64,000 nt of DNA, taken from positions 24,428,001 to 24,492,000 of the forward strand of contig NC_135808.1 of assembly GCF_964213995.1 (NCBI RefSeq). The letters are read 5' to 3'. This stretch comes from Mustelus asterias. Lineage: Eukaryota. The position numbers and the translations under genes were made by a program. How positions within the stretch are numbered: position 1 is the first letter of the stretch; every line of letters begins with the position of its first letter. Shown piece by piece: positions 1 to 64,000 of the stretch. Under the pieces are notes generated by a model that saw only the letters and a list, made by a program, of their open reading frames with translations, did not search any database and was not told the DNA's origin.

Positions 1-507
1 CACTCCCCCCTCACTCACCGACTCTCACTCCCCCCCTCACTCACCGACTCTCACTCCCCCCCCTCACTCACCGACTCTCACTCCCCCCCTCACTCACCAA
101 CTCTCACTCCCCCCTAACTCAACGACTCTCACTCCCCCCCCCTCACTCACCGACTCTCAGTCCCCCCTCACTCACCGACTCTCACTCCCCCCCTCACTCA
201 CCGACTCTCACTCCCCCCCTCACTCACCGACTCTCACTCCCCCCTCACTCACCGACTCTCACTCCCCCCTCACTCACCGACTCTCACTCCCCCCTCACTC
301 ACCGACTCTCACTCCCCCCCTCACTCACCGACTCTCACTCCCCCCCTCACTCACTGACTCTCACTCCCCCCCTCACTCACCGACTCTCACACCCCCCCTC
401 ACTCACCGACTCTCACTCCCCCCCTCACTCACCGACTCTCACTCCCCCCTCACTCACCGACTCTCACTCCCCCCTCTCTCACCGACTCTCACTCCCCCCT
501 CACTCAC
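1..507. repeat. Minisatellite, ~25-27 bp unit (ctcactcaccgactctcactccccc), in intron 3 of class I gene A
   Basis: About 19-20 near-perfect tandem units abutting the exon 3 donor; continues past the window start. Confidence 0.97.
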
Positions 508-783
508 CGACTCCCAGCTGTTGCTGTCCATATTCCAAGTAGATCTTCAGCCATTCAATGCACTCCTGCTCCAGGTAAAACTTCCACTGCTGATTATCCC
601 AGGCCCTGATTTGTTGCCACCACGTCATGGTGTTCTCACCCCACGGTACCGGTGTCAGCCATACCTGCTCATCTTTATCAAATGTCATGAAATCTTGCCC
701 GTCCCAGCCGAACTGTGAGAAGCCACTCGTCATCGAATCATCTGCCAGGTCACAGCCAGTTATCATCTGGAAGAAGTGGATCC
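508..783 (-). CDS. MHC class I gene A, exon 3 (alpha2 domain)
   Basis: 276 nt, acag|GG...G|GTGAGT phase-1 junctions; GIHFFQMITGCDL...GWDGQDFMTFDKD...YLEQECIEWLKIYLEYG with C101/C164 equivalents. Confidence 0.95.
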
Positions 784-925
784 CTGTCAATCAGACGTAT
801 ACGACCAATGAGGCTCAGTTTGACTGAGTGACCCCACCACACAGTTAATCAGATATCACCTCGGAAGCCAGTGTTAATGGACCCCTGGACCGCAATATGT
901 GTATTTATAAGACTCCTTAACATGT

Positions 926-1223
926 CATAGAATCCCTACAGTGCAGAAGGAGGCCATTCAGCCCATCGAGTCTGCACCGGCCACAATCCCACCCAGGCCC
1001 TATTCCCGTACCCCCACATATTTATCCTGCTAATCCCCTGACGCTAGGGTCAATTTAGCATGGCCAATCAACCTAACCTGCACATCCTTGGTCTGTGGGA
1101 GGAAACGGGAGCACCCGGAGGTAACCCACGCAGACACGAGGAGAACGTACAAACTCCACACAGACCTGAGGCCGGAATTGAACCCTGGCGCTGTGAGGCA
1201 GCAGTGCTAACCACTGTGCCACC
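926..1223 (-). mobile_element. tRNA-derived V-SINE (HE1-like) with CR1-type tail
   Basis: Reverse complement of GGTGGCACAGTGGTTAGCACTGCTGCCTCACAGC head, central domain, and GCACTGTAGGGATTCTATG tail. Confidence 0.85.
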
Positions 1224-1624
1224 CCATGTAAATGATCCGCGAACCAAACCTATATTTAAAGGACCCCCCTGAACCTCGGACTAAGATTTAATTTGTCTGC
1301 AACTCCACACTACTAGACTCCCAATTGAAATATTTTAAGGAGACCTTCATCCACCAAATTCCCAATCATTATCGTCGTCATTTATTCATTCCTTTGAGTT
1401 CATGCTGGCTCTCTATATTGCAAACTGGTCAGTGTCATCCCCCCCGCTCTATCCCCACAGTGCTGACTATCTATTACTTTGATGTCCGATTCAATTTCCT
1501 TTTGAAGTCATTGATCGTCCCTGCTTCCATCGCCCTCACAGGCCAACAATCCCAGGTGTCTGCCAAGCACTTTGTGGAGAGGATTTTCCTGCATCTCCTT
1601 CCCAAAACCTGAAATCTGTGCCCC

Positions 1625-1972
1625 CACGGTGGCACAGTGGTTAGCACTGCTGCCTCACAGCGTCAGGGGCCTGGGTTTGATTCCGGCCTCGGGTCACTGT
1701 CTGCGTGGAGTTTGTACGATTTCCCCGTGTCTGCCTCCGGGTGCTCTGGTTTCCTCCCACAGTCAGAAAGACGTGCTGGTTAGGTGCATTGGCCATTTGG
1801 CCCATCGAGTCTGCGCCGACCACAATCTGCACCATATTCCCGTAACCCCACATATTTATCCTCTCCCTCAGTGTATCGAACAGCTGCCGGAGTGTGGCGA
1901 CGAGGGGGTTTTCACAGTAACTTCATTGCAGTGTTAATGTAAGCCTGCTTGTGACACCAATAAATAAACTTA
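1625..1972 (+). mobile_element. HE1-like SINE, alternative tail (...CTTGTGACACCAATAAATAAACTT), with internal inverted piece
   Basis: A/B-box head at 1625; tail shared with copies at 10388, 36970, 51470, 59589. Confidence 0.8.
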
Positions 1973-2161
1973 AATTATAAACCAAACCTTGTACAATCAG
2001 CTAATTAGGAAGAATATTTCTTTGTATTTAAAGGGTGCTCCCCATTGCTGCCGCTCCATGCTCGAGGCGATGGAGAAACTTTTCCCCTGACCCTGGTTCT
2101 CGGATCTCATTCTGCTTCCAACCTCTCTCGAAGGACAGATGGTGGGAGCGCAGGGACTCAC

Positions 2162-2422
2162 CGTCTGACTGGTTGGTCCGGGACATGAGGCTCTGAATGT
2201 AGAATTTAAAATGTTTCTCCTTCTCCCGTGCAAGCACTGTCTTCCGCATCCAGAAATTGGGCCTCTTGTTCTCCATATACCACTGCCCACGGCCGGCCAA
2301 CTCCTTCAAGTCACTGTCATACATAAAAAACTGCACATCGTCCACAAACCCGACAATCACAAACTCTGGGAGACCAGAGACCGGAGTCATAACAGTGGCC
2401 AAATATCGGAGAGAGTGAGAAC
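2162..2422 (-). CDS. MHC class I gene A, exon 2 (alpha1 domain)
   Basis: 261 nt, ttcag|GT...G|GTGAGT; GSHSLRY...PEFVIVGFVDD...YDSD...LMSRTNQS with N86 glycosylation site. Confidence 0.95.
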
Positions 2423-2427
2423 CTGAA

Positions 2428-2770
2428 ACACAGAGAGAGAGACACCAGGGTGTGAACCCCAAAACACCAACACCCAGAGAGAGAGAGACATCAGGGTGTG
2501 AACCCCAAAACACCAACACCCAGAGAGAGAGAGAGAGACATCAGGGTGTGAACCCCAAAACACCAACACCCAGAGAGAGAGAGAGACATCAGGGTGTGAA
2601 CCCCAAAACACCAACACCCAGAGAGAGAGAGACATCAGGGTGTGAACCCCAAAACACCAACACCCAGAGAGAGAAAGAGAGACATCAGGGTGTGAACCCA
2701 AAACACCAACACCCAGAGAGAGAGAGAGAGAGAGACATCAGGGTGTGAACCCCCAAACACCAACACCCAG
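2428..2770. repeat. Minisatellite, ~44-52 bp unit ((ga)n catcagggtgtgaaccccaaaacaccaacaccca), next to the exon 2 acceptor
   Basis: About 7 tandem units with variable GA tract. Confidence 0.95.
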
Positions 2771-3835
2771 AGAACAAAGAACAAAGAAAATTACAGCACA
2801 GGAACAGGCCTTTCGGCCCTCCAAGCCTGCACCGACCGTGCTGCCTGACTTAACTAAAACCCCCTACCTTCCGGGGACCATATCCCTCTATTCCCATCTC
2901 ATTCATGGATTTGTCCAGACGCCCCTTAAAAGTCACTACTGTATCCACTTCCACTACCTCCCCCAGCAACGGGTTCCAGGCACCCACTACTCTCTGTGTA
3001 AAAATTCTGCCTTGGACATCTCCTTTAAACCTTGCCCCTCACACCTTAAACCTATGCTCCCCAGTCATTGACTCTTCCACCCTGGGAAAAAACTTCTGAC
3101 TATCCACTCTGCCATTGCCTCTCAGAATCTTGTAGACTTCTATCACATCTCCCCTCAACCTCCGTCGCTCCAGTGAGAACAAACGAAGTTTCTCCAAACT
3201 CTCCTCATAGCTAACTCCCTCCATACCAGGTAACATCCTGGTAAATCTTTTCTGTACCCTCTCCAAAGCCTCCACATCCTTCTGATAGTGTGGTGATCAG
3301 AATTGAACACTATATTCCAAGTGTCGATGAAGGTAAGCATGCTATATGCCTTCTTGACTACCTTCTCCACCTGCATTGCCACTTTGTGACCTGTGTACCT
3401 GTACAGCCAGATCCCTTTGCCTATCAATACTCTTAAGGGTTCTGCCATTCACTGTATATTTCCTATCTGTATTAGACCTTCCAAAATTACCTCATATTTG
3501 TCCGGATTAAACTCCATCTGCCATCTCTCCGCCCAAGTCTCCAACTAATCATATCCTGCTGTATCCTCTGATGGTCCTCATCACTATCCGCAAATCCACC
3601 AACCTTTGTGTCGTCCGCAACCTGACTAATCAATCCCGTTACATTTTCCTCCAAATCATTTATATGTATTACAAACAGCAAAGATTCCAGCACTGATCCC
3701 TGAGGAATGCCACTTGTCACAGCCCTCCATTCAGAAACGCACCCTTCCACTGCTACCTTCTGTCTTCTTTTACCGAGCCAGTTTTGTATCCACCTTGCCA
3801 GCTCACCTCTGATCTCATGCAACTTCACCTTCTGG
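2771..3835 (-). mobile_element. 5'-truncated CR1/HER1 LINE
   Basis: RT C-terminal fragments (PQGSVL, ADDTK, LERVQKRFTRML); 3' tail (gttcttt)n at the 2771 end. Confidence 0.9.
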
Positions 3836-4976
3836 AAACACATTTAACACAATCCCCACGCACCTACCCCAACAAAGACCGAGGCTTCCAATGCTCCTCG
3901 ATCTCCCTCCTGCCTCCTCAAAATCTGTCATCTCCTGTCCACATCGCTCACTCTACCCTGATCAGGGACTCCGTGTCCCAACTGGACCCCCTCAATTCTC
4001 CCACAGAAACAGGGGAAATGTGGACAGAGAGAAGCTGGGAACAACTTTGGACTGTTCACTTAAAGGAGTTCGTGGCCAGATGGGTATCCATAAGATACCA
4101 GTGTCAGGGATAGGTTATTAGTCACCTTCTATTTAAGTCCTAAATTGGCTGTTAATCATTTAATAGAAGTCACTAGGATAGATAAAGAGGTTACAGGTGA
4201 CATTGGGTGTTGGGATGTGTATGTGGAGTTTTAAAAGAGAATAGAGGATTGGAGTGTTACTGACCCTTTTAATTCCATTTTGATTTAATGCTTTAAGTTT
4301 CCGTACTATTTTGCTTTTTGTTTTGGGCTGTTCCCTTCCTTTTGGGGGCTGCCTCTTTTAATTTGTCCCTCAGTTGATTTGATTTAGTTGAATCGGTTAG
4401 CCAAAAAAACCACTGGATATATAAAGAGGTTACAGGTGACAGTGTGTTGGGTGTGTGTATGTGGAGTTGTAAAAGGGAATAAAGTGAGTTTGTGAAGAAG
4501 CTGGACTTGTATCATTTACTGGACTGCAACAGAAAGGCTGAACAACCAGCAAAATGAAGATCCCAGCAAATGGTGATGGTTAAAAGAGCCCACTCTGTAC
4601 CAGGCTAAGGACTGTAGGAGCAGCATTGGTGTAGGGGTCTGCAGTGAAGGATAGGCACAGGAGCTGATTGAACACAGACCCTGTGTGCTGTGCTCCTGAG
4701 ATAAATACCTGAGTGAGATCCATGACTGGAAGCACGATCAGTGCCAGCAACATCCGTATAAGATGGAGAAACAAAGCAACATCAGCAGGAGTAACACAGG
4801 ATCATAATCATAATCCTTCGGAGTGCTGCTCCTTTGTCAGGTGAAGGGGAGCGAGGTGAGCAGGCACAGAATATATAGGTGGAGTGACGATAGTCTGACA
4901 CTTGCAGGTAATCAGGAGTATCAACGGATGAGTACAGACAGTAAGTAAGTCAGAGTGTTATAGTCTATATAACGAT

Positions 4977-5255
4977 GTGGTGGCACAGTGGTCAGCACTG
5001 CTGCCTCACAGTGTCAGGGACCCAGGTTCAATTCTGGCCCCTGGTCACTGTCTGTGGGTTTCCTCCAGGTGCTTTGGTTTTGTCCCTCACTCCAAATATG
5101 TGGGCCAGGTTGTTTAGCCATGCTAAATTGCCCCTTTAGTGTTTTGGGGATTAACAGTGTAAATATGTGGAGTTGCAGGTATAGGGCCTGGGTGGGCTTG
5201 TTGTTGGTGCAGGCTTGATGGGCTGAATGGCCTCCATCTGCACTGTAGGGATTCA
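4977..5255 (+). mobile_element. HE1-like SINE
   Basis: Head GTGGCACAGTGGTCAGCACTGCTGCCTCAC and tail GCACTGTAGGGATTC. Confidence 0.8.
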
Positions 5256-5363
5256 ATGATTATGCTTGTGTTGAAATACTTTGCGTATAACTAAGTCAGA
5301 GGTTGAATTCCTTGTGTGGAACAAAGTTTGATATTTGGTGTACGAAAGTTTGTGTTGTAGAAA

Positions 5364-5669
5364 TCATAGAAACACTACAATGCAGAAGGAGGCCATTTGG
5401 CCCATTGACTCTGCACTGACAACAATCCCACCCAAGCCCTATTCCTGTAACTCCCCATTTACCCCGCGAATGCCTCTAACCGACGCATCCCAGGGTACTT
5501 TAGCAATGCCAATCCACCTAACCGACACATCTTTGGAGTGTGGGAGGAAACCCACAGAGACACGGGGAGAACGTGCAAACTCCACACAGACAGTGACCCA
5601 AGCCAAGAACTGAACCTGGGTCCCTGGAGCTGTGAGGCAGCAGTGCTAACCACTGTGCCGCCAGGCTGC
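5364..5669 (-). mobile_element. HE1-like SINE
   Basis: Same head and tail on the minus strand. Confidence 0.8.
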
Positions 5670-6058
5670 CCCAAACTTTGGTACAGTACAATAAAGGAAA
5701 CATGTTGTACAATAATTTGAGGAGAGTTGGTTAGTTCAGTTATTGGACAGCTGGGGCAGAGCGATGCCAACAGCGTGGGTTCAATCCCTGTACCGGCTGA
5801 GGTTATTCATGAAGGCCCCACTTTCTCAACCTTGCTCCTCGCCTGAGGTGTGGTGATCCTCAGGTTAAATCACCACCAGACTCCTTTCCCTCTCTGCTTT
5901 GAGGAGAGCAACCTGTGGTCACCTGGGCCCGTGGCAACTTTACTTTAAACTTGAGAGTTTGAGCATCTTTATCCAAGGCATTAGTTGACCTGAGTTTGAG
6001 GACAACAATATTATAAGCTTGGAATTTGCCTATTTACATATCAAAGCAGGGAATGATA

Positions 6059-7930
6059 GAACAAAGAAAGGTACAGGAACAGGCCCTTCGGCCCTCCAAG
6101 TTTGTGCTGATCATGATGCTCTAACTAAACTTTGAAAAAAATCTTCTGTCCTTACTCGGTCCGTATCCCTCTATTCCCTCCCTAAACATGTCCCCATCCA
6201 GACACCTCTTAAATGTTGCTAACGTGCTTGCTTCCACCACATCCTTTGGCAGTGGGTTCCGGGCACCTACTACACTGCATGAAAAACTTCCCCTGCATTT
6301 CTCCCATAAACTTTCCCCCTGTCATCTTGAACCTGTGCCCTCTTGTAATTGACCTTTCCATTTGGAAAAATGCCTCTGACTATCCACCCTGTCTGTGCCC
6401 CTCATGGTTTTGTAGACCTCTATCAGGTTTCCCCTCAGCCTCCGTCTTTCCAGTGAAAACAATCCGAGTTTATTAATCCTCATAGCCAATGCCCTCGAGA
6501 CCAGGCAACATCCTCGTGAACCTTCTTTGCAATCTCTCCAAAGCTTCCATGTCCTTCTGGTCGTGTGGTGAGCAGAACTGCACGCAATACCCCAAATGCG
6601 GTCTGACCGAGGCTTTATATAGCTACAACACGATTTGCCAACTCTTGTACTCAATGTCCCAGCTGATGAAGGCAAGCATGCCATATGTCTTCTTAATCAC
6701 CTTGGCCACCTGTGTTGCCACTTTTAGGGAACTGTGGATCTGCACGCCCAGATCCCTCTGTACATTAATGTTCCTCAGGGTTCTGCTTTTTATTGTATAA
6801 TTCACACCTAAATTTGATCCTCCAAAATACATCACCTCGCATTTGTCCGGATTAAACTCCATTTGCCATTTCTGTGCCCAAGTCGCCAATCCAGCTATAT
6901 CCTGTTGTATCCTCGGCACTATCAGCAACTCCGCCAATCTTCATGTCATCCGCAAATGTACTCATCAGACCACCCACATCTTCCTCCATTTATATATACT
7001 ACAATCAGCAGAGGTCCCAGCACTGATCCCTGCAGAACACCACTAGCTACAGATCTCCATTCTGAAAAACACCCTTCCACCACTACTCTGTCTTCTATAA
7101 CAAAGTCAGTTCTGCATCCATTTAGCCAGCCCAAGCGAATCACGTGTGATTTTAGTTTTTGTACCAGTCTGCCATGTGGGACCTTGTCAAATGCCTTAGT
7201 AAAATCCATGTAAACGACATCCACAGCCCACCCTTCATCAATTTTCTTTGTCACCTCTTCAAAAAAAAGTAAATGAAATTGGTGAGACATGACCTTTCCC
7301 AAACAAACCATGCTGCCTGTCACTAACTAATCCATTTTCCTCAATGTGCATATACCCTGTCCCTTAGTATCTTCTCCGAAAGCTGCCCCACCACTGCGTC
7401 AGGCTCATTGACCAATAATTTCCTGGATTACCCCTGCTTCCTTTCTTAAACAAGGGAACAACGTTGGATATTCTCCAGTCCTCTGGAACCACACCTGTGG
7501 TCAAAGAGGATGTGAAGATACCAGTTAAGGTCCCAGCTATCTCTCCCCTTGCCTCCTGCAGTAACCTGGGATAGATCCCATCTGGCCCTGGGGACTTGTC
7601 TACCTTAATGCAATTTAGGATAGTCAGCACTTCCTCTTTTGATTATATTGACTTTCTCTGGAGTGTTCTCACACCTTTCCCTGACCTCAACCTCTGTCAT
7701 GTCCTTCTCCTTGGTGAATACCTGTACAAAGTATTCATTAAAGATCTACCCCGCTTCCTGTAGCTCCACACATAACTTCTCTCCATTGCCCTTCAGTGGG
7801 CCGACTCTTTCCCTTGCTCATCATATATGCATAAAAAGCTAAAGACATTTCACGGCTCCTTTTAGCCTCCTAATTCCACATTTGAGTTACTTCCTGCTTT
7901 CACTACACTCCAAGAGCTTCATCAATCTTT
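6059..7930 (-). mobile_element. Decayed CR1/HER1 LINE
   Basis: Frameshifted ORF2 fragments: KSPGPDGIYPR, DFTKAFDKVPH, QGSVLGP, WQMEFNPDKC. Confidence 0.9.
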
Positions 7931-8477
7931 TTGATAGTTAAGTGTGTGTTACCTCCTGCGGAAGTGCTTAAACAGAACTGACTTGTCCTTTTTAAATGCG
8001 AAATCTCATCAGGATAGCCTTTCAGCTTTTACTGGAAAACTTATCTTTAAAAGTTAACAATCTCTACAGCAGTTGTAAAATTGGGGCTTAAAAGTGTTAA
8101 ATATTATCAGGACAGTGTGTAGACTATATTCTTACATTCGTTGAGTGTTGGTGCTAACTTGGGTGTTTTACATGTCACAAGGGTTTGCGACAATCATTGT
8201 GGATAAACTATTTCAAGAACAAGGTGACAGAATCAAAGTCCACAGCCAGAGTGCCAGCAACTTATATATTGCACCTTACTTGTGGGGCAAGTGACATCAC
8301 CTTTCCTTATTTCTACAGCAGGAGAGTGCCCACAAAGTCGAGGAAAGGAGCCAGGTTGGTGGTGAAGTTCCGTTTCTGACATCCTCACGTCCAGGGAGGA
8401 GGTTCTGAAACTGGCAGGACAGCAGAGCAGATAATGAGGTACGATTGCGGTCGCAGAGCATAAGTGGGTTCATGATT

Positions 8478-8815
8478 GGCAGCACGGTGGCATTGGTTAG
8501 CACTGCTGCCTCACAGTGCCAGGGACCTGTGTTCAATTCCGGCCTTGGGTGACTGTCTGTGTGGAGTTTGCACGTTCGCCCCGTGCCTGCGTGGGTTTCC
8601 ACCAGGTGCTCCGGGTTGCTCCCACACTGCAAAGATGTGCAGAATAGGTGGATTGGCCAGGATAAATTGCCCCTTAAGACCAAAGATGTGTAGGTTAGGG
8701 TGATTAGTGGGGTAAATGTGTGGAGTTATAGGGATACGGCCTATGTAAGATGCTCTGTCGTAGAGTAGGTGTCGACTAGATGGGCCAAATGGCCTCCTTT
8801 TGCACTGTAGGGATT
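8478..8815 (+). mobile_element. HE1-like SINE
   Basis: Full head, central domain and CR1-type tail. Confidence 0.85.
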
Positions 8816-10023
8816 GTATAAACTGGAAGGAGGCAGCCTCAGGCAAGCATGTATATGGTGCTAATGTGTCTTCTCCACTCTGTGCACATTGAACTGAACT
8901 CCAGCTGAATCTACAAGCTCATTCTTGGAAGGGCAAAACCCTTTGATCTTTTCACTCCCTCTCTCGGGTATTTCATCAGAGCAGAGAGCTGACAACTGCA
9001 GCCAATAGTTGTCCACAAGTCAGGGTTAGGAGAGGACTGAATGGCCCCCTTCTATGCTGTATCATTTCTATGGTCCTGTGGACTTCAGAGGTGCAGTATC
9101 ATATCATCATTTCCCCACACCCTCTACCAGCGCAGACACTGTCACCATGGTGTGTGTGAGTTTGCGCTTAGATTCAATGTCACAACCTGGTGAGAACACG
9201 ACACGTGCCTGACCAGCTGTCGGATGTTCTAACAGACAAGGCCCCTGAAGCTTGGGAGGCGAGGACGATACAAAATCCCAGGCTGATGACAAGCTTCTGG
9301 AGTTGTCAGTAAGAGAACAGATGCTGGAGATTTGGTGTGAGGTGCATTAAGGTTGGAGAAGTCTATCCAAGCCATGAACGCTGCCATTTCCCCGCTTTGT
9401 GCACTTGCGGCCTTCTCCCTCGAGAGATTGCCAACTCTTGGAGATCCACATCCAGCAGATGGATGCTGGAGAATTGCGCAGGCAGTATGCCATTGGCTAG
9501 GCTCTCAGCTCAAGGGAGTTGTGGTAAGGGGAGAGGTGGGTGAGACACACATTCACCATCAGCTCCTTGTCTACTTCAGCGGGGAGGTACGAGTGTGTCG
9601 CCGCACCTCTGCCATTGACTTCAGTCGTCAAGGTGACAGAGGAGGTTCCAATATCTGTTCAGGAACCCCTCAGCATGATGGGACACTCCAGGTCTCAGGT
9701 CGCCAGAGGGCAGCTGCCAGCGGATGCCAGGCCACAGGACAGCAAGGTCAACCGACTGCTCTGCAATCTCTTTAAACTGTGAGCAAAGTCCCACTTTCAA
9801 GTCATCGAAAGATTACATAAGAACATAAGAAATAGGAGCAGGAGTAGGCCATCTAGCCCCTCGAGCCTGCCCCGCCATTCAATAAGATCATGGCTGATCT
9901 GAAGTGAATCAGTTCCACTTACCCGGCTGCTCCCCATAACCCTTAATTCCCTTACCGATCAGATTGAGGAATAATGCTCCAGTACCCAGCCTGGCATTGC
10001 CCCTCTCACACCCCATCACTCAC

Positions 10024-10072
10024 CTGCAGACACCTCTCCACACAGAAGGACCAGCTCTATCAGTCCAATCAT
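10024..10072 (-). CDS. MHC class I gene A, exon 1 (leader peptide MIGLIELVLLCGEVSA)
   Basis: 49 nt ATG...GCAG|GTGAGT, phase 1 joins exon 2 (G|GT); 48/49 nt identical to gene B exon 1. Joining it to exon 2 across a 7.6-kb TE-filled intron is inferred from paralogy. Confidence 0.85.
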
Positions 10073-10179
10073 TGCTGCTTCCCTCATGTTGGGGGAAACA
10101 TTTGGAGGAAACTCTTTTTCAAAGAAAGGCCATTTTCTCAACTCACTCCTTGTCTTTCCCTGTTTCCACTGAGCCTCAA

Positions 10180-10250
10180 TCTGATTGGGTCAGTCCTATT
10201 TTGTATCCAATCAGAATAAAGAGATTCAGTGAGTCATCAGTCTCCGGCAG
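10180..10250 (-). promoter_or_regulatory. MHC X1-X2-Y module plus proximal CCAAT, gene A
   Basis: Minus strand CCGGAGACTGA-TGACTCA (X1/X2-like; X2 at 10230-10236), then CTGATTGG Y box (10207-10214), then CCAATCAG (10181-10188); order and spacing as in MHC SXY promoters. Confidence 0.7.
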
Positions 10251-10387
10251 AATAGACACAAACAGGTTGAGAAACTTCCTCAATATTGAGAATTGTCCAA
10301 TCAGATAAATACAGCTGCTGACATCATCAGTTGCCGGGTAGAATGAGCTGGAAGGAATTTGATGCAGTGACAGAGGGAAGGACATTG

Positions 10388-10645
10388 AAAGTTTATTTAT
10401 TAGTCACAAGTAAGGATTACATTAACACTGCAATGAAGTTACTGGGAAATTCCCCTAGTCGCCACAGTCCGGTGCCTGTTCGGGTCAATGCACCTAACCA
10501 GCACGTCTTTCAGAATGTGGGAGGAAACCGGAGCACCCGGAGGAAACTTGCACAGACACTGGGAGAACGTGCAGGTTCCACACAGTGACCCAAGCCGGGA
10601 ATCGAACCCAGGTTCCTGGCACTGAGGCAGCAGTGCTAACTATTG
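10388..10645 (-). mobile_element. HE1-like SINE (AATAAATAAAC tail type)
   Basis: Head and tail match other copies. Confidence 0.75.
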
Positions 10646-10744
10646 TAGAGGAATCTTGTGGGAATAAACTTTCTGTGTTGTGTCTCTAGCAAAAACTAAG
10701 ATTTTGCAGAAGGTTATATACTGTATGCAAAGATAAAACTCACT

Positions 10745-10900
10745 CACATTCCAACCATTGTCTTGCGATTGAGTCTGTGTCTATATTGCCCTGTTTGTGA
10801 ACCCAACTCTCCACTCACCTGATGAAGGAGCAGCACTCCGAAAGCTCGTGCTACCAAATAAACCTGTTGGACTTTAACCTGGTGTTGTTGTGAGATTTCT
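10745..10900 (+). mobile_element. Penelope-like pLTR fragment with minimal hammerhead motif
   Basis: CAC-CTGATGA-AGGAGcagcaCTCC-GAAA-GCTC-GTG at 10816-10850, followed by the AATAAACCTGTTGGACTTTAACCTGG repeat shared with four other sites. Confidence 0.65.
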
Positions 10901-12007
10901 TAAAAATAAAACTAGCAATGATACCAGTGGGCACATTTCTTTAAATTCATTGGGGCTGTACGAGACAGAATTTCTAGTTAGGCTGCAATTTGGATTCTCT
11001 GCATTTATGTTTTTGCTAGAATTACCAGCCAGAATAAATCTTTAGAGATGCATTAATGATGTCGTTACCTCTGATGATACAGACCAATTGTCCTTTCTAT
11101 AATTTCAGATGCTGACAGAGACTATGTGGGGAATCTTACCAGAAAACGGCAGTGTTCTTTCTGGCGAGAAAACGGGTTTTCTCGCCGGAAACATGCCAGT
11201 TTTCTCTCCACATCTTATAAAACTCTGTCAAAACAAATCAAGGTGGGGTGAAAGGGGCGGGGGTGGGGAGGGATGTGTGCGTCTCAGCACACCGGTAAAG
11301 CACTGAGATTGGGGCACCGTCTTAAAAGGACACCCCAATCATTGCAGGAAAATACCTTCCCCCCCCCAACTACAGTGGTTCACCACACAGTGCTAACCAT
11401 TGTGCCATCGTGCCGCCCATAACGGAATTTGTGTAAGGGTTTTTCTGAGACGAGCGCACATTTATTTAATTATTAATTCGGGTGTAATGAAGTCAGACAG
11501 TTTTGTCTGTGGGTTCAGTGAATGCACACGGCATAATGACTGTGTCTTTGAGTTGAAATGTGGCTTCCTGTTTCACACAGTTGGAAAGCACTCAAACTGC
11601 CTGTATGTGGCAGAGGACACAGCTGTGGGGGCTATTCAACTTTGCGAGCAAGGATGGAAAAGTAGAACACTTCTTTTAAAATGAGTCACTTGTATGCAGT
11701 CTACAAGGAACACAGAAACTCCTCCAGGTAGAATCATAGAGGGAGAATGTGCAAACTCCACATAGAGTCATGCAAACTCGGATTGGACCAGGGTCCCTGG
11801 TGCTGTGAGGCAGCAATGTGCCACCGTGCCACGCCTTTAAAGCTCAACCAGGAAAGCAAATGGTACTTTGGTCTTTATTGTAAAGGGATTACAGAACAGA
11901 ATAAATCAGCCTTGTGACAAATGTACACACCATTGTTAACACCACACCTGTAAATTGTGTAGAGTTGTTCTGGCAGATGTACAGAGAATGTTTACTTTAA
12001 ATGATTG

Positions 12008-15000
12008 TGATGCGCGTTATCACACACGAGGCTTGATGCTCAGGAAATAAAGGCTTTTATTTGCTGTAACAAGGCAGCTACTAATTATATACGCGATCCC
12101 AGACTGAGGGGTCCCAGACAGAGCAGAGACCTTTATACCTCTCCCAGGAGGCGGAGCCCAACTGGGATGTACCACAATAACTATAATACAAGGTGTAACA
12201 GCCCAACCCTAACCCCAACAGCAACAAGTAGAACAACCCATCCCTAACCCCAACAGCAACATATATACATACTTGTAGTACTGGCCAGATCCTGGCTCAG
12301 TACTATCTAGTGGGAACCAACGATGGTTCACTACATTCACCCCTCCTTTGAAGACAAAGGCCGGCGGGGTACAAAAAAACAGAATAATTTGTCATCAGTC
12401 TATAAGTTCAGATGGTCAGGGGGACCGCACTGTCGTTGCGACCTCCTCAATACCGGCGATGACACCGGAGTAGGCACTTGCAGTGGCGTTCTCCCCAAGG
12501 CGATGTCCAACTGTTCCTCCACAGACTCACGGGCCGGTTGACCCTGAGGTGATGGTAATCCATGGAGTTCCGACACGCCCTGAAGTGGCGACCATCCTCT
12601 GGACTCAGGCAAGCTGTACACGGGAGTAAAAGGGTTAAGTCATGGTCCTGATGCTGCCCGCGCCGTGTCCGGAGGGGAAACAAGAGTTATGGGGTTTAAA
12701 ACAGGGGGTATGGGAGCGACAGGGGTTTCCACGTCCCCTGCTGGCGCCAGGTCTCAGATCGAGACTGTGTCCTCTCGCCCGTCAGGGTATGCCACATAGG
12801 CATACTGAGGGTTGGCGTGGAGGAGATGGACCTGTTCGACCAACGGGTCGGACTTGCGGGCCCTTGCATGTCGCCGCAGGAGGACAGGTCCTGAGTACGT
12901 CAACCAAGACGGTAATGAGGTCCCAGAGGAAGACTTCCGAGGGAATGAAAACATCCTCTCATGGGGAGTAGCGTTGGTTGCCGTACACAGGAGTGAGCGT
13001 ATGGAATGGAGCGCATCAGGGAGCACCTCTTGCCAACGGGAGACTGGAAGGCTTTTTGACTTCAACGCCAGTAAGACAGCCTTCCAGACTGTAGCATTCT
13101 CACGTTCCACCTGTCCGTTACCCTAAGGGTTGTAGCTCGTGGTTCTACTAGAGGCAATCCCGTATGAGAGCAGGTATTGCCTCAAGTCATCGCTCATGAA
13201 CGACAAGCCCCTGTCGCTGTGAATGTAGCTGGGGTACCCGAACAGGGTAAAAAGATCATGGAATGCCTTGATAACCGTGGCTGCCGATGTATCCGAGCAG
13301 GGAATAACAAAAGGGAATCTAGAGTACTCGTCAATGATGTTGAGGAAGTACACATTCCGATCTGTTGAGGGAAGGGGGCCCTTAAAATCGACATTCAGTC
13401 TCTCGAAGGGACGAGTGGCCTTGACTAATTGTGCCCGGTCAGGTCGGTAAAAGTGCGGTTTGCATTCCGCGCATACCCGACAGCTTCTTGTTATGGACCT
13501 GACGTCCTCCACCGAGTAGGGCAGATTGCAGGCTTTTATAAAGTGGTAGAGCCGAGTGAGCCCAGGATGGCATAGGTCATTATGGAGAGCCTGCAAACGG
13601 TCCTCCTGTATACTGGCGCATGTTCCACGCGAGAGGGCATCCGAGGGCTCAGAGTTTCCCTGGATGATACATGATGTCATAGTTATAGGTGGAGAGTTCA
13701 ATTCTCCACCGCAAGATCTTGTCGTTCTTGATCTTGCCCCTCAGCGTGTTATTAAACATGAACGCCACGGACCGCTGGTCCGTGATCAGGGTGAACCGTT
13801 TTCCCGCCAAGTAATGGCACCAGTGCCTGACGGCCTCCACAATGGCCTGGGCCTCCTTTTCCACCGCTGAATGCCGAATTTCGGGGCCTTGGAGGGTGCG
13901 GGAAAAAAAGGCGACGGGCCTGCCCGCCTGGTTAAGTGTGGCGGCCAGGGCGAAATCAGATGCATCGCTCTCCACCTGAAAGGGGATGGACTCATCAACA
14001 GCGTGCATCGTAGCTTTCGCGATGTCGGCTTTTAATTTATCAAAGGCCTATCGGGCCTCTGGTGTTAGGGGAAAAGAAGTGGACGTAATGAGCGGACGAG
14101 CTTTGTCTGCGTAATTGGGAAGCCACTGTGCATAATAAGAGAAGAAGCCTAAGCATCTTCTCAGTGCTTTTGCACTAGTGGGCAGGGGAAGTTCAGAGAG
14201 GGGGCGCATACGGTCTGCCTCAGGGCCAATGACCCCGTTTTCCACCACGTATCTGAGGATGGCTAAACGGCGTGTACGAAACACACACTTCTCCCTGTTG
14301 TAGGTCAGGTTCAGGCGAGATGGAGTGCGTAGGAAATTCAGGAGATTTGTGTAGTGGTCCTGCTGGTCATGGCCGCAGATGGTGACGTTATCCAGGTACG
14401 GGAAGGTAGCCTGCAGCCCGTTCTGGTCCACCATTCGGTCCATAGCACGCTGGAAGACCGAGACCCCATTGGTGACACCAAAGGGAACCCTGAGAAAGTG
14501 ATACAAGCGACCAACCGCCTCAAAAGCCGTGTATTGTCGATCCTCTGGGCGAATGGGGAGTTGGTGGTAGGCAGACTTGAGGTCTATGGTGGAGAACACC
14601 CGGTACTGCGCAATCTGATTGACCATGTCAGATATGCGCGGGAGGGGATACGCATCCAGCTGCGTGTATCTATTAATGGTCTGACTATAGTCAATGACCA
14701 TCCGGGGTTTGTTCCCACTCTTGACCACCACGACCTGCACTCTCCACGGACTAGCGCTAGGTTGTATGATCCTTTCCCTGAGGAGCCACTGAACTTCAGA
14801 TCGAATGAAGATCCGATCCTCAGCGCTGTCACGCCTACTCTTAGTCGCAATGGGCTTGCAGCCTGGCACAAGATTCTGGAACAGGGAGGGTGTGGTGATC
14901 TTCAGCGTCGAGAGGCTACAGGCGGGGCGCGTTGGGCAATTTGGAGGCTGCTGTTCTCCCACTGAAAGCGAAGGGAGTGGCCCACTGTACTGTAGGGTTA

Positions 15001-16769
15001 CACTCCTCAGGTGGACCATGAAGTTTAGTCCGAGAAGTATTGGCGCGCAAAGGTGCGGCAACACCAGGAGCTTGAAACGCTCGTAAACTGTGCCTTGCAC
15101 CGTTAAAGTTACCACGCAACTCCCTAGCATGGTGACAGACCGGGACCTTGATGCCATAGAAATTGTCTGTTTGACAGGTTGAATCCGGAGTCCACACTGC
15201 TTCACAGCGTCTGGGTGGATAAAACTCTCAGTGCTCCCGCTGTCAAACAGACAATCAATCAAGTGGTCGTTTACCTGAATGTCCATCATAGACTTATCAA
15301 GTCTCTGAGGCTTGGCCTGGTCCAGGATGATCGATGCCACCGTTGGTTCATGAGCGCCACTGCAGGCAGCTGAAATCGACGAGGATGACCCCTGCTGGTC
15401 GTTCGCGGTCGGTGCCGACCAACATGGCCGCTCCCATAGGTCGCACGTGGGTGATGGCGCCAAACTCAGCGACCCCTGGTGGTCACACATCTCTGACTCC
15501 GTCGACGGTAATGGCGTCGTCCTGGCCTCGCACGTGGACGAAACCCTCGACGATGTCGACGACGAAGAACCGGGCTCTGAGGAATCGCAGGCCGCACTGC
15601 TGTTCCGAGAAGCAGATTTAGATCGGAACACTTTCGAATAGTGCCCCTTCTTACCGCAAGCGGAGCACAACACCGCTTTAGCAGGACACCGTTGCCGAGT
15701 ATGCTTCGCTCCCCCACAGAAGTAACACCGCGGGCCGACCGGAGCTGCTGCCATCGTCTGGCCCGAGTGTGAGCACGCTATTACGCAGCATTTCGAACCC
15801 GAGGGACGAGGAGGGATTGGCGACTGCTCCTGCCATGTTGTCTCCACGTGGTCTTCAGGATACAATACTAGGCTTTTGGAGGCCGTCTCCAGCATCTCCG
15901 CTAGTTCTATTGCCTGGGTGAGGTCAAGGTTACCTTTCTCCAGTAGTTTGAGTCGGATGTACGATGATCCGACTCCTGCCACAAACGCATCTCGAGCGAG
16001 GTCGTTCATATTCTGCTCTGCCGACACTGCTTTGCAGTTACAGCCCCTGGCTAGCTGTAGGAGCTCGTTCGCGTATTCCTCCATTGTTTCGCCGGACTGC
16101 CGTCGGCGAGTGGCTAAGAGGTAACGAGCGTGTATTTTGTTGGGCGGTTTAATATAACGCTTCTTAAGAAGCTCGAGGGCCTTTGTGTAGTCGGTGGCCG
16201 CACGGATCGCGAGGTAGACGGTGTCGCTTACCCTCGCATGGAGGACCCGGAGTCTGTCATCATCTGTGGTGACCGCTGCGGAGGCTGCCAGGTAGTCCTC
16301 AAAACATTTCAACCAGTGGTCGAAGGTGTTAGAGGCGCCCACCGCACGTGGATCTAGTGTAAGGCGTTCAGGCTTCAGTATCTGCTCCATACTCTCTTTT
16401 TTTTTTCTCTTCGACGAGAGTTTATTTACAGCAAATAAAATTGATGCACGTTATCACACACGAGGCTTGATGCTCAGGAAATAAAGGCTTTTATTTGCTG
16501 TAACAAGGCAGCTACTGATTACATACACGATCCCAGACTGAGGGGTCCCAGACAGAGCAGAGACCTTTATACCTCTCCCAGGAGGCGGAGCCCAACTGGG
16601 ATGTACCACAATAACTATAATACAAGGTGTAACAGCCCAACCCTAACCCCAACAGCAACAAGTAGAACAACCCATCCCTAACCCCAACAGCAACATATAT
16701 ACATACTGGTAGTACTGGCCAGACCCTGGCTCAGTACTATCTAGTGGGAACCAACGATGGTTCACCACA
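12008..16769 (-). mobile_element. Full-length Ty3/Gypsy LTR retrotransposon (Mag-like, two CCHC knuckles), inactivated
   Basis: 328-bp TG..CA LTRs at 12008-12335 and 16442-16769 (7 mismatches by eye), 5-bp TSD GATTG (12003-12007/16770-16774), PPT CAAAGGAGGGGTGAA next to the 3' LTR. Confidence 0.95.
12400..16390 (-). pseudogene. Gypsy gag-pol polyprotein (Gag, PR, RT, RNase H, IN), disrupted
   Basis: CYFCGGAKHTRQRC and CSACGKKGH, LFDSGS, PFGV/YLDN, ESDAS..EKEA..ITDQ, HNDLCH..CRVC, VDF..SDRG..VER; in-frame stops at 14048, 13123, 12754 and a frameshift near 13655. Confidence 0.92.
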
Positions 16770-17078
16770 GATTGGGATTTATTTTGTGAGGAAAACTTGA
16801 GTAGGTTGGGGATTTATTCATTGGAGTTTAGAACAATGAGAGATAATCTCACTGGAAAAGGTTTGATTCTGATAGGGTAGAGAGACTGGAAGATTCTTTC
16901 TGCTGCTTAGGAATAAAATATGAGGGCATAGCATCAGGTTAAGAGGTGAATCATTTAAGATGAGGAGAAATGTCTTCACTCAAAGGGTTGTGAACCTTTG
17001 ATTCTCTACCCCAGAGAATTGTGGATACTTCACTACTGAAGATAGACAGATTTGTGGGGTCTGAGGGAATGGAGGTCA

Positions 17079-17270
17079 TGATGTGGAGATGCCGGCGTTG
17101 GACTGGGGTAAGCACAGTAAGAAGTCTCACAACACCAGGTTAAAGTCCAACAGGTTTATTTGGTAGCAAATACCATAAGCTTTCGGAGCGCTGCCCCTTC
17201 GTCAGATGGAGTGAAAATCTGTTCTCCAACAGTGCACAGAGACACAGAAATCAAGTTACAGAATTCTAAT
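17079..17270 (-). mobile_element. Penelope-like pLTR fragment with hammerhead motif
   Basis: Minus strand CCAT-CTGACGA-AGGGGcagcgCTCC-GAAA-GCTT-ATGG at 17173-17209. Confidence 0.65.
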
Positions 17271-17630
17271 TAGAGAGTAGGACTGAAATTGAGATGAGGC
17301 AGGAGATCAGCTATGATTGTGTTGAATGATGGGACAGTCTCATGAGGATGAACTCCTGCTGTTATAGCTCACACTCTCCACTGACTGAGGGTTAATATCT
17401 AACCCCAAGCACACCCCTTCACAGCATCACCCACAGAAATCACTGTCCACAAAGGGGCCAGCACGTTCTGTCAAAGTTGTTGCTTTCTTCACCAGTTTGG
17501 GAGGGGAAATCTGTGAGGAAATATCTTTCCAAGATTATGTCTCCCAGCTGTGTCCTGTACTGATATTAAACCCTGTTCCTGTTAAATTATGTAAATAGTA
17601 ACTGGACACCAAATACCATTGAAGAAATTG

Positions 17631-18568
17631 GGGCCGCAATTCTCCCAAAAAAGTTCTAAGTGTCGACTTCGTGGGAAAACTGGTGCAAATCACGCCAGTT
17701 TTATTTTCAGTGCAACTTTACATGCAACTCTCCCGTACTCTGTATAATAGAGGTCCCAATCGACAATATCATAAAAAACTTGGTGGGGGTGGGGGGGGGG
17801 GGTGCCCTAGTCACCCTGGAGGCTGATGATTCCAGAACTCTACACATGCGCAGTGGCCCTTATTGGTCATCCTCCCAAATGCTGGGCAGCTCAACACTGG
17901 CTATCCCAGGACCCTTGTAGTGCTGCCCCTCCAGCCAACCCTCGCCCATCCAGCGGTGACTATGCCCCCCTTCCTGGCACAACCCCCAGGGTGATTCCCC
18001 CAGGCCACTCTGATCACTGGCCTCCCTCCAGCCCCAACCGATCCCAATGCAGGGTGGCAGCGGGACACCCCCACTCCCATACCTAGGCCCCAGCTGGCCC
18101 TGCCCCCTGGGCCCCACTCCATTGGGACTGCTGGTGCACCTTGGGCATGGGCACTTTGCCCCTTGGGCTGGTACTGTCAGGGTTCCCATGCCCAGGGGGC
18201 ACCACCCCCTCACCATCGACCCCCTGGGGGGGCCCTGATTGCTTTCCCTTCATTCCAATGAGTTCGTCCCAATAGTCCCCTGAAAGTGGGGAGCTAGTCT
18301 GAACCCCACTGGAGTGAAATGCTCCTGACGGGTTGGAAGATGCCAGCGAGCCTGGAGAATTCAGTCCCAAGGCCCACTAAACACATTAAAAACAGACGCA
18401 AAGTACTCACCAGTTTCCAGTGAAGCTCAGATGGTGCCAGATATCAGGCGCTGGGAGATGTGTGCATGGCGGAACGCAGGCGCGAATCCCATGAATTGGC
18501 CAACATGCAATTCTCTCAACCCGCCGTGCTAAAACAATTAGTGCAGCGGGATGGGAGAATCATACCCC
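17631..18568. mobile_element. Probable non-autonomous DNA transposon (MITE-like)
   Basis: Imperfect terminal inverted repeats GGGGCCGCAATTCTCCC / GGGAGAATCATACCCC around a GC-rich non-coding core; absent from the paralogous unit. Confidence 0.45.
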
Positions 18569-19547
18569 CAGGATACAAACAGGACACAGCTTGTCGAGTC
18601 CTGTTTGAAAAGTTACTGTGTTTGTTCAGGAATGAATTTATTTTAAAAAAGTGGAGTTGATCGGGCAGAGTTAAATTGAAAGGTAAAATGGTGCACAAAG
18701 AAACAGTATTTAGAGATTTGATGCTTGGATCAGAGTCGGGAGATTGGAATGTTTGGGAGAAAGTCGACAGGAAGAAACAAATAGTGAGAGATCACGGAGA
18801 TGTGAGACCAAAGATTAGATTATTGAATCAGGATGAAGAAATGGGTCTCGCTGCTTTTCAGAAATGGGCTGTTGATGGCTGGTTGGTGGAATATCAGAAG
18901 CAGGTTAGAAAAAAGAAATTAAAGAAACTCACAGTAAAGTTTAAAATACTGTGTGAACAACCGGGTTGTTTATGTTCAGAGATACCCTGATTTGTAAACA
19001 AACAACTGTTCCTTTTACTTTATGAATATTTCTCCATTCTGTGCACAGATCTATAGAATGTGAAGCTATCTGTGTCCATGAGGGTGGCAGTGGTTAGCAC
19101 TGCTGCCTCACAGTGCCGGGGACGCGGGTTCAATTCCGGCCTTGGCCAACTGTCAGTTTAGAGTCTGGATAAGATGCTCTTTCATTAGAATAGGAATGGA
19201 TGTGATGGGCTAAATGGCCTTATGCACAGTAGGAATTCTATGCATTCTATGTCATGCAAGAGGTGAATGGAATTCAGGCTTTGGCTGATAAGTGGAAGAT
19301 TACATTCACACCCACAAAAGTGCCAGGCAATAGCTATCCCTAACAATAGTGAAGCTAACTATCTCTCCTTGACATTTGGAGTTACAGAATTGTTCTGGTG
19401 TTGACAGAGGCTATTTGGACCATTGTCTTATAATTTTTAGATTGAAAAAGTTTGTAAAAGTTTTGGAATTGGAAACTCTGCCCTCTTGTTTCAATGTAAC
19501 AATCTTCAAGGTTTCCTTTTCTGTTATTTGTGAAATGCGATTTTCCC

Positions 19548-20321
19548 TTAGAACAAAGGAAGTTACAGCACAGGAACAGGCCCTTTGGCCCTTCAAGCCT
19601 GTACCGACCATGCTGCCCGACTTAACTAAACCCCCTACCCTTCCGGGGACCATATCCCTCTCTTCCCATCCTATTCATGTACTTGTCAAGAAGCTCCTTA
19701 AAAGTCACTACCGTACCCACTTCCACTACCTCCCCTGGCAACGAGTTCCAGGCACCCACTACTCTCTGTTTTTTAAAAAAAACCTGCCTCGTACATCTCC
19801 TTTAAACCTTGCTCCTCACACCTTTAACCTGTGTCCCCCCCATAATTGACTCTTCCACCCTGGGAAAAAGCTTCTGACTATCCACTGTCCATGCCTCTCA
19901 TAATCTTGTAGACTTCTATCAGGTCGCCCCTCAACCTCCGTCGCTCCAGTGAGAACAAACTAAGTTTCTCCAACCTCTCCTCATAGCTAATGCCCTCCAT
20001 ACCAGGCAACATCCTGGTTAATCTTTTCTGTACCCTCTCCAAAGCCTCCACTTCCTTCTGGTAGTGTGGCGACCAGAATTGAACACTATATTCCAAGTGC
20101 CGATGAAGGTAAGCATGCCATGTGCCTTCTTGACTACCTTCTCCACCTGCATTGCCACTTTCAGTGACCTGTGTACCTGTGCACCCAGATCCCTTTGCCT
20201 ATCAATACTCTTAAGGGTTCTGCCATTTACTGTATATTTCCCATCTGCATTAGACCTTCCAAAATGCATTACCTCACATTTGGCTGAATTAAACTCCATC
20301 TGACATCTCTCCGCCCAAGTC
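19548..20321 (-). mobile_element. CR1/HER1 LINE, 3' part (continues at 32600-32695)
   Basis: Nearly colinear with 2771-3660; interrupted at AAGTC. Confidence 0.9.
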
Positions 20322-22961
20322 AGTGAGGGTGGTGAGGTATTGGGGAAGGTATCAGGGTCAAGGGTGGGTACCGGTAGACAGGAAGGTGGGTTGAAGTGTG
20401 TCTACTTCAATGCAAGGAGCATCCGGAACAAGGTAGATGAACTTGGGGCATGGATTGGTACTTGGGACTACGATGTTGTGGCCATTACGGAGACGTGGGT
20501 AGAACAAGGACAGGAATGGTTGTTGGACGTTCCGGGGGATTGATGTTTCACTAAGTGTAGGGAAGCTGGTAAAAGAGGTGGAGGAGTGGCATTGTTAATC
20601 AAGGATAGTTTAACAGCTGCGGAAAGGCACTTCGAGGGGGATCTGCACACTGAGGTAATATGGGCTGAGGTTAGAAATAGGAAAGGAGCGGTCACGTTGT
20701 TAGGAGTTTACTATAGGCCCCCAAATAGTAATAGAGATGTGGAGGAAGAAATTGCTAAGCAGATTATGGATATGTGTAGGGGTCACAGGGTAGTTGTCAT
20801 GGGGGACTTTAACTTTCCAAATATTGATTGGAGCCTTTGTAGGTCAAATAGTTCGGATGGGGCAGTTTTTGTGCAGTGTGTGCAGGAGGGTTTCCTGACA
20901 CAATATGTGGATAGGCCGACAAGAGGTGAGGCCACATTGGATTTGGTACTGGGAAATGAACCGGGCCAAGTGTTAGATTTGGTTGTGGGAGAGCACTTAG
21001 GAGATAGTGACCACAATTCGGTGTCTTTTGTTATTGCAATGGAGAGGGATAGGGCCGTACGGCAGGGCAAGGTTTACAATTGGGGGAGAGGTAATTATGA
21101 TGCGATTAGGCAAGAATTAGGGGGCATAAGTTGGGAACAGAAACTGTCAGAGAAAGGAACTAATGAAAAGTGGAACTTTTTCAAGGAACAAATACTGGAT
21201 GTCCTTGATAGGTATGTCCCTGTCAGGCAGGGAGGAAATGGCCGAGTGAGGGAACCATGGTTCACGAAAGAGGTGGAATGTCTTGTGAAAAGGAAGAGGG
21301 AAGCTTATGTAGGGATGAGGAAACAAGGTTCAGATGGCTCGATTGAGGGTTACAAGTTAGCAAGGAATGAGCTGAAAAAGGGGCTTAGGAGAGCTAGGAG
21401 GGGACACAAGAAGTCCTTGGCGGGTCGGATCAAGGAAAACCCCAAGGCTTTTTACTCTTATGTGAGGAATAAAAGAATGACCAGGGTCAGGTTAGGGCCG
21501 GTCAAGGACAGTAGTGGGAACTTGTGTATGGAGTCAGTAGAGATAGGCGAGGTGATGAATGAATACTTTTCTTCAGTGTTCACCAAGGAGAGGGGCCATG
21601 TTTTTGAGGAAGAGAAGGTGTTGCAGGCTAATAGGCTGGAGGAAATAGATGTTCGGAGGGAGGATGTCCTGGCAGTTTTGAATAAACTGAAGGTCGATAA
21701 GTTCCCTGGGCCTGATGAAATGTATCCTAGGATTCTTTGGGAGGCAAGGGATGAGATTGCAGAGCCTTTGGCTTTGATCTTTGGGTCCTCGCTGTCCACG
21801 GGGATGGTGCCAGATGACTGGAGAATGGCGAATGTTGTTCCTCTGTTTAAGAAAGGGAATAGAAATGACCCTGGTAATCATAGCCCTGTTAGTCTTACTT
21901 CGGTGGTTGGTAAATTGATGGAAAAGGTCCTTAGAGATGGGATTTACGACCATTTAGAAAGATGCGGATGAATCCGGGATAGTCAGCACGGATTCGTGAA
22001 GGGCAAGTCGTGCCTCACAAATTTGATAGAATTTTTTGAGGAGGTAACTAGGTGTGTTGATGAAGGTAGGGCAGTTGATGTCATATACATGGATTTTAGT
22101 AAGGCGTTTGATAAGGTCCCCCATGGTCGGCTTATGATGAAATTGAGGAGGTGTGGGATAGAGGGAAAGTTGGCCAATTGGATAGGTAACTGGTGTAAGG
22201 GAAATTGTATTAGATATTGTATGAGCTAGGTATGAAATTCAGATTCACAGGTTTTAGTAAAATGATATAGCAGATTTAGGTGAGTAGTGAGATGGGTATA
22301 TAACCTAAAATAACTTCGTGTGACCTAATATAATCAAGTGTAGTCGATATGATCAAAGTGGAGAAACTAGAGAAGTAATATAGCAATCACTAATTAAGGA
22401 AAGCAAACGATAGCCACCTGAGAAAACAAAGAAGACTGCTCGGTGGTTCAACTTAATAGTGGACCATAAACCAGCAGAGAGAATGTCTTTTCTGCTAAAC
22501 ACATTAGTGGACCATAAATCAGCAGGGGGATGTCTTTTCTTCTAAACACATTCGCCTTAGCTTACAAAACCACGATTATTGTACAAACAGAAAAGTTCAG
22601 ATAAGAGCAAGAGTTATAACCACCATGGTTTAAGAAACGAAGAGATATAACAGGGAACGACCAAATGCAAAGAAAACAGATAAAGGGTCAACTAAAATTA
22701 ATGGTGGCCAAAGAAAGATAGGGCTGTAGGGTAAGATTACAACCAAGGACAGGCAGTAAAAGGGAGATAAGGATCTTGAGATAGGAGGCTGAAATGTACA
22801 TAAAAGAGTGTAAGCCCAAGGGCTCTTTGGAGTGTTCCGGACGCTCCCGGCTTTGTCTCTTGTGCTGAGAAATAAAGTCTATTGCTTGAAAGATCGCTGC
22901 TCAGACTCTCTGTTTTAAACCGATGTGAACGAATTGTCGTCCTGGGGAACCACGACAAAAT

Positions 22962-22980
22962 TGGCGCTGCTTAGCAGGGT
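22962..22980 (+). other. ERV primer-binding site, tRNA-Ser-like
   Basis: TGGCGCTGCTTAGCAGGGT, 4 nt after the LTR; resembles the complement of tRNA-Ser(CGA/TGA) 3' ends as recalled, with an indel. Confidence 0.55.
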
Positions 22981-24172
22981 TGGTGAGAGATCGCCCAGAA
23001 AAGCATCTGGAAGGAGTAGCGGAGACGGTGGTCCGACCGGAACCGAGAGGTCCCCAGCCGGCCTTCTGTCAACAAGGTAAGCAGACTTGCATGCATGTAA
23101 ATCCTTGTTGTCAGAAAGGGGTTTTCTCGAGGCCCGGTGCGCCCGGCTCTCTGCTGGTCCTGGATCTCCCCAACCCAAAAAGATATCCTGCACAGGTAAA
23201 ACCAAATTGTGTAAAAATTTTGAGAGACTGAGTCTGATCCGAAGAGCAGAATTTTTGCATGCAAAAGCGCGCTGCGAATACTGTATTGTCTGTGAATGGG
23301 TAAAAAGTGAGACGGGAAAAAGGCCGAAAGCTAAAGTAATGCAATTAGGTTAAGTCAAGCGGTTTGGAGCGGGTTTTTCAGGTCACGACTTGCCCAGAAG
23401 AGAGTAAGTGTGGGAAAATCTGCCAGTCCAAACCTACCCAGGACCTCGGGTAAGGGACGTCAACCGAGAGGGAGAGAGATCAGTGAGAGATCACTCTCTG
23501 ACCTAATACAGTAGTCAAAAGCACAGGAGTGGATTTTAAGCACAGGAAAGGGGAGTAGCAGCTAGAATAGAGGAAGTAAAAGACCAATTTGAACAAACTG
23601 GTCTGAGGTAACAGCGTGGAGAACAGAAATAAGAGGAGAGTCGGAACATAGGTAGGGTAATAACTAACAACTTGGAAAGATTACCCTGACAAAACTGCCT
23701 GGTGACAAGATTGAAAATAACTAATCTTTGAATAATAACAAAAACGGAAGCAACACTGGATTGGAAAAAGATTACACACATAATTAACTTAGAGGAGATA
23801 AAGAATGAGTGGCCGTATGTAAAATGGGAAAGAGTAGTCAATAGGAATTGGATAGACGAAATAAAATTGGAAACCCTAGAGAAATTAATAAAGGGATCTG
23901 ACCGATACAGGATTCTTATACACATAGACGAGCAAGTGAAAACCTACTACCCTCTGGCCCGGGAGAGGAAGATAGTGCCGGGACAGGGGACTACGGGGAA
24001 GTGGATATCAGGACCCCGGTTAGAATTACAGATATTGGCAAAAGAAATCCAAAGGAAAGGTAAACAGGGGACTGAGCACGGAAAAACAATACAGCAAGTA
24101 ATAATCACTGTGATACCTAACTCTGACGGACTAAGTGACAAAAATTGCGACAGTGATCCAAAAAGACGAGTA

Positions 24173-25400
24173 ATGGCGCACCAAGTTAAGACACCAGTGG
24201 AGATATTAGGGGATAAGTTCCCAGCCCTTAGGGGAGATATAGAACACGTCTCTAAAAAATGGGCCAAAAGAACAAATAAGACCAATACACAGTGGCCGGA
24301 GGAAGGCACATGGTCCATAGAGAGGTGTGAGGACCAGAAGGGAATGATAAAGAACTATAAGATTAAGGATAAATCGAGCAAAAGAAGGGAGAAGCGAGAA
24401 AAGGAGTTAGAGATATTAGCCCTATTCCAACAAGAAGGGAAAGAGAGAAGAGGGGTATGGAGGGGAGGTAGAATGCAGATGCCAGTACAACTTGAGGAAA
24501 AAGCAAAATTGGAAGATCCAAACGTAGCCCCATCCCCATACTTAGAGAAACAGAGCTCCACGGGACTGTACCCAGTTATATCAGGCAAAATGAATTTTGA
24601 GGGAGAATATGACATAGAACAGATGACGAAGGTGGAGAAGGGACACGGAGAGGGACATTTTAATAGACCCACTGACCAACTCCATGTTCCGGGCTGCAAT
24701 CCTAGAGGGCTTGCCAGCCCCAGCTAAGACAAGGCTGGAGGAAGTGGTGGGCTTGGACTCAAAAAATTACCGAGAGTTTGTGGATTATGTTGCCCATGCA
24801 GTAGAGAGACATCGCAAAGATGAAAAGAATGCAGACAAACAGCTGAAGGAGGTACAACGTAAACTCCTTCAGGCACAGTTGGAGGAGATCAAAAGCAAGG
24901 ATAAGCTAAAGGCAAAAGAGGATCTCGCACCCAGAAAAATAGCACCGATGATGGTGGAGCAAAAGCCAGAGGAAATACCTGCACTAATCAAAGGGGGGAG
25001 CGGAGATGGAGGCCAGCCCGTCATAACCTATAACATTTCTGCCTTCCCACTGTCCATGAACCCAGGAGCCTATGGCCTAAATTATCAAAACCCATACGCC
25101 CTGCAAAGTCAGACTGACTGGAATAGAAATGGGAAAGGACAGGGAGGTGGTAGGTCACCCTATCAGAATCAGAGAGGACAGGGACAGGTTAATCATCAGA
25201 CTCCGAGACAGGGACCACTGCCTGGCCCTTCAGGTGTGTGTTGGGGGTGCGGGGAGGCAGGGCACATAAAAAGGAATTGCCCGCGGAATTTCCCCAGACA
25301 GGGAGAAAACCAGCAGCAGACAGGCCAACAACTGATCCAAGGATCGCCAAACAGCATCCCGATGTTTCAAGGGCCGGTAAACCATCAGAATTCCCCATAG
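24173..25400 (+). pseudogene. gag: ERV gag with internal deletion and frameshift (~24630)
   Basis: MA-like WPEEGTW and late-domain-like PSPY/LYPVI in one frame; CA C-terminus, coiled coil and single CWGCGEAGHIKRNC knuckle in another frame, ending TAG. Confidence 0.85.
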
Positions 25401-28400
25401 GGAGGCCCAGAGAACCCCGAAATGGTAGGACAGTACGTACAGATAACAGAAACTGCAGAGCAGGAACCTATAGTTAACGTTAGAGTAGGAGGGATCGAGG
25501 TCCCCATGATGATAGACACCGGCGCCACATGTACGTGCATGCAAACGAAATATGCGGATCACTTACCATTGTCAAACCAGTTTGTAAAAACTGTGGGGTT
25601 CTCGGGGAAAGTAACATTAGCTCGAATGACGACGCCGGTGCCTGTTACCATTGGAAATAAGACAACCCATGTACCTATTTTAGTATGTGATAAAACTCCT
25701 TTAAATCTATTGGGAAGGGATGCAATCCTAGGTTTAGGACTGAAATTAGAATGCACTGAACAAGGAATTGATTTGATGGGAATGTATCCACTTGAAATAC
25801 CAGGAAAGGAAGGGGTTAATGTATATTGGTTGGGAGATATAGAGGAACAAGTTAAAAAACAGATATGGGAAGTTTGGGGAAAGCTTATAAACACTTGGGT
25901 TCCACAAGCCAAATGGCCAAGAACAGAATTACACAGTACAATGATATTTGATGAAGGACAGGAACCTGAGATACAGGAGAAATGGGAAAGGGAGGCAGGA
26001 CGAGAACAGGAAATAAAGTCAGGAAGTATTTTAATCGGACTAGAGGGAGTAGCCCTCACCATTGTTAGGAATGAATGGGTTAACAAATGGTTCTCTGTAT
26101 CTGGGGCGGAGCCACATGTCACATTGAAAGTGAATCCGGAATACAGATCAAAAGACCTAGGACCAATGGTGTTGAGAGCACAAGATTTAGAATTTGTCCA
26201 GACAGACAATGTAGATATTTGGACGTCCAGCAATGGACAAATGACGAAAATAATTTTGGATGTTAAAATGCTTGGGAAACCGAAGCAGATAACAATAGGA
26301 GTGCAAATCGAGAAACAGGAACTGGAGTGGAGAGAGAGGTTAGAGCAGGATTTGAACTCCCTCCCGCAGGAGTTGTGGTCCAGACAGGACACGGATGTAG
26401 GGAGGGTCAAAAACGCTAATCCAGTTGAAGTCAGATTAAAGATAGGACGTCAGGGGCCGTATAGGCCGCAATACCCAATCAAGACAGAAGCAATTGAAGG
26501 AATTAGAGGGACAATTAAGGGATTGATAGAAGCAGGGGTATTAAAAGAAACCCGGAGCAGGTGTAATACACCGCTACTACCAGTGAAAAAGGCGGACGGA
26601 GAAAAATGGAGATTGGTGCATGACCTAAGGGCGATTAATGAGGTAGTGGAAGATATGCCAGTAGAAGTCCCAAACCCTTATACCTTGTTAACAAATATAC
26701 CACCTGAAAGCAGATGGTTTACTGTAATAGACTTATGTTCGGCATTTTTTAGTGTGCCACTAGCTCAAGAAAGTCAGTATCTCTTTGCATTTACATTCGA
26801 GGGGAAACAATACACATACAATAGGATGCCCCAAGGATTTAAACATTCCCCACATGTATTCAATCAGGTGTTGAGAGCAGATTTAGAAGGAATACAGTTG
26901 GAAGGAACACTGATACAATATGTGGATGATTTATTATTATGCACAGGAACACAAGAACAGTGCAGGAAGGATAGTTTAAAACTATTGGAAAGACTAGCAG
27001 AAGGGGGCCATAAAGTTTCCAGGAAAAAGCTGCAGCTGTGCCAGAAAAAGGTAGAATACTTGGGAAGAGAAATATCAGCAGGACAGAAGGAGATAGCTTC
27101 ACAGCAAATAGAAGCAGTACTAAAAGTTCCGAAACCACAGACGGTGGGACAAATGATGACATTTTTGGGAATGACAGGATTCAGTTCAGAATGGGTGGAA
27201 AGCTATGCCGAAAAAACGCAGGCATTACGAAAGATAATGAAGGAGGCAGGGTGTGACGAATTAAAAGCCAAACTAAAATGGGATAAAGATGCTTCAGACG
27301 CATTTGAAAACGTGAAAAGAGAAATGGCACAGGCACCAGCCTTGGCTTTACCGACCTATGACAAGCCCTTTGACTTATTTGTGAGTAACAGAGAAGCCGG
27401 ATTTGCTACAGCAATGTTAATGCAGGAAAATTGCAAGGGTAGACGAAGGCAGGCTGTAGCATATTACAGTACCAAGCTAGACGACGTAGCAATGGGATAC
27501 CCTCCGTGCTATCAAGGCCTGGCAGCAGCTTGGTGGGCGTACGAAAAGGCAGCCACGGTCACAATTGGATATCCGATAAACATACATGTATACCATAAGG
27601 TAGCTGAATTGATTGAGCAAGGAAAATTTGTGCTGACACCTGCTAGGATCCATCATTATCGAATGCTAACCACATTTCCAGATATCACGATTATAAAGTG
27701 CAACAGAGTAAATCCAGCTGATTACATGCCATTACCTCATGAAGGAGAAGAACATGAATGCTTAAGAGAAGCAAAAACATTTATGAAACTGAGAAAAGAT
27801 TTAAGAGCAGAGGGACTAGTGACAGAAGGGAAAAGGATACTGTATGTAGATGGCTCATGTTACAGGGATCACTTAGGAAACCACGCAGGCTATGCCATAG
27901 TTGAACAGAAAGGGGAAACACTTGAAGTCATAGAAGCAGAGAAATGTGAACAGCCCTGTTCAGCCCAACTGGCAGAACTTAAAGCATTGACCAGAGCATG
28001 TGAGCTAGCAAACGGGGAAGCATTGGAAATTTATACTGATTCGGCCTATGCCCACGGGGTCTGCCATCTGTTCGGGGCAATATGGAAGCAAAGGGGATTT
28101 ATGAAAAGCGGAGGAGGACCAATACAACACGAAGGTCAAATCAGGGCTTTAATAAGGGCCATGATGGGTCCAAGGGAATTAGCCATAATTAAGTGTCAGG
28201 CGCATAAAAAGGGAGCAGACAGCATCACACAGGGAAACACCAAAGCCGACAAGGCAGCTAAAGAAGCGTCAGGATGCATTGAGGCTACGATAGCCCCAGT
28301 AGAAATAGCAAGGCCACACCCAGGGCCAGGTACGGGGGATATCGAACCTCAGATCACATTAGAGGATGTAGCACAGTTACAGGAGGAAACCTCTGTAGCT

Positions 28401-29774
28401 GAAAAGGCAATGTGGAAAGATAGAGGAGCACTACAGGGACAACAGGACAGGATATGGAGAAATGGGGAGGGATTAGTCATAGCACCCACATCATTACTAA
28501 CCGTACTAATTAGCGAAGCGCATGGAGTGGACCACTGTGCAAGAGGAGAAGTGGCTAGAAAGATCAAGAAGGAAGGATTCTGGTCACCATACCTGCAAAA
28601 CTCGATTGACTACATACTAAGTCAGTGTGAGGTGTGTGCTCAGAATAACATCAGGAAGGGCATTACTGCCCCAATAGGGCATATACCCATTCCTGAAGGA
28701 CCATTTAAACATCTATGCATGGACTATGTGGATATGGGAAAGGTGGTGAGGGGGAAAAGATACATGTTAGTGATTATTGATAGATTCAGCAGATGGATAG
28801 AAGCAACGCCATCCAAAGATCAAGGATCTGGAACGGTGATTAACTTCCTGTCAAAAGAAATTATCCCAAGATTTGGCATACCCACGCAATTAAGTTCAGA
28901 CAATGGATCTGCTTTTATAGGAAGGGCACTGAGAGAGACACTCTCGGCACTCCGAATAAAGCAGAAGTTTGGATGCGTATATCACCCTCAATCCCAAGGA
29001 ATGGTGGAGAGAGCAAACGGGACCCTTAAGGCTAAAATAAGCAAAATTTGCAGTGAAACAGGGAAAAACTGGATAGATGCTCTGCCATTGGCTCTAATGC
29101 AATACAGGAGTCAGGAAAACAGAATCACACATTTGAGCCCACATGAAATGATGACAGGAAGAGTAATGCCGGTACCTAAGATCAGGGGATCAGGAGGTCC
29201 TACGCTAGAATGTTTAGATCAAAGCACAAAAGAATATATACAACAATTAACTGTTATACATAGAACTATATTTGAACAGGAAAAAGCCAAGGAGGAGGAG
29301 AATCCGGTAACAGAACATCAGATCAAGCCTGGAGATCGAGTATACATCAGGAAGTTCCGCAGACGTTGGAATGAACCGAGACGAGAAGGACCGTTTGAAG
29401 TCACCAAAGTGTCTCCCACGGCGTTGCAAGTAGAAGGCAGTACACTGTGGTATCACTTGAACCATTGTACCAGAACGGTACCAGGGGTGGGGGAGAGAAG
29501 GGAAATTGAAGAAGTACACAGAGTGGACAGAAGTGATAGCGAGGAAGAAATAGAAATACACGGGGAGAATCGTGGGGAGGAGGAACAGAGCCAAGGAAGA
29601 ACAAAAAGAATAGAGGATGATGAAAGTAGTTCTGTACATGAGCTGGCTGATGATACAAATGCCCAGCCTGAGCATATTAGTCAAGGTGCCGAGGGAGGTG
29701 AGGACAGGGAAGGGGCCCCATTCCCCACCTGGGACTTGGAAAATATTTCCCTTAGGGACTTCCGTGACCCATAG
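25401..29774 (+). CDS. pol: ERV Pol (protease, 2H-like domain, RT, RNase H, integrase), uninterrupted
   Basis: IDTGA; MPQGFKHSP; YVDD; VDGS/AELKA/YTDS/ADKAA; HGVDH..CEVC; MDY/SDNG/MVER; in frame with gag after the amber codon. Confidence 0.97.
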   Translation, partial: GGPENPEMVGQYVQITETAEQEPIVNVRVGGIEVPMMIDTGATCTCMQTKYADHLPLSNQFVKTVGFSGKVTLARMTTPVPVTIGNKTTHVPILVCDKTPLNLLGRDAILGLGLKLECTEQGIDLMGMYPLEIPGKEGVNVYWLGDIEEQVKKQIWEVWGKLINTWVPQAKWPRTELHSTMIFDEGQEPEIQEKWEREAGREQEIKSGSILIGLEGVALTIVRNEWVNKWFSVSGAEPHVTLKVNPEYRSKDLGPMVLRAQDLEFVQTDNVDIWTSSNGQMTKIILDVKMLGKPKQITIGVQIEKQELEWRERLEQDLNSLPQELWSRQDTDVGRVKNANPVEVRLKIGRQGPYRPQYPIKTEAIEGIRGTIKGLIEAGVLKETRSRCNTPLLPVKKADGEKWRLVHDLRAINEVVEDMPVEVPNPYTLLTNIPPESRWFTVIDLCSAFFSVPLAQESQYLFAFTFEGKQYTYNRMPQGFKHSPHVFNQVLRADLEGIQLEGTLIQYVDDLLLCTGTQEQCRKDSLKLLERLAEGGHKVSRKKLQLCQKKVEYLGREISAGQKEIASQQIEAVLKVPKPQTVGQMMTFLGMTGFSSEWVESYAEKTQALRKIMKEAGCDELKAKLKWDKDASDAFENVKREMAQAPALALPTYDKPFDLFVSNREAGFATAMLMQENCKGRRRQAVAYYSTKLDDVAMGYPPCYQGLAAAWWAYEKAATVTIGYPINIHVYHKVAELIEQGKFVLTPARIHHYRMLTTFPDITIIKCNRVNPADYMPLPHEGEEHECLREAKTFMKLRKDLRAEGLVTEGKRILYVDGSCYRDHLGNHAGYAIVEQKGETLEVIEAEKCEQPCSAQLAELKALTRACELANGEALEIYTDSAYAHGVCHLFGAIWKQRGFMKSGGGPIQHEGQIRALIRAMMGPRELAIIKCQAHKKGADSITQGNTKADKAAKEASGCIEATIAPVEIARPHPGPGTGDIEPQITLEDVAQLQEETSVAEKAMWKDRGALQGQQDRIWRNGEGLVIAPTSLLTVLISEAHGVDHCARGEVARKIKKEGFWSPYLQNSIDYILSQCEVCAQNNIRKGITAPIGHIPIPEGPFKHLCMDYVDMGKVVRGKRYMLVIIDRFSRWIEATPSKDQGSGTVINFLSKEIIPRFGIPTQLSSDNGSAFIGRALRETLSALRIKQKFGCVYHPQSQGMVERANGTLKAKISKICSETGKNWIDALPLALMQYRSQENRITHLSPHEMMTGRVMPVPKIRGSGGPTLECLDQSTKEYIQQLTVIHRTIFEQEKAKEEENPVTEHQIKPGDRVYIRKFRRRWNEPRREGPFEVTKVSPTALQVEGSTLWYHLNHCTRTVPGVGERREIEEVHRVDRSDSEEEIEIHGENRGEEEQSQGRTKRIEDDESSSVHELADDTNAQPEHISQGAEGGEDREGAPFPTWDLENISLRDFRDP

Positions 29775-30412
29775 AAAAGGAGAATGGGATACAGAAGACA
29801 TAAGGGTGCAGAATCAGGAAGATAGAGTATTAAGACGAACAAAACGTGAACGATTAGTGAGCACAAATACTATTTGGGGAAAAGCGCAGAAAAACAAATG
29901 GTGGAAATGGGCTGAGTATACAGGTCAGAAAAACAGTGATGGGAAAGAGTGTGTAGTATGCGCATCAGAGAAACCTAACACCCAAGTAACTGATATACCA
30001 TGGGGATCAGTGCTGCACATTTATCCCTAATAACACTAATCCAGAAGGGTCATTTACACAAGCCATGAATAAGTTAAAAAATCTTAAGAAAGAAGTGAAA
30101 GAAAATGCTGGGTTTGGGCATGAGGTATGGAGTTGGCTGGACAGAATATTAGGAAGATGGGGGGCGTGGTTTGCCAAAGCTGGAGCTGTAGCAATCGCAA
30201 CAATAATCATTCTGGGATTGATATTTTGTTGTTTTTGACCCGCCCTGAGATCCTTCCTTACCAGAGTGGCAGCGCGGCAGATGGTGACGCGGGTGCTAAG
30301 CAGCTCACGCTCGAGAGAAAAAACAGAGGAATGGGAAAATCTTGAGCCGCCCCCGCTGAGTGGATTCACAATGACCTTGGTCGAAGTTGAAACTCGTCAC
30401 TCTGTAAAATAA
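29617..30412 (+). pseudogene. env: ERV env with large internal deletion
   Basis: N-terminus with RRTKR and NKWWKWAEY..CVVC, fused out of frame at ~30001 to the TM C-terminus GDQCCTFIPNNT...membrane helix; extra stop at 30236. Confidence 0.85.
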
Positions 30413-32739
30413 CTACAATAGTGGAAGATCACCTTGTGGAAACAACAGCACCTTGCTGAAGTCCGCACGAAACCAGGAGAACTTAGTCTGTACACAGGAA
30501 TCAGTCTTTTTCCCTTCCCTAGACAAGAGTGGGAAGGTTTTTGGCTGATGACTGTCAGGGGCAGGCAATCTGGAGGAGCAACCCAAAAATCAGAACCGGG
30601 ATAGACAAATTATGATAAAGTTAGAATAGGGACACTGATCCCTGACCAAAATAGTCGGCTCCTCCACATCGCCTGGGAAAAGTGATTAAAATAAAATACA
30701 AATGGGATTGAGCGAGGGGATTATTTGAGCTTGGTAATTGGGATGAGGCTAGGGAAGCCTCAAAGGGGGGATTGTAAGGGAAATTGTATTAGATATTGTA
30801 TGAGCTAGGTATGAAATTCAGATTCACAGGTTTTAGTAAAATGATATAGCAGATTTAGGTGAGTAGTGAGATGGGTATATAACCTAAAATAACTTCGTGT
30901 GACCTAATATAATCAAGTGTAGTCGATATGATCAAAGTGGAGAAACTAGAGAAGTAATATAGCAATCACTAATTAAGGAAAGCAAACGATAGCCACCTGA
31001 GAAAACAAAGAAGACTGCTCGGTGGTTCAACTTAATAGTGGACCATAAACCAGCAGAGAGAATGTCTTTTCTGCTAAACACATTAGTGGACCATAAATCA
31101 GCAGGGGGATGTCTTTTCTTCTAAACACATTCGCCTTAGCTTACAAAACCACGATTATTGTACAAACAGAAAAGTTCAGATAAGAGCAAGAGTTATAACC
31201 ACCATGGTTTAAGAAACGAAGAGATATAACAGGGAACGACCAAATGCAAAGAAAACAGATAAAGGGTCAACTAAAATTAATGGTGGCCAAAGAAAGATAG
31301 GGCTGTAGGGTAAGATTACAACCAAGGACAGGCAGTAAAAGGGAGATAAGGATCTTGAGATAGGAGGCTGAAATGTACATAAAAGAGTGTAAGCCCAAGG
31401 GCTCTTTGGAGTGTTCCGGACGCTCCCGGCTTTGTCTCTTGTGCTGAGAAATAAAGTCTATTGCTTGAAAGATCGCTGCTCAGACTCTCTGTTTTAAACC
31501 GATGTGAACGAATTGTCGTCCTGGGGAACCACGACACTGGCTGTCTGATCGAAGACAGAGGGTGGTGGTCGATGGAAAATGTTCGGATTGGAGGCAGGTT
31601 GCTAGCAGAGTGCCGCAGGGATCAGTGCTTGGTCCTCTGCTCTTTGTGAATTTTATTAATGACTTCGAGGAGGGGGCTGAAGGGTGGATCAGTAAATTTG
31701 CTGATGACACCAAGATTGGTGGAGTAGTGGATGAGGTGGAGGGCTGTTGTAGGCTGCAAAGAGACATAGATAGGATGCAAAGCTGGGCTGAAAAATGGCA
31801 AATGGAGTTTAACCCTGATAAATGTGAGGTGATTCATTTTGGTAGGACTAATTTAAATGTGGATTACAGGGTCAAAGGTAGGGTTCTGAAGACTGTGGAG
31901 GAACAGAGAGATCTTGGGGTTCATATCCAAAGATCTCTCAAGGTTGCCACTCAAGTGGATAGAGCTGTGAAGAAGGCCTATAGTGTGTTAGCTTTTCTTA
32001 ACAGGGGGTTGGAGTTTAAGAGCCGTGGGGTTATGCTGCAACTGTACAGGACCTTGGTGAGACCACATTTGGAATATTGTGTGCAGTTCTGGTCACCTCA
32101 CGATAAGAAGGATGTGGAAGCGCTGGAAAGAGTGCAGAGGAGATTTACCAGGATGCTGCCTGGTTTGGAGTGTCGGTCTTATGAGGAAAGGTTGAGGGAG
32201 CTAGGGCTGTTCTCTCTGGAGCAGAGGAGGCTGAGGGGAGACTTAATAGAGGTTTATAAAATGATGAAGGGGAGATAGAGTGAACGTTCAAAGACTATTT
32301 CCTCGGGTGGATGGAGCTATTACAAGCGGGCATAACTATAGGGTTCGTGGTGGGAGATACAGGAAGGATATCAGAGGTAGGTTCTTTACGCAGAGAGTGG
32401 TTGGGGTGTGGAATGGACTGCCTGCAGTGATAGTGGAGTCAGACACTTTAGAAACATTTCAGCGGTTATTGGATAGGCACATGGAGCACACCAGGATGAT
32501 AGGGAGTGGGATAGCTTGATCTTGGTTTCAGATAAAGCTCGGCACAACATCGTGGGCCAAAGGGCCTGTTCTGTGCTGTACTGTTCTATGTTCTAAGTCT
32601 CCAACTGATCTATATCCTGCTGTATCCTCTGATGGTCCTCATCACTGTCCGCAAACTTACTAATCAATCCAGTTATATTTTCCTCCAAATCATTGTTTGT
32701 AATATAGATATATAAATAAATGTTAATTTCAATGTAGAT

Positions 32740-34490
32740 TAGTGAAGAAAGAAGATGTGATGTAATTTATTTTATCCCCTTTCAAAGGCACGTTTTTTAG
32801 GTTGAAAAGATCCATAGCGAAACTTGAAGTGATGAGAGAAAAAATTGTGTGTACAGATGTGTGTGTGTGGAGCTTATGAGGAGAGATTGAACAGATTGGG
32901 TCTGTACTGGGAGTTTAGAAGGCTGAGGGGTGATCTTATAGAGACATAGAAGATAACGAAGGGGCTGGATAGGGTAGAGGTGGAGAGATTCTTTCCACTT
33001 AAAAGGGAAACCAGAACTAGAGTACACAGCCTCAAAATAAGGGGGAGTCAGTTTAGAAGAGTTGAGGAGGAACTACTTCTCTCAGAGGGTAGTGAATCTC
33101 TGGAATTCTCTGCCCATTGAAGCAGTGGAGACTATCTCGTTAAATATGTTAAAGTCACAGGGAGATAGATTTCTGATCAAGAAGGGAATTAAGGGTTATG
33201 GGGAGCGGGTGGGTAAGGGAAACTAAACCACTATCAGATCAGCCATGATCTTATTGAATGGTGGGGCAGGCTCGAGGGGCTAGATGGCCTACTCCTGCTC
33301 CTATTTCTTATGTTCTTATGTTGGCAGACAAAACTGTCTGACTTCATTACATCTGAATTAATAAGTTCAGAACAGAGTTGAGGGGGAACTTCTTCTCTCA
33401 GGGGGTAGTGAATCTCTGGAATTCTCTGCCCATTGAAGTGGTGGAGGCTACCTCGTTGAATATGTTTAAATCACGGGTAGATAGATTTCTGATCGCTAAG
33501 GGATATGGGGAGCAGGCAGGTAAGTGGAACTGATTCGCTTCAGATCAGCCATTATCTTGTTGAATGGCGGGGCAGGCTCGAGGGGTAGATGGCCTACTCC
33601 TGCTTCTAGTTCTTATGTGTGTAAACGTCCTGTTAGTGAATGAGGAAAGGCTGTGTGAATGCTCTGTGTTGCTGTTCCCTCAGACCGGCTCCAACTCTGA
33701 TGTATTTTCCTGAAAATGGTGAGGTCTAAAGGGGGATAACAGTTTAAAGTTTTGAAACTGGAAGATTGTTGCTGCTACAATGAAACTCTGTTGAAACGGG
33801 TGAAACATGTGGATTTCTAATCGCGATACAAATTCACATCTGTCAGAGTGGGGTCGTTTTTTAAGCTTTGTCGGTGTAATTTCAAATTCAGGAGCTGAAT
33901 TTAAGGTGATTGTTGGTGGATTATTCTTGTGTTTAAAATCTCCATAAAAACAACCCTGGGGAACAATTGAGACTTTATCTTCTAATCCATTTTGCTCCAA
34001 GGTTTTTATTCGGAAATATCCAGTTTTGAATTGGTGAATCCACAAGACTTGAAGAAATGTCTTTGTTCTGCTGAAACCGCCATTACTCTGAGAACATTGT
34101 AACCCAGTCTCTTTTTAAAATCGCGGTGACAATGAATTCCTTCACCAAATGTGTTTTAATTTAAAATTAACCCATTCAGCTCCAAGCAGAATAAATCTTT
34201 TCTGTTGTTTTAATAAAACACACACACACAGGTAACAATAGTGTCCAATACTGCAAAGTGTAACAATATTTCCAACAGTGACAAGAATTGGAAACTTAGC
34301 TGCAGCTCCAAATGTCAGATCGCGGTGACAGTTTGATACAAAGGCTCTGATATTTCAATAATGTTTGTTATTTCCCCAGACAGAGTGCTTGGGAAGGGGA
34401 GATTTGACATAAACACACTCACCAATGAAAAGCAGAGATTAAAAGAGAAATCAGGAAAGGGCAGAAGATATTGGAATTCATGAGTTCAAT
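32740..34490 (-). pseudogene. Decayed LRR-protein (TLR-ectodomain-like) pseudogene, copy A (further pieces at 19420-19548 and probably 18660-18925; CR1 tails inserted at ~32870-33618)
   Basis: EFQYLLPFPDFSFN..SNLPFPSTL..NIIEISEPLYQTVTAI*HLELQLSFQFLSLLEIL and LRENRISQITEKETLK resemble LxxLxLxxNxI repeats. Confidence 0.4.
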
Positions 34491-36969
34491 ACAGATGAGA
34501 TTCGCACCCGATTTCTCACACATTGCGGCGCGAGGCTGAATAAAATACTTGACTACATTTAAAACCTGTTTTGAACAAAATGAGCGAGCCCGCGGCGCAA
34601 TCATCTGGGCTCTCGTCTCTGTGGCCTCACGGGAGAGGTTCACTCCAGTGAGAATCACAATGGGGCAAGACGTGATGGCCTCACCAGTGGATCCAGAGGC
34701 CATTGAAGCCACCGCGAGAAGTCGGGGGGAGTGCCTTGTGGGCAGTGCCGAGCCTGGTACTCTGGCAGTGTGAAGGGTGTGGAGCCTGATTTGTTGGGGG
34801 ACCAAACCGTGGTGGGAATATCAGTGGTGATGGGAGGGGATGTGCCGCACACTCTGCATTTGCAATTTGGGGGGAGGGGGGGGGGCGCTATTGCCACTCA
34901 GCATTTGCCATTAGTGAGGGGAAGCAGTGGGGCCTACTGCATTGCGATTGGGGTTGGGATGGGGGGGGGGGGGTTTGATCTGTCCGGGCGGGTGTGGCTC
35001 GATCCGTCTGGGCAAGTGGGGTGTCGTGGGGTCGCATGAGGCCACGGACCACCGTGGCAGCTGGGGAGGTCTGTGTTTAGGCCACGGAGGTCTGGTGAAA
35101 GCAGCAGAGGCTGAGTGACAGGTCTCTCTGTTGCTCAGAGAGGGACCTGCACATGCGCAATGGTGTCCTCTGCTGTTGTCAGGCAGCATTCTGGTGATTT
35201 AAGCCCTGCCCACTCCCCCTACAGGCAAGAAACAGATCAGGCGTTCTTTTCTGCTCTAAGTGCATAAGATTGCAGATTTTGAGTCACCAAAAAGACAGAT
35301 CAGAAACTCTCCCGTTTTCATGCTCTTTCTGGACTTGGAATATTTTTCACAAGATCGCCCTCTAGTGTCTGTGCAGGATAAACAGATCAGATCGGAATAG
35401 CTTAAAGTGCAGCTCCAGATATAGCAATTACTTCCAAACCACCACCACAGTTCCATTTAAACAGAATCACATTTGTGGAGCTTGAATCAGTCGGTCGCTG
35501 TCACCTTGATGAAATCACATCTTCCCTGATTTTCTCATCCACTCCTGCTCCTATGCTCGGGAACTGGTGTTCCTGGATTACAAACCCTGGAATGCACTGG
35601 AGATGAGAAAGAAATACATCGCTATAGAGTGAGGCAAAGCCAGCAGAGCTGGAACCACCCACCACCCCCCCACCCCCAACAAAACCCATCAGATCCACCC
35701 AACTCCCACATCTACCAGCAGCAAAATCCATCAGACCCCTCACGCCTAATAATGCAGAAACCTGGAAGAGATACAGAGAGAGGAATATTAGGAAAGAAAA
35801 GAGGGGGCACGACAAAATACTGGAAAGAAAAATCAAGGCACCTCCAAGGATGTCCTATCAGTCCCTGAAGAGAAAAGGATAAGGAAAGTAGAGCTTTTTG
35901 GAGACCAATAAAATAGTCTGTGCCCTAAATGATAAAAAAATAAAATAGTCTGTGTGAGAGGGTGGAGAATGTGATGGGTTTTGGGAGGATTAACAAGGCA
36001 AAGGGAATCCCCAATAAATGGGAGGATAATGAGTAATGTGGAGGAACAGAGGGACCCGGGAGTATATGTCCACAGACTGGGAAAGGTGTCAGGACAGGTT
36101 AATAAATGAGGTAAAGGTGGTATATAAAATGCTTTCCTTTATTCGCCAAGGCACAGAGCAGAGTGGTTTTGCGAAAACTGTAAACACCAGATAGACGACA
36201 GCTGAAGCACTGCAAACAGTCTGGTCAGCATATTACACAAAAGATGTGATTATACAACGTTGATGAATATGAGGTTATCCACTTTGGTCGCAATAATAGG
36301 AAGACAGATTATTATTTGAATGGGTGTAAATGGAGAGAGGTGGATACTCAGCGAGACCTCGGTGTCCTCATGCATCAGTCGCTGAAAGTAAAGTACAGCA
36401 AGCAGTAAAGAAGGCAAATGGTCTGCTGGCCTTCAGAGCGAGAGGATTTGAACATAATAATAGGGATGTTTTACTGCAATTGTATAGGGCATTAGTGAAG
36501 CCACCCCTGGAGTATTGTGTGCAGTTTTGGTATCCTTATCTGAGGAAGGATGTCCTTGCTATGGAGGGAGTACGATGAAGGTATACCAGGCTGGTTCCTG
36601 GGATGGCAGGACAAAGTCAGGTAGGATTATATTCACTGGAGTTCAGAAGAGTGAGAGGGGATTGCACAGAAACTTATAAAATTCTAACAGGATTAGAGCG
36701 GGTAGATTCAGAAAAAATGTTCCCAATGGAGGGGGAGTCTAGAATGAGGGGCCATAGTTTGTGTATAAAGGGTAAAACATTTAGAACTAAGGTGAGGGGA
36801 AATTTCTTCACCCAGAGGGTGGTGAATGTGTGGAATTCACTACCACACAATGTAGTTGAAGCAAAAACACTGTCTGATTTCAAGAAGAAATTAGATGTAG
36901 CTCTTGGGGCTAAAGAGATCAAGGGATATGGGAGGAAGGGTGGATCAGGATATTGAATTTGATGATTGG

Positions 36970-37250
36970 AACTGCTGTCTCACAGCGCCAGGGGCCCGGG
37001 TTCGATTTCCAACTTGGGTCACTGTCTGTGCAGAATCTGCACGTTCTCCCCGTGTCTGCATGGGTTTCCTCCAGATGCTCCGGTTTCCTCCCACAGTCTG
37101 AAACACGTGCTGGTTAGGTGCATTGGCCATGCTAAATTCTCCCTCAGTGTACCCGAACAGGCGCCGGAGTGTGACGACGAGGGGGTTTCCACATTAACTT
37201 CACTGCAGTGTTAATGTAAGCCTACTTGTGACAATAATAAATAAACTTTG
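36970..37250 (+). mobile_element. HE1-like SINE inserted among CR1 fragments (35740-37800)
   Basis: Central domain and AATAAATAAAC tail; flanking CR1 ORF2 remnants (LEYCVQFW, FFTQRVV). Confidence 0.75.
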
Positions 37251-37835
37251 ATAAACTTTAAAACCAGAAGAAATGACGGAGCAGATTTGAAGGGCCGAAT
37301 GGCCTACTCCTACTTCTGGTTTCTATGTACTGGAGAGAATGCAGAGGAGATAGTTTAATGTGGACAGGACTGGAGAATGTTCACTGTGAGGAAAGAGCGG
37401 ATAGGCTGGAACAGGATTCTGTGGAATAGTGGAGGCCGAGGGGAGATTTAATTCAGGTGGATATAATTATGAGGAGCCATGGTAAATAGAGATGACACAT
37501 TTACCTTAGCAGAGGGTCAAAAACCAGGGGCACAGGTGTAAAGTAATTGTTAGAATGATCAGCGGGAAGTGAGGAAAGAGTTTTTCACCCAGAGGGTGGA
37601 GGGGACCCGGGACTCTCTGTGTGAAAGGATGATAGAGGCAGAAACTCTCACCACATTGAATCAATTCTTGGATGTCGAGTTGAAAAGCTGTGATCTACAG
37701 AGCTGCAGACCGAGTACAGGAAGGTGAGATGAGGCTGGAGAGCTCTTCATTAACAGGCAGGGACATGATGGGCTGAATGGCCTCGCTCTCAAACATACAT
37801 TTTCTATCATTCAACATTCCAACCACACACCACGA

Positions 37836-37957
37836 GCTAAACCCCTCAGAGCCCCAAACGCCAGCTCAGCCCATCAGAGCCCCAAACGCCAGCTAAACCC
37901 ATCAGAGCCCCAAACACCAGCAAAACCATCAGAGCTCCAAACGCCAGCTAAACCCCT
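37836..37957. repeat. Minisatellite, ~28 bp (gctaaacccatcagagccccaaacgcca) x4
   Basis: Direct tandem units. Confidence 0.85.
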
Positions 37958-37974
37958 AAGATCCTGTAAAAAGA

Positions 37975-40010
37975 TCCTGTAAAAAAGGAAAGATAGGAAA
38001 GGTAGGATTCGAGAGCCATGGATAACCAGGGAAATTGAGGATCTGATTAAAATGAAAAGGGAGGCGTACGTTAAGTCCAGGCAACTGAAAACAGATGGAG
38101 CTCTGGAGGAAGACAGAGAGAGTAGGAAAGATCTCAAACAGGGAGTTAGAAGGGCAAAAAGAGGTCACGAGATGTTCTTGGCAGGCAGGATTAAGGAGAA
38201 TCCTAAGGCATTCTATTCATACGTTAGGAACAAAAGAGTTGTCAGGGAGAAAATCGGACCTCTCAGGGACAAAGGAGGGGAATTATGCTTAGAACCCAAG
38301 GGAATAGGGGAGATCCTAAATGAATACTTTGCATCGGTATTCACGAAGGAGAGGGGCGTGTTAACCGGGAGTGTCTCGGAGGGAGGTGTTGACCCGTTAG
38401 AGAAAATCTCCATTACAAGAGAGGAAGTGTTAGGTTTTTTAGGGAACATTAAAACTGACAAAGCCCCAGGGCTGATGGCATCTATCCTCGACTGCTCAGG
38501 GAGACGAGAGGTGAAATTGCTGGGCCTCTGACGGAAATCTTTGTCGCTTCTTTGGACACGGGTGAGGTCCCTGAGGATTGGAGGATAGCGAATGTGGTCC
38601 CGTTGTTTAAGAAGGGTAGCAGGGATAACCCAGGAAATTATAGGCCGGTGAGCTTGACGTCCGTGGTAGGGAAGTTGTTGGAGAGGATTCTTAGAGACAG
38701 GATGTATGTGCATTTAGAACGGAACAATCTCATTAGTGACAGACAGCATGGTTTTGTAAGGGGGAGGTCGTGCCTTACAAATTTGGTGGAGTTTTTTGAG
38801 GAAGTGACAAAAACGGTTGATGAAGGAAGGGCCGTGGATGTCGTCTATATGGATTTCAGTAAGGCATTTGACAAAGTCCCACATGGCAGGTTGGTTAAGA
38901 AGGTTAAGGCTCATGGGATACAAGGAGAAGTGGCTAGATGGGTGGAGAACTGGCTTGGCCATAGGAGACAGAGGGTAGTGGTCGAAGGGTCTTTTTCCGG
39001 CTGGAGGTCTATAACCAGTGGTGTTCCGCAGGGCTCTGTACTGGGACCTCTGCTATTTGTGATATATATAAATGATTTGGAAGAAGGTGTAACTGGTGTA
39101 ATCAGCAAGTTTGCGGATGACACGAAGATGGCTGGAATTGCGGATAGCGAAGAGCATTGTCGGGCAATACAGCAGGATATAGATAGGCTGGAAAATTGGG
39201 CGGAGAGGTGGCAGATGGAATTTAATCCGGATAAATGCGAAGTGATGCATTTTGGAAGAAATAATGTAGGGAGGAGTTATACAATAAATGGCAGAGTCAT
39301 CAGGAGTATAGAAACACAGAGGGACCTAGGTGTGCAAGTCCACAAATCCTTGAAGGTGGCAACACAGGTGGAGAAGGTGGTGAAGAAGGCATATGGTATG
39401 CTTGCCTTTATAGGACGGGGTATAGAGTATAAAAGCTGGAGTCTGATGATGCAGCTGTATAGAACGCTGGTTAGGCCACATTTGGAGTACTGCGTCCAGT
39501 TCTGGTCGCCGCACTACCAGAAGGACGTGGAGGCATTGGAGAGAGTGCAGAGAAGGTTTACCAGGATGTTGCCTGGTATGGAGGGTCTTAGCTATGAGGA
39601 GAGATTGGGTAGACTGGGGTTGTTCTCCTTGGAAAGACGGAGAATGAGGGGAGATCTAATAGAGGTATACAAGATTATGAAGGGTATAGATAGGGTGAAC
39701 AGTGAGAAGCTTTTTCCCAGGTCGGAGGTGACAATCACGAGGGGTCACGGGCTCAAGCTGAGAGGGGCGAAGTATAACTCAGACATCAGAGGGACGTTTT
39801 TTACACAGAGGGTGGTGGGGGCCTGGAATGCGCTGCCAAGTAGGGTGGTGGAGGCAGGCACGCTGACATCGTTTAAGACTTACCTGGATAGTCACATGAG
39901 CAGCCTGGGAATGGAGGGATACAAACGATTGGTCTAGTTGGACCAAGGAGCGGCACAGGCTTGGAGGGCCGAAGGGCCTGTTTCCTGTGCTGTACTGTTC
40001 TTTGTTCTTT
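37975..40010 (+). mobile_element. 5'-truncated CR1/HER1 LINE with open RT domain (38552-39937)
   Basis: NYRPVSLTS, QHGF, DFSKAFD, GVPQGSVLGP, FADD; frameshift near 38474; (gttcttt)n tail. Confidence 0.95.
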
Positions 40011-40683
40011 GTTGTTGTATCCACCCCGAACCCCAAACATCCAGTGAAAAAACAGACCCATCATGTGTCACAGAATCCCTACAACACGGAAGGAGGCCAT
40101 TCAGCCCATCGAGCCTGAAACGACAACAATCCCAGCCAGGGCCTATCCCTGTAACCCTACGTATTTATCCTATTAATCCCCCTCACAGTAAGGGGTAATT
40201 TAGCACAGCCAATCAACATAACCTGTACATCTTTGGGGTGTGGGAGGAAACTGGAGCACCCAGAGGAAACCCACGCAGACATGGGGAGAATGTGCAAACT
40301 CCATACAGACAAAACAAGACTGATGTTAAATCCTGTGGGAGTGGCAAAGCCCAGTGACCAACTTCAGGGAAATCTCAGGGAATTACGACTTCCTTCAAGA
40401 AATTGAGCAGCTGAGAGGAGGCTGTCCAGGGTGAGATGTTTCCGGATGTCTCTACACGTCAACACCCACAATGTCTCCACCCTCAGACTGTACAGGAGCA
40501 GCTGTCTCCAGAAGGCCAGTCTCAAAGCTCAGTGTTGGATTGGATGAGCTGCTCTTTCGTGACGATACAGCGAGAGACAGACACTGAGCTCACATCCCAC
40601 CCACCAGATTGTACAGCTAAATCCAGTGGGAATGTCACAGTTAGAAAGATCAGCTCCCAATATTTATCAACACAGTTCATACC

Positions 40684-40730
40684 TCAGGAACGTGTGGAGG
40701 AGCTGGATGAGGAATCCCCACCGTCAGAAG
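40684..40730 (-). CDS. MHC class I gene B, exon 7 (cytoplasmic, TSDGGDSSSSSSTRS*)
   Basis: taacag|CT acceptor, phase 1; Ser-rich SD motif typical of class I exon 7; donor G|GTATGA 1 nt after the stop. Confidence 0.85.
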
Positions 40731-40893
40731 CTGTTAAATGAAGGAGAGGTTTTAAAAACTGTTCATTATCAGAGAGATAGAGACTGTGCACAAGATATAG
40801 ATACAGAGAGAAAGAGACACACACACATACACAGAATGAACAATGATTCACACATTACACAGAGATACAGATGATGTTTGATGATCAGCTTAC

Positions 40894-40926
40894 TCTTTGC
40901 AGGATTGTAGTCGCTCTTCCCTCTCC
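40894..40926 (-). CDS. MHC class I gene B, exon 6 (cytoplasmic, GRGKSDYNPAK)
   Basis: 33 nt, ttacag|GG...A|GTAAGC; same size and Tyr position as class I exon 6. Confidence 0.88.
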
Positions 40927-41362
40927 CTGTAAAACAAGGAATGTTCAGTGAGTGACGAGCCTGAGAGAAAATCAGAGACAGAGGCTGGAACTCTCGCTCG
41001 CACTGAGCCCCGACAACACAATTCTGAACCCTCACTCCCAGCACAACCCAAGACCCTCACTTTGCCCTTACCAGTGACCCTCTCTCTGACCTTAGACCCT
41101 CACTCCCACACTGACCTCAGCCCCTCACTGATACCCTGAGCTCCTCATCCAATCTGAGACCCTTCCCACAATTCTCAGACATTCCCTCTTTATCATGAAC
41201 CCCTTATCCTCCCTGTCCCAACCCTGGGGCTCTCCCAGCCACTCTGTCCCCCCCCCCCCCACACCAACCTGAGACCCACAGCCTGAGCCACCCCCACCCT
41301 GGAATACTCTCCCACAATCCCTCCCCCCAGTGAGGAGCTGCTCTTTTCCCTCCAATTCCTAC

Positions 41363-41467
41363 CTTTCTTGTTGTAGATGACGACAGCCACAATGATGAGA
41401 GCGATGAGCACGAGGACCCCGACCACAATCCCGACAGTAACAGCAACCTGGGAGCGAGACTTTGGTT
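41363..41467 (-). CDS. MHC class I gene B, exon 5 (transmembrane)
   Basis: 105 nt, aacag|AA...G|GTAGGA; EPKSRSQVAVTVGIVVGVLVLIALIIVAVVIYNKK. Confidence 0.9.
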
Positions 41468-42687
41468 CTGTTAGAGAGAGAGAATCAGAGAGACTGAGTG
41501 AATCAGGGAGAGGGAAAAGGGAGAATCAGAGAGAGAATCAGAGAGACTGAGTGAATCAGGGAGAGGGAAAAGTGAGAATCACAGAGAGAGAATGTGAGAG
41601 GGTGGGAGAGAATGAGAGAGGGAGAGAGAGCTCGCATCTAAGAATGAGTGAGGGAGTGAACGAGAGATAGAGAAAGCTGAGAGAGAGAGAATGAGAGAGT
41701 GAATCAGAGAGAAAGAAGGAGGAATGTGAGAATGAGAGAGGAAGAAAGAGAAATGAGAGAGAGAATCAGGAAACACAGGATATACGACACAGAAACCGGC
41801 CATTCGGCCCATCCAGTTCATGCTGGTGTTAATGTTCTACTTGAGCTTCCTCCCATCTTTTCTCATCTAATTCGACCATTTTAACTCTATTCCCTTCTCC
41901 CTCATTTGCTTGTCTATCCTCCCCTTAAACTATACTGTTCAGTTCAGCCACTCCCTGTGGCAGCGAGCTCCACATTCTCATCACTCTTTGGGTGAAGAGG
42001 TTTCTCATGAATTCCCCATTGGGTTTCTTGTATTGATGGCCACTGGATATGCTCTTCCCACAAGAGGAACACTCTCGATGTGTCCGCTCTATAAAAAACC
42101 TTACATAATTTTAAGTCCTCGATTAGATCAACCCTCAGCCTTCTGTTTTCCCGAGAGCAGAGACCCAGCCAGTCAATCCTTTCCTGAGATGTCCACCCAC
42201 TCATTTCTGGAATCATCTCTGTAAATCTTCTCTCCACTCTCTCCCCTGACTCTATATCCTTTGTATGAAATGGTGACCGGAACTGCACACGGTCTTTAAA
42301 TGTGGTCTAACCAAGGACCAATGTCCCTGCTTTACAATTCTATTCCTCGAGAAATCATACCTGGTTTTCGATTGCATTTTGTTTATTGTCTAACCTGAAA
42401 CTCTATGTTTACTGATTGGTGTATTTGTACATCAAGATCCCTTTGTTCCTCAACCCTCCCTATTCATCGTCAACTGAAAAATACCTCACGTTTATCTGTG
42501 CTGAACTTTATTCACCAACTATTTGCTGAAGTTTATTCAAGTCCTATTAATTTATTCCAGTTCTCCTCAAAATCAAATAATTCCCCCAATTTGGTGTTAT
42601 CTGCAAATTAAGAAATGGTATTTTTGATTCCAATATCCAAGTTATGGAGTGTAAGTTGTGAATAGCAGTGATCCCAACACTGATCCT

Positions 42688-44356
42688 TGTGGAATGATGC
42701 AGGAACCCAGCACATCAGTGCAAAAGATAAAGCCGAAGTATTCACAGCAATCTTCAGCCTGAAGTGCCGAGTGGATGATCCATCTCGGCCTCCTCCAGTG
42801 GTCCCCAGCATCACAGATACCAGTCTCCAGATCATTCGATTCACTTCACGTGATATCAAGAAACGGTTGGAGGCACTGGATACTGCAAAGGCAATGGGCC
42901 CTGATAACATTCCACCAATAGCATTGAAGACTTGTGCTCCAGAACTTGCCGATCCCCAAGCCAAGCTCTTCCAGTACAGTTACAACACTGGCATCGACCC
43001 AACAATGTGGAAAATTGCCCAGGTATGTTCTGTACACAAAAAGCAGGACAAATCCAATCTGGCCAATTACCGCCCAACCGGTCTACTATCGATCACCAGT
43101 AAAGTGATGGAAGGGGTCACGACAGTGCTATCATGCAGTACCTGCTCAGCGACGCCCAGTTTAGGTTTTGCCAGGGTCACTCAGCTCCTGACCTCATTGC
43201 AGCCTTGGTTCAAACATGGACAAAAGAGCTGAATTCCAGAGGTGAGGTGAGAGTGACAGCCCTTGACATCAAGGCCATATTTGACCGAGTGTGGCATCAA
43301 GGAGCCCTCGCGAAACTGGAATCAATGGGTATCAGGGGGCAAACTCTCTGCTGGTTGGAGTCAGACCTGGTACATAGGAAGATGGTTGTGGTTGTGGAGG
43401 GTCAGTCATCTCAGCTCCACAACATCTCTGCAGGAGTCCCTCAGGGTAGTGTCCTCGGCCCAACAATCTTCAGCTGCTTCATCAATGACCTTCCCTCCAT
43501 CATAAGGTCGGAAGTGGGGATGTTCACCGATGATCGCACAATGTTCAGCACCATTCACGACTCCTCAGATACTGAAGCAGTCCATGTTCAAATGCAACAA
43601 GATCTGGACAATATCCAGGCTTGGGCTGACAAGTGGCAAATAACATTCGAGCCACACAAATTACAGGCAATGACCATCACCAATAAGAGACACTCTAACC
43701 ACCGCCCCTTAACATTCAGTGGTGTAACCATCACTGAATCCCCCACTGTCAACATCCTTGGGGTTACCATTGACCGGAAACTCAACTGGACTCACCACAT
43801 AAACACAGTGGCTGCAAGACAGGTCAGAGGCCAGGAATACTGTGGCAAGTAACTCACCTCCTGACTCCCCAGAGCCTATTCACCATCTACAAGGCACAAG
43901 TCAGGAGTGTGATGGAATACTCCCCACTTGCCTGGATGGGTGCAGCTCCATCAACACTCAAGAAGCTTGACAGCATCCAGGACAAAGCAGCCCACTTGAC
44001 CCGTCCACCACCGATGCTCAGTAGCAGCAGTGTGTACTATCTACAAGATGCACTGCAGCAATTCACTGAAGATCCTTAGACAGCACCTTGCAAATACACG
44101 ATCACTTCCATCTAGATGGACAAGGGCAGCAGATAAATGGGAAGACCACCACCTGCAAGTTCCCCTCCAAGCCACTCACTTGGAAATAGCCACTGACTTG
44201 GAAATATATCACCGTTCCTGCGTGGTCACTGGGTCAAAATCCTGGAATTCCCTCCCTAACAGCATTGTCACCACCACCTTCTCAAGGGCAACTAGGGATG
44301 GGCAATAAATGCTGGTCAGCCAGCGACACCCATGTCCCACGAATGAATAAAAAAAT
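42688..44356 (+). mobile_element. 5'-truncated non-LTR retrotransposon (CR1/L2 group, family distinct from HER1) inserted in an older minus-strand CR1 (41770-44750)
   Basis: KAMGPDNIP, NYRP, LDIKAIFDRVWH, GVPQGSVLGP, MFTDD; A-rich tail at 44350. Confidence 0.85.
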
Positions 44357-44844
44357 ACATTTTCCACTTTCTGTCACTCCGAAAAACTCCCTTGACTCTC
44401 ACTCTCTGCTTTCTGTCCCAAAGTCAGCGAGTGATCCATTCTGTCACTCATCCCCTAACTCCACATGCTTTCACCTTGTCAATCAGTCGATCACGAACCC
44501 CCTTTTCTATTACATTTGAAAAATTATATGATATTATATCTATTACATTACCATTGTCTATTCCCTTTGTTACATCCTCAAAAAATCCACTAATTGGAGT
44601 AAAACAGGATTTTCCATTTCAAAATCCATGCTGAATATTCATTGTTATCGTATTTGATTCTAGATTTTCATGAATTGTCTCCAATAGAAGGAATTCCATT
44701 ATTTTTCTGAATACTGATCTTAATCTGACTGAAGCAAACTTCCAGGATGCACTGGGTCCAGTCCTACTGTAATATTTGATTTGATTTATTATTGTCACAT
44801 GCATTGGTACACAGTGAAAAGTGTTGTTTCTTGGATACAACAGT

Positions 44845-45003
44845 GCACTGTTGGAGAACAGATTTTCACTCCATCTGACGAAGGGGCAGCGCTCCGAAAG
44901 TTTATGGTATTTGCTACCAAATAAACCTGTTGGACTTTAACCTGGTGTTGTGAGACTTCTTACTGTGCTTACCCCAGTCCAACGCCGGCATCTCCACATC
45001 ATG
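44845..45003 (+). mobile_element. Penelope-like pLTR fragment with hammerhead motif
   Basis: Reverse complement of the 17079 copy; CTGACGA at 44875, GAAA at 44896. Confidence 0.65.
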
Positions 45004-45004
45004 A

Positions 45005-46240
45005 CTATCCTCGAATAGCCCAGGCACACGGTGACCTACCTCCTGTAATATCCCAGATGTCCCACTGGGTCATCGCACACAGTAATATCCCAGGATAAAC
45101 CAGGCCCTGTCTATCCTCTAATATCCCAGGCAAATGGTGTCCCACCTCCTGTAATATCCCAGGATATACCAGGCCCTGTCTCCCCTCTAATATCCCAGGC
45201 ACACCATGCCCTTCCTCCTGTAATATCCCAGGATACACCAGGCCCTGTAAGGCTGCAATATCTCAGGATACACGAGGATTTGTCCGATTATAATATCCCA
45301 GAATACACTGCATTCTGTATTACAGCAATATTCCAGGATACACTCGGTCCTGTCATGCTGCAATATCCCAGATACACTGGGCCCCACCATACTGTAATAT
45401 CCCAGAACATCCCAGGTCCAGACTTACTCTAATGTCCAATGATACACCGGGCCCTGTGCAACTGTAATATTCTACGATACACTATATCATGTCATACTGT
45501 AGTATCCCAGGATTCACCAAAACCAGTCATGCTTCAATCCCGCAGGATACTCTGGGCACTGTCGTACTGTAATCCCAGGACACACTACAACCCGTGCAAA
45601 ATAATATCCCAAAATGCACTGGGTCTTGTCGTACAATAATATCTCTGGACACACTGGGCTCTGTCATACTCTAATATCCCAAGTAAACCAGGCCCTTGTG
45701 CACAGTAACATCCGAGGATACACTTGGCCTTGTCCCCACTGTAATAATGTGGAGATGCCGGCGTTGGACTGGGGTAAGCACAGTAAGAAGTCTCACAACA
45801 CCAGGTTAAAGTCCAACAGGTTTATTTGGTAGCAAATACCATAAGCTTTCGGAGCTTGCTGCTCCTTCGTCAGATGGAGTGGTCTCTGTCCATCTGACCA
45901 CTCCATCTGACGAAGGAGCATTGCTCCGAAAGCTTATGGTATTTGCTACCAAATAAACCTGTTGGACTTTAACCTGGTGTTGTGAGACTTCTTACCCCAC
46001 TGTAATATCCCAGGATACACTAGGCCCTGACCAACTAAAGGATCTCATGATACGCAGCGCCCTGACCCACTGTAATGTCCAATAACGCAACGGGTCCTGT
46101 ACTCCCAGTTACTTCCCAGCATGCACCGGGCCCGGTCAGGCTGTAATATCCCAAGGTACACCCGGCCTTATCCATCCTGTAATATCCCACAAGACACTGG
46201 ATCCTGTTGCACTGTAATACAGCAGGATACAGTGGGGTAT
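45005..46240. repeat. Degenerate minisatellite, ~38 bp (ctgtaatatcccaggatacaccaggccc..), in intron 4 of gene B
   Basis: Recurring TAATATCCCAG core at roughly 38-bp spacing. Confidence 0.8.
45747..45994. mobile_element. Inverted pair of Penelope pLTR fragments (palindrome)
   Basis: ~100-bp arms around an ~11-nt spacer; flanked by direct repeat CCCCACTGTAATA (45734-45746/45995-46007). Confidence 0.75.
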
Positions 46241-46442
46241 GTTTCATGTCAAATCCATGGACACACAATTATTTCCATCAAAAGGTGGTGCCATGATATA
46301 TAACACATTGGAGATTAATATTTATTTTCCCCTCTGTATCCCGGGCCTCAGGCTGTCCTGGGCTGACAGCTCAGCACTGACCCTCACTCCTGTGATCCTG
46401 GTCTGAGGCTGGGTCCTCTCTAACAGTGAGAAACAGTCTCAC

Positions 46443-46706
46443 CGTAAATCACCACCAGTGTCTCCTTCATCCCGCTGTGTTCCATCCGACAGGAATACTC
46501 GGCCTGGTCCTCTGGATCAAACTCTACCCATTTCCGGATCTGGTAGGTGCTGTCGTGATTGGGTAAGATCCCACTGGACAGAGTCTCATCAATCACCACT
46601 CCGTCTCTCCACAGATTCACCTCGATGGCTTGAGGGTAAAACCCGGTGACGGTACAGGACAGCCGGTTAGAATCACCCAGACGGGTAAAGGACACGAAGG
46701 GGGCAA
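46443..46706 (-). CDS. MHC class I gene B, exon 4 (alpha3, C1-set Ig)
   Basis: 264 nt, tcag|TT...G|GTGAGA; LSCTVTGFYP..W..LPNHDSTYQ..YSCRMEHS. Confidence 0.96.
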
Positions 46707-46769
46707 CTGAGAGAGAAAGAAAGAGGAGTCAAAACAGGAACCTCGAGATAGAGAGTCCCGGCATCACCC

Positions 46770-47274
46770 CCTTCACCGACTCTCACTCCCCCCTCACTCA
46801 CTGACTCTCACTCCCCCCTCACTCACTGACTCTCACTCCCCCCTCACTCACCGACTCTCACTCCCCCCTCACTCACTGACTCTCATTCCCCCCTCACTCA
46901 CTGACTCTCACTCCTCCCTCAATCACCGACTCTCACTCCCCCCTCACTCCCCCCTCACTCACCGACTCTCACTCCCCCCTCACTCCCCCCTCACTCACCG
47001 ACTCTCACTCCCCCCTCACTCACTGACTCTCACTCCCCCCTCACTCACCGACTCTCACTCCCCCCTCACTCACCGACTCTCACTCCCCCCCTCACTCCCC
47101 CCTCACTCACCGACTCTCACTCCCCCTCACTCCCCGACTCTCATCCCCCCCTCACTCACCGACTCTCACTCCCCCCTCACTCACCGACTCTCACTCCCCC
47201 CTCACTCACCGACTCTCACTCCCCCCCTCACTCACCGACTCTCACTCCCCGACCCTCACTCCCCCCTCACTCAC
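46770..47274. repeat. Minisatellite, same ~25 bp unit as 1-507, filling intron 3 of gene B
   Basis: Tandem ctcactcaccgactctcactccccc units. Confidence 0.97.
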
Positions 47275-47547
47275 CGACTCTCAATTCTCTCTGTCCGTAC
47301 TCCAGGTATTTTCTCAGCCACTCGATACACTCCACCTCCAGGAAATGTTTCCATTGCTGAATGTTGCCAGTCTGCCTGTCGCACCTGTTTTTGATGCCCT
47401 CCCCCCATGTGACTGGGGTCACCCACACCATGTGATCCTTGTCGAAGCTGAGAACATCATGTCCGTCCCACCCGTACTGGCTGAATCCACTCGTGGTCCC
47501 ATCATCCCGCAGGTCACAGCCAGTCATTATCTGGCAGACATGGATCC
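47275..47547 (-). CDS. MHC class I gene B, exon 3 (alpha2)
   Basis: 273 nt, acag|GG...G|GTGAGT; GIHVCQIMTGCDL...GWDG...FLEVECIEWLRKYLEYG. Confidence 0.96.
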
Positions 47548-47877
47548 CTGTGGATCAGAAACACAAACAGCCAATCAGAGACAGTCCAATGGGTGATCGC
47601 ACCTGCACAGCCAATCAGAACCAGTCTCACTGGGCGATCTCATCCTACCAGCCAATAAACATCAACTACTCTGCCCCCCCCCCCCACACACACACACACA
47701 CAGCCAATCAGAGCCAGTCTCCCTGGAAACAATCCCTCCACACATTCACAGCCAATCACATTTCCTGTCACATCTCCAATCGCAGCCAATCAACCTCTGG
47801 CTCTCGGTTCCTGATCCACTCTGGGTTTCTCCTCATTCCCACCTGGATCCCCGGGTGCTGGGAGAGTGAGCACTCAC

Positions 47878-48138
47878 CTCCTGTCTGGTTGCTGCGGGAC
47901 ATGAGGAGCGGAATATCAGCTTTAAAATACATCTCCTGCTCCTGTGCGAAGATCTTCTTCCGCTCCCAGGCTGCCCGACCCTCGCTCTCCACCATCCACT
48001 GCTCCCTGGGGATCAGCTCCCTCCGATCGCTGTCGTACATCACAAACTGGACACCGTCCACAGAACCGACAACCACAAACTCTGGGAAACCCGGGATCGG
48101 AGTCATTCCCGTGAAGAAATACCGGAGAGAGTGAGAGC
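47878..48138 (-). CDS. MHC class I gene B, exon 2 (alpha1)
   Basis: 261 nt, ttcag|GC...G|GTGAGT; GSHSLRYFFTGMTP...LMSRSNQT. Confidence 0.96.
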
Positions 48139-48269
48139 CTGAAATAGAGAGAGAGAGAATTCAGGATAGACACACTAAAAACACCAACACCCTCACACAC
48201 ACACACACACACACAGAGATCAGGGCATCAACCCCAAAACACTGATTCCAAACCGAGAGCAAGGCCTCC

Positions 48270-48624
48270 ACCCAGTCTGGCATTGCCCCTCTCACACCCC
48301 ATCACTCATTCACCCAGGGTTAATGCCCCAGTACCCAGCCTGGCATTGCCCCTCTCACGCCCCATCACTCACTGACCCAGGGTTAATGCCCCAGTACCCA
48401 GCCTGGCATTGCCCCTCTCACACCCCATCACTCACTGACCCAGGGTTCATGCCCCAGTACCCAGCCTGGCATTGCCCCTCTCACGCCCCATCACTCACTG
48501 ACCCAGGGTTAATGCCCCAGTACCCAGCCTGGCATTGCCCCTCTCACACCCCATCACTCACTGACCCAGGGTTCATGCCCCAGTACCCAGCCTGGCATTG
48601 CCCCTCTCACACCCCATCACTCAC
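48270..48624. repeat. 63-bp tandem repeat (x5 plus partial) at the 5' end of intron 1 of gene B
   Basis: Units start at 48323, 48386, 48449, 48512, 48575; two variants alternate (126-bp higher-order unit). Confidence 0.95.
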
Positions 48625-48673
48625 CTGCAGACACCTCTCCACACAGAAAGACCAGCTCTATCAGTCCAATCAT
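48625..48673 (-). CDS. MHC class I gene B, exon 1 (leader MIGLIELVFLCGEVSA)
   Basis: 49 nt ATG...GCAG|GTGAGT; all seven coding exons sum to 1032 nt with an open frame (343 aa). Confidence 0.92.
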
Positions 48674-48782
48674 TGCTGCTTCCCTCATGTTGGGGCAATC
48701 ATTTGGAGGAAACTCTTTTTCAAAGAAAGGCCATTTTCTCAACTCACTCCTTCGGTCTTTCCCTGTTCACACTGAGCCTCAA

Positions 48783-48853
48783 TCTGATTGGACACAAAAT
48801 AGGATTGAACACATCAGAATAAAGAGATTCAGTGAGTCATCAGTCTCCGGCAG
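48783..48853 (-). promoter_or_regulatory. MHC X1-X2-(Y) module of gene B; Y box degenerate
   Basis: X1/X2 identical to gene A (TGACTCA at 48833-48839); Y position reads CTGATGTG; proximal CCAATCAG intact. Confidence 0.65.
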
Positions 48854-48927
48854 AATAGACACAAACAGTTTGAGAAACTTCCTCAAAATTGAGAATTGTC
48901 CAATCAGCTAAATATAGTTGGTTATCT

Positions 48928-49250
48928 CACGGTGGCACAGTGGTCAGCACTGCTGCCTCACAGCGCCAGGGACCCGGGTTTAATTCCAGCCTTGGGTCAC
49001 TGGCTGTGTGGAGTTTGCACATGCTCCCCGTGTGTACGTTGCTTTCCTCTGGGTGACCCAGTTTCCTCCCACACTCCAAAAATGGGTGGGTTCGGTGAAT
49101 AGGCCATACCAAATTACCCTTTAGTGTCCCAATATGTGTGCATCAGGGGATTAGCCATGGCAAGTACGTGGGGTTACAGTGGTAGGGCCAGGGTGAAGGT
49201 GCTCTGTCTGAGAGTTGGTGCTCACTCTATGGGCTGAATGGACTCCTTCT
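48928..49250 (+). mobile_element. HE1-like SINE inserted upstream of the gene B promoter
   Basis: Head at 48928; paralogy with unit A resumes at ~49254 (matches 10316). Confidence 0.8.
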
Positions 49251-49699
49251 ATGAAGCTGACTTCATCAGTGGCCAGAGTGAATGAGCTGAAAGGAGTTTG
49301 ATAAAGGGACAGAGGGAAGGACATTTGAGCTAACCATTCAATTAGATCACCGCAGATCTGAACTCCAGTTTTTGACAATAACCCATATCCTTAGATATCA
49401 TTACCCAATAAAAATCTATCACTCTGACATTTTAAAGCTCCAATTGTTCACAATTTTTGGTGGAGAGACTGGATGTGGATTCCAGACTACTGAATCATTT
49501 TAACATTATAAAAAGATCTCTCCTCAAAATTCTAAACTCTCTGGAATAAGAAACAAGTTTATACCACCCTTCAAACTTTATCCTTTAGTTTAAAAACCCT
49601 ATCCTCGAAAGTGCATATCCACACAGAGATCCTTTATTGTCCATTGTCAGTGTTGTGGAGTTGGGGGTAATATTTTTGCATGAATAGAGGATTGGTTAA

Positions 49700-51110
49700 T
49701 AAGAACATGAGAACAAGGAACAGGAATAGGCCATCTGGTCCCTCGAGCCTGCTCCGCAATTCAATAAGATCATGGCTGCTCTTTTTGTAGACTCAGCTCC
49801 AGTTACTCACCTGCTCACCGCAACTCTTTGACAAAGGGCTTTGACAAAGGTCATCTGGACTCAAAACATCAACTCTCTTTTCTCTCCTTACAGATGCTGC
49901 CAGACCTACTGAGATTTTCCAGTGTTTTCTCTTTTGGCACTATAACCCTTAATTCCTTTACTGTTCAAAAATGTATCTATCCTTGCCTTAAAAATATTCA
50001 TTGAGGTAGCTTCAACTGCTTCACTTGGCAGGGAATTCCACAGATTCACAACCATTTGGGTGAAGAAGTTCCTCCTCAACTCAGTCCTAAATCTGCTCCA
50101 TCCTATTTTGAGGCCATTCACCCCCACTCTTTGTTTTCTGTTAGTTTACCAATCCTCTATCCATGCTAATACATTATCCATTACACCGTGCACCTTTATC
50201 TTATGCAGCAGCATTTGGTGCGGCACCCTGTCAAATGCCTTCTGGAAATCAAGATCCACCACATCCACAGGTTCCCCATTGTCCACTGCGCATGTACTGT
50301 CCTCAAAGAATTCCACCAAATTAGTTAAACATGACCTGCCCTTCATGAACTCATGCTGCATCTACCCAATGGGGTAATTTACATCCAGATGTCAAATAGA
50401 CAAGAAACATTGATTTGGCATAAATGGGCCATTTTCAAGTTGGCCGGCTCTGGCTCGTGGAGTGTCACTAGGGTCAGTGCTCGGACAATCAGCCATTTAC
50501 AATCTACATTCATGACTCAGACCAAGAAGACGGGTGTAGTGTATCTAAACTTGCAGCAGCTGCAAAGCTAGCTGGAAATGAGGAAGGATTAAGTTGGTTA
50601 GGATTGTATTCATTGGAGTCTAGAAGAATGAGGAGGATTGCACAGAAACCTATAAAATTCAAAGAGGCCTCTACAAGGTAGATCCAGGAAGGATGTTCCC
50701 AATGATGGGGGAGTCCAGAACCAGGGGTCGTGGTCTGAGGATACAAGGTAAACCATTGAGGACTGAGATGAGGAGAAATTTCTTCACCCAGAGTGGTAAG
50801 CCGATGGAATTCACTATTGCAGGAAGCAGTTGGGGACAAAACATTGTATATTTTCAAGAAGCAGTTAGATATCGCATTTGGGGTGAAGGGGATCAAAGGA
50901 TATGTGGGAAGGCTGGATTGAGTTGGAAAATCAGCCGTGATCATAATGAATGGCAGAGCAGGTTTGATGGGCTGAATGGCCTATTCCTGTTCCTATTTTC
51001 TGAGTTTCTATGAAATGCAAACTGTGTGAAGGAATAGAGAGCTGCAAAGAGATTTGGACAAGTTAAGCGAATGGGCTGCAAGGTGGCAGATGGAGTGTAA
51101 CGTGGGTCAG
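49700..51110. mobile_element. Scrambled CR1 fragments in both orientations
   Basis: RSCLTNLVEFF, DFQKAFDRVPH, RNFFTQ fragments and CR1 tails. Confidence 0.75.
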
Positions 51111-53235
51111 TGTGGGGTTACACTGTGTCTCCTGCCAGCACAATATGGCCTTCTGCGCATTCACACTGGTCCATACAGACATCACTCTGATTAACCCAGC
51201 CTGCCAGAAGGCCTTTAAATTGAAGTATGTCCATCCTTCAGTAACAGCATCCCACTTTGTTATACTGTACAAGGGAGTAATAAAGAGAGGGCAGAGTGAG
51301 AGACAGAGTCAGAGTAAGTTGTGGCTGTGAGACACAGGTTGTAAAATAAAGTATTGGTTCCAGGAAACCTTGCAAAGTCTGTTTTTTACTTTAAAATGTT
51401 CTGTCAAAGAGACAGAAGATGCAATCTCACCTCTTGGTGATATTGGAGACAAGCACAGTATCAATCTAAAGTAAAGTTAAAGTTTATTTATTAGTCACAA
51501 GTAGGCTTACATTCACACTGCAATGAAGTTACTGTGAAAATTTCCCAGATTCCACACTCCGGCGCGTGTTCGGGTACACTGAGAGAGAATTCAGCATGGC
51601 CAATGCTGTAGGAGGAAACCAGAGCACCCAGAGGAAACCCACACAGACACAGGGAGAACGTGCAAACTCCACACAGACAGTGACCCAATCCGGGAATCAA
51701 ACCCAGGTCCCTGGCACTGTGAGGCAGCAGTGCGAGCCACTGTGCCTCGTTCCACCCTAATTTCACACTCAACCTCTCTGACCTATTGTAATCTCTGCAG
51801 GTTTCAGACAGAAATGCTTTTTGAAATGAATGATTTTGTGTTCGGGTATTTCTGAGACCAGGGCACATTTATTTACTTATTAATTCAGATGTAATGAAGT
51901 GAGACAGTTTTATCTGTGGGCCCAGTGAATGCACATTGCACAACGCTTCTATGTTTGAGGGGAAATGTTGCTTCCTATTTCACATGGTTAGAAATCACTA
52001 GAACTGCTCGTATGTGGCAGAGAACAGAGTTGCTGGAGGGGGGGTGTCGGGGGGGGAGTGGGGTTGGGGGGGTGGTGCTATTCAACTTTGCTAGCACGGA
52101 TCGAAAAGTAGAACACTTATTAAAAATTAGAGACCTGTGTGTACTCCACAAGGAACAGACAAATTCTTCCAGGTCGAATCATAGAATCTCTGCAGTGCAG
52201 AAAGAGGTCATTCAGCCCATCGATTCTCCAACAGAGCATCTTACCCAGTCCCTATACCCGTAACCTCACATATTTACAGGGCTAATTCCCCGAACCAATA
52301 CATCTTGGGACACTGAGGGGCAATTTAGCATGGCCAATCCTAACCAGTGGGAGGAAACTGGATCACCCAGACGAAACCCACACGGACATGGGGAGGACGT
52401 GCAAACTCCACCCAGGCAGTCACCCTAGGCTAGAATTGAACCCTGGTCCCTGGCACTGTGGGGGGCAGCAATGCTAACCACTGTGCCAAAGTGCCCACCC
52501 TTCAATATGCAATCAGGAAAGCAAATGGTACCTTGATGTTGCAAAGGGATTGGAGAACAGAAAAAAGAATTCTTGTCACAAATGTAAAGACTTTTGCTAA
52601 CACCACACCTGCAATTCTGTGCAGATGTTTTCCAGGCAGATGTACAGAGTACGTTTCCTTCTCCGAATCTTGGAGCGATCGGGATTTTCAAATGAGGAAA
52701 AGTTGAGCAGGTTGGGATTTATTCATTGGAGTTTAGAAAAATGAGAGGTAATCTCACTGAAACATTAGATTCTGATAGGGATTGATAAGGTAGATACTGA
52801 AAGATTCTTTCTGTTAGTGAGCAATAAAACATGAGGGCACAGCCTCAGGATAAGAGGTGAATCATTTAAGATGAGGAAAATTTTCTTCACTGAAAGGATT
52901 GTGAATCTTTGGGATTCTCTACCCCAGGGAATTGTGGATGCATCATTACTGAACATATTGAAAGACAGACAGATTTGTGGTGTCTCAGCGAATGGAGGTG
53001 TACAGAGAGTAGGAGTGAAAATGGAGATGAGGTAGAAAATCAGCTCTGATTGTGTTGAATGATGGAACAGGCGCAAGCGGATGAAGGGATTATTCCTTCT
53101 GTTATCTCTCATGTTCTTTCCTGACTGAGGATTAATATCTAACCCTGGCACTTCCAACTCACAACTCATCACCCACAGAAATCACTGCACACAGAGGGAC
53201 CAGCACTATCAGCACCTCTGTGATGTTGTCCCTCA

Positions 53236-53410
53236 TTGTGTGAGCTGTGTCCTGTATTGATACTGTCTCTCAGTCTGTGAGCTGTGTCCTGTATTAATAC
53301 TGTCCCTCTCAGTGTGTGAGCTGTGTCCTGTACTGATACTGTCCCTCTCAGTATGTGAGCTGTGTCCTGTACTGATCCTGTCCCTCTCAGTGTGTGAGCT
53401 CTGTGCTGTA
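53236..53410. repeat. Minisatellite, ~40 bp (gtgagctgtgtcctgtactgatactgtccctctcagtgt) x4-5
   Basis: Tandem units; single partial copy at the paralogous site ~17547. Confidence 0.9.
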
Positions 53411-53889
53411 CTTGATTTGAAAAAGGTAATAGGTGATAAGGCAGAGTTAAATTGAAAGGTAAAATGGTGCACAAAGAAACAGTATTTGGAGATTCGATGC
53501 TTGGATCAGAGTAGGGAAATTTGAATGTTTGGGAGAAAGTCGAAAGGAAGAAACAAATAGTGAGAGATCACGGAGATGTGAGACCAAAGATTAGATTATT
53601 GAATCAGGATGAAGAAATGGATCTCGCTGCTTTTCAGAAATGGGCCGTTGATGTCTGGTTGGTGGAATATCAGAAGCAGGTTAGAAAAAAGAAATTAAAC
53701 ACTGTCGCTGCAAGAGTGGGTCAGAGGTTGGGAATTTGGTGGAGAGTAACTCAGCTCCTCGGCAAAAGTGCTATTTAGGAAGTCGGTGCAGACTCGATGG
53801 GCCGAATGGCCTCCTTCTGCACGACAAGGATTCTATGGTTGAGTTTATTCAGACAACAACTGAAGAGAGGGAGAGGGGAGGGGGAGATT

Positions 53890-55280
53890 GTTGATGTTCT
53901 GTGAATTCCGTGTTGAAGTTGGAAGATTCTGGGTGAAGTGAGGCAGTTTGATGCTGTTGTCCGGATTGTAACCGCGGGGAGACAGACCTGGGGCAATGCC
54001 ATTGAGATGATGGAAAATGAGCTGCGGGATTGACTGTTGTCGGAAAGAGAGAAAGTTAAAATAAGTTTCAAATCGAAACAGTGACTGAAGCGGATCCTCG
54101 GCTTCCGGGTGGGAGAAATTAAACAGGAAAATTCCAGTGAAATAGAAATTAGAGTGAGTGAAAGGAAATTCAGCTTGTGTCCCCAGAATTGAGAAAATAA
54201 AACAAGTTACACTTTTTAGGTTGAGAAAGTTTATAAGTTTTGGAATTGAAACACACTCTGTTGGAAACTCCGCCCTCTGTTGTTTCAATGTAACAATCTT
54301 CAATGTTTCCTTTTTTGTTATTTGTGAAACGCGGTTTTCCCTTAATTTCAACAACAGACATTAGTGAAGTGAGAAGATGTGATGGAATTTATTTTATCCC
54401 CTTTTAAAAGGCACGTGCTACATTTGTCAGGTTGAAAAGATCCAGAGTGAAACTTGAAGTGCTGTGAGAAAGAATTGTGTGGACAGATGTGTGTGTGTAA
54501 ACTCCCTGTTGGTGAATGAGGAAAGGCTGTGTGAATGCTCTGTGTTGCTGTTCCTTCAGACCGGCTCCAACTCTGATGTGTTTTCCTGAAAGTGGTGAGG
54601 TCTAAAGGGGAAATAACAGTTAAAAGTTTTGAAACTGGAAACTTGTTGCCGCTCCAATGAAACTCTATTGAAGCTGGTGAAGCATGTGGGATTTCTAATC
54701 CAGATACAAATTCACATCTGTCAGAGTGGAGTCGTTTCTTAAATTTTGGCGGTGTAATTTCGAATTGAGGAGCGGAATTTAAGGTGATTGTTGGTGGATT
54801 ATCCTTGTGTTTAAAATCTCCATAAAACTCACCCTGGGGAACAATCGGGACTTTATCTTCTGATCTATTTTGCTCCAAGGTTTTTATTCGGAAATATCCA
54901 GTTTGAAATGGTGAATCCACAAGACTTGAAGAAATATCTTTGTTCTGCTGAAACCGCCATTCCTCTGAGAACATTGTAACCCAGTCTCTTTTTGAAATCA
55001 CAGTGACAGTGAATTCCTTCACCAAACGTGTTCTAATTTAGAATTAACCCATTCAGCTCCGAGCAGGATGAGCCTTTTCTGTTTTATCAACTCACACACA
55101 TCCGCACAGGTAACAATTGTGTCCAATACTGCAAAGTGGAACAATATTTCCAACAGTGACAAGAATTGGAAACTTAGCTGCAGATACGAATTTGTACAAA
55201 GACTTTGATATTTCAAAGATACTTGTCATTTGCCAAGACAGAGTGCTTGGGAATGGGAGATCTTGACTTGAGCACACTAT
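53890..55280 (-). pseudogene. Decayed LRR-protein (TLR-ectodomain-like) pseudogene, copy B
   Basis: Chained ORFs 55216-55019, 55025-54348, 54354-53845 and 54071-53775 with SLHTHICPHNSFS, LLKGDKINSITSSHFTN, LKLRENRVSQIT, FLNLKSVT, FSLSDNS. Confidence 0.45.
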
Positions 55281-56302
55281 CCAATGGAGTTTTTGTTTAA
55301 GTATTTTATCAGTGTCACAAGTCGGCTTACATTAACACTGCAATTAAGTTACTGTGAAAATCCCCTAGTCGCCACACACAGGCACCTGTTGCTGAGGGAG
55401 AATTTAGCATGGTCAATGCACCTCACCAGCACATCTTTTGGACTGCGGGAGGAAACCCACACAGACACGGGCAGAATGTGTCTCAACCTCTTATATACCT
55501 CTATTAGGTCTCCTCTCATCCTAAATCTCCTCTTCACCCACACAGGCAGTGACCCAAGCCGGGAATCGAACCTGGGTCCTTGGTGCTGCCCCATTGCACT
55601 CACTGAAAGAAACATGAAAAAAGGGCAGAAGAAATTGGAATTCACAAATTCATCACGTGAATTAATATTTTAAAATGCTTGAGGAGAAATTTGCTGGGAT
55701 TTAAAATACACTTTCGCTCCTTTCTATGAATGTTCAGAAGTAAACTATACATGGGGCTTTCTCAATTTGAGATGATTTGAAAAATGTATCATTTAATCTT
55801 CTGCTGAAGTAATGAGATGTCACCGAAGATAAGGAGCAAACATGTTAGTGCCAGAAATCTAATTCAATGTCAAAAAATTATATTTGACTGTCAATATTAT
55901 CCAGGGCTCCCAGTTGAGATAGGATGGAAAATAATGGGATGTTTGTCCGAGGAGAGTGATTGAGAGAGAGATGTCGTGTTAGGAAACATACACACTGCAC
56001 ACATATTAGCATCATCATGGGTTTAATCTGGTATTGAGATATATTTTACAGAAAGGAAAATAGTTTAGACTGGTAATTTGCTGACTTACTCTTGGTGATC
56101 TTTGTGCCCTTGTATAGAGCAAGGTTTCTAACCAGCTCATAAGATTTTTAGACAGAATGCGTTCTCTCAAAAGACAGAACACTAGTAAAGAGTTAAATGA
56201 TTCTTACAACAAGCTGACAAGAATCGTTCACACATATGTAAATGCAGGATCAGAATCAAACAAGTAGTTATGATTTAAAAACATATATATTGATATTTTA
56301 GT

Positions 56303-58075
56303 CATATAGAAACATAGAAACACAGAAAATCTACAGCATGAAACAGGCCCTTCGGCCCCACAAGTTGTGCCGAACATATCCCTACCTTTTAGGCCTACCT
56401 ATAACCCTCCATCCTATTAAGTCCCATGGACTCATCCAGGAGTCTCTTAAAAGACCCTATTGAGTTTGCCTCCACCACCACTGACGGCAGCTGATTCCAC
56501 TCGCCCACCACCCTCTGTGTGAAAAGCCCTAACATTTCCCCTGTACCTACCCTCCAGCACCTTAAACCTGTGTCCTCTCGTAGCAGCCATTTCCACCCTG
56601 GGAAAAAGCCTCTGAGAGTCCACCCGATCTATGCCTCTCAACCTCTTATATACCTCTATTAGGTCTCCTCTCATCCTACGTCTCTCCAAGGAGAAAAGAC
56701 CGAGCTCCCTCAGCCTATCCTCATAAGGCATGCCACTCAATCCAGACAACATTGTTGTAAATCTCCTCTCCACCCTTTCAATCTTTTCCACATCCTTCCT
56801 GTAATGAGGCAACCAGAACTGAGCACAGTACTCCAAGTGGGGTCTGACGAGGGTCTTATATAGCTGCATCATTATCCCCGGACTCCTAAACTCAATCCAT
56901 CAATTGATAAAGGCCAGCACACCATATGCCTTCTTGACCACCTCCTCCACCTGCGGGGCCAATTTTAGAGTCCTATGGACTCGGACCCCAACGTCCTTCT
57001 GATCCTCTACCGTACTAAGAGTCTTTCCCTTTATATTGTACTCCTTCATCCCATTCGACCTGCCAAAATGGACCACTACGCATTTATCTGGGTTGAAGTC
57101 CATCTGCCACTTCTCCACCCAGTCTTGCATCCTATCTATGTCCCTCTGTAACTTCTGACATCCCTCCAGACTATCCACAACCCCATCAACCTTCGTGTCG
57201 TCGGCAAACTTACCAACCCATCCCTCCACTTCCTCATCCAGGTCATTTATAAAAATGACAAACGGCAAGGGTCCCAGAACAGATCCCTGGGGCACACCAC
57301 TGGTGACTGACCTCCAATTAGAAAAAGACCCATCGATACACACTCTCTGCCTCCTTGGGGCAAGCCAGTTCTGGATCCACAGGGCAGCAGCCCCTTGGAT
57401 CCCATGCCCTCTCACTTTTTCGAGAAGCCTTGCATGGGGGACCTTATCGAACGCCTTGCTAAAATCCATATAAACCACATCAACCGCTTTCCCTTCGTCA
57501 ATGTGTTTAGTCGCATTTTCGAAGAACTCCACCAGGCTCGGAAGAAACGATCTGCCTTTGACAAAGCCATCTGAGTATTCTTGAGCATACTAAACCTCTC
57601 TAAATGCTCATAAATCCTGTCCCTCAGGATCTTCTCCATCAGCTTACCAACCACTGAGGTTAGACTCACCGGTCGGTAATTTCCTGGACTATCCCTATTC
57701 CCCTTCTTGAAAATAGGAACCACATCCGCAATCCTCCAATCCTCCGATACCGCTCCCGTCTCCATCGACGACACAAAGATCATCGCCAGAGGCTCTGCAA
57801 TCTCTTCCCTCGCCTCCCACAGTAACCTGGGGTGCATCCCATCCAGACCCGACGACTTATCTATCTTGATGCCATTCAAAGATTTCAGCACAACCTCTTT
57901 GTTGAAGTCCACATACTCAATCTTTTCAGTCCACCGCAGGCCCACAGTACATCCACCCATGTCCTTCTCCTCTGTGAAAACCGAGGCAAAATACTCATTA
58001 AGCACCTCTGCCATTTCTACTGGTTCCGTACTGATTTTCCCGCCTTCTCCTTTTATAGGCCCTATTCCTTTATCT
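56303..58075 (-). mobile_element. 5'-truncated CR1/HER1 LINE
   Basis: NYRPVSLTS, DFSKAFD, GVPQGSVLGP, FADD, frameshifted; (tttctatg)n tail. Confidence 0.93.
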
Positions 58076-59588
58076 TAAATGTATTATTCACATCAGCCAA
58101 AGCGAGCTCCCGCAAGTTATGATGGTAAAGGCGAATATTTTAAAACCAAAGGCCTGGGAACCTAATTATTAGAAAAATTCATATCAGAAAGTTTCATAAC
58201 TCAAACAATGTTATGAATAAGGTTCAGTCACTGTCCACACAGAATAGATATGTTCCTGGACATGGGATCACATGTCTAGCAATCTTGGCAGTGAGCTGGT
58301 GGGAACATCCACTTTGACCTCTGCAGTAGTGTCTATCGTAACCTGGCAACAGTGAAGTAGCTTCAGCCAAGAAGAGAGTTAGCGTCCGGATTTAATGGAT
58401 GAATGAGATACCATTATTCTGGAAGGCACAATGCAGTTGGCTGAGGGACTTGACAGAGATTTATATTGATGTGCATACACAATGTAATTGATTTTAATGT
58501 CAGGTGGGAATGATTGATAAGAAAAAACTATAATTGATCTGTTTTTGATTGTATATGCCAGATCTATTGAAGAGGTTTTGTCACTCTGCAACAGAGCTAC
58601 TTAATCCTTTGGTGGTCTCCAGGCAGCTGCTTGTTTTTCTTTTAAATAAATGTTATGTCTTTATACAGAGATATCTGCCTCGTGAGTTTTGTATTGTCTA
58701 TAGTTTAAGATTGCACCGGTCATCTTGAAATACCCCACAACACCTTGTCCATGATAGTTTAGAATAAAATAACAATTGATAGACTGGTCATTATGAAAGG
58801 CCATGGGACCATGCAGTGGGGTGTAAGCAAAGACCCCACAACAGGACCCCTGTCTCCCCTTCCCTGCCACTCCCCCCCTCCCCATTGCCCAGAAATAATG
58901 TTAGGATCTGAATGCGAGTGTGATTGGATGAGTGTCATTCTGTTACATGTGAAGTAGGAACTATATGATCAGTGAGGAGAAGCTTCAGTCTGAGTGAGAC
59001 AGAGACCAAAGGAGTAAATTTGGGAATGTGGTTCCAAGTGGAAATTAACTCGGAAATCTTTTGCACGTTCAGTTTTCGAGTAAAGGCCAAATTCTGACCT
59101 AAAACCAGCAGCCTTCAAGTAAGTTAAATAGCCTAGCTGCCCCGGGCTGTCTGTCGGTGTGTATCTTCTGTGGAAACTATTGTTGGAAGGTGAAAACAGA
59201 AGTAAAAGTCAGCAAGCACACCCACAGTACCCCTGCATTGGCCATTTTACAGGTATATCTCAAATCTCTCTCTCTCCCTGACTGTGGAATTCAGGCAAGT
59301 CAGCAAGGAATGCACCTGAAAAGAAAACTGGGAAGCTTCACCACCAAACTACAGAACACTGGATTCACAAAACCGACTCTTCACCTGCTGAAGCCAACTC
59401 CACTGGGAGCTTGAATCGCAACGGCTGCACCACTCAATCAGACTCAATTCACAGCTTTTGCTTCTCAGGCCACACCGCTACTCTGAACAGGCGGCACAGG
59501 GACACATCCACAGGCCGCACTGGACACAGCATCTTATTTGGCCAAATCGAGAGAGATCTACCCAGCAGACACCCCATCTCCTGGGTCT

Positions 59589-59885
59589 GGGCAGCACAGT
59601 GGTTAGCACTGCTGCCTCACAGCACCAGGGACCTGGGTTCAATTCCCGGCTTGAGCAACTGTCTGTGCCGAGTCTGCACGTTCTCCACGTGTCTGCGTGG
59701 GTTTTCTCCGGATGCTCTGGTTTCCTCCCACATTCCAAAAGTTGTGCTGTTTAGGTGCACTGGAAATGCTAAATTCTCCCTCAGTGTAACTGAACAGGCG
59801 CCAGAGGATTTTCACAGTAAACCTCATTGCAACGTCAACGTAAGTCTACTTGTGACACTAATAAATAAACTGGAAACTTTAACTT
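59589..59885 (+). mobile_element. HE1-like SINE (AATAAATAAAC tail type)
   Basis: Head, central domain and tail. Confidence 0.8.
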
Positions 59886-61804
59886 TTGTTCAGCACCCTC
59901 TATCCCGCTTCCCCGCCCCCCCCCCCCCCCGCCTCACCTCCCGCCCCCTCACCCCAACCATGTGCAAACCCCAAGGCAGCTCTGTCGAAGAGGATGCAGC
60001 AGTGGGACAAGGCTACAGTGATACAGATAAAATGGGTACATGAACATTGCACAGTCTTCATCTCGATCCTGCTGGGTCATTTCCAAAGGCATTTAAGATA
60101 CAACCGCATTGCTGTGGGTCTGGAGTCACATGTAGGGCAGACCAGGTAAGGACAGCAGATTTCCATCCTTCAAGGACATTAGTGAACAAGATGGGTTTTT
60201 ACAACAGTCGGCAATGGCTTTGTGGTCATCATTAGACTTTATTTTTTATTGAGTTCAATTTCCATCCTCTACCATAATGGGATTCAACCCAGATTCCCAG
60301 AGCTTTATCCTGTGTCTCTGGATTCCTATCCAGTGACAATACCTCTACACTGTCAGCAGCCCAAACTCCATGTGGAAGTACCAGGCATGTATCACACAGC
60401 TTGATGTGTGGTGGGTTATCAAAATCAGGAATTACTGCTTGTGGAAGTGGAACTGGATAGGAACACAAAGGTCACCTTCCTGCATCTTCCAGATTTTAAT
60501 CTGGAATGAGAGGCTGGAATGGTAAAAGATCATTGTGATCCAGCTAAAGAGATGTGCAAAGAACTGATTTAATCTTCACTAATAATCCTATGAGGTGATT
60601 TTTTTTCTCATGTCCTTGCACACATATTCACTAAATGTTCCCATCACCGTCTGTTACCACCTCTTGATGTGCATTCCTGACCTTGCAAAGGTCCCTCTGC
60701 TGTGAGAGCAGAGAGGACTGTCACTCAGCCTCTGCTGTTCTCAGCCAGCCTCTCTGGCCCAAACACAGCACCCCGTCCCCAGCTACTGTCGGGACCAGTG
60801 GCCTATTGTGACCCTCTCGCCTGCTTGGACCGATCTACCCTTGCAATTCCCCCCTCCCTCCCAACCTCCTCGGACAGATCGACCTCGTGATGCCTCTTCC
60901 CACCACAATAGCCAGCCCAAACCACCCCCTGCCCTCCCCCCACCATGGCCAGCCCAGTGCATGCCACTCCCTCCCCCACTGATCGCTGTGACACAGTAGC
61001 TCCTCCCCCCCCCCACCCCCCCAACCCACCCCACCAGCATCATTTGGACGCTTGGTCTGGCCCTGTCCTCAATAAGCCCTGCCCCCTCAGGCCCCACCTT
61101 CTGATGCCCAGTTGACAGTGCCAGGGTGCCAGACTGGCACTGCCCAAGGGGCACCCTCCCTGCCAGCTACCGCTGGCGGGGAGCCACAAGGCCTCTATTT
61201 CTACCAGCGAGGCCGTTACATCTGGTCCCCATTGGTGGGGGCCAGCTGTGATTCTCGCTGGAGAGAATCTTTCCCGGTGAGGCCACAGAGGAAAGTGAAC
61301 CCAGACGATAACGTCCCAGGCTCATGAATTCAATGCAAAAGATATGTAAATTTTATTTAAATGATTTATTCAGCCTTGCCCCGGAAATGGATGTGAGGCT
61401 GACCTCGCCGGATGTCTGGTGTGGGTAAGATCGCAACAGGGGAGAAATCGGGCGTGAACCTGATTTCTCGACTTGCTCACGATATTACCGACTCACCCGA
61501 CCATCAGCCAGTGGGGCACAAAGGGAAGATCACCTCCCTCGACAGGATCAACAGAGTGAAAGTGTTAATGATCATACAGAAGCTGCTATGAGGGAAACCA
61601 CTGGCCTCTATTAAAGCTTCCCAGATAAGCGTCAAGGCCAAGACACAAGGAAGGAAAGCCTAGAATAGAGGTTCATTTATTAACAAAGGCTATTAGACTG
61701 AAAGAGTTCATTCAATTAGACATCTGGACATGGGAGAGGTATTTGATATCTACAAACCCAGACTCAAGCTAGGATGTTACAGATAACTTGTAACAACATG
61801 AATT

Positions 61805-62130
61805 CATAGAATCATAGAATCCTTACAGTGCAGAAGGAGGCCATTTGGCCCATCGAGTCTGCACCGACCACAATCCCACCAGGCCCTATTCCTGTCACAC
61901 CACATATTTATCCTGCTAATCCCCCTGACACTAGGGTCAATTTATCATGGTCAATCAACCTAACCCGCACATCTTTGGACTGTGGGCGGAAACCGGAGCA
62001 CCCGGAGGAAACCCACACAGGCACAGGGAGAATGTGCAAACTCCACACAGACAGTGACCCGAGGCCGGAATTGAACCCTGGCTCTGGTGTAGTGAGGCAG
62101 CAGTGCTAACCACTGTGCCACTGTGCTGCC
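61805..62130 (-). mobile_element. HE1-like SINE (CR1-type tail)
   Basis: Head, central domain and (attctatg)n tail. Confidence 0.85.
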
Positions 62131-62196
62131 CCACTGTGCCACCTCTATTAGGTCAGCTAACATGATTAAATCTTCATGCTAATTGGATATTATAAT

Positions 62197-63073
62197 TGTT
62201 ATAATCCAGGTCAGAAACTCCAAGGTATTTTATGAAGTCAGCCTGGACCATAAGTTTTACACTTTGAATTTGGCTGGGGGAAGCATGAGATGTTTCACTT
62301 CAGCTATGATTTAAATGACCCACTAGGGAGCTTTAATCAAACAAAGTTTATTTAAGAATACAGTTAACAAATAGAATGAAAATGTGCAATAACCTTTACT
62401 ATTACAAACAAGAAAAAACATAACCATGATATTGTATAAACCTTAACACCGAAATACACTGTTCCAATACAACAAACATCCTTATAAACATACACCTGCC
62501 TCAGGTGTAGCACAGAAAATAAGAATACTCACGCGGTTTTGCAGCTCAGCAATGCCTGCTGTGAATTAGTCCTTTGGATAGAATTGAAACTCTGGCGTCT
62601 CAGCCTTGTAACTTCCAGCAGACGTTGCGGTAGAGATAAAGCCACTGCTGGCCTCTAGCTATTAACCAGCAAACCACTGACAGCAAAGTTTTCACTCCAG
62701 GAAGGCAAGAAAAACTGCTTCCAACAAAGCAGAATTTCTAATAACAGGGAGAGAGGCACGGAAATACCGCCTTTCAGTCTGAAGTCCAAACACCTTCCAA
62801 CTAAAAAAGCAGTGAGCAGCCCAAACCACTTGTCACCTGACCTATCAATCATTCTTCCCTCTAACAATTGAAAAGGGTTGTAAACTCGTAAAGCTCCAGG
62901 ACATCACAGTAGACCCAGATTAAAAATAAACAAAACCCCATTTAAACCATTTAAGCAGCAATAAAAGGACACCTAAGCACAAAAGTTGGCAACAATGAAA
63001 AAAAACAGCTGCCGACAAACTGCAGAAAACATGATTTAAATAATACATTTCTGAAAGGCACAGTAGTGTCACA
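62197..63073. mobile_element. Possible solo LTR
   Basis: TGTTA...TCACA termini, near-duplicated flanks TAAT/TAGT, no coding signal. Confidence 0.3.
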
Positions 63074-64000
63074 TAGTTAAACAGGCATGCAACGGTGGTG
63101 ATTGGTGTTTAACATTTGTATCATATGCATGTTGTAACCTGAATCAATAATTGTGAGTGGATAGAGATAGCTCCCATACCTTGATTGGTATGTTAGTTAC
63201 TTGTAATCGTGTCTGAAAGCATAACTGCTTGTGCAATTCTGAATTCTGTACTCTGGCTGCCTTTCTGGGATCCTTGCTATATAGCTCGCATATCGAACAG
63301 ATGTCTGATTTGGTTTGGCTACATCAAGGGAAAAAAGTTGTAACAACTTGAAAAGGCTGATCACCAAAAAGCCCCACAACACAGGGCCGATCAGAGTAGC
63401 TTAAACAATGTAACTCCAGATACAGCAATGCCTGAGAGCCCATCACCTCTAGAATCTGCACAGGGTAAACTAGGCAGATCAGAATAGCTTAAACAGTGCA
63501 GCTCCTGATACAGCAATGCCTGACAACCCATAACCTCTAGAATCAGTGCAGGGTAAACAATGAATCGCCTGAAGAAGGAGCAGCGATACAAAAGCTCGTG
63601 ATCCCAAATAAACCTCTTGCACTTTAACTTGGTGTTGTGAGACTTCTTACTCCAGAATCTGTGCAGGGTAAACAGGTCAGGTCAGAACAGCTTCAAAAGT
63701 GCAGCTCCAGATAGAGCAATTCCTGACAAACTATTGCCACAGTTCCGTTCACAGAGAGTCACATATGCAGTGTTTAAATCAGTCAGTCGCTGTCATTTCA
63801 ATTAAATCTTCCCAGATTCTCTCATCCTCTCTGCCGCTGATCTCGGGGCTGGTGTCCCTGGATTACAAACCAGACACTGAGGATGAGAAAGAAATACATT
63901 GCTATAGAGTGAGGCAATCCCAGCAGAAGTGGAACACCCCCAACAAAACCCCTCAGATCCACCCAACTCCCACATATACCAGAAGCAAAATCCATCAGAC

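Follow-up and report, generated by a model that had tools for sequence, protein, structure and literature searches.

A widespread clade of animal Gypsy retrotransposons without a chromodomain likely primes minus-strand DNA synthesis with a segment of its own long terminal repeat (LTR) rather than with a tRNA. From the sequence comparisons described here, we put the probability of this reading at roughly 0.8. The self-complementary primer site itself is real and clade-wide. The new parts would be an internal primer, an overlap between primer and poly(A) signal, and probably a separate origin of the trait. To our knowledge, the only element in which self-priming has been demonstrated so far is a yeast one with a different design, and animal LTR elements other than those of the sushi group are generally taken to be primed by tRNA. 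In the literature searched, as far as its text was accessible, there is no account of self-priming in an animal Gypsy clade that lies outside the chromoviruses (the search did not extend to Repbase, GyDB or subscription journals).

The element and its primer site

The window, a 64,000-nt stretch of the Mustelus asterias genome, contains a Gypsy LTR retrotransposon of 4,762 bp on the minus strand. It is a decayed copy with the following parts:

16770..16774, minus strand: CAATC target site duplication, upstream copy (5 bp)
16442..16769, minus strand: 5' LTR, 328 bp, TG...CA, aligned to the 3' LTR
16489..16503, minus strand: candidate self-primer segment in the 5' LTR, exact complement of the primer site, with AATAAA at 16495-16490
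16441..16488, minus strand: 48-nt loop, with the conserved GCC first, then the rest of R, U5 and the 1-nt spacer
16426..16440, minus strand: primer binding site position, self-complementary, without TGG
12400..16390, minus strand: single gag-pro-RT-RNase H-integrase frame, from translation and Pfam
12336..12349, minus strand: polypurine tract, adjoining the 3' LTR
12008..12335, minus strand: 3' LTR, 328 bp, aligned to the 5' LTR
12055..12069, minus strand: the primer segment again, here in the 3' LTR, with its poly(A) signal
12003..12007, minus strand: CAATC target site duplication, downstream copy (5 bp)

The LTRs differ at 7 of 328 positions and have TG...CA ends; with the target duplication, the polypurine tract and the PR-RT-RH-IN order, they place the element in Ty3/Gypsy. 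Pfam recognizes RVT_1, an aspartyl protease, rve and Integrase_H2C2, and the Ty3 reverse transcriptase (RT) is the best solved relative (E 8e-38). The frame is interrupted by several stop codons and a frameshift. An earlier note on this DNA had described two CCHC knuckles in Gag: the first is complete (CX2CX4HX4C), but the second lacks its last Cys in this copy. The RT active site reads YLDN (14398-14387, minus strand). Among 39 RT rows from the clade, YLDN or YMDN stands in place of YxDD in 27, many with long open frames, while six have YLDD and another six fit neither pattern; a literature search for "YLDN" with "retrotransposon" returned nothing relevant.

The central claim of the earlier note was that the primer site complements the element's own LTR over 15 nt, and the window copy bears this out. 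The minus strand at 16440-16426 reads TTTTATTTGCTGTAA, the exact reverse complement of 16503-16489, with no extension on either side. The site occupies bases +2 to +16, leaving one base (A, 16441) as a spacer after the LTR, and the loop has the claimed length of 48 nt. The first TGG past the LTR lies at 16389, inside the start of gag, and the paired segment, which ends in AATAAAA, includes the AATAAA signal, as the note had said. Within the window, the segment occurs in the two LTRs only and the primer site occurs once. As a control for chance, the LTR end was dinucleotide-shuffled 300 times, and the 12/12 match appeared 0 times. With priming from this position, the loop would be copied into strong-stop DNA.

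In the family of the window element, both LTRs also have the potential for a short local hairpin (16497-16480 on the minus strand in the 5' copy) between the poly(A) signal and a TTTATTT just downstream, and this hairpin would compete with the main helix. Elsewhere in the window, LINE-type fragments with an endonuclease frame and a reverse transcriptase frame lie at 20544-21971 and 38459-39937, both on the plus strand.

Pairing across the clade

Relatives were sampled from the same genome and from other sources. A DNA search of the M. asterias genome gave 3,611 candidates, of which 40 were scored and 30 fetched. These near-identical copies retain pairing at 15/15 positions in 20 cases, and one is changed in the LTR. 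The other nine have one mismatch in the primer site and were considered as a replicating variant, but all share a single flank and therefore represent one duplicated insertion. They lie on small unplaced contigs (L011-L015, L017-L019, L029) with a common flank and a shortened LTR, as expected for one insertion multiplied inside a larger repeat.

For the clade as a whole, 80 loci in metagenomes, 7 in bacterial genome bins and 20 regions of the own genome supplied the DNA context. A flanking repeat pair was found in 31 of the 87 outside loci. Eighteen of these were used, and 13 were excluded as duplicates (2), for a cut-off 3' LTR (4), a deleted LTR end (1) or overlap with a contig end (4), or as an opposite-strand element (1) or a microsatellite (1). 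Sixteen of the 20 own-genome regions were used. LTR ends were assigned by LTR-LTR homology and the CA end, with three set manually (L035, and L057 and L112 from sister copies).

Scored as the better of the two LTR copies, 27 of 35 elements, including the window copy, pair with their own LTR at 13/13 positions and six at 12/13, with one each at 10 and 9. The pairing starts at +2, after a 1-nt spacer, in 35/35; loops span 35-58 nt and the complementarity is 13-18 nt long. There are 28 distinct primer sites among these elements, and TGG is absent from the first 8 nt of all 28, extending what the earlier note had seen in one copy. In a 12-base test, 32 of 35 elements exceed all 300 shuffles; the misses are two decayed copies and one element with a mis-set end. 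By contrast, TGG-type controls from the same genome (7 endogenous retroviruses and 4 Gypsy elements; n=11) each score 7/12, a value equalled by 177-271 of 300 shuffles and hence at chance. Sushi-type positive controls were sought in the same genome, where the 20 SH3_Tf2-1 loci are too decayed for usable LTR pairs.

Loci that had been dropped or scored as unpaired were scanned again. Three of these 23 are without upstream DNA, 13 pair at 12-13/13, two at 11 and five at ≤10; the last group, five of 20 scorable loci, falls inside the range of the internal controls (maxima 9-11). Among 29 more own-genome loci, which partly overlap the earlier regions, the LTR end is recognizable in 22, and 20 of these pair at 12-13/13.

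By protein homology, from proteins alone and not LTRs, the lineage occurs in sharks, rays, hagfish, a tunicate, a sea cucumber, an anemone, crustaceans, insects and trichinellid nematodes, and the nearest named proteins are from sharks and rays. Scans of viral contigs gave no relatives. Clade members were also seen in contigs of bacterial genome bins (L111-L117), several complete with both LTRs; the presence of animal-type LTR elements there suggests contamination of those bins with host DNA. A young endogenous retrovirus at 22194-31536 (plus strand) has two identical 764-bp LTRs, a TGG-type primer site and a pol frame of 1,457 codons with a gamma-type integrase end. In an abundant young family of endogenous retroviruses from the same genome (L178-L183, L188, L189), the primer-site TGG is set off from the end of the LTR by four T bases.

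Covariation of the primer site and the LTR segment

Related elements, in which the earlier note had proposed a test for compensatory changes, do conserve the pairing through many two-sided changes across families. At positions 7-13, beyond the A-rich hexamer, each site pairs with its own LTR at a mean of 6.6/7 positions, versus 3.4 for cross-family combinations. The observed sum was reached in 0 of 20,000 permutations, a test in which related families are not independent. An RT tree of 20 fully paired elements requires at least 48 two-sided changes, and RNAalifold, applied to 13 same-genome elements, returns 14 pairs, nine of them with two-sided changes.

Close relatives show how quickly the two sides change together. 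Nine close pairs, which were hand-picked and use one element twice, give 117 positions with 13 two-sided (11%) versus 4 one-sided changes. Single changes next to the primer segment occur at 54/580 positions upstream (9%) and 27/430 in the loop (6%), such that two-sided changes in these pairs are about as frequent as neighboring single changes. In an extreme case, L200 and L209 differ at one of 255 RT residues yet have four fully compensated primer positions. Two independent hits should be far rarer than one, so these frequencies point to templated re-copying, and we infer that a site re-copied from its primer in each cycle would produce just such compensation in close pairs. Another process that might keep the two sides matched is conversion between inverted repeats.

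The predicted leader: promoter, poly(A) signal and folding

Promoter elements predicted in the 5' LTR put the segment inside the RNA:

16566..16571, minus strand: predicted promoter TATA box (TATAAA), from same-genome conservation
16536..16541, minus strand: initiator-like TCAGTC, predicted transcription start at A 16539, from the spacing of the Inr-like A

The TATA box lies 82-106 nt ahead of the primer 3' end in 13/13 same-genome elements. In 11 of these 13, an Inr-like A follows 31-33 nt past the TATA, placing the predicted start 50-64 nt ahead of the primer 3' end. The predicted start lies upstream of 16489 rather than downstream, as the scheme in the earlier note would need. From the position of the TATA box and initiator, the primer is predicted to be internal, ~35-50 nt into the RNA, unlike that of Tf1. 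Another TATA-like stretch, located 22 nt ahead of the primer, was rejected as the promoter since just 2 of 23 elements have it. The invertebrate-type LTRs showed no TATA.

AATAAA or ATTAAA falls within the segment in 25 of the 28 distinct sites, and the same helix would then mask the poly(A) signal at the 5' end but keep the one at the 3' end accessible. Three sites have GTTAAA in place of AWTAAA, so poly(A) masking would not be universal. GCC or ACC follows the segment directly in 24 of 28 sites, and this conserved ...TAAA/RCC junction may mark the predicted cut position.

Folding predictions depend on the length of leader included. The helix probability is near 1 when at least 240 nt of predicted leader are folded; in a 160-nt fold, a competing structure wins and the helix probability is 0.24 (z -1.44). 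The alignment fold has the main helix only, with no consensus for an extra stem like that of the three-duplex "pretzel" structure of Tf1. In single-sequence folds, the GCC after the primer is often paired and loop z-scores are weak (-2.4 to +1.6). A search of the M. asterias genome for polyadenylated LTR retrocopies found 0, which does not imply their absence. Four sequencing runs consisting of contigs, two presumed to be RNA and two unlabelled, revealed no start, end or poly(A) position.

How would priming work?

In the proposed mechanism, the RNA would begin at the TATA/initiator, ~50 nt before the LTR segment reaches its 3' end, and the segment would fold back onto the primer site. A cut just past the last paired A, probably made by the element's RNase H by analogy with Tf1, would free a 3' end for RT to extend across the 35-58-nt loop. 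The short DNA product would then transfer to the 3' end of the RNA, relying on no more than the ~15-25 nt that separate the cut from the poly(A) site. Finally, plus-strand synthesis would copy the primer, meaning that the primer site would be rewritten from the LTR segment in each cycle. A difficulty for this scheme is that the ~36 unpaired bases on the 5' side of an internal primer, if not trimmed, would give plus-strand strong-stop DNA a tail with no match. As the donor of the primer, we favor the 5' LTR copy over the 3' copy by about 2 to 1. The complete picture, with an independent origin, an internal LTR segment that doubles as the poly(A) signal, a helix that both masks the signal and sets the cut, a cycle that rewrites the site and possibly an RNA 3' end that acts as primer, is put forward tentatively, at somewhat less than even odds.

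The segment is present in both LTR copies, and the primer might instead come from the 3' one. R at the 3' end of the RNA would pair with the primer site, the short tail and poly(A) would be cut off after the hexamer, and RT would extend the 3' end of the genome itself. Strand transfer could then draw on the whole 5' R (~50 nt), which avoids the very short transfer region, and the covariation data fit this scheme equally well. The predicted internal position of the primer also removes the reason to prefer the 5' copy. Nevertheless, the 5' copy sits just 35-58 nt from the site and is expected to pair first, Tf1 uses its 5' end, and the accessible parts of the literature searched hold no precedent for a 3' donor; we regard this route as unlikely, though worth keeping in view. 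A very improbable reading dispenses with self-priming altogether: the helix would serve for anti-termination alone, by masking the poly(A) signal of the 5' LTR, with a tRNA fragment or another host RNA as the primer. The frequency of the hexamer within the segment fits this idea, as does the fact that the masking sequence adjoins the 5' copy only. It is harder to reconcile with the three sites that lack a canonical hexamer, with a partner that always begins at +2, the register required of a primer 3' end, and with two-sided changes that accumulate about as fast as single ones. Moreover, 28 different sites cannot match one host RNA. In the comparison with host tRNAs that the earlier note had proposed, no primer-site match exceeds 10 nt in 44 predicted tRNAs of few isotypes, and the 10-nt match lies in a spurious 966-nt call. 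The same set contains no convincing match to an internal tRNA fragment, as half-tRNA priming would involve, and the family-specific covariation argues against that route.

Self-priming by the element's own LTR would also be expected if the clade were a chromodomain-less offshoot of the Tf1/sushi chromoviruses that had inherited the trait, with no independent origin. We consider this quite unlikely. The elements form one clade on a long stem (SH-aLRT 99-100), and three trees make it sister to Gypsy elements with a TGGCGACGAG primer site (SH-aLRT 90, 95 and 98), one of the reported trees being a quick version and not a mixture-model one. The best trees keep the clade apart from chromodomain-bearing proteins and put it beside, not within, one TGGCGACGAG-site family. 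As the earlier note had suspected for the window element, there is no evident chromodomain: neither Chromo nor SH3_Tf2-1 was found in any of the six clade proteins scanned, and no chromodomain is listed among 120 homologues. The two-knuckle Gag and the predicted internal primer also speak against an offshoot. On the other hand, several alternative groupings survive the AU tests: with chromodomain-bearing elements the p value is 0.14 for RT and 0.48 for RT-RH-IN, with SH3_Tf2-bearing elements 0.46 and with two amphibian elements 0.24. The join between the clade and the Mag-type group was flagged as one of long branches with each other, and the chromovirus proxies in the trees are unnamed chromodomain proteins, with no named Tf1/sushi or Mag reference. 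The earlier note's proposal of tRNA-independent priming is supported, as a deduction from nucleotide patterns, for a lineage without a chromodomain, in which the pairing is conserved and TGG is missing. For the lineage being a different one the support is partial, as the AU tests leave room for a chromovirus link.

What are the nearest relatives? A TGGCGACGAG primer site presumably marks Mag-type elements, and if that label is right, the Mag group is the sister in the best trees. The description of the element as "Mag-like" fits this placement only partly, given that the clade is a long-stemmed group of its own with about 30% RT identity to the TGGCGACGAG-site elements, and that the AU tests leave the chromodomain grouping standing. 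The TGGCGACGAG-site elements further differ in having a TGG tRNA-type site and no LTR complementarity. "Selgy" was discarded as a clade name since it denotes a plant clade. A motif search of the readable supplements of a mollusc paper found nothing, and the ESM Atlas returned solely unnamed arthropod Gag clusters.

Comparison with known systems

The Tf1/sushi chromoviruses, including Tf1/Tf2 of Schizosaccharomyces pombe, Tj1, Tosmo and Tcry1, resemble the clade in that they have no tRNA site and the primer site past the 5' LTR complements the LTR in a priming-compatible orientation, according to the accessible parts of the sources (PMC7175516, PMC10085805, PMC4600332, PMC5341516). In Tf1, the first 11 bases pair with the primer site, and the RNase H cleavage falls between bases 11 and 12, as stated in the available text (PMC7175516). 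The analogy with Tf1 drawn in the earlier note holds for the complementarity and the missing tRNA site, and is inexact for the primer, for which an internal position is predicted in place of the very start of the RNA. Unlike Tf1/sushi elements, the clade described here has a 13-18-nt segment, predicted to begin well inside the RNA and usually containing a poly(A) hexamer, a short loop of only 35-58 nt, and an integrase without a chromodomain.

Self-priming has been predicted from sequence by the same test for plant Tcn1 (Gypsy) and TAR, Houba and Osr-1 (Copia), using at least 10 nt complementary to the LTR, 0-5 nt past the LTR; TAR indicates that the trait can arise outside chromoviruses (PMC6317226, in the text available). 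These elements differ in their plant hosts and lineages, and the accessible text mentions no overlap with a poly(A) signal (PMC6317226). Mag-group elements (A, B and C clades, MolGy3/11), as described in the parts available, are likewise metazoan, compact and without a chromodomain (PMC6238403). Saci2/lennie of tapeworms share the single Gag-Pol frame and a primer site that varies between families; Saci2 was rejected as the identity of the clade, given 4-bp target duplications versus 5-bp here, and in the accessible text tRNA primers are assigned to these elements, in contrast to the LTR complementarity of the clade (PMC12471100).

Implications

What would self-priming in this clade mean? It would be a further origin of the mechanism, in a lineage that, by protein homology, extends across sharks, rays, hagfish, tunicates, echinoderms, cnidarians, arthropods and nematodes. 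Its geometry would be new, with an internal primer, a poly(A)-signal overlap and a very short transfer region. Sharing of one helix between 5' poly(A) suppression and priming would provide a natural test of how the two functions coexist. Annotation tools that require a tRNA match would miss or mis-annotate such elements. Finally, control by tRNA fragments directed at the primer site would presumably not act on these elements.
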